This document shows positions 1-23,584 of a stretch of 23,584 nucleotides of DNA, one piece after another. This DNA comes from Thermotogota bacterium. Its GTDB lineage: Bacteria > Bipolaricaulota > Bipolaricaulia > UBA7950 > UBA9294. The stretch lies in NCBI GenBank assembly GCA_039679545.1, contig JBDKUT010000099.1, positions 1-23,584 of the forward strand, in the 5' to 3' direction. The notes under the pieces are model-generated. The model was given only the letters and a program-made list of their open reading frames with translations, searched no databases and was not told the DNA's origin. The first letter of the stretch is position 1; the number at the start of each line of letters is the position of its first letter. Both the position numbers and the translations under genes were made by a program.

Positions 1-617
1 GGGGCGACACCGAGGCGCAGAAGCAGGCTGGTGCGCGCCACGTCAGCCAGGGGATTGCCGCTGGTGGCGGTCATCCAGTCCAAGATGACCGGGCCGCGCC
101 GGGCGGTGAGGATGACGTTGTCGGGGTGGAAGTCGCCGTGGCACACCTGCCGCACGTCAGGCAGCGCACGGAGCCGATCCCGCGCCGCTTGCTGTGCGCG
201 CTCACTGATCGACCCGCTCGCGCGCTCGATGCTCCACTCGATGCGGTTTCGCATCGGCGGAAGGCCCTCGCCTGGCGCCGAGTGGATCTTGGCGTGCAGA
301 ACCGCCAGCCGGCGCGAATGGGCGATCAGCATCCAGGGGCGCGCACCCAGGTCGCGCATCATCGTCGTGCCGTCGATCCGCTCGAAGAGGATGCCAAGAC
401 GTCCGTCGACCTCGTGGACGCCGTCCGGCGCGTCTGAGTCGTACACCGCAGGGGCTGGGAGCCCGGCGCGGTGGGCAAGGCGCGACACCTCCGCCTCGCG
501 CCGCACGTAGTCCCTGCTGCTCCCCGCAAGGTAGAGCTTCATCACCCGACCGTTGCCCCACGCGAGGATCTCGGCCGTTCGTCCGCGGCCAACGACCTTG
601 TGATCTTCCTCCCTCAT
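1..617 (-). CDS. Aminoglycoside phosphotransferase (APH)/choline kinase-like phosphotransferase, 3' end outside window
   Basis: Not in ORF track (no stop in window). Manual translation from ATG 617 (SD GAGGGGG): MREEDHKVVGRGRTAEILAWGNGRVMKLY... with Brenner motif VCHGDFHPDNVIL, then VILDWMTATSGNPLADVART. Confidence 0.88.
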   Translation of the reverse strand, partial: MREEDHKVVGRGRTAEILAWGNGRVMKLYLAGSSRDYVRREAEVSRLAHRAGLPAPAVYDSDAPDGVHEVDGRLGILFERIDGTTMMRDLGARPWMLIAHSRRLAVLHAKIHSAPGEGLPPMRNRIEWSIERASGSISERAQQAARDRLRALPDVRQVCHGDFHPDNVILTARRGPVILDWMTATSGNPLADVARTSLLLRLGVA

Positions 618-725
618 CGCCCCCCTCACTGCCTACACAACAATGGCCATCCCTCGATGCGAGCGGAATGCAGCGATCGCGCGAGACGGCGCGCCCCATC
701 GCAATGCCGCGGTACGGCCCTCTTC

Positions 726-1058
726 CTACTTGCCGGTCTGCAGTCTGTACCAGGCGTACCCGGTCGGGACGACGAGGAGCCAGTCGATGAGGCCGAAGGC
801 GACGGCCAGCTTGCCCAAGAACAGGTTGATGAACCCGAGGATGAAGCCGACGACCGTCACTGCAAGGCACGTGTACTTTGCCGTCGTGATGTCCTTGGCG
901 CGGTACCTCATGATCCCGCCGAAGACGAGTCCGAGCACGAGGAACAGACCGATCACGAATCCCCAGACGTTGTCCATCGCAATGCCGATGATGGACATCA
1001 CCGTGATCCCCGCCGCCGTGATGATCATTGCGCTGAGCGGATCCAAGAGCTGACTCAC
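726..1058 (-). CDS. Small hypothetical integral membrane protein (~110 aa, about 4 TM helices)
   Basis: C-terminal part of ORF 726..1481. GTG at 1058 follows SD AAGGAGG; product MSQLLDPLSAMIITAAGITVMSIIG...YAWYRLQTGK is almost all hydrophobic. Confidence 0.75.
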   Translation of the reverse strand: MSQLLDPLSAMIITAAGITVMSIIGIAMDNVWGFVIGLFLVLGLVFGGIMRYRAKDITTAKYTCLAVTVVGFILGFINLFLGKLAVAFGLIDWLLVVPTGYAWYRLQTGK

Positions 1059-1153
1059 AAGGCCTCCTTCATTCGTCCTACACTGGTTCCAGTCTAGCCG
1101 TCTTGAAACCCAGCGTGAAGGGGATCCGGGCCGAACATTCCCGCCACCGACGC

Positions 1154-1162
1154 TGGTAAGAT
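1154..1162 (+). promoter_or_regulatory. Possible extended -10 promoter (TGgTAAGAT) for mocA-xdhC
   Basis: TG-N-TAAGAT about 10 nt before SD GAGGAGG (1172-1178). Confidence 0.35.
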
Positions 1163-1186
1163 GTGCCCGCTGAGGAGGCGAATCGC

Positions 1187-1792
1187 TTGCGGATCGAGAG
1201 GGAAGTCGTCGGCATCGTGCTCGCCGCGGGAGATTCCCGACGCATGGGGAGGACGAAGGCGCTCCTGCCGTTCCGTGGCTCAAGCTTTCTCGAAACCGTG
1301 TGCCACAGGATGCAAGAGGCATGTGTGAATCAGATCGTGGTCGTCGTCGGAGCGGATGCCGCCAAGATCCGACAGGTGATCGGAACGAAGTTGTGTGCAT
1401 TTGCCGTGAACCCACGTCCGTCGGACGGCATGCTCTCTTCACTACGAATCGGACTCGGGCAGGTGAATCCGCAGGCGGCAACAGCCGTCGTTGCGCTCGT
1501 GGACCAGCCCGCAGTTCCGGCCGAGGTGTATCAAGCCGTCGTGAGCGCGTGGAAGGCGTCCGACGCCGACGTCGTCATCCCACGTCACGGAGAGCGGTGC
1601 GGGCACCCGATCCTCCTCGACCGGCGCGCTTGGCCGCTTTGCTTCGAGGGGCCGCTCGATGAGGGGCTTCGCTGGGTCATGCACCATCCGCGCGTCACAG
1701 TCCGGGAGGTCGAGGTCGAAAGCCCGTTCGTCGCGCTTGACGTAGACACGCCGGAGGAGTACCAACGCCTGATGGAGGGAGACAATGAGTGA
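1187..1792 (+). CDS. mocA: Molybdenum cofactor cytidylyltransferase-like nucleotidyltransferase (MocA/MobA family)
   Basis: GIVLAAGDSRRMGRTKALL, GMLSSLRIGL, ALVDQP, GHPILL and DVDTPEEY motifs; overlaps xdhC. TTG 1187 chosen because SD GAGGAGG precedes it (track start 1163). Confidence 0.85.
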   Translation: MRIEREVVGIVLAAGDSRRMGRTKALLPFRGSSFLETVCHRMQEACVNQIVVVVGADAAKIRQVIGTKLCAFAVNPRPSDGMLSSLRIGLGQVNPQAATAVVALVDQPAVPAEVYQAVVSAWKASDADVVIPRHGERCGHPILLDRRAWPLCFEGPLDEGLRWVMHHPRVTVREVEVESPFVALDVDTPEEYQRLMEGDNE

Positions 1793-2591
1793 GGGACAGC
1801 GGTTGTTCGGCGTGCTGGACGAGGCCATCGCCTCTGGGCGCGACGTCGTTCTCGTGACGCTGATCGCGTCTTCGGGCTCGACCCCGAACGACGCGGGAGC
1901 GCAAATGCTTGTGTTCGGCGACGGCTCGATCGTCGGAACCGTTGGCGGCGGCAAGGTCGAGGCCCAGTGTGTCGAACAGGCCCTAGCCACCCTCAAGACA
2001 GGGGGCACCGCAAGGAAGAGCTTCGACCTCACGCCAAGATCGGGAATGGAATGCGGAGGGAGCGCGGAGGCGTTCTTCCAAGCGTTCAAGAGCCGCGCCC
2101 GGCTTCTGCTCTTAGGAGCCGGTCATGTCGCACAAGCCCTCGGCCGCGCGGCGGAGCTCGCAGGTCTTCCCTACGTCGTTGCCGACGACCGGTCGGAGTT
2201 CGCGAACCGTGAGCGGTTTCCTCGAGCCGTGGAGATCCTCGTCGAGCGGCCGGACCGCGCGACCCGCGCTGACACTGCCAACTCCACCACGTACGTCGTC
2301 ATCGTCACGCGCGAGCACGTGCTCGATCAAGAGTGTCTCGAGGCGGCACTTCGGACCGAGGCAGCCTACATCGGCATGATCGGATCGCGAAGGAAGGTCT
2401 CCGTCCTGTTCCAGCGTCTGAGCGAGAAGGGACTCCACCCGGAGAGCGACCCGCGCGTCTACGCGCCGATCGGCCTCGACCTCGGCGGGAAGTCCCCGGG
2501 TGAGATTGCCGTTTCCGTGATCGCCGAGATCCTTCAAGTCATGAACGAGAGATCCGGAAGGCACTGCCGCGAGGACCAGGGGCGAGACTAG
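1785..2591 (+). CDS. xdhC: XdhC/CoxF family xanthine dehydrogenase accessory (Moco insertion) factor
   Basis: GSTP..AGAQMLV, GTVGGG, GMECGG, LLGAGHVA, VIVTREHVLD, YIGMIGSRRK, YAPIGLDLGGKSPGEIAVSVIAEI. Confidence 0.92.
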   Translation: MSEGQRLFGVLDEAIASGRDVVLVTLIASSGSTPNDAGAQMLVFGDGSIVGTVGGGKVEAQCVEQALATLKTGGTARKSFDLTPRSGMECGGSAEAFFQAFKSRARLLLLGAGHVAQALGRAAELAGLPYVVADDRSEFANRERFPRAVEILVERPDRATRADTANSTTYVVIVTREHVLDQECLEAALRTEAAYIGMIGSRRKVSVLFQRLSEKGLHPESDPRVYAPIGLDLGGKSPGEIAVSVIAEILQVMNERSGRHCREDQGRD

Positions 2592-2695
2592 AGCCTCTTT
2601 CTGGGATGCGACGCCGTCGCCTAGCCACCGCCAGAACTTCGCTCCAGAATGCTGGACGGCACCACGAAGCCACAGGCAACGCCTGTTCTGGTGAC

Positions 2696-2825
2696 GCGGT
2701 GGCCCCCTGCCGTGAGCAAGGGATTAAGCGGATGTCGCTCTACACCGACGTCTCGATCTCCGCAAAGACGATCTACGAGCACCTCGGCTTCCAGCCCGCC
2801 GGAGCTCTCACCTACCGGTGGCGGC
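2696..2825 (+). pseudogene. Remnant of a GNAT acetyltransferase C-terminus
   Basis: Reads AVAPCREQGIKRMSLYTDVSISAKTIYEHLGFQPAG, resembling GNAT motif B (A..lYe.lGF); no credible N-terminal half or start. Confidence 0.5.
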
Positions 2826-2848
2826 GGCAGCCCAAGTGGGAGAACCAG

Positions 2849-2932
2849 AAAGCCGCTGACCGAGATCGCTGTCTCCGTGATCGGCGAGATGCTGCAGGTG
2901 CCAAACAAGAGAACCGGAAGACGCCGCCGCGG
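2849..2932 (+). repeat. Diverged duplicate of the xdhC 3' end (matches ~2489-2572, offset 360 bp)
   Basis: 2861-2930 vs 2501-2570: 53/70 identical, ungapped (counted by hand). Encodes EIAVSVIGEMLQVPNKRTGR vs EIAVSVIAEILQVMNERSGR. Confidence 0.85.
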
Positions 2933-3019
2933 GAGTCTAGACCTAAACGAGCTTATCTCTCGTAGGCCCGGTGCCTCAGCCCAACAACCCTCGCCAGAAC
3001 CTAGTGCTGGATTGCAAGA

Positions 3020-3049
3020 CCAGACCCCGTCGTCCAGACCCCGTCGTCC
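3020..3049. repeat. 14-bp tandem duplication (CCAGACCCCGTCGT)x2
   Basis: Exact copies at 3020-3033 and 3034-3047, plus CC. Confidence 0.6.
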
Positions 3050-3170
3050 CCCGGAGCCATGCCCTCGCCCTTTCTCTCTTCGGCCCGTCGCTTCGCCCCA
3101 CCTCGGTTCCGAGCCCAGCGTTCACTTCGGGCGGCCCGAAGACGGACGACTCCGACCCGCCCAGGGTTTC

Positions 3171-4922
3171 CTACGGTCCGATCACGATGGCTTTGGGGGT
3201 TCTGCCCGCTGGGAGCGTGGCCGTGACGGTGCCCGTCGCGGCGTCGATCACCGAGACGGTGCCGTCGCCAGAGTTGGTCACATAGGCCTTGTCCCCGCAG
3301 GTCGCGATGGCCGAGGGAGCATTGCCCACTCGAATAGTGGCTGTGACTGCGCTCGTCAGGATGTCGATCACCGAGACGGTACCGTCGTCGTAGTTGGCCA
3401 CGTAGACTTTGCCCCCGCAGACCTCGATGGCGCAGGGGTTCTTGCCCACTGGGACGGTGGCGGTGATCGTCTGCGTCAGAAGGTTGATCACCGAAACCGT
3501 GTTGGAGGGACCGTTTGACACAAAGGCTTGGCTTCCGCAGATCGCGATGTCCTCGGGATCGCTCTCCACCCTGATGGTTTGCGTGACCCTACCTGTCCCC
3601 AGGTCGATCACCGAGACGGTGCCGTCGAGGTGATTCAACACATAGGCCTTGTTCCCGCTGATCGCAATGTTACTGGGGCCCCCGCCCACTGCAATGGTCT
3701 TCGTGACCTGGTCACTCGTTGTGTCAATCACGGACACGGTATTGTCCTGGTAGTAGTTCGCCACATAGACCTTGTTCCCGCTGGTGGCGATGGCAAGGGG
3801 GCCCCAGCCCACTGTGATGGTCTTCGTGACCGTGCCTGTCGTCGTATTGATCACGGAGACCGTGCTGTCAAGGTAGTTTGCCACATAGGCCTTGTTCCCG
3901 CTGATCGTAATGGCATAGGGTCCGTTGCCCACCGGGATAGTCTTCGTGACCTTGCCTGTCACCAGGTCGAGTTCCGAGACGGTGCCGACCTCGTGGTTCA
4001 CCACGTAGGCCTTCTTGCAGTCCGGGCCGCTCCCTCCGCACGGGCAGAGTGGCGGCGATACCGCGCTCTCGCCGCCAGCGGGTGGCTGCGACAAGGCGCT
4101 CTCACCACCAGAGACTGGCTGCGGTGGCTTCTGCATCGGGGAGAGTGCGAGCATGCACTCCACCTTCGTCCAGGCCCCCTGGTAGTTGAGGTAGAGGACG
4201 TCCGTATCTTTGGCCTCCGTCTGGAGTACCTGGCCTTGAGCACCGGGCTGCCACGGGTCGTCCTCGGCCCAGGCCAAGTCAATTCCGTAGTTGCCATCCT
4301 CTAGCTTGTCGAACAGAAACGACCGACCGGCCAGGTACTGATTCCGATCCATTTGTTGCTCGATCCCGACGACCACTCCCTGGCCGTCCCGCAGCTCGCT
4401 CTGGTAGGCCGCGTGGTTCGGCTCCGGCTTGAGGGTCAGCGTGATTCCGCGGACCGCGTCCGGGGAGAACGGAACGCCGATGTCTCTTTGGAACTCCGCC
4501 GGGAACCCAGCGTCGTAGATCTTAAGCTCGAACACCCCGGGGTACTTCCCAGCGACGTACTTCGCCAAGCCAAACACCAGGAACGGGTCGGTCGTGCCCC
4601 GTGGACTACCCGTCTCCATGGAGGTCTTGCCGAACCGATCCGCCAGTTCGATCGTGTCCAGCTCGTCGATCGCCCCGTCTCCGTTGAGGTCGGCGAGCAG
4701 GTCAGGGTAGTCGTGGCCGTGGAACCAGGCCATGATCGTCGCCGCCTCGACGGGTGCCGTCCACCGATTCGTCCAGTCTAGCTTGCTCGTAGTGCTGATG
4801 AGCTGAAGGTCGTAGACGACAAACCCGACCGCCGCCTCCGCTTTCGCTGTGCTCGCCGGTCCCCCAACTAGCGCGACAACGACAATGAGAGCGATGAACA
4901 GCCCGAATCCTCGGCCTTCCAT
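3171..4922 (-). CDS. Secreted protein: signal peptide, N-terminal domain with EF-hand-like loop, Pro/Gly linker, 7-bladed YVTN/YncE beta-propeller
   Basis: Hydrophobic N-terminus; DLNGDGAIDELD loop; seven ~40-aa repeats KAYVxN..DGTVSVID..T..VT.TI.VG..P.AI; SD GAGGTGG. Confidence 0.9.
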   Translation of the reverse strand: MEGRGFGLFIALIVVVALVGGPASTAKAEAAVGFVVYDLQLISTTSKLDWTNRWTAPVEAATIMAWFHGHDYPDLLADLNGDGAIDELDTIELADRFGKTSMETGSPRGTTDPFLVFGLAKYVAGKYPGVFELKIYDAGFPAEFQRDIGVPFSPDAVRGITLTLKPEPNHAAYQSELRDGQGVVVGIEQQMDRNQYLAGRSFLFDKLEDGNYGIDLAWAEDDPWQPGAQGQVLQTEAKDTDVLYLNYQGAWTKVECMLALSPMQKPPQPVSGGESALSQPPAGGESAVSPPLCPCGGSGPDCKKAYVVNHEVGTVSELDLVTGKVTKTIPVGNGPYAITISGNKAYVANYLDSTVSVINTTTGTVTKTITVGWGPLAIATSGNKVYVANYYQDNTVSVIDTTSDQVTKTIAVGGGPSNIAISGNKAYVLNHLDGTVSVIDLGTGRVTQTIRVESDPEDIAICGSQAFVSNGPSNTVSVINLLTQTITATVPVGKNPCAIEVCGGKVYVANYDDGTVSVIDILTSAVTATIRVGNAPSAIATCGDKAYVTNSGDGTVSVIDAATGTVTATLPAGRTPKAIVIGP

Positions 4923-5304
4923 GGCGGACCACCTCGTCTAGCACAAGACTGTATCCACGTCGGATGACAAGGAGCGCTCCTATTCATAACACGCCTAAGG
5001 TATCCGGTCTTGACACATGCTTCTGAGATGACAGATGTGAGAATCTGTGTACCGAGCTACGCCTCGTCGCAATCTTGGCTGAACAACCATGTACATCCAG
5101 CCCGATGGCCACCATACCGACGTTTCCAACAGCATCTCCCTGCTCGACGCCGATCCGTTCTGTAGATCAGCAGGGCAGGCTCCGAGACTCGCCTTGTGCG
5201 CTGTGACCGAATCACGCGAAACCTGTCCCCCATGGCGATGCCCGAACAGGCCGGGGATCCCGGCGCAACTTGGCCGCCTTGACAGGGCACGCGTTCACTT
5301 GCGC

Positions 5305-5524
5305 ACGGTGAGCGAGCGCCGGCAGATTGTGGCTCCCGCCCAGGCGCGGGGGACTTCAACACCCGACCGGGCGACAAGCTCCTCGTCTTCAGCGATCTGG
5401 ACCGGCGCATACCATTCGCGCCCTTCGACGCCCTGAGAAGGACGACGCACGAGCGATGGAGTTCCTACGCGACGTGGGGCCGGCGGTGCTTGAGAAGAAG
5501 ACGTCGCCCTCGAAGAAGCGTTAA
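5305..5524 (+). pseudogene. Frameshifted AbrB/MazE/SpoVT-family transcriptional regulator
   Basis: Joining three frames (1-nt losses near 5350 and 5451) gives TVSERRQIVAPAQARx-DFNTRPGDKLLVFSDLDRRIPFAPFDALRRTTHx-AMEFLRDVGPAVLEKKTSPSKKR*, matching the TVxERGQIVIP..AR...I.PGDKL pattern. Stop abuts the ABC ATPase start. Confidence 0.75.
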
Positions 5525-5525
5525 G

Positions 5526-6467
5526 ATGCCCACCATGGCGCAGCCGAGCCTGGCTTTGAAGTGCGAGCACGTGGTCAAACGCTACGGCGACCTCGTCGCC
5601 GTGAACGACGTGAGCCTCGAGATCGCGGTCGGCGAGATCTTCGGCCTTGTCGGCCCGAACGGCGCAGGGAAGACGACGCTAATCGAAATGATCGAGAGCC
5701 TGCGCACGCCCGACGGCGGCTCGATCCGCGTGCTCGGCCTCGACCCGCGAACTCAGTCGGTCGAACTGCGCGAGCGGATCGGCGTGCAGCTCCAGGCGAC
5801 GTCGATCCAACCGAACCTGAAGGTGAAGGAAGCCCTCAGCCTCTTCGCGAGCCTGTACCGAAAGCCGCTGCCCCATCCCGAGGAGCTGCTCGAGACGCTG
5901 TCGCTCGCCGACAAGGCGAACAGCCGGTTCCGCAAGCTGTCGGGCGGGCAGAAGCAGCGGGTGGCGACCGCACTCGCCCTGGTCAACGATCCCGAGATCC
6001 TCTTCTTCGACGAGATTGCGACCGGCCTCGATCCGCAGGCGCGGCGCGCCATGTGGGACTTGCTGAGGGAGTTCCACGGCCGCGGGAAGACGGTGTTCCT
6101 GACGACCCACTACATGGAAGAGGCCGAGGCGCTGTGCGACCGCGTCGCCGTCATCGATCATGGCCGGATCATCGCCCTCGACACGCCGGCGAATCTCGTC
6201 CGCAACCTCAAGGCGGGGACGAAGGTGCTGTTCCGGGTGACAAACCGGGCTGTAGCGTCGGCGGAGTTTGCGAAGCTCCCGGCGGTGACCCGTGTGGAGC
6301 CGAAGGACGACGTGTTCGTCCTCTACACGAGCGACGGCAACGCCACGCTCCAGGAACTAATCCGCTACGCCGACCGCCAAGGCTTGAGCCTCGACGGGAT
6401 CCGCACGGAGACGCCGAACCTCGACGACGTCTTCCTCGCTCTCACGGGAAGGGAGATGAGGGAATGA
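5526..6467 (+). CDS. ABC-2 type exporter ATP-binding subunit
   Basis: Walker A GPNGAGKTT, signature LSGGQKQR, Walker B ILFFDE, TTHYMEEAE. Start ATG 5526 or 5535. Confidence 0.95.
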   Translation: MPTMAQPSLALKCEHVVKRYGDLVAVNDVSLEIAVGEIFGLVGPNGAGKTTLIEMIESLRTPDGGSIRVLGLDPRTQSVELRERIGVQLQATSIQPNLKVKEALSLFASLYRKPLPHPEELLETLSLADKANSRFRKLSGGQKQRVATALALVNDPEILFFDEIATGLDPQARRAMWDLLREFHGRGKTVFLTTHYMEEAEALCDRVAVIDHGRIIALDTPANLVRNLKAGTKVLFRVTNRAVASAEFAKLPAVTRVEPKDDVFVLYTSDGNATLQELIRYADRQGLSLDGIRTETPNLDDVFLALTGREMRE

Positions 6468-7207
6468 GGGGCCTAACGAAGCTCGCGTGGAGCGAGTTCC
6501 GGCTCACCCTGCGCGACCCGATGACGACGTTCTGGTCGCTCGCCTTCCCCGCGCTCTGGTTCCTGTTGATGGTCGTTGTCATCGGCATGCCGATCCCCGG
6601 CTTCGACTACCACGGCCAGGGCTTCGCGAGCCTCGTCTTCCCGGCGAGCATCAGCCTCGTGATCCTGAGCACGTCGTTCATCGGGGTGCCCATCGCGCTG
6701 ACGGCGTACCGCGAGGCCGGCGTCCTGCGCCGGCTGCGGGTCACGCCGGTGAGAGTGACAACGCTCGTCGCGGCCTACTCGCTCTCCCAGCTCGCGTTCA
6801 CCGTGGTCGGCGTCGCCGTGGTCACGGTCCTCGCGATGGGGTTCTTCGAGGTTCGCATCCTCGGTTCGGTGCTCGCGTTCGTCGGGGTCCTCGTCTGCGC
6901 GATGGTGATGTTCCTCGCACTCGGGAGCGCCATCGGCAGCGTCGCGCGGACGACCCGCACGGCGAACATCATCATCTGGTCGGCGTTCACGCCGATGCTG
7001 ATGCTCTCCGAGCTCTTCATGCCGCTGTCGCTCCTGCCGGAATGGCTCCAGCCGATCGCCAAGGCCCTACCGCTCACGCCGGTGAACACGCTCCTGAGAG
7101 ACATCGTTTTCGGTGTGCCGCTCCACGACCCGTGGCGGTTCGGTGTGCTCGGCGCGTGGGCTGTGGTCTCCCTCGTCCTGACGGTTCGCTTCTTCCGCTG
7201 GGAGTAG
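6464..7207 (+). CDS. ABC-2 type exporter permease
   Basis: ATGA overlap with ATPase stop; MRGLTKLAWSEFRLTLRDP..., YREAGVLRRLRVTP, LPEWLQPIAKALPLT, C-terminal RFFRWE; about 6 TM helices. Confidence 0.93.
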   Translation: MRGLTKLAWSEFRLTLRDPMTTFWSLAFPALWFLLMVVVIGMPIPGFDYHGQGFASLVFPASISLVILSTSFIGVPIALTAYREAGVLRRLRVTPVRVTTLVAAYSLSQLAFTVVGVAVVTVLAMGFFEVRILGSVLAFVGVLVCAMVMFLALGSAIGSVARTTRTANIIIWSAFTPMLMLSELFMPLSLLPEWLQPIAKALPLTPVNTLLRDIVFGVPLHDPWRFGVLGAWAVVSLVLTVRFFRWE

Positions 7208-7242
7208 GTGCACCTCTTCCGCACAGCGGGCTGCCCACAGAG

Positions 7243-8310
7243 TCAGGGCCGCGCGAGCTCCATAGCGAAGTGCTGTCCGCCGGCGCGCTGGGACAGGATC
7301 GTGAACCCGACCTCTCTTGCCAGCCGCTCGTAGTAGGCCGCGTCGCGCCCCTCTGCCGGCCACCGAACGCCGTAGCCGGTCGAGACCACCTTGCCGTCGG
7401 GCAGCTCTATCGTCATGGGGTAGATGACGACGTCCTTTTTGCTGTCTTCCCGCGAAGGTATGACGGCATCCCAGATCAGGAACCGGCCGCCGGGGGCGAG
7501 GACGCGAAAGACTTCCTCGAACACGCGGCAATGATCCTCGCCCTTCATGTACATGAGGGAGAAGAAGGCGGTCACGGTCTGGAAACTGCCGTCGAGGAAG
7601 CCGAGCTCGCGCGCGTCCATGACGATCTTGAGCGGGCCGGCGGGAGCCTCTTCCAGCTCCTGTCGCAGGCGGTCGATGGCGACGACGCGGTCACCGGCGA
7701 TCTGGCCGATGACGCCTTCCCCGCCGCCGCCGATGTCGAGGATGGCTCCCGTCAAGGGTAGGCCGCTCACGACGACGTGCTGACGCTCGAACGTGTGAGC
7801 ACGCTCGTCTCCGGGGTCGGGCTCGAGCGCCTTTCGCATTCGGAGATCTTTGGCCCCTTCGGGAGCCTCGTCCTCGACGAAACCCACCTTTCTGTAGAGG
7901 GCCCGCGCCGGGGCGTTGTCGGCCCGCACGTAGAGGACGACCGTCCTGACGGCGTCGCCTTTCAGAGACTCAAACATCTGCTCGAGGATCGCGCGGGCGA
8001 CTCCCCGGCCGCGGTGCGCCTCGTGAACGTAGATGTCAAAGAGCAAGCACGTGCCTTCAGGCGCTCCGGGAGCTACGCCGACCCAGACGAAGCCGAGTTC
8101 GCTTCCCGCTTCGTCCCGGGCGACACGGAACGCGTGGTCGGGCGAGTCCATGCCCTTCGGCAGAAGCACGGGGGTCATCGCTGCAAGCTGCTCACGCTCC
8201 GCCTTCGGGTCGGTGCCGTTCACCCACGCGCGGTCCTCCGCCTGACGCTCGGCGGAGAGCGCGAACCAGCGATCGAACTCGCCCTGGCTGAGCCGATGTA
8301 GCTTCACCAT
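7243..8310 (-). CDS. GNAT acetyltransferase fused to class I SAM-dependent methyltransferase
   Basis: N-half: DIYVHEAHRGRGVA and NAPARALYRKVGF. C-half: ILDIGGGGEG, MDARELGFLDGSF, EVFRVLAPGGRFLIWD. SD GAGGA. Confidence 0.88.
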   Translation of the reverse strand: MVKLHRLSQGEFDRWFALSAERQAEDRAWVNGTDPKAEREQLAAMTPVLLPKGMDSPDHAFRVARDEAGSELGFVWVGVAPGAPEGTCLLFDIYVHEAHRGRGVARAILEQMFESLKGDAVRTVVLYVRADNAPARALYRKVGFVEDEAPEGAKDLRMRKALEPDPGDERAHTFERQHVVVSGLPLTGAILDIGGGGEGVIGQIAGDRVVAIDRLRQELEEAPAGPLKIVMDARELGFLDGSFQTVTAFFSLMYMKGEDHCRVFEEVFRVLAPGGRFLIWDAVIPSREDSKKDVVIYPMTIELPDGKVVSTGYGVRWPAEGRDAAYYERLAREVGFTILSQRAGGQHFAMELARP

Positions 8311-8444
8311 GCACGTCCTCCTCTCGCAGATCCTTCACCTCAGGTAAGTCGGGAACGCCGCGTCGAAGGTTCATGGGTACACCTGACCCAAACAAGGCCG
8401 ACCGTGCGTAAGGGCCGTGGAGTCCTAAAGGAAGATGTCACCAC

Positions 8445-8473
8445 TTGCCACTGTCTTCCTTTCATACTATGAT
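8445..8473 (+). promoter_or_regulatory. Sigma70-type promoter for the SPFH gene
   Basis: TTGCCA (8445-8450), 17-bp spacer, TATGAT (8468-8473). Confidence 0.65.
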
Positions 8474-8579
8474 CCGGCCCATTCGACGGGAAGTGCGGCA
8501 GGCAGCCAGCTGCGGCGCCTGTCGCGGCGGATGACCTCAAGGTCGCGAGACGCGGCCTGCGGGGTCGAGGAGGGACGAC

Positions 8580-10730
8580 GTGTCAGACCTATCGATAGCC
8601 TTGGTGTGCGTGGTGGGAGGCTTCCTGGTCTTGTTGGTGCTTCTCCGCTCGATTCGGAGCATCGGACCGACGCAGGTGGGCCTCGTGCTGAAGCGCGTCA
8701 GCTTCAGGAAACTGAAGGGCGACGACCCGATCGCATTCCACGGCGAGGCAGGCTACCAGGCCGAGCTGCTCCGGGCCGGCCTCTGGTTCAAGTTGTGGCC
8801 GATCTACAAGGTCACCCGCCATCCCATGGTCCAGGTTCCTGCTGGCGAAATCGGCGTCGTGATTGCCCAGGTTGGCGGGAGCCTCAAGGAAGGGCAGAAG
8901 TCCGGAGTCTACAAGCCCATCTTTGGCGACTTCTCCGACGTTCGCGCGTTTGTCGACAACGGGGGTCAGAAGGGGCCGCAGCGGCCGACGCTACGCCCCG
9001 GCTCGGTCCTTGCCATTCACCCGGCGGCATTCCTCGTCCGCACGGCGAGCGGGATGTACGGGGTCCCGATCTCCAAGGAGGCGCTCGAGAAGGCGCGGGC
9101 GCTCCCGTCGGAGCGATTCAAGCAGGTCGTCATCCGGCCGCAGGTTGTCGTGGGCTCCGAACAGCAGGAGGTCGGCGCCCTGCACGTCCACGATCAGCTG
9201 ATCCAGAACGTCGAGAAGCGGAACGTGTTTGCCGTCGACGGAGGAGGCCGAAGCGAAGCTCGAGCCCCCGAGCCGCTGAGCCAGAAGGCGACGGCAGAGA
9301 CGGGCGGGCGCGCGTTCGAGGATCCGATGAAAGGTAAGGTCAAGCTCGTCGATGTGATCGGCATCGTGCGCGTGCACGAGGGGCCGCCGCTCGAGCCCGG
9401 CGACATCGCCTGCCGTATCGGCGGGTTCGACGACATCCGCAAGCGGGAAGAGACGGGGGCGACCGACGCGGAGCTTGCAGACCTGATCCTCGACAGCAAA
9501 GTGAAGCTCCATGACAACTACCAGGACTTCCAGGCGTTCCTCGACGCCGGCGGACGGATCGGGCTGCAGCACGACCCGCTCCTCTACGGGACGTTCAACC
9601 TGAACCCGTACCTGGTCGAGGTGGAACTCGTTCCGATGCTCGTTGTGGAACAGGGCCAGGTCGCCGTCATCAAGTCGTACGTCGGGCTCGTGCCGCAGGA
9701 CACGTCGGGCGAGGCGTTCCACTTCGGCACGCTCGTGCGGCCCGGGCATCGCGGCATCTGGCAAGAAACGGTGCGAACCGGCAAGTACGCGATCAACCCG
9801 CGCTGCTACGACGCAGAGATCGTGCCGACATCCATCCTTACCTTGAACTGGGCGACGCAGGTTTCCGAAGCCCACAAGTTGGATCAGCACCTGAGCCAGA
9901 TCGTGGCCAAGAGCCGCGAAGGCTTCGTGTTCAAGATCGATCTTCAGGTCCAGATCCACGTGCCGGACACGATGGCGTCGCGCGTCATCTCGGCAGTCGG
10001 AACGATGGAGAACCTCGTCAACGAGGTCCTGCAGGCGGCTGTGGGCAACCACTTCCGCGACAAGCTCCAGAGCATGCCCGCGATCCAGTTCATCGAGAAC
10101 CGCCAGAAGGTGCAGGAAGAGGCCTTCCACCACATCATGAACCAGCTTATGGTCTACAACGTCGATACGCGCGGCGTCTTCATCCAGGACGTCATCCTTC
10201 CGGAGGAGCTCACGAAAGTGCTCACGGAGCGCGAGATCGCGAACCAGCAGATCCTCACGCTGCAGAAGCAGCAGGCGGCGGAGACCGCGCGCATTTCGAC
10301 CGAGCAGCAGCGCGGACTCGCCGACCAGCAAGCCGCTCTGGCACGTTCGAGCGTCGGAATCGACATCGCCCAGAACACAGCGTCGGCTCGCATGCGCGAG
10401 GCGGACGGCGAAGCCACCTACCTCGAGAAGGTCGGCACCGCAAAGGGAGCCGAGGTTCGCGCCGTGGCGCTGGCCAAGGCGGACGGGTATCTGCGGCAGA
10501 CCGAGGCGCTCGGCAAAGAGGGCACGACGCTCGTTAACGTCGTTCAGGCGTTGGCGGCGAGCCAGCAGCCGTTCGTCCCCGAGGTCAACGTGTCGAGCGG
10601 CACCGGCGGGGATCAGGGTGCCATGAGCGCGTTCTTCGCGTCGTTGACTGGCCTTGCGCGAGCCGGGAAGCTGGGCGAAGTCCTGGCCGCCGTCGGCGTC
10701 ACGCCGGAAGCGAGCGCGAAGAAGCCGTAG
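8580..10730 (+). CDS. Large SPFH/band-7/flotillin-family membrane protein
   Basis: N-terminal TM; repeated modules (GYQAELLRAG, GPQRPTLRPG, GLQHDPLLYG, GIWQETVRTG); band-7 core KSREGFVFKIDLQVQIHV; Ala/Glu/Gln-rich coiled coil; GTG start with SD GAGGAGGG. Confidence 0.9.
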   Translation: MSDLSIALVCVVGGFLVLLVLLRSIRSIGPTQVGLVLKRVSFRKLKGDDPIAFHGEAGYQAELLRAGLWFKLWPIYKVTRHPMVQVPAGEIGVVIAQVGGSLKEGQKSGVYKPIFGDFSDVRAFVDNGGQKGPQRPTLRPGSVLAIHPAAFLVRTASGMYGVPISKEALEKARALPSERFKQVVIRPQVVVGSEQQEVGALHVHDQLIQNVEKRNVFAVDGGGRSEARAPEPLSQKATAETGGRAFEDPMKGKVKLVDVIGIVRVHEGPPLEPGDIACRIGGFDDIRKREETGATDAELADLILDSKVKLHDNYQDFQAFLDAGGRIGLQHDPLLYGTFNLNPYLVEVELVPMLVVEQGQVAVIKSYVGLVPQDTSGEAFHFGTLVRPGHRGIWQETVRTGKYAINPRCYDAEIVPTSILTLNWATQVSEAHKLDQHLSQIVAKSREGFVFKIDLQVQIHVPDTMASRVISAVGTMENLVNEVLQAAVGNHFRDKLQSMPAIQFIENRQKVQEEAFHHIMNQLMVYNVDTRGVFIQDVILPEELTKVLTEREIANQQILTLQKQQAAETARISTEQQRGLADQQAALARSSVGIDIAQNTASARMREADGEATYLEKVGTAKGAEVRAVALAKADGYLRQTEALGKEGTTLVNVVQALAASQQPFVPEVNVSSGTGGDQGAMSAFFASLTGLARAGKLGEVLAAVGVTPEASAKKP

Positions 10731-10767
10731 CGAGATCGGGAGTGTCGAGAGCTCCCCGCACACAGCG

Positions 10768-10803
10768 CGAGGCCCTGCGGAGACGCAGGGCCTCGTCTTG
10801 TCT
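10768..10803 (+). terminator. Intrinsic terminator-like hairpin between the convergent SPFH and serpin genes
   Basis: Perfect 12-bp stem CGAGGCCCTGCG-GAGA-CGCAGGGCCTCG followed by TCTTGTCT. Confidence 0.7.
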
Positions 10804-10827
10804 CGTCCACTCCTGCGAACTGGGACG

Positions 10828-12126
10828 CTACGGCTCCACAACCCGCCCAATGAACAGGATCGTGTCCGTCGGGATGTCGCGGATGACGAAGAGGAACGGA
10901 CGGTCGATCGTGAGCGTCACGGATTCGCCCGGAATCGCGGTCACGTCGACGACGACGGCGGTCGCCGCGGCGGCCTCCGTACCGATCTCGTCGACCGAGA
11001 CGAACGCCTTGTGCAGCACGTTCGAGATGTAGAGGTCGTGCGCGCCATCGATGCCGGAGAAGTCGGCCGCGTCGGGGTCGAACGCGTCCTCCATCCCGAG
11101 CGCGCGGAGCGCGTCCACGAGCGACAGGGCGTAGTCGAACTCGAATTGCGGCAGGCCGAGGTAGACCCGGTGCTCCTCGAGCTGGCCGACGATCTCCTCG
11201 TACTTCTCGTAGGTCAGATCCTCCTCGAAGGACTCGAACCCGCCTACGTCCGGAACCAGCAGGAGCATCGCCAGCTTCCCGCCGTTGTACGGCAGCTCAA
11301 CGGCTTGGACGTCGCCGACCTGCGCGTACAAGGCCGTGATGGTCTGGTGCATCATCGCGAGCGAGATCGAGGACCCAGAGAGCGTCGTGAACGACTCGCT
11401 CTTCGTGTTGTCCTCGTCGAACGGGTCGAGCCACGGGGCTTTGAAGTAGATGGCGTTCGTCAAGACGAGGCGCGTTCCCGCGCTGACGCTGCCTTCGGGC
11501 AGGAGGTCCAGGACCCTGTCATTCGTCTGGTCGCTGACCCAGTTGTTGATTGTCGTCCGCGAGCCCTCGGGGTCGCCGGAGAAGTCGACGAGTCGCAGCC
11601 CGGCGCCGTAGCTCACAGCGAGGACGTCGAGGTAGCCGTCGCGGAACGGGAATCCCTGCTCGCCCCACACCGCGTTGACGATCGACAGCTCGAACCCATC
11701 GCCCTCGTACGGTTCTTCGAGCTCGTCGCGGCTGTTGAGCGTGAGGTCGACGGCGTTGAACGCTGGATGCAGCGCGTCCTGGGCGAGGTCGAAGTGGAGC
11801 GCGTCGGCCATCTGTGCTTCCGTTTCGCCGTCCGCGCCGGCGTACGTCATCGCGAGCGCCGACGAGATACTGAACGGCGAGAAGAAAACGTTCCCGTCGC
11901 CCGCAGCGATCTTGCCGTAGAGGGCGAAAGCGAACGCCCCGTTCCCCGCGGCGAGCGCAGCGGCGGCGTCGCCGCTCACATCGGGATCGAGGTCCCGCGC
12001 AAGGTTCGACTGGGCTACGGAGTCACTTGGAACGTCGGGCCACAGCCAGTCACAGCCCGAAAGAGCGACAGCCATCACGCCTACACTCACGACAAGAAGA
12101 ATCCTGAACCGCATCATCGATTTCAT
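10828..12126 (-). CDS. Serpin (serine protease inhibitor), predicted lipoprotein
   Basis: Lipobox ALSGC; NVFFSPFSISSALAMTYAGA; LVLTNAIYFKAPW; hinge EIGTEAAAATA; signature IDRPFLFVIRD. True start may be ATG 12117. Confidence 0.95.
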   Translation of the reverse strand: MKSMMRFRILLVVSVGVMAVALSGCDWLWPDVPSDSVAQSNLARDLDPDVSGDAAAALAAGNGAFAFALYGKIAAGDGNVFFSPFSISSALAMTYAGADGETEAQMADALHFDLAQDALHPAFNAVDLTLNSRDELEEPYEGDGFELSIVNAVWGEQGFPFRDGYLDVLAVSYGAGLRLVDFSGDPEGSRTTINNWVSDQTNDRVLDLLPEGSVSAGTRLVLTNAIYFKAPWLDPFDEDNTKSESFTTLSGSSISLAMMHQTITALYAQVGDVQAVELPYNGGKLAMLLLVPDVGGFESFEEDLTYEKYEEIVGQLEEHRVYLGLPQFEFDYALSLVDALRALGMEDAFDPDAADFSGIDGAHDLYISNVLHKAFVSVDEIGTEAAAATAVVVDVTAIPGESVTLTIDRPFLFVIRDIPTDTILFIGRVVEP

Positions 12127-12225
12127 CCCCTCTAGCGTCTTGTGCCTGAATTGTGCCTCCGGAAGGCTGCCGCGGAGAGCATAGCGGGTGCTAGTCAGGC
12201 CGGAAACCCCAAGCGTCTGCAGGCC

Positions 12226-14688
12226 TCACTCCGGCTCGGCGCGAAGGTCGAGGTGGAACCGCGTGTAGCGCCCTTCCTCGCTCTCGACGGTCAGGTCGCC
12301 GCCATGGTCTTGGGCGATTCCGTAGCTAATGGAAAGCCCGAGCCCGGTTCCCATGTCGCGCGGCTTCGTCGTGAAGAACGGATCGAAGATGCGGGCGATG
12401 AGGTCCGCCGGCACGCCGGAGCCGCGGTCCTCGACCGTGGTTCGAACCCACGGCTCGCCGTCCTTCTCGATCTTCCGGATCACGATCTCGACGATCTTGT
12501 CTTCGTCCTCCCCGGGGTACTTGCGATTCAGTGCATCGCGGGCGTTCGTGAGGAGGTTGATGATGATTTGCTCGATCTGCTGAGCGTTGCAGCGCACGAA
12601 CGGGAGCTCGTCGGTAATGCTCTGCCGGAGGCGGATGCGATCCTTTTTGAGGATCGACCCGACCAGCGTGAGCGATGCGCGCACGATGTCCGGCACCTGC
12701 TCCCTCCGCTTCTCCGCCGTCTCCTGGCGAGCGAACGAGAGGAGGCCCCGGACGATCTCGGCCATCCGGTTCCCTTCCGTCTTGATGCCCCCCGCGAACT
12801 CACGCAGCTGCGGATCTGTGACCCGCCGCTCGATCAGGTCCGCGTAGTTGATGACGCCGGTCAGTGGATTGTTGATCTCGTGAGCGACTCCGCTTGCGAG
12901 CGTACCGATCGACTCGAGCTTCTGGCTGTGCCGCAGCTGAGCCTCCAGGGCCAGCCGCTCCTGCTCAGCGCGCCTCCGGGCCGTGATGTTTCGGGACACC
13001 CCAACGACCCCGCGCACCTGTCCGTCATCGCCGGCCATCGGGCCGATCACGCTCTCCGTCCACACCGTCGATCCATCCTGGCAGACCAGTTCGAGATCGA
13101 TGCGGTCCTCCAAGGGAATCGGAAGTCCACGCGCGATCCGGTCCCGCACCATCGCAAACCGTGGCATGGCCTCGGTCGCCGACTCCGCCGTCAGCCTTGT
13201 CGTGAACGGGAGCCCCAGGATGCTCTCGGCCGTAACCCCAAGGAGCTTCCCGACGGACGGACTCACGTACGTCAACCGTCCCTCCAAGTCCACCGTCCAG
13301 ATCATGTCTGTCGAGTTGTCGGCGAGAAGGCGATATCGGGCCTCGCTCGAGCGAAGCCCGTCCTCCGCTCGCTTTCTCTCCGCAACTTCCGCTTGGAGAC
13401 TGTCGACCGTCTGCTCCAACTGACGGGTCATGGTGTTGAACGATCGGGAGAGGTCTGCAACCTCCGCGATGCGGCTCGTCTCCGCCACGACTTGCCGCTC
13501 GCCTTGGGCGAGCGCTCGAGCCGACTGCCCGAGATGGCTCATGGGGAGGGTGACCCGTCGCGCTACAGCGGCGCCGAATGCAACGGCGACGAAAGTTGCC
13601 CCCAGGATGAGAGCCACCGTCGCTCGCGTGTTGGCGCCGACGCGGGCCATGAAGTCGCGCTCCGGTATGGCCACGCCGACGAGCCAGTCGATCCCGTAGC
13701 CATCCCGAATCGTCGACACTTGGAGGAAGTGGCGCTCTCCGTCGATCGCGAACTCCCACTGCCCGCCGACGCCAGCGGCGGCGACTTCCTTGCCATCTTC
13801 GATCGTGTCTGCTGCGGCTCGAATCATCGGGGAGGAGCTCTCCCGCGCCGCGAGCCTCCGCGGCACCTGGCCCCCTTCCCCGAAGACGATCGGACTCTCG
13901 TCGGCCGAGGACGCGATCAGAAGCCCCGACCGCTCCATGATGAAGCATCGACCGCTCGTTCCGATCTTGACGTCGCGCAGGAAGTCGCCGACCTGCGACA
14001 AGAAAAGATCGGTCGCCACGACGCCGATCAACTCGCCACGGCCATTCACGACCGGCCGGCTGGCGGAGATCGTCATGTCTTGGCCGGAGAAAAGGAGGTA
14101 GATACTGCTCCACGTGGGTCCCTTCCGCGCCACCGCGCCGGTGTACCAGGACCGCGTTCTCGCATCGAAGTTCGGCACGGCCTGAAGCAGCGACGTCCGA
14201 ACACCCGTGTCGTTTGTCGCGTACTTGCGGAACGTACCTGCTGCGAAGTCATCGGTCACGATGACATACAGAGGGCCTCCCGCTCCTTCTCGTCCAGCGT
14301 CTGCCACACCGCCTTTCGTGTTCCCGAAGTAGGTGCTGCTCACCGTCGGCGACGCCTGCACCTGCTGCCAGAAGTGGGCCGCGAGCGCCTCGGAGTCATC
14401 GGCGTCCAACACCCCGCGTCCGATGAGCTCGGCGTTGACCTCGTTTAGAACGTGCGGCGCCACCAAAAACTCTCGCAGGCGCTCCTCGACGCGCGTCGTC
14501 ACTTCATTCCGCAGCTGCCGTGCCACGTCATTGACGGCCGCACGCGCGTTATGGAACGACACATACCCAACCAGGCCTACTGCAAGCAGAACCTCTGCAA
14601 CCAGGAGGGCAACGAGCGCGGTCTGAAGCGGAAGGCGGAAAGGCCCTCGCCCGCCTCCCCCCTCTCCGTTCGCCGTGGGCTCGTACAT
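12226..14688 (-). CDS. Membrane sensor histidine kinase (Cache-like sensor - HAMP - PAS - HisKA - HATPase)
   Basis: Two TMs around an extracytoplasmic domain (FDARTRSWY); HAMP; PAS; H-box LASGVAHEINNPL; N-box NLLTNARDA; DRGSG, FDPFFTTK, GTGLGL. Confidence 0.93.
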   Translation of the reverse strand: MYEPTANGEGGGGRGPFRLPLQTALVALLVAEVLLAVGLVGYVSFHNARAAVNDVARQLRNEVTTRVEERLREFLVAPHVLNEVNAELIGRGVLDADDSEALAAHFWQQVQASPTVSSTYFGNTKGGVADAGREGAGGPLYVIVTDDFAAGTFRKYATNDTGVRTSLLQAVPNFDARTRSWYTGAVARKGPTWSSIYLLFSGQDMTISASRPVVNGRGELIGVVATDLFLSQVGDFLRDVKIGTSGRCFIMERSGLLIASSADESPIVFGEGGQVPRRLAARESSSPMIRAAADTIEDGKEVAAAGVGGQWEFAIDGERHFLQVSTIRDGYGIDWLVGVAIPERDFMARVGANTRATVALILGATFVAVAFGAAVARRVTLPMSHLGQSARALAQGERQVVAETSRIAEVADLSRSFNTMTRQLEQTVDSLQAEVAERKRAEDGLRSSEARYRLLADNSTDMIWTVDLEGRLTYVSPSVGKLLGVTAESILGLPFTTRLTAESATEAMPRFAMVRDRIARGLPIPLEDRIDLELVCQDGSTVWTESVIGPMAGDDGQVRGVVGVSRNITARRRAEQERLALEAQLRHSQKLESIGTLASGVAHEINNPLTGVINYADLIERRVTDPQLREFAGGIKTEGNRMAEIVRGLLSFARQETAEKRREQVPDIVRASLTLVGSILKKDRIRLRQSITDELPFVRCNAQQIEQIIINLLTNARDALNRKYPGEDEDKIVEIVIRKIEKDGEPWVRTTVEDRGSGVPADLIARIFDPFFTTKPRDMGTGLGLSISYGIAQDHGGDLTVESEEGRYTRFHLDLRAEPE

Positions 14689-14891
14689 GGGTTATCCCAA
14701 CTTGCGAAGCGCCCTCCTCTCCCGTCTCCACCGTACTGGCTCACACCCTCGCTGCCAAGTGGCATCCATGCGCCCGAGCCCGTGATGGCCGACTGGAGCG
14801 GGTGCGGGTTCTGCGGCATGATCCGGAACGGAGGCGGACCACCCAGGCGTCTCCGACGACCCTCAATTGCCGTGAGCCCAGAGGAGGGTGT

Positions 14892-15350
14892 TTGATCGAT
14901 TTCCTACAGCGTGCGCTCGAATTCGCCGCCGCCAACGAGAAGACCGCCGAGCTTGTGTACAAGCGTTGGGGGCAGCACGCCACGACGGCGCGGGTGAAAT
15001 CGATCCTCGCCGAGCTCGGAGCCGCCGAGCGCGGACATCACGAGATGCTTCTGCACCTTTCGCCCACCGAGATTGCGCCCAAGCGCGCCGAGCCGCCCCA
15101 CGCCGCCGTCATCGCCGAACTGCTCGTCGACATCCCCATCCCGACCGATCTCCTGTCGCGCGACGACATCGCGGCCGCCGTTCGGCGGGAGGAGGCCCTG
15201 GCTGCCCTCTACGAGCTTCTCGCCGATCTGGGCGGCGAGACCGCGCCCCTGTTCTTCTCGCTCGCCGTCGAGGAGAAGCGCCACCGGCACGTCCTACTAG
15301 CCGAGTTCCGCACCAAGGAAGACACTTCCGCCGGTCGAGGGTGTACGTGA
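14892..15350 (+). CDS. Rubrerythrin/ferritin-like di-iron four-helix protein (no rubredoxin domain)
   Basis: TTG start after SD GAGGAGGG; paired E...ExxH motifs (ANE...AERGH; RREE...EEKRH). Confidence 0.8.
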   Translation: MIDFLQRALEFAAANEKTAELVYKRWGQHATTARVKSILAELGAAERGHHEMLLHLSPTEIAPKRAEPPHAAVIAELLVDIPIPTDLLSRDDIAAAVRREEALAALYELLADLGGETAPLFFSLAVEEKRHRHVLLAEFRTKEDTSAGRGCT

Positions 15351-15402
15351 CTCGTGAGGATGGAAGAACCCCTTGTTGCTCGTTCGGATCGTGGAGGTGG
15401 CG

Positions 15403-15945
15403 ATGAATCGCGTTGGATGGATGGTCGCGGTCTTGCTTGTCGGCGTTGGGCTGTCGGGATTGGCCGACTGCAACTGTGCTCCCGCCGGGGATCCTACGTG
15501 CTACACGACGTTCGTCATGAGCCGGACGATCGAGTTCTCCGCCACCGTCCCGCTGGACTACTTCACTGCCCGCGCAACCATCGAGACGCCGTTCCTCACG
15601 GGCTGGCGCGTTGAGACGCTCACGGGAGTCGTGGTGCGGCGAGTGACGTTCGACTTTCCCCTCGGGCTCGTCACGGTGTTCGAGTGGACGCTCGACGATG
15701 ATGCCGGCGCGCGTGTCGCGGACGGCTTCTACCGACTGATCGTCGAAACAACCTCCGCGGGCGAGATCACGGATACGGTTCGTCTCATTTCCTGCTGCAA
15801 TCCTTGCGGCTGCATCGGCCGCTCGCCCGAGTGCCGCCCCGCGTGCGGCAGCGCGTATTTGATCCTGCGCGCCGGTGAGTCCCTAGGTTGTTGCTGCGGG
15901 TGCAGCTTCTCGCTCTTCGGATCGGGGGACGTCGGGGCCCCGTAG
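15403..15945 (+). CDS. Secreted cysteine-rich protein with FlgD-Ig-like core
   Basis: ATG after SD GGAGGTGG; signal peptide; FEWTLDDDAGARVADGFYRLIVET resembles WxxxDxxGxxVxxGxY; 13 Cys in clusters (CNC, CCNPCGC, CRPAC, CCCGC). Confidence 0.75.
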   Translation: MNRVGWMVAVLLVGVGLSGLADCNCAPAGDPTCYTTFVMSRTIEFSATVPLDYFTARATIETPFLTGWRVETLTGVVVRRVTFDFPLGLVTVFEWTLDDDAGARVADGFYRLIVETTSAGEITDTVRLISCCNPCGCIGRSPECRPACGSAYLILRAGESLGCCCGCSFSLFGSGDVGAP

Positions 15946-16107
15946 TTGTGCGCCGCCCATGACCCTACCGCACCATGAGAGGAATGTCCCTTGCGGAGGG
16001 GACGCCCGTCCTTCGCGGAGCGGACGGGATACGTAGGCGTGCGCCGCGGTGACGACTAGGCTGAGCTGTAGAGATTCATGCAGAACCACGACGCCTCCTT
16101 GACTCCT

Positions 16108-16156
16108 GGGGGGAGGGAAACGAAACGAGAGCCGTTCCCCTCCCTCCTCTTCCTTT
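16108..16156 (+). terminator. GC-rich hairpin with pyrimidine tail, possible terminator
   Basis: GGGGGGAGGGAAACG (16108-16122) pairs with CGTTCCCCTCCCTCC (16133-16147) with one mismatch and one G-U; followed by TCTTCCTTT. Confidence 0.4.
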
Positions 16157-16175
16157 CCCCTTGCGGGTGGAGCGC

Positions 16176-17300
16176 ATGCCGATAGACTCGTTCCGTATGC
16201 GACCTCCAACGCGCTGGGTCAGACGAACCCTCCTCCTCATGCCCGCCGTTCTCCTCGTCGCCGTCGGAAGTGCATCGAGCCCCAGCGATGTCGTGACCTT
16301 CGTCGACGCGCGCCTGGAAGACGCCGTTCGGGCGGCACTTGGCATCGAATCCGGCCCCATCCTCACCACCGACGCACTTCGCCTGGAGCGGCTCGAGGCG
16401 GTCACCGCGGAGATCACGCGCCTCGACGGCCTTGAGTCCTTCTTGAACCTGCGCGAACTGAATCTCGCCGAGAATCACATCAGCGATCTCAGACCCTTGC
16501 GAGGTCTCTCGAACCTCGAAACGCTCGTCCTTAAGAGTAATCGGATCGAGGACGTGACTCCGCTTGCCGGGCTCGTCCGCCTGACGAAGCTCGATCTCGA
16601 TTGGAACTCAATCGTCGATGTCGCGCCGCTCTCCGGTCTGACTCAGCTTCGCTTTCTCGGGCTTTGGGACAGTCGCGTTGGGGATGTCGGCCCTCTCGCC
16701 AACCTCCTGGAATTGCGCGAGCTGGGACTGAGCGGGTGTCCGATCGCCGACCCGCGCCCTCTCGGCCGACTGACCCACCTCGAGTGGCTCGGGCTACCCA
16801 ACACGGGAATCGACGACATCGATTTCGTCGCAACCCTGGTCGAACTCAAGAAGCTCAGCCTCGGAGAGAATCGGATCTCGGATCTGCGTCCCCTCGCGGG
16901 TCTTGTGGGTCTCGAGGGCCTCGGCCTGAGCGAGAACGCGATTCGCGACGTGACTCCGCTTGCGGGGCTCACGAACCTCCAGCGCCTCAGCCTGTGGAAG
17001 AACGAGATCGAGGACGTCTCGGCGCTTCGCGAGCTCATCCACCTTCAGAAGCTTTGGCTTGACCAGAACCCGACTCGCGACATCTCTGTCCTCCGCGAGA
17101 TGACGGATCTCTGCATCGTCGGATTGTCACAGACGCTGGTTGACGACCTCGCTCCCCTCGTGGCAAACAACGGCCTCGGTCCCGAGACCACGGTCGATCT
17201 CCGCGGGACACCCGCCGCTCTCCCCGGCTCGATCGCGGCGGACGCCATCGCTGCGCTCGAAGCGCGCGGTGTCACCGTCTACCACGAGGTCACGCCGTAG
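16176..17300 (+). CDS. Secreted internalin-like leucine-rich repeat protein
   Basis: Hydrophobic leader; N-cap VTFVDARLEDAVRAAL; about 11 22-aa repeats LxxLxxLxLxxNxIxDxxPL. Start uncertain (16176 or 16197). Confidence 0.9.
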   Translation: MPIDSFRMRPPTRWVRRTLLLMPAVLLVAVGSASSPSDVVTFVDARLEDAVRAALGIESGPILTTDALRLERLEAVTAEITRLDGLESFLNLRELNLAENHISDLRPLRGLSNLETLVLKSNRIEDVTPLAGLVRLTKLDLDWNSIVDVAPLSGLTQLRFLGLWDSRVGDVGPLANLLELRELGLSGCPIADPRPLGRLTHLEWLGLPNTGIDDIDFVATLVELKKLSLGENRISDLRPLAGLVGLEGLGLSENAIRDVTPLAGLTNLQRLSLWKNEIEDVSALRELIHLQKLWLDQNPTRDISVLREMTDLCIVGLSQTLVDDLAPLVANNGLGPETTVDLRGTPAALPGSIAADAIAALEARGVTVYHEVTP

Positions 17301-18531
17301 TCGTCTCCGTCCGCGGGTCCTCGACGTACTGGTTGTGGAAGATGAACAGCTGCGCCGAGTCGAAGTCCGTGAAGATGAGCTTCCACAGGTTGGCGAAGAT
17401 GTAGACCCACAGCATCAAGATCGGCATCGGATCCTGGCGGCTCGAGATGTCGTCGGGGACTCGGCGATCGGCCCACCAAAGCTTCCGCAGTTGGCGCTCG
17501 CCGGACCAGTCCTTGAAGCTTCCGAGGTAGCTCTCGAGCAGCCAGACGAAGTCGCCAAAACCCATCTTGGTTCGGGTTCCGATGCGCGTTCCGGGAAGCT
17601 CCGCGGGGGCGTTGCCCGCCGCAATCTCGAGCCATGCGGGCACCATGTCGCAGCCGCCGTGATACGCCATGGCGATCGCCGGCGTGATTCGGCAGTTGCC
17701 GTCGACAAGGAACGGCTTCCCCGTGCCTTCCTGGATCACGAAGTCGAATCCACAGAACCCGCTGAACCTGAGATGCTTCACGATCCTCGCCGCGGCCGCC
17801 TGGCATGCGGGATCCGCCATGCTCTCCCGGCACACGGTGGTCCCACCCGTCCGAGGCATGGTGCGAACGCCTTGGTACATCACCTCGCCGATCACGCGGC
17901 CACGATCGCACAGGTGAAGGGTGCACGTCGTCGGACCCTCGATCAGCTCCTGGATCATCGGAAGGTCGCCCTCTGTGAGTTTGTTGACGCGCACGACCTC
18001 CTCGTATCCCTTCTTCAGACTCGCGCGGTCGTAGACCTTTCGGAATCCTGCCGCGCCCGAGGTTTTGCGCATCTTGATCACGACAGGGAGCTTGACGGAG
18101 TCCATCGTCTGATTCGCTTCCGCCAGGCTTTGCGGCGCGAACGTTTGAGGTGAGTCGATGCCGAGTTCCGCGGCCAGAACGCCGAGCCGGGTCTTGTCGT
18201 GCAACGCCATCAGGCTCTCCGTTTCCATCATCGACGTCTTCGTCGCCGCCACGACCCGATCTCGGTAATGGCTCATCAGGATGATCTCTTCGTAGGAAGG
18301 AAAGTAGTAGTCATACTTCCCGGACTCCAACTCCCGCAGCAGCGCCTCGGCGTATTCGTGCGGGGAGTACCGCATGTTGGGAAGTGGAACCCTGCGCGTG
18401 ACGTACTTCGAGAACCCTGCGTAGGCCAGCCGATGGCCCTCAGCGGCGTAGACCTCATGCCCCAGCTCTCCAAGTCGGCGGACGACGTGAACGGCGGCCG
18501 GCTCAAATAGACCCGTGATCAACACTCTCAT
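17290..18531 (-). CDS. ATP-grasp domain protein (putative carboxylate-amine ligase)
   Basis: MRVLITG...GHEVYAAE pre-grasp domain; LHDKTRL, PVVIK, MIQELIEG, GFCGFDFV...FLVDGNCR. Overlaps the LRR gene 3' end by 11 bp. Confidence 0.87.
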   Translation of the reverse strand: MRVLITGLFEPAAVHVVRRLGELGHEVYAAEGHRLAYAGFSKYVTRRVPLPNMRYSPHEYAEALLRELESGKYDYYFPSYEEIILMSHYRDRVVAATKTSMMETESLMALHDKTRLGVLAAELGIDSPQTFAPQSLAEANQTMDSVKLPVVIKMRKTSGAAGFRKVYDRASLKKGYEEVVRVNKLTEGDLPMIQELIEGPTTCTLHLCDRGRVIGEVMYQGVRTMPRTGGTTVCRESMADPACQAAAARIVKHLRFSGFCGFDFVIQEGTGKPFLVDGNCRITPAIAMAYHGGCDMVPAWLEIAAGNAPAELPGTRIGTRTKMGFGDFVWLLESYLGSFKDWSGERQLRKLWWADRRVPDDISSRQDPMPILMLWVYIFANLWKLIFTDFDSAQLFIFHNQYVEDPRTETTTA

Positions 18532-18684
18532 GGTCGAGACTCCAGGTTGTGGAGGGGCGGCTCGCCGCCGGGCAGACCGTTCCGGTCTCCTCCAGGATAG
18601 TGGCGGGTATTCTACCCTCAGTCTCGTCCCAGGCGCGAACCCGGCACCACCTCCCGGAGCCTCTTGGGCGTCCGGCGACGCCGA

Positions 18685-18906
18685 CTAGTTCCAAAACCCT
18701 TCCCCGAGTCTCGTGCTCAGCTCGTGCGCCAGTTCTCCCTGGTCGAGACCGTCACGCAGGCCAAGCTCGACCGCCCGCTTGACCCGAAGCCATGCCTTGC
18801 GTTGCAACTCAGCCCGATGAGCCTGGCGAAGCCTCTCCGCCTCCTGCAATCGGTCCTCGATCAGCCATCTCGGGGCGGTGCTGTGGATCAGATGCATATC
18901 GTACAT
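18685..18906 (-). CDS. Small hypothetical helical protein (73 aa)
   Basis: SD-like GGGAGGGG close to the ATG; charged helical sequence EDRLQEAERLRQAHRAE. Confidence 0.6.
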   Translation of the reverse strand: MYDMHLIHSTAPRWLIEDRLQEAERLRQAHRAELQRKAWLRVKRAVELGLRDGLDQGELAHELSTRLGEGFWN

Positions 18907-18925
18907 AGACCCCTCCCGCTACGTT

Positions 18926-18955
18926 CCGAAGTGATCGCCTAGGCGACCACTTCGG
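18926..18955. repeat. 30-bp near-perfect palindrome upstream of the 73-aa gene
   Basis: CCGAAGTGATCGCCTAGGCGACCACTTCGG; single mismatch (18934/18947), which is G-U on the minus-strand RNA. Confidence 0.75.
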
Positions 18956-19259
18956 CTCGTCTCGCTCTTCCGAAGCCTCCAGCCTACTTCTTGTCGTCCG
19001 TCGCTATTGCTTCACCCATATGTCGTTCATCCTGGGCCGATCGGTTCGTGGTCGCCCAACGAACTCCATCGCACGGCCGCCGGAGAGCCGTCACCAAAAA
19101 CCAAGACCACCTTGCTGGAGAAACCGCTTTCCCGCACCTTCCGCAACCGGTCCGCGGGCAACTCCGTGACGCACATCACACTCAAGCCGCCAACCATCGC
19201 ACGCTACAGAACCTAGCCCGATATAAGAGCGAGATGGGCGCACATAGGAGGTTTCTTTG

Positions 19260-19287
19260 TAGACACGAACTCTTCTCAGCATATACT
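19260..19287 (+). promoter_or_regulatory. Sigma70-type promoter for the riboswitch-led operon
   Basis: TAGACA (19260-19265), 16-bp spacer, TATACT (19282-19287); predicted start near 19294, just 5' of the aptamer. Confidence 0.6.
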
Positions 19288-19306
19288 AGCGGGTAGCGAA
19301 AGGTGT

Positions 19307-19412
19307 GGCTCTGAAAAGGGTAAACCTGCTGCAACGCAGGGGCACAAAGCTACGGGACCACGGTAACGGCAAGTACGAGGGGGAAGTCGGGGTCGGCCGG
19401 GCTGCCAGAGCT
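19307..19412 (+). ncRNA. Cyclic di-GMP-I (GEMM-I) riboswitch aptamer
   Basis: P1 GGCUCUG/CAGAGCU; GGUAAACC...GGGGCACAAAGC core; P2 CCUGC/GCAGG with a GCAA-containing loop; P3 with GACC/GGUC and 3' GCCGGGCUGCC. Vc2-equivalent ligand nucleotides G20 (19319), A47 (19346) and C92 (19405) are present. Confidence 0.9.
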
Positions 19413-19465
19413 GGGAGGGAAACAGGCTGTGGTGGCTCGGCTGCTCTTTGGGGCATGACGACGGA

Positions 19466-19503
19466 GGACGCCGCCGGACTTGGCGGGGTCCCCTTTCTCT
19501 TTT
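19466..19503 (+). terminator. Putative intrinsic terminator of the riboswitch expression platform
   Basis: GGAC-G-CCGCC/GGCGG-G-GTCC stem (19466-19491) then CCTTTCTCTTTT, about 50 nt before the first CDS. Confidence 0.6.
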
Positions 19504-19551
19504 CCCACGGGCGCCAAGCCGGCGGACGTGCAGCAAGGAAGGCGGAGAGCC

Positions 19552-19944
19552 GTGACGACAATCGACGAACGCGCTGTCACGACATCTACTGCGCGCAAGT
19601 TTGACGACCTGGCCGCGGCCTACCGGTCTGAGTGCGCGCACGGAGTTCCGATGTCGGTCCATGAACGATACGAGCGGCAACTCAGCTCTCTTCGCAGGAC
19701 GCTCCGCAGCGTTCCGACTCCCTGCCGTCTGGGCGATGTGCTCCAGCGCATGGGAGCGGTCGACGAGGAACACCTGACGAACGCGCTCGGCGTGCAGGCA
19801 GCAAGCGGGGGCGGGAAGCTACTCGGGGAGATCCTGATCGACCTTGGGTGGGCCAGCGAGCAAGCGATTCGGCACGCGGCCGAACTGCAAGCCGCGGCCT
19901 GTCAAGAGACCGAGGCGAGCATCGTGGGGGCAAGCAGGGAATGA
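19552..19944 (+). CDS. Stand-alone MshEN-domain protein (putative c-di-GMP receptor), 130 aa
   Basis: GTG after a purine-rich SD region; tandem motifs RLGDVLQRMGAVDEEHLTNALGVQ and LLGEILIDLGWASEQAIRHAAELQ fit RLGxx(L/V/I)(L/V/I)xxG(L/V/I)xxxxxLxxxLxxQ; no ATPase domain. Confidence 0.82.
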   Translation: MTTIDERAVTTSTARKFDDLAAAYRSECAHGVPMSVHERYERQLSSLRRTLRSVPTPCRLGDVLQRMGAVDEEHLTNALGVQAASGGGKLLGEILIDLGWASEQAIRHAAELQAAACQETEASIVGASRE

Positions 19945-19973
19945 CGAAGCGAGCGGAGGGCAAGGAGGCAGGC

Positions 19974-22900
19974 ATGAAGGTATGGGCGTTGCGGGGCTCA
20001 GTGTGGGTGGCCCTGCTCGTAGTCGCGGCCGCGGCGGGGTCCGCGCTAGGTGGAACAACGATCAACGTACCCACCCAGTACACCACGATCCAGGCGGCGA
20101 TCAACGCGGCGAGTGCTGGCGACACGATCGCGGTAGCAGCGGGAACGTACGCCGAGACACTCAGCATCTCGAAGTCGCTGAGCATCGTCGGTGCAGGAGC
20201 CCAGTTGGTCACGATCAATGTCGCGGGAAAGCCGGGGACGAACTCAAGCGGAATCTACGTGACCGCGAACGACGTCGCGCTTTCCGGCTTCACGCTCGTC
20301 GGGACGACGGCCTCAGCGTCTCCTCGGTACGGCATCAAGTACGGTGAAGTATCGGGCGGCGCTCTCTCCGATATCGTCGTTCAACAGATCTACCGCTCAG
20401 GGATCGACCTTCTTGGGAGCACCGACATGGCCGTGTCGAACGTTGTGTCGCAGAATAACGGAGGACACGGATTCTCGCTGACCGACTGCAAGAACATCAC
20501 GCTCTCGAATCTCACGACGAGGGGGAACGGGTGGCAGGCCGTGAGCGTAGCCACGTGGGGTTGCTACAGCTCGCTGGGAACGAGCGGGATTGTCTTCACA
20601 GGCACACTCGAGTTCACTGAGGTCTTCCAGCTCGAGCAGGGGAAGTACCCAAGCGGGCCGCCGGAGACGATCACGTTCAGCACGAACATAGCTGATGGAG
20701 CCGACGTCACGGTTCCTGCGGGGACGTTCTCCTATGCGCTCTTCGGAGACGACAACGAGGCGCCTTCCTACCAACGGGTGTACTTCGTCTCGAGCTTCGA
20801 CCAAGCGGCGACCGCGGCCGCCTATCCAGGAACGTTGGGTCACCTGAAGACAACAGGCCGCTACATCCAAAGCATCGTCGACCGAACGCAGCTATACGCG
20901 ACGCCCGGCTGCTCGGTGCGCGCCGCGGTTGAAGCCGGCCACGATGGGGATGTTGTGCACGTAGACGGGTCGACGTACACGGAGCAGGTCGTGATTGACG
21001 ACGACCTGAGTCTTGTCGGAGCCGGAAGCGGCACGATCATCGAGGCACCGAACACGCTGTCCGTCTACTTCCTAACCGGATCGAACAAGAACTACCCGAT
21101 CGTCTATGTCCACGACACGGACAACGCGCTGATCCAGGACCTGGTGGTCGACGGCCTCGGCAAGGGTAATGCGAACTACCGCTTCGTCGGCATCGGGTTC
21201 TACAACGCGGGCGGCACCGTCGACAACGTTGAGATCCGAAACATTGAGAACACGCCCTTCAGCGGCTCACAGCACGGCGTGGGCATCTACGCCTACAACG
21301 CCGATGGCACGCCGCGAACCCTGATCATCACCAGTTGCAGCATCCACGACTTTCAGAAGAACGCCATGGCGCTCCTGGGTGCAGGGCTCACCGTCGACGT
21401 GAGCGGCAACAACGTTGTGGTTGGAGAAGGCCGAACGGCGTCAATCGCTCAGAACGGAATCCAGGTCGGCAGCGGCGCCGGCGGGCGGATCGCAGACAAC
21501 GCCATCAGCGGCGTGTGGTACACCGGCACGTATTGGGGGTCGACCGGAATCCTGATCATTGGCGCAGAACCCGGCATCCAGATCCTGAGGAACACCGTCA
21601 CCGACTGCCAGATGGGAATCAACTCCGACACGGACCGGACCCTCGTCGAAGGGAACAGGGTCACCGGCTCCGAGTGGGCCGTCATCCTCTACGGCAACAA
21701 CAGCTCGGCCGTCGCGAACGACATCGAGGACAGCGCCTACGGCTTCTACGCCGACGGGGCCGAAGCGGAGATCGTCCGCAACGTGGTTCGGGGAGCGGAC
21801 TGGAGTGTGCTCCTGTATGGCGCGGACGCCGAGCTGCACTATAACAGCTTCTCAGGGAACGCGAACGGCTTCTACTCCGACCTTCCCGCCGACGCATCCC
21901 TGAACTGGTGGGGCGACTCCACGGGACCGGACTTTGACCAGGACATGGATGGATCCACGGAGTATGCGGGCCTCGGCGAGACAGTCTACGGCAGTGTGGT
22001 GTTCAGTCCGTGGCTGGCCCTTGACCCAGACGGCGACCCAAGCACGCCCGGCGTTCAGGTGACGGCTCCGATGCTGATCATCGTGGCTCCCGTGGGTCCT
22101 GAGCCGACGAACGGCTACCTCAACGCCGCAATCGTCGGGTCGAACAGCGCCGAGCTTCGGTACGCTGACACGATCTACGTCGAGCACGGAGCGTACGACG
22201 GGTCGGAGCCGATCACCCAGTCGGTAACGATCGTGAGCCAGCCGGGTTCCGCGTCCCACACGACCGTTACAGGCGCGATGAGCATCGGAAGCGGAGGTGT
22301 CAGCATCGGCCTGCCGCTTCAGGGACTGCGCATCAACGGCGACATCACCGTCGCGGATCTGGTCGACGCTGCCTCGGTCCACATCAACTGGTGCGACCTC
22401 TACGGGACAGCCACGAACAACGGCGACGGCACGCTCGACGCTCAGTACAACTTCTGGGGAACGCAGGAGGAAGCGGTCATCGATGCGCGCACGATTGGCG
22501 AGATCGACTACGCTCCGTACCTGCCGAAGAACGCGGACGATTCCTACGCGGACATCACGGCGCTCATCGACGCGGGCCTGGCTGGCAGTCTGAACGGCGC
22601 CGTCGACCAGCTGTGGACTTTGACCAGGATGGGCCAAGACGTCGGGACGTACATTGAGTACCAGGGCGTCGCCGGAGCCGGCGCGCTCCATGTCACTCCA
22701 TCGAACGGACAAGTGCTCGCGACCTTGCTTCCCGGTGGCGGCGGTGGTGCTGTCACCCAGACGGGCGTCGAGGGCGCGTACGTCGTCGGCGACAAGATCG
22801 CTGGGCAGATCCAGGTGACCGACCCAATGACCGGACTCCCGGTTTCCGACGCGATCGTCACGATCTCGCTCTTGAACTCGGAGTCGGGAGTTGTCTACTG

Positions 22901-23045
22901 GGGCGTCGCGACCTACGATGAGAACAGTGGTGGGTACGTATTTGAGGTGGATACGAGTGCGCTGGCGCCCGGAACCTACGAACTGATTATTCAGACGGAC
23001 GATGGAGAGACCCAGACGCTCTCAGTCGTGGTGGCGGAGGCGTAG
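19974..23045 (+). CDS. Large secreted right-handed parallel beta-helix (pectin lyase-like/NosD-type) surface protein with C-terminal Ig-like domain
   Basis: ATG after SD AAGGAGG (alternative in-frame ATG 19941 overlaps the MshEN stop); signal peptide; three cap motifs like IQAAINAASAGDTIAVAAGTYAE; Asn/Gly-rich repeats; DASLNWWG and DAQYNFWG motifs; GGGGG linker and terminal beta-sandwich (DTSALAPGTYELII). Confidence 0.88.
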   Translation: MKVWALRGSVWVALLVVAAAAGSALGGTTINVPTQYTTIQAAINAASAGDTIAVAAGTYAETLSISKSLSIVGAGAQLVTINVAGKPGTNSSGIYVTANDVALSGFTLVGTTASASPRYGIKYGEVSGGALSDIVVQQIYRSGIDLLGSTDMAVSNVVSQNNGGHGFSLTDCKNITLSNLTTRGNGWQAVSVATWGCYSSLGTSGIVFTGTLEFTEVFQLEQGKYPSGPPETITFSTNIADGADVTVPAGTFSYALFGDDNEAPSYQRVYFVSSFDQAATAAAYPGTLGHLKTTGRYIQSIVDRTQLYATPGCSVRAAVEAGHDGDVVHVDGSTYTEQVVIDDDLSLVGAGSGTIIEAPNTLSVYFLTGSNKNYPIVYVHDTDNALIQDLVVDGLGKGNANYRFVGIGFYNAGGTVDNVEIRNIENTPFSGSQHGVGIYAYNADGTPRTLIITSCSIHDFQKNAMALLGAGLTVDVSGNNVVVGEGRTASIAQNGIQVGSGAGGRIADNAISGVWYTGTYWGSTGILIIGAEPGIQILRNTVTDCQMGINSDTDRTLVEGNRVTGSEWAVILYGNNSSAVANDIEDSAYGFYADGAEAEIVRNVVRGADWSVLLYGADAELHYNSFSGNANGFYSDLPADASLNWWGDSTGPDFDQDMDGSTEYAGLGETVYGSVVFSPWLALDPDGDPSTPGVQVTAPMLIIVAPVGPEPTNGYLNAAIVGSNSAELRYADTIYVEHGAYDGSEPITQSVTIVSQPGSASHTTVTGAMSIGSGGVSIGLPLQGLRINGDITVADLVDAASVHINWCDLYGTATNNGDGTLDAQYNFWGTQEEAVIDARTIGEIDYAPYLPKNADDSYADITALIDAGLAGSLNGAVDQLWTLTRMGQDVGTYIEYQGVAGAGALHVTPSNGQVLATLLPGGGGGAVTQTGVEGAYVVGDKIAGQIQVTDPMTGLPVSDAIVTISLLNSESGVVYWGVATYDENSGGYVFEVDTSALAPGTYELIIQTDDGETQTLSVVVAEA

Positions 23046-23070
23046 TGGCGGCCATCAGCAAGGGGGAGGC

Positions 23071-23584
23071 ATGAAGAGACGGGCATGGGTGCTCGGACTG
23101 GCGACCGTGCTTCTGGCGACGGGAGTCGCCTACGGCGCCTCGACGAGCGTGACGTGGTCTTCCTGGCTGCAGATTGCCCTGCAGCCGGCGTTCGGACTCG
23201 GCGGGTTCGACTCGGCTCTTACGGTCGGCTACTCGATCGGCGGCTGGGGGTTGTCCTCGACGGCCCTCCTTAACAGAACCGGCCTCTGGGATGTCTTCTT
23301 CGACGCAGGCGGAGCGCTGGGTGGATTCGCGATCCGATCGATCGCCGACTTCGACGCGACGGCGCCGGCCCTACGCGCTTGGCTCTCCTCTCTGAGCACG
23401 GCAATCGCCGGGGTCCGCTTCTACGGGCTTCTCATGGTCGATGACGTGAACGCCGACACAGCCGCCGACCCATGGTTTGGAACCGGCGCTGCGCTCGGAG
23501 CCATCTGGGAGGGAGACAACCTCGCAGTCTGGACCCAGATCCAGTTCAACATGACGGATTCGTCGAGGTACGTCTACCTCTACG
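23071..23584 (+). CDS. Secreted beta-strand-rich protein, putative outer-membrane beta-barrel (partial)
   Basis: Not in ORF track; open to window end. SD GGGGGAGG; MKRRAWVLGLATVLLATGVAYGA signal peptide, then amphipathic aromatic/Gly strands (SALTVGYSIGGWGLSSTALL, DVFFDAGGALGGFAIRSIADFD, AVWTQIQFN). Confidence 0.75.
   Translation, partial: MKRRAWVLGLATVLLATGVAYGASTSVTWSSWLQIALQPAFGLGGFDSALTVGYSIGGWGLSSTALLNRTGLWDVFFDAGGALGGFAIRSIADFDATAPALRAWLSSLSTAIAGVRFYGLLMVDDVNADTAADPWFGTGAALGAIWEGDNLAVWTQIQFNMTDSSRYVYLY

Follow-up and report, generated by a model that had tools for sequence, protein, structure and literature searches.

In a lineage of Bipolaricaulota, the 3′ strand of a c-di-GMP-I aptamer is predicted to hide the Shine–Dalgarno (SD) sequence and start codon of a sequence-variable leader open reading frame (ORF) that reaches a separate terminator, an arrangement that is new here and was found in 19 of 19 leaders. 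For the locus described below, we judge as evenly balanced the proposal that it is a three-gene surface operon under a c-di-GMP ON switch, which would work through a leader-ORF relay, with a small hairpin-MshEN protein as feedback element. The window, that is, the whole stretch of DNA analysed, comprises 23,584 nt (positions 1–23,584, forward strand) of contig JBDKUT010000099.1 in assembly GCA_039679545.1 (genome G000), named Thermotogota bacterium at NCBI and placed by GTDB in Bacteria; Bipolaricaulota; Bipolaricaulia; UBA7950; UBA9294. It was compared with 151 genomes of the phylum (G-numbers). The features of the locus are as follows.

19260..19287, + strand: promoter-like site, sigma70-type, TAGACA-16-TATACT (10/12 consensus matches)
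19309..19409, + strand: c-di-GMP-I (GEMM-I) aptamer (RF01051 cmscan, 55.2 bits)
19390..19445, + strand: predicted anti-aptamer hairpin, which pairs with the aptamer 3′ strand and masks the leader SD and start codon (folding)
19413..19418, + strand: SD-like GGGAGG in the hairpin loop (anti-SD duplex −10.7 kcal/mol)
19429..19458, + strand: predicted leader ORF of 9 codons, GTG..TGA (SD/start geometry)
19463..19503, + strand: intrinsic-terminator-like hairpin (19463–19493) plus U-rich tract, separate from the aptamer (folding, terminator scan)
19552..19944, + strand: first gene, 130-aa protein with N-terminal helical hairpin and MshEN_N module (NF053729, model)
19974..23045, + strand: second gene, 1023-aa predicted secreted protein (Beta_helix and NosD matches)
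23071..23584, + strand: third gene, cut short by the contig end; 5′ part only, predicted to encode an outer-membrane beta-barrel of about 430 aa when whole (orthologue model)

A first-pass annotation, made from the letters alone, had described a complete GEMM-I aptamer, and cmscan with RF01051 agreed, covering the full model (1–87) well above the gathering threshold of 35 bits (E 1.7e-8). By RNA family the element is a c-di-GMP-I riboswitch, with ligand binding and switching predicted from its sequence. In a pattern parse, the ligand-contact bases were G, A and C in 19 of 19 leaders including the window's, indicating the c-di-GMP type and not the cGAMP type, which has A at the first position; we take these positions to correspond to G20, A47 and C92 of Vc2. 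G000 also carries nine GGDEF matches and seven c-di-GMP-I riboswitches. The annotated promoter stands as a motif, and a −35/−10 pair lies no more than 80 nt upstream in 15 of the 19 homologous leaders, but the site alone is no better than chance in the window (1 found, 0.8 expected).

The anti-aptamer hairpin has a folding energy of −35 kcal/mol (z −4.49, 0 of 200 shuffles), and 8–13 aptamer bases pair downstream in 19 of 19 homologous leaders. An anti-SD is present at the 3′ end of the G000 16S. An SD with a start codon at ΔG ≤ −6 was found in 19 of 19 hairpin-MshEN leaders versus 1 of 19 RHH-type control leaders, in which the hairpin itself is the terminator; counts over the 19 are not independent, because the leaders are related (median identity 62%; single linkage at 65% puts 17 of the 19 into one cluster). 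Their mean SD-plus-start strength was reached by none of 200 shuffles. When the SD was held fixed, a start codon (10 GTG, 5 ATG, 4 TTG) lay 2–11 nt downstream in all 19, against 10.5 expected, across 11 genera, and the same SD/start was present in 5 of 5 held-out leaders preceding surface-protein paralogues without an MshEN gene. The leader frame comes to within 10 nt of the terminator, or runs through it, in 19 of 19 leaders; the other frames do so in 14 and 13 of 19. Its stop in the window shares bases with an ATG at 19455 and comes 4 nt ahead of the terminator; in two of the five held-out leaders the stop overlaps the ATG of the main gene. Leader ORF lengths range from 9 to more than 120 codons, the frame running into the MshEN gene in two leaders, and comparison of the peptides across the 19 leaders revealed no common sequence or length and no conserved regulatory codons. 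The terminator-like hairpin of the first-pass annotation was recovered (−22.8 kcal/mol, z −2.97), and it folds with probability 1.0 whether the aptamer is locked or free; a plain terminator scan of the window gave three calls, the number expected by chance.

The occurrence of the SD and start codon in all of these leaders, as opposed to one control leader, suggests an ON switch relayed by ribosomes. Without ligand, the region around the leader start would be held by the aptamer 3′ strand, the terminator would fold and transcription would end near 19500; bound c-di-GMP would free the hidden ribosome-binding site and start codon, so that translation of the short leader ORF could block the terminator just downstream and turn the operon on. 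In E. coli, termination of ~90% fell to <10% when a stop codon lay 5 bp before the terminator (Li et al., PMC4824070), and a terminator 30 bp past the start lost ~10% of its efficiency on translation unless a pause coupled ribosome and polymerase (PMC4824070). Because short-range coupling in E. coli needs such a pause, the relay stays at a suggestion. It is also counted against the relay that the purine-rich loop of the hairpin is able to pair with the 5′ arm of the terminator. In an ON switch made of RNA only, of anti-antiterminator design, this segment would be freed when ligand locks the aptamer and would pair there while transcription proceeds; the SD and start codon would then be incidental, or left over from an earlier switch at the level of translation. 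Pairings of 6–10 bp between the two can be drawn in most leaders, the cognate pairing ranks second (window) and first (G097) of 19, and ribosome coupling, which can be weak at this distance (PMC4824070), is not required. We nevertheless consider this alternative unlikely, while giving it appreciable weight: cognate pairings over the 19 leaders were no better than non-cognate ones (−11.5 versus −11.8 kcal/mol; Wilcoxon p 0.44) and therefore no covariation was seen, the terminator keeps its probability of 1.0 with the aptamer locked, and both the start codons in 19 of 19 leaders and the two stop/ATG overlaps are left unexplained.

The leader-ORF relay has partial counterparts. In pyrBI-type attenuation, nearby ribosomes can keep a terminator from acting (cited in PMC4824070), and here the geometry would be compatible with control by ribosome position in 19 of 19 leaders; classical attenuators, however, sense through leader codons or nucleotide pools, whereas here initiation would be gated by a second-messenger aptamer, on an ORF of variable sequence that overlaps an intrinsic terminator. 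The B12 switches of M. tuberculosis (metE, ppe2; PMC11260477) have ligand-gated uORFs that modulate the downstream gene; they share a ligand-gated short ORF with the window, but are translational OFF switches acting by re-initiation. It is established that c-di-GMP riboswitches precede genes for surface proteins and adhesins in C. difficile (McKee 2018, PMC6200980). The class I aptamer, RF01051, is shared, with contact bases of the c-di-GMP type here. The class I switches of C. difficile are mostly OFF, whereas the window switch is predicted to be ON, and in the window aptamer and terminator are separate elements, the latter preceded by the masked SD/start and leader ORF.

The small protein encoded by the first gene scored 43.7 bits against NCBIfam NF053729, an MshE-related c-di-GMP model with a cut-off of 38, whereas a Pfam search found no family at E ≤ 0.01, PF05157 included; the annotated MshEN match was thus obtained with one profile and not with the other. 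The MshEN_N module occupies residues 59–113, and the model (pLDDT 84.4) shows the four-helix MshEN_N fold and superposes on MshE at 0.9–1.4 Å (5htl_B: Z 10.1, rmsd 1.4, 58 residues aligned). With the NF053729 score and this fold, the MshEN identity was upheld, and the protein likely binds c-di-GMP. It is not stand-alone, as had been assumed, because a conserved N-terminal helical hairpin (residues 4–52, about 45 residues, invariant Y24, G31 and S35) is present, which has no annotation and recurs in 29 of the 151 phylum genomes; the protein represents an unannotated small MshEN fusion family, hairpin plus MshEN. Tandem 24-residue motifs, with the deviations given below, and the four-helix fold are shared with V. 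cholerae MshE (5HTL) and Thermus PilF GSPII-B (8PDK), but the protein has no ATPase, MshEN_C or enzyme domain, carries the fused hairpin, and has an inter-motif spacer of 7 residues versus 5 in the definition of Wang 2016. MshEN_N-only proteins are tabulated in that study (PMC5013675), whose two supplementary files contain no 'Acetotherm' or 'RHH' text.

Further deviations are a Gln at one hydrophobic position of motif 1 and a Leu for the Arg that starts motif 2, and a relaxed 24-residue motif matches only 13 of 33 hairpin-MshEN proteins. Together with the patchy distribution of the family and an early stop in one copy (L233), these would fit a degenerate MshEN that no longer binds c-di-GMP, its gene being carried as a passenger in a surface locus of the ordinary kind, under a riboswitch. 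We regard this as the least probable of the readings considered: none of the 33 sequences departs from the two motif glycines (G61, G92) or from Q82, the same motif-2 Leu occurs in Thermus PilF GSPII-B, which was solved with c-di-GMP bound (8pdk), and the model fits MshE closely.

The hairpin-domain profile located 33 hairpin-MshEN places. The aptamer lies directly upstream in 19 and via an RHH-MshEN gene or remnant in 2; 6 are at contig ends, 5 are without an aptamer and 1 was left out of the neighbourhood check. Four hairpin-MshEN genes, those of G028, G124, G073 and G091, are without a riboswitch, the first three also without an adjoining surface gene. A GTDB-wide scan added four loci, with the aptamer upstream in 4 of 4. 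That the gene directly follows this leader type in 19 places, that the terminator folds in both RNA states, and that the hairpin has surface-like invariant residues and Arg-rich helices could indicate that the c-di-GMP-bound protein is itself an antitermination factor, or recruits one, acting on a constitutive terminator as a positive-feedback AND gate. This appears highly improbable, given that the same leader type and terminator occur in G025 (L204) with no hairpin-profile match there, that four hairpin-MshEN genes have no leader, and that the hairpin fold search gave generic matches (Z ≤ 7.8) with no RNA-binding fold prominent.

A surface-family gene comes next in 17 of the 33 places, and full-length, at least 48%-identical C-terminal modules of this family were followed by the barrel gene in 11 of 11 cases. 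Neighbourhoods in relatives preserve the complete order of riboswitch, hairpin-MshEN, surface protein and barrel in five genomes. However, surface-protein genes without an MshEN gene upstream were found, for example with the barrel in G017 and with the riboswitch in G025, G038 and G040, and the required role in display control that had been proposed for the MshEN protein is therefore weakened. As in the adaptor option of the first-pass annotation, the protein might work in trans, relaying c-di-GMP to a secretion ATPase or the barrel and so triggering export of the surface protein. Such a role would suit the tight gene order kept in the five genomes, and it is from pilus and secretion ATPases that MshEN domains are most familiar (Wang 2016, PMC5013675). 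We find this improbable. PF00437 (T2SSE ATPase) had no match in G000, which is 93.6% complete, with a control search that matched 13 of 14 genomes, and among the 151 genomes it was near-full-length only in G142 and partial in G133. In addition, no hydrophobic segment was found in the small protein, so it should be cytoplasmic, apart from a barrel in the outer layer, and the surface genes just listed do without it. In the proposed operon, the hairpin-MshEN protein probably stands outside the display machinery and is an accessory feedback element, serving as a c-di-GMP sink whose conserved hairpin may contact some partner.

In C. difficile, pilB1 is on the same transcript as the pilus genes headed by the riboswitch Cdi-2-4. 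The latter controls type IV pilus genes (McKee 2018, PMC6200980), and PilB1 is listed in the supplementary MshEN table of Wang 2016 (PMC5013675), in a column that apparently gives predicted binders. Because riboswitch-controlled pilus genes are paired there with an MshEN-listed protein, double sensing of c-di-GMP is, by analogy, not wholly new and has a likely precedent. Cdi-2-4 has a class II aptamer and the MshEN domain there is on the assembly ATPase, whereas the window has a class I aptamer, an MshEN domain on a small separate protein and, in our search, no such ATPase.

The stop of the first gene overlaps an ATG at 19941 in frame with the second gene, as had been noticed, although the ATG at 19974, after GGAGG, is the likelier start. 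The second gene encodes a signal peptide, right-handed beta-helix repeats and a C-terminal module of ~320 aa that is common to its family and ends in an Ig-like domain, in keeping with the annotated beta-helix surface protein; a PxKF match was weak and under the cut-off. With ligand present, this large protein would be made and probably displayed on the outer sheath. The reported 25-nt gap to the third gene was exact. Beyond the contig end, the third gene resumes on G000:C113 (24-nt exact end overlap; 87.7% collinear with G097:C89) and is followed by a terminator, which closes the three-gene unit.

A Pfam search of the barrel gene found no family. Its N-terminus is hydrophobic (a signal peptide) and its C-terminal W is invariant in 20 sequences. 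The model was built on the 91%-identical G097 orthologue rather than on the third gene itself (pLDDT 80.7; Z 15.0, rmsd 4.3 over 319 residues against a SusC-type barrel) and has about 22 long strands, beginning at mature residue 2, and no plug, supporting the annotated beta-barrel as a predicted outer-membrane protein. A TonB-dependent transporter was rejected: there is no plug-sized N-terminal domain, and the model aligns from residue 1 with only the barrel part of such transporters (their chain ranges start at 135–276). Two-partner secretion systems (TpsA/TpsB) and autotransporters likewise place a beta-helix exoprotein beside a barrel. TpsB identity was rejected on the lack of POTRA and on 22 strands versus the 16 of Omp85 barrels, and a classical autotransporter on the stop, the gap and the second signal peptide, passenger and barrel being separate genes in relatives too. 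Co-inherited with the surface protein, the plug-less barrel is probably its anchor or exit route.

The Bipolaricaulota are a deep-branching, toga-bearing phylum whose first closed genome was reported to lack recognisable genes for pili or adhesins (Hao 2018) and whose first isolate appears only in a 2025 preprint. For this phylum the locus is a tangible candidate for a surface system controlled by c-di-GMP; it also adds a small MshEN fusion family that is new, and an expression platform of a riboswitch that is open to inexpensive tests by reporter fusion. If true, the relay would add a mechanism to riboswitch gene control: a translation switch would be turned into operon-wide transcription control, and some 'constitutive' terminators behind aptamers would be switched by ribosomes. 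The fullest version, to which we lean slightly less than to its alternatives, is that an aptamer for a second messenger would control the loading of ribosomes onto a leader ORF free of content, with no task but to run over the terminator. It would head a lineage-specific surface system in which a plug-less 22-strand toga barrel holds a modular exoprotein, with a hairpin-MshEN receptor of a new kind feeding back on the same signal.

In Thermotoga, the gene for the SLH-domain protein Omp-alpha lies beside the barrel gene omp-beta (PMC10160955). Like the third gene, these toga barrels are lineage-specific and without a Pfam match, the likeness being drawn by the neighbourhood of a paralogue only; unlike omp-beta, the third gene stands under a riboswitch next to the gene for a large secreted beta-helix protein. 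The paralogue in question, in G000, directly follows an SLH-domain gene.

The window, which makes up all of contig C99, derives from a genome of 2.35 Mb that is 93.6% complete, and the homologues of its proteins, where named, come from Candidatus Bipolaricaulota. The locus comprises the following features:

19260-19287, plus strand, promoter-like site, not above chance by itself
19309-19409, plus strand, c-di-GMP-I aptamer (RF01051; score 55.2 bits, cut-off 35)
19413-19418, plus strand, GGGAGG, Shine-Dalgarno (SD)-like, in the loop of the anti-aptamer hairpin
19429, plus strand, GTG start of a 9-codon frame, where the hairpin arm starts; its stop lies 4 nt before the terminator
19463-19493, plus strand, terminator-like hairpin
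19552-19944, plus strand, gene for the small MshEN protein
19974-23045, plus strand, gene 2, a predicted secreted beta-helix protein
23071 to contig end, plus strand, gene 3, a predicted outer-membrane barrel

The riboswitch had been proposed in the first-pass annotation and was recovered by the RF01051 search as the sole Rfam family in the window. The three co-oriented genes had been joined by an ATGA overlap and a gap of 25 nt; both are present in the sequence, and the proposed gene architecture was upheld apart from the terms 'stand-alone' and 'ATPase adaptor'. In addition, 15 of 19 homologous leaders have a comparable -35/-10 pair upstream.

The locus is real and conserved among relatives. 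The complete four-part order of aptamer, small MshEN gene, surface gene and barrel was found in five genomes (G000, which carries the window, G097 over two contigs, G009, G109 and G137) from four genera and two families. At the 33 places matched by the profile of the small protein's N-terminal hairpin, an aptamer lies directly upstream in 19 and beyond an RHH-MshEN gene (a sibling family with a ribbon-helix-helix-like domain) or its remnant in 2; the remainder are 6 contig ends, 5 places without an aptamer and 1 not examined. Downstream, a surface-family gene follows in 17, the contig breaks off in 6, and the neighbours of the remaining 10 are of another kind or unexamined. Four further hairpin loci from a GTDB search all have an aptamer upstream: one is a complete leader, gene and surface gene, one carries an early stop, and the other two encode the hairpin without MshEN behind another leader, of a long-hairpin type. 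Surface genes without the MshEN gene have an aptamer directly ahead in 5 of 20 regions, and surface genes with neither also exist, for example in G017, where the barrel is present; because surface genes occur without it, the small protein is probably accessory. In G124, a decayed aptamer-like remnant, recognized by eye, precedes a hairpin-MshEN gene without an adjoining surface gene (L047:2587-2900). Further window genes (10828-12126 on the minus strand, 8580-10730 on the plus strand, and 16161-18531) encode an SPFH/Band 7 protein, a serpin that carries an export signal, and leucine-rich-repeat and ATP-grasp proteins; the block of leucine-rich-repeat gene, ATP-grasp gene and 73-aa ORF precedes the riboswitch also in G097 and G116.

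No Pfam family matched the small protein, but NCBIfam NF053729 (MshE-related c-di-GMP-binding domain) matched residues 59-111 with 43.7 bits against a threshold of 38, and Thermus PilF and Vibrio MshE were its top PDB sequence matches. An AlphaFold model built from 33 sequences (pLDDT 84.4) superposed on the MshE-c-di-GMP structure with Z 10.1 and rmsd 1.4 over 58 residues. A relaxed form of the Wang 2016 motif is present in 13 of the 33 hairpin-MshEN family members; the small protein deviates in that Leu opens motif 2 and the spacer is 7 residues. Given that G61, G92 and Q82 are invariant in the family, and that the same Leu starts motif 2 in PilF GSPII-B, whose structure was solved with ligand, the modelled protein is likely to bind c-di-GMP. 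Look-alikes in the ESM Atlas (score 0.90) were unnamed clusters from which no function was gained.

The MshEN protein had been described as stand-alone, but residues 4-52 form an additional helical hairpin domain in which Y24, G31 and S35 are invariant and a P-M-S-V turn is near-invariant. MshEN is known in diverse fusions, and proteins that consist of MshEN_N only are recorded in Wang 2016. A hairpin-only profile picked up 29 of the 151 genomes of the phylum and, from a set of 1.84 billion proteins, 46 representatives; it also matched 24 GTDB loci, by title 11 Bipolaricaulota/Acetothermia, 12 uncultured Thermotogae/Thermotogaceae and 1 uncultured bacterium; weak matches in G142 and G094 may be due to chance. 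The hairpin occurs without MshEN in 6 of 18 representatives inspected, so that it is an independent module; such short MshEN-less proteins are P0030, P0037, P0043, P0049, P0056 and P0063, and others lie at loci L222 and L227. In a fold comparison that took the hairpin as part of the whole-protein model, matches to CsoR/FrmR-like repressors, Mediator and coiled coils (Z<=7.8) were generic and were set aside.

A trans adaptor had been one suggested role of the small protein, which could mean an adaptor for a PilB-type secretion ATPase. No T2SSE ATPase was found in G000 (93.6% complete), and near-full-length ones among the 151 genomes occur only in G142 and partly in G133, which argues against this role; a PF00437 tally of 63/151 was not taken as PilB because it consisted mostly of short P-loop matches. 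G142 differs from the other 150 genomes searched in its 27 aptamers and its large number of near-full-length PilB/GspE ATPases, and it may represent a distinct lineage or contamination (5%). The c-di-GMP repertoire of G000 comprises 9 GGDEF matches, 7 proteins with an HD-GYP motif (pattern search) and 7 RF01051 aptamers. One of its contigs carries a second small MshEN gene, an RHH-like fusion between two c-di-GMP-I aptamers (G000:C124:24159-24729; L003, L005, L008). The RHH-MshEN family is present in 117 of 151 genomes (E<=1e-15), with RHH_1 matched in 3 of 10 members, and a tree on the MshEN part separates it from the hairpin family (97/98), with few columns and unsettled bootstrap. In G045, riboswitch, RHH-MshEN and hairpin-MshEN form one run (L067:179-1098), and in a second such run the RHH-MshEN gene is apparently decayed (L063:7331-8357), hinting that the two receptors may act together. 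Many aptamers of the phylum, such as those at L111, L114, L112, L143 and L170, have a second aptamer-like half behind them, and then pilin-like secreted genes.

In the leader of the window, the 3' strand of the aptamer can pair with the following 35 nt (-35 kcal/mol, z -4.5). The terminator is separate from the aptamer and folds whether the aptamer is locked or unlocked, so something else must open it; in RHH-MshEN leaders the terminator directly overlaps the aptamer. We propose that c-di-GMP would gate the masked 9-codon frame, whose translation would override the terminator. This leader-ORF relay was assessed on the 119 aptamers whose anchor and flank were usable (5 lacked an anchor and 3 had flanks that were too short), with 19 leaders defined by the downstream gene as the test set and 19 RHH-MshEN leaders as the control. 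An SD plus start at dG<=-6 was found in 19/19 family leaders versus 1/19 controls; among the other leaders it was found in 32 of 81, and many of these are direct translation starts. None of 200 shuffles attained the mean; when the arm was shuffled around an unchanged SD, a start codon was expected in 10.5 leaders, and all 19 have one. In 19/19 the frame either crosses the terminator or comes to within 10 nt of it, compared with 14 and 13 for the other frames. The 19 leaders are mutually related, a point against the relay. Held-out leaders ahead of surface paralogues had the SD and start in 5/5, and in two, L201 and L213 (G038 and G040), the main ATG is overlapped by the stop of the leader frame and a clear U-tract terminator was not seen, which suggests that leaders of this type can also act by translational coupling. 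In-frame fusion to MshEN was rejected as a general rule, with only 8 of 16 determinable leaders in frame and 2 lacking a stop.

Alternatively, the freed segment could itself serve as an antiterminator, with no ribosome involved; however, the cognate pairing had no advantage and no covariation was detected (p 0.44). Both models predict an ON switch. Against the relay, Li et al. (PMC4824070) report that a terminator at a long gene's end was strongly suppressed by a stop 5 bp ahead of it, but that suppression was only ~10% for a terminator 30 bp past the start codon, except where ribosome and polymerase are coupled by a pause; such a pause would therefore be needed for the relay. Many relatives score higher on RF03167 (GGC variant), but changed ligand specificity was rejected because the contact base parses as A in 19/19. 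The relay is the most testable new element, and we consider the mechanism as a whole just as liable to be wrong as right.

A search of mostly open-access literature yielded no account of the hairpin-MshEN family, the operon or a c-di-GMP leader-ORF/terminator relay. Surface proteins under the control of riboswitches have been described (McKee 2018); C. difficile is a likely precedent for sensing c-di-GMP both through an RNA and through an MshEN protein; and the riboswitch-gated uORFs of the M. tuberculosis B12 switches are translational OFF devices, in contrast to the ON switch predicted here. A 2022 riboswitch review, in the part available, names uORFs only for fungal splicing switches. Further related literature comprises PMC12943098, PMC6092417, bioRxiv 2025.11.21.689855, PMC10118264, PMC10086821 and CdbA (PMC7156744).

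Gene 2 encodes a signal peptide and beta-helix repeats. Its C-terminal module of ~320 residues is present in 37/151 genomes and stays constant among relatives, with variable N-terminal parts (beta-helices, FG-GAP propeller, MBG repeats and unannotated domains), a pattern that would be typical of displayed surface proteins. Extension beyond the contig end located the rest of gene 3 on contig C113, which shares an exact 24-nt overlap with the end of the window and shows 87.7% collinearity to G097:C89; the product has a C-terminal Trp, and a terminator-like hairpin follows, as in G097. Neither the window fragment nor the full barrel matched a Pfam family. The G097 orthologue is 91% identical over the shared part, and its model (pLDDT 80.7, 22 long strands) best resembles TonB-dependent transporters in their barrel region (Z 15.0, rmsd 4.3, 319 aligned), with no plug or POTRA domain found in it. 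The barrel follows all 11 full-length C-terminal modules of at least 48% identity. Elsewhere in G000, an SLH-domain gene precedes a barrel paralogue (C20, L012:1499-3877), a candidate Omp-alpha/Omp-beta-like toga pair whose order is like that of Thermotoga omp-alpha/omp-beta (PMC10160955), and a third paralogue lies at C152:16873-18258. At L198-L200 and L203, surface paralogues without a gene-3-type barrel are followed by a different gene of ~405 aa, whose product terminates in an alternating hydrophobic strand and possibly represents another barrel family.
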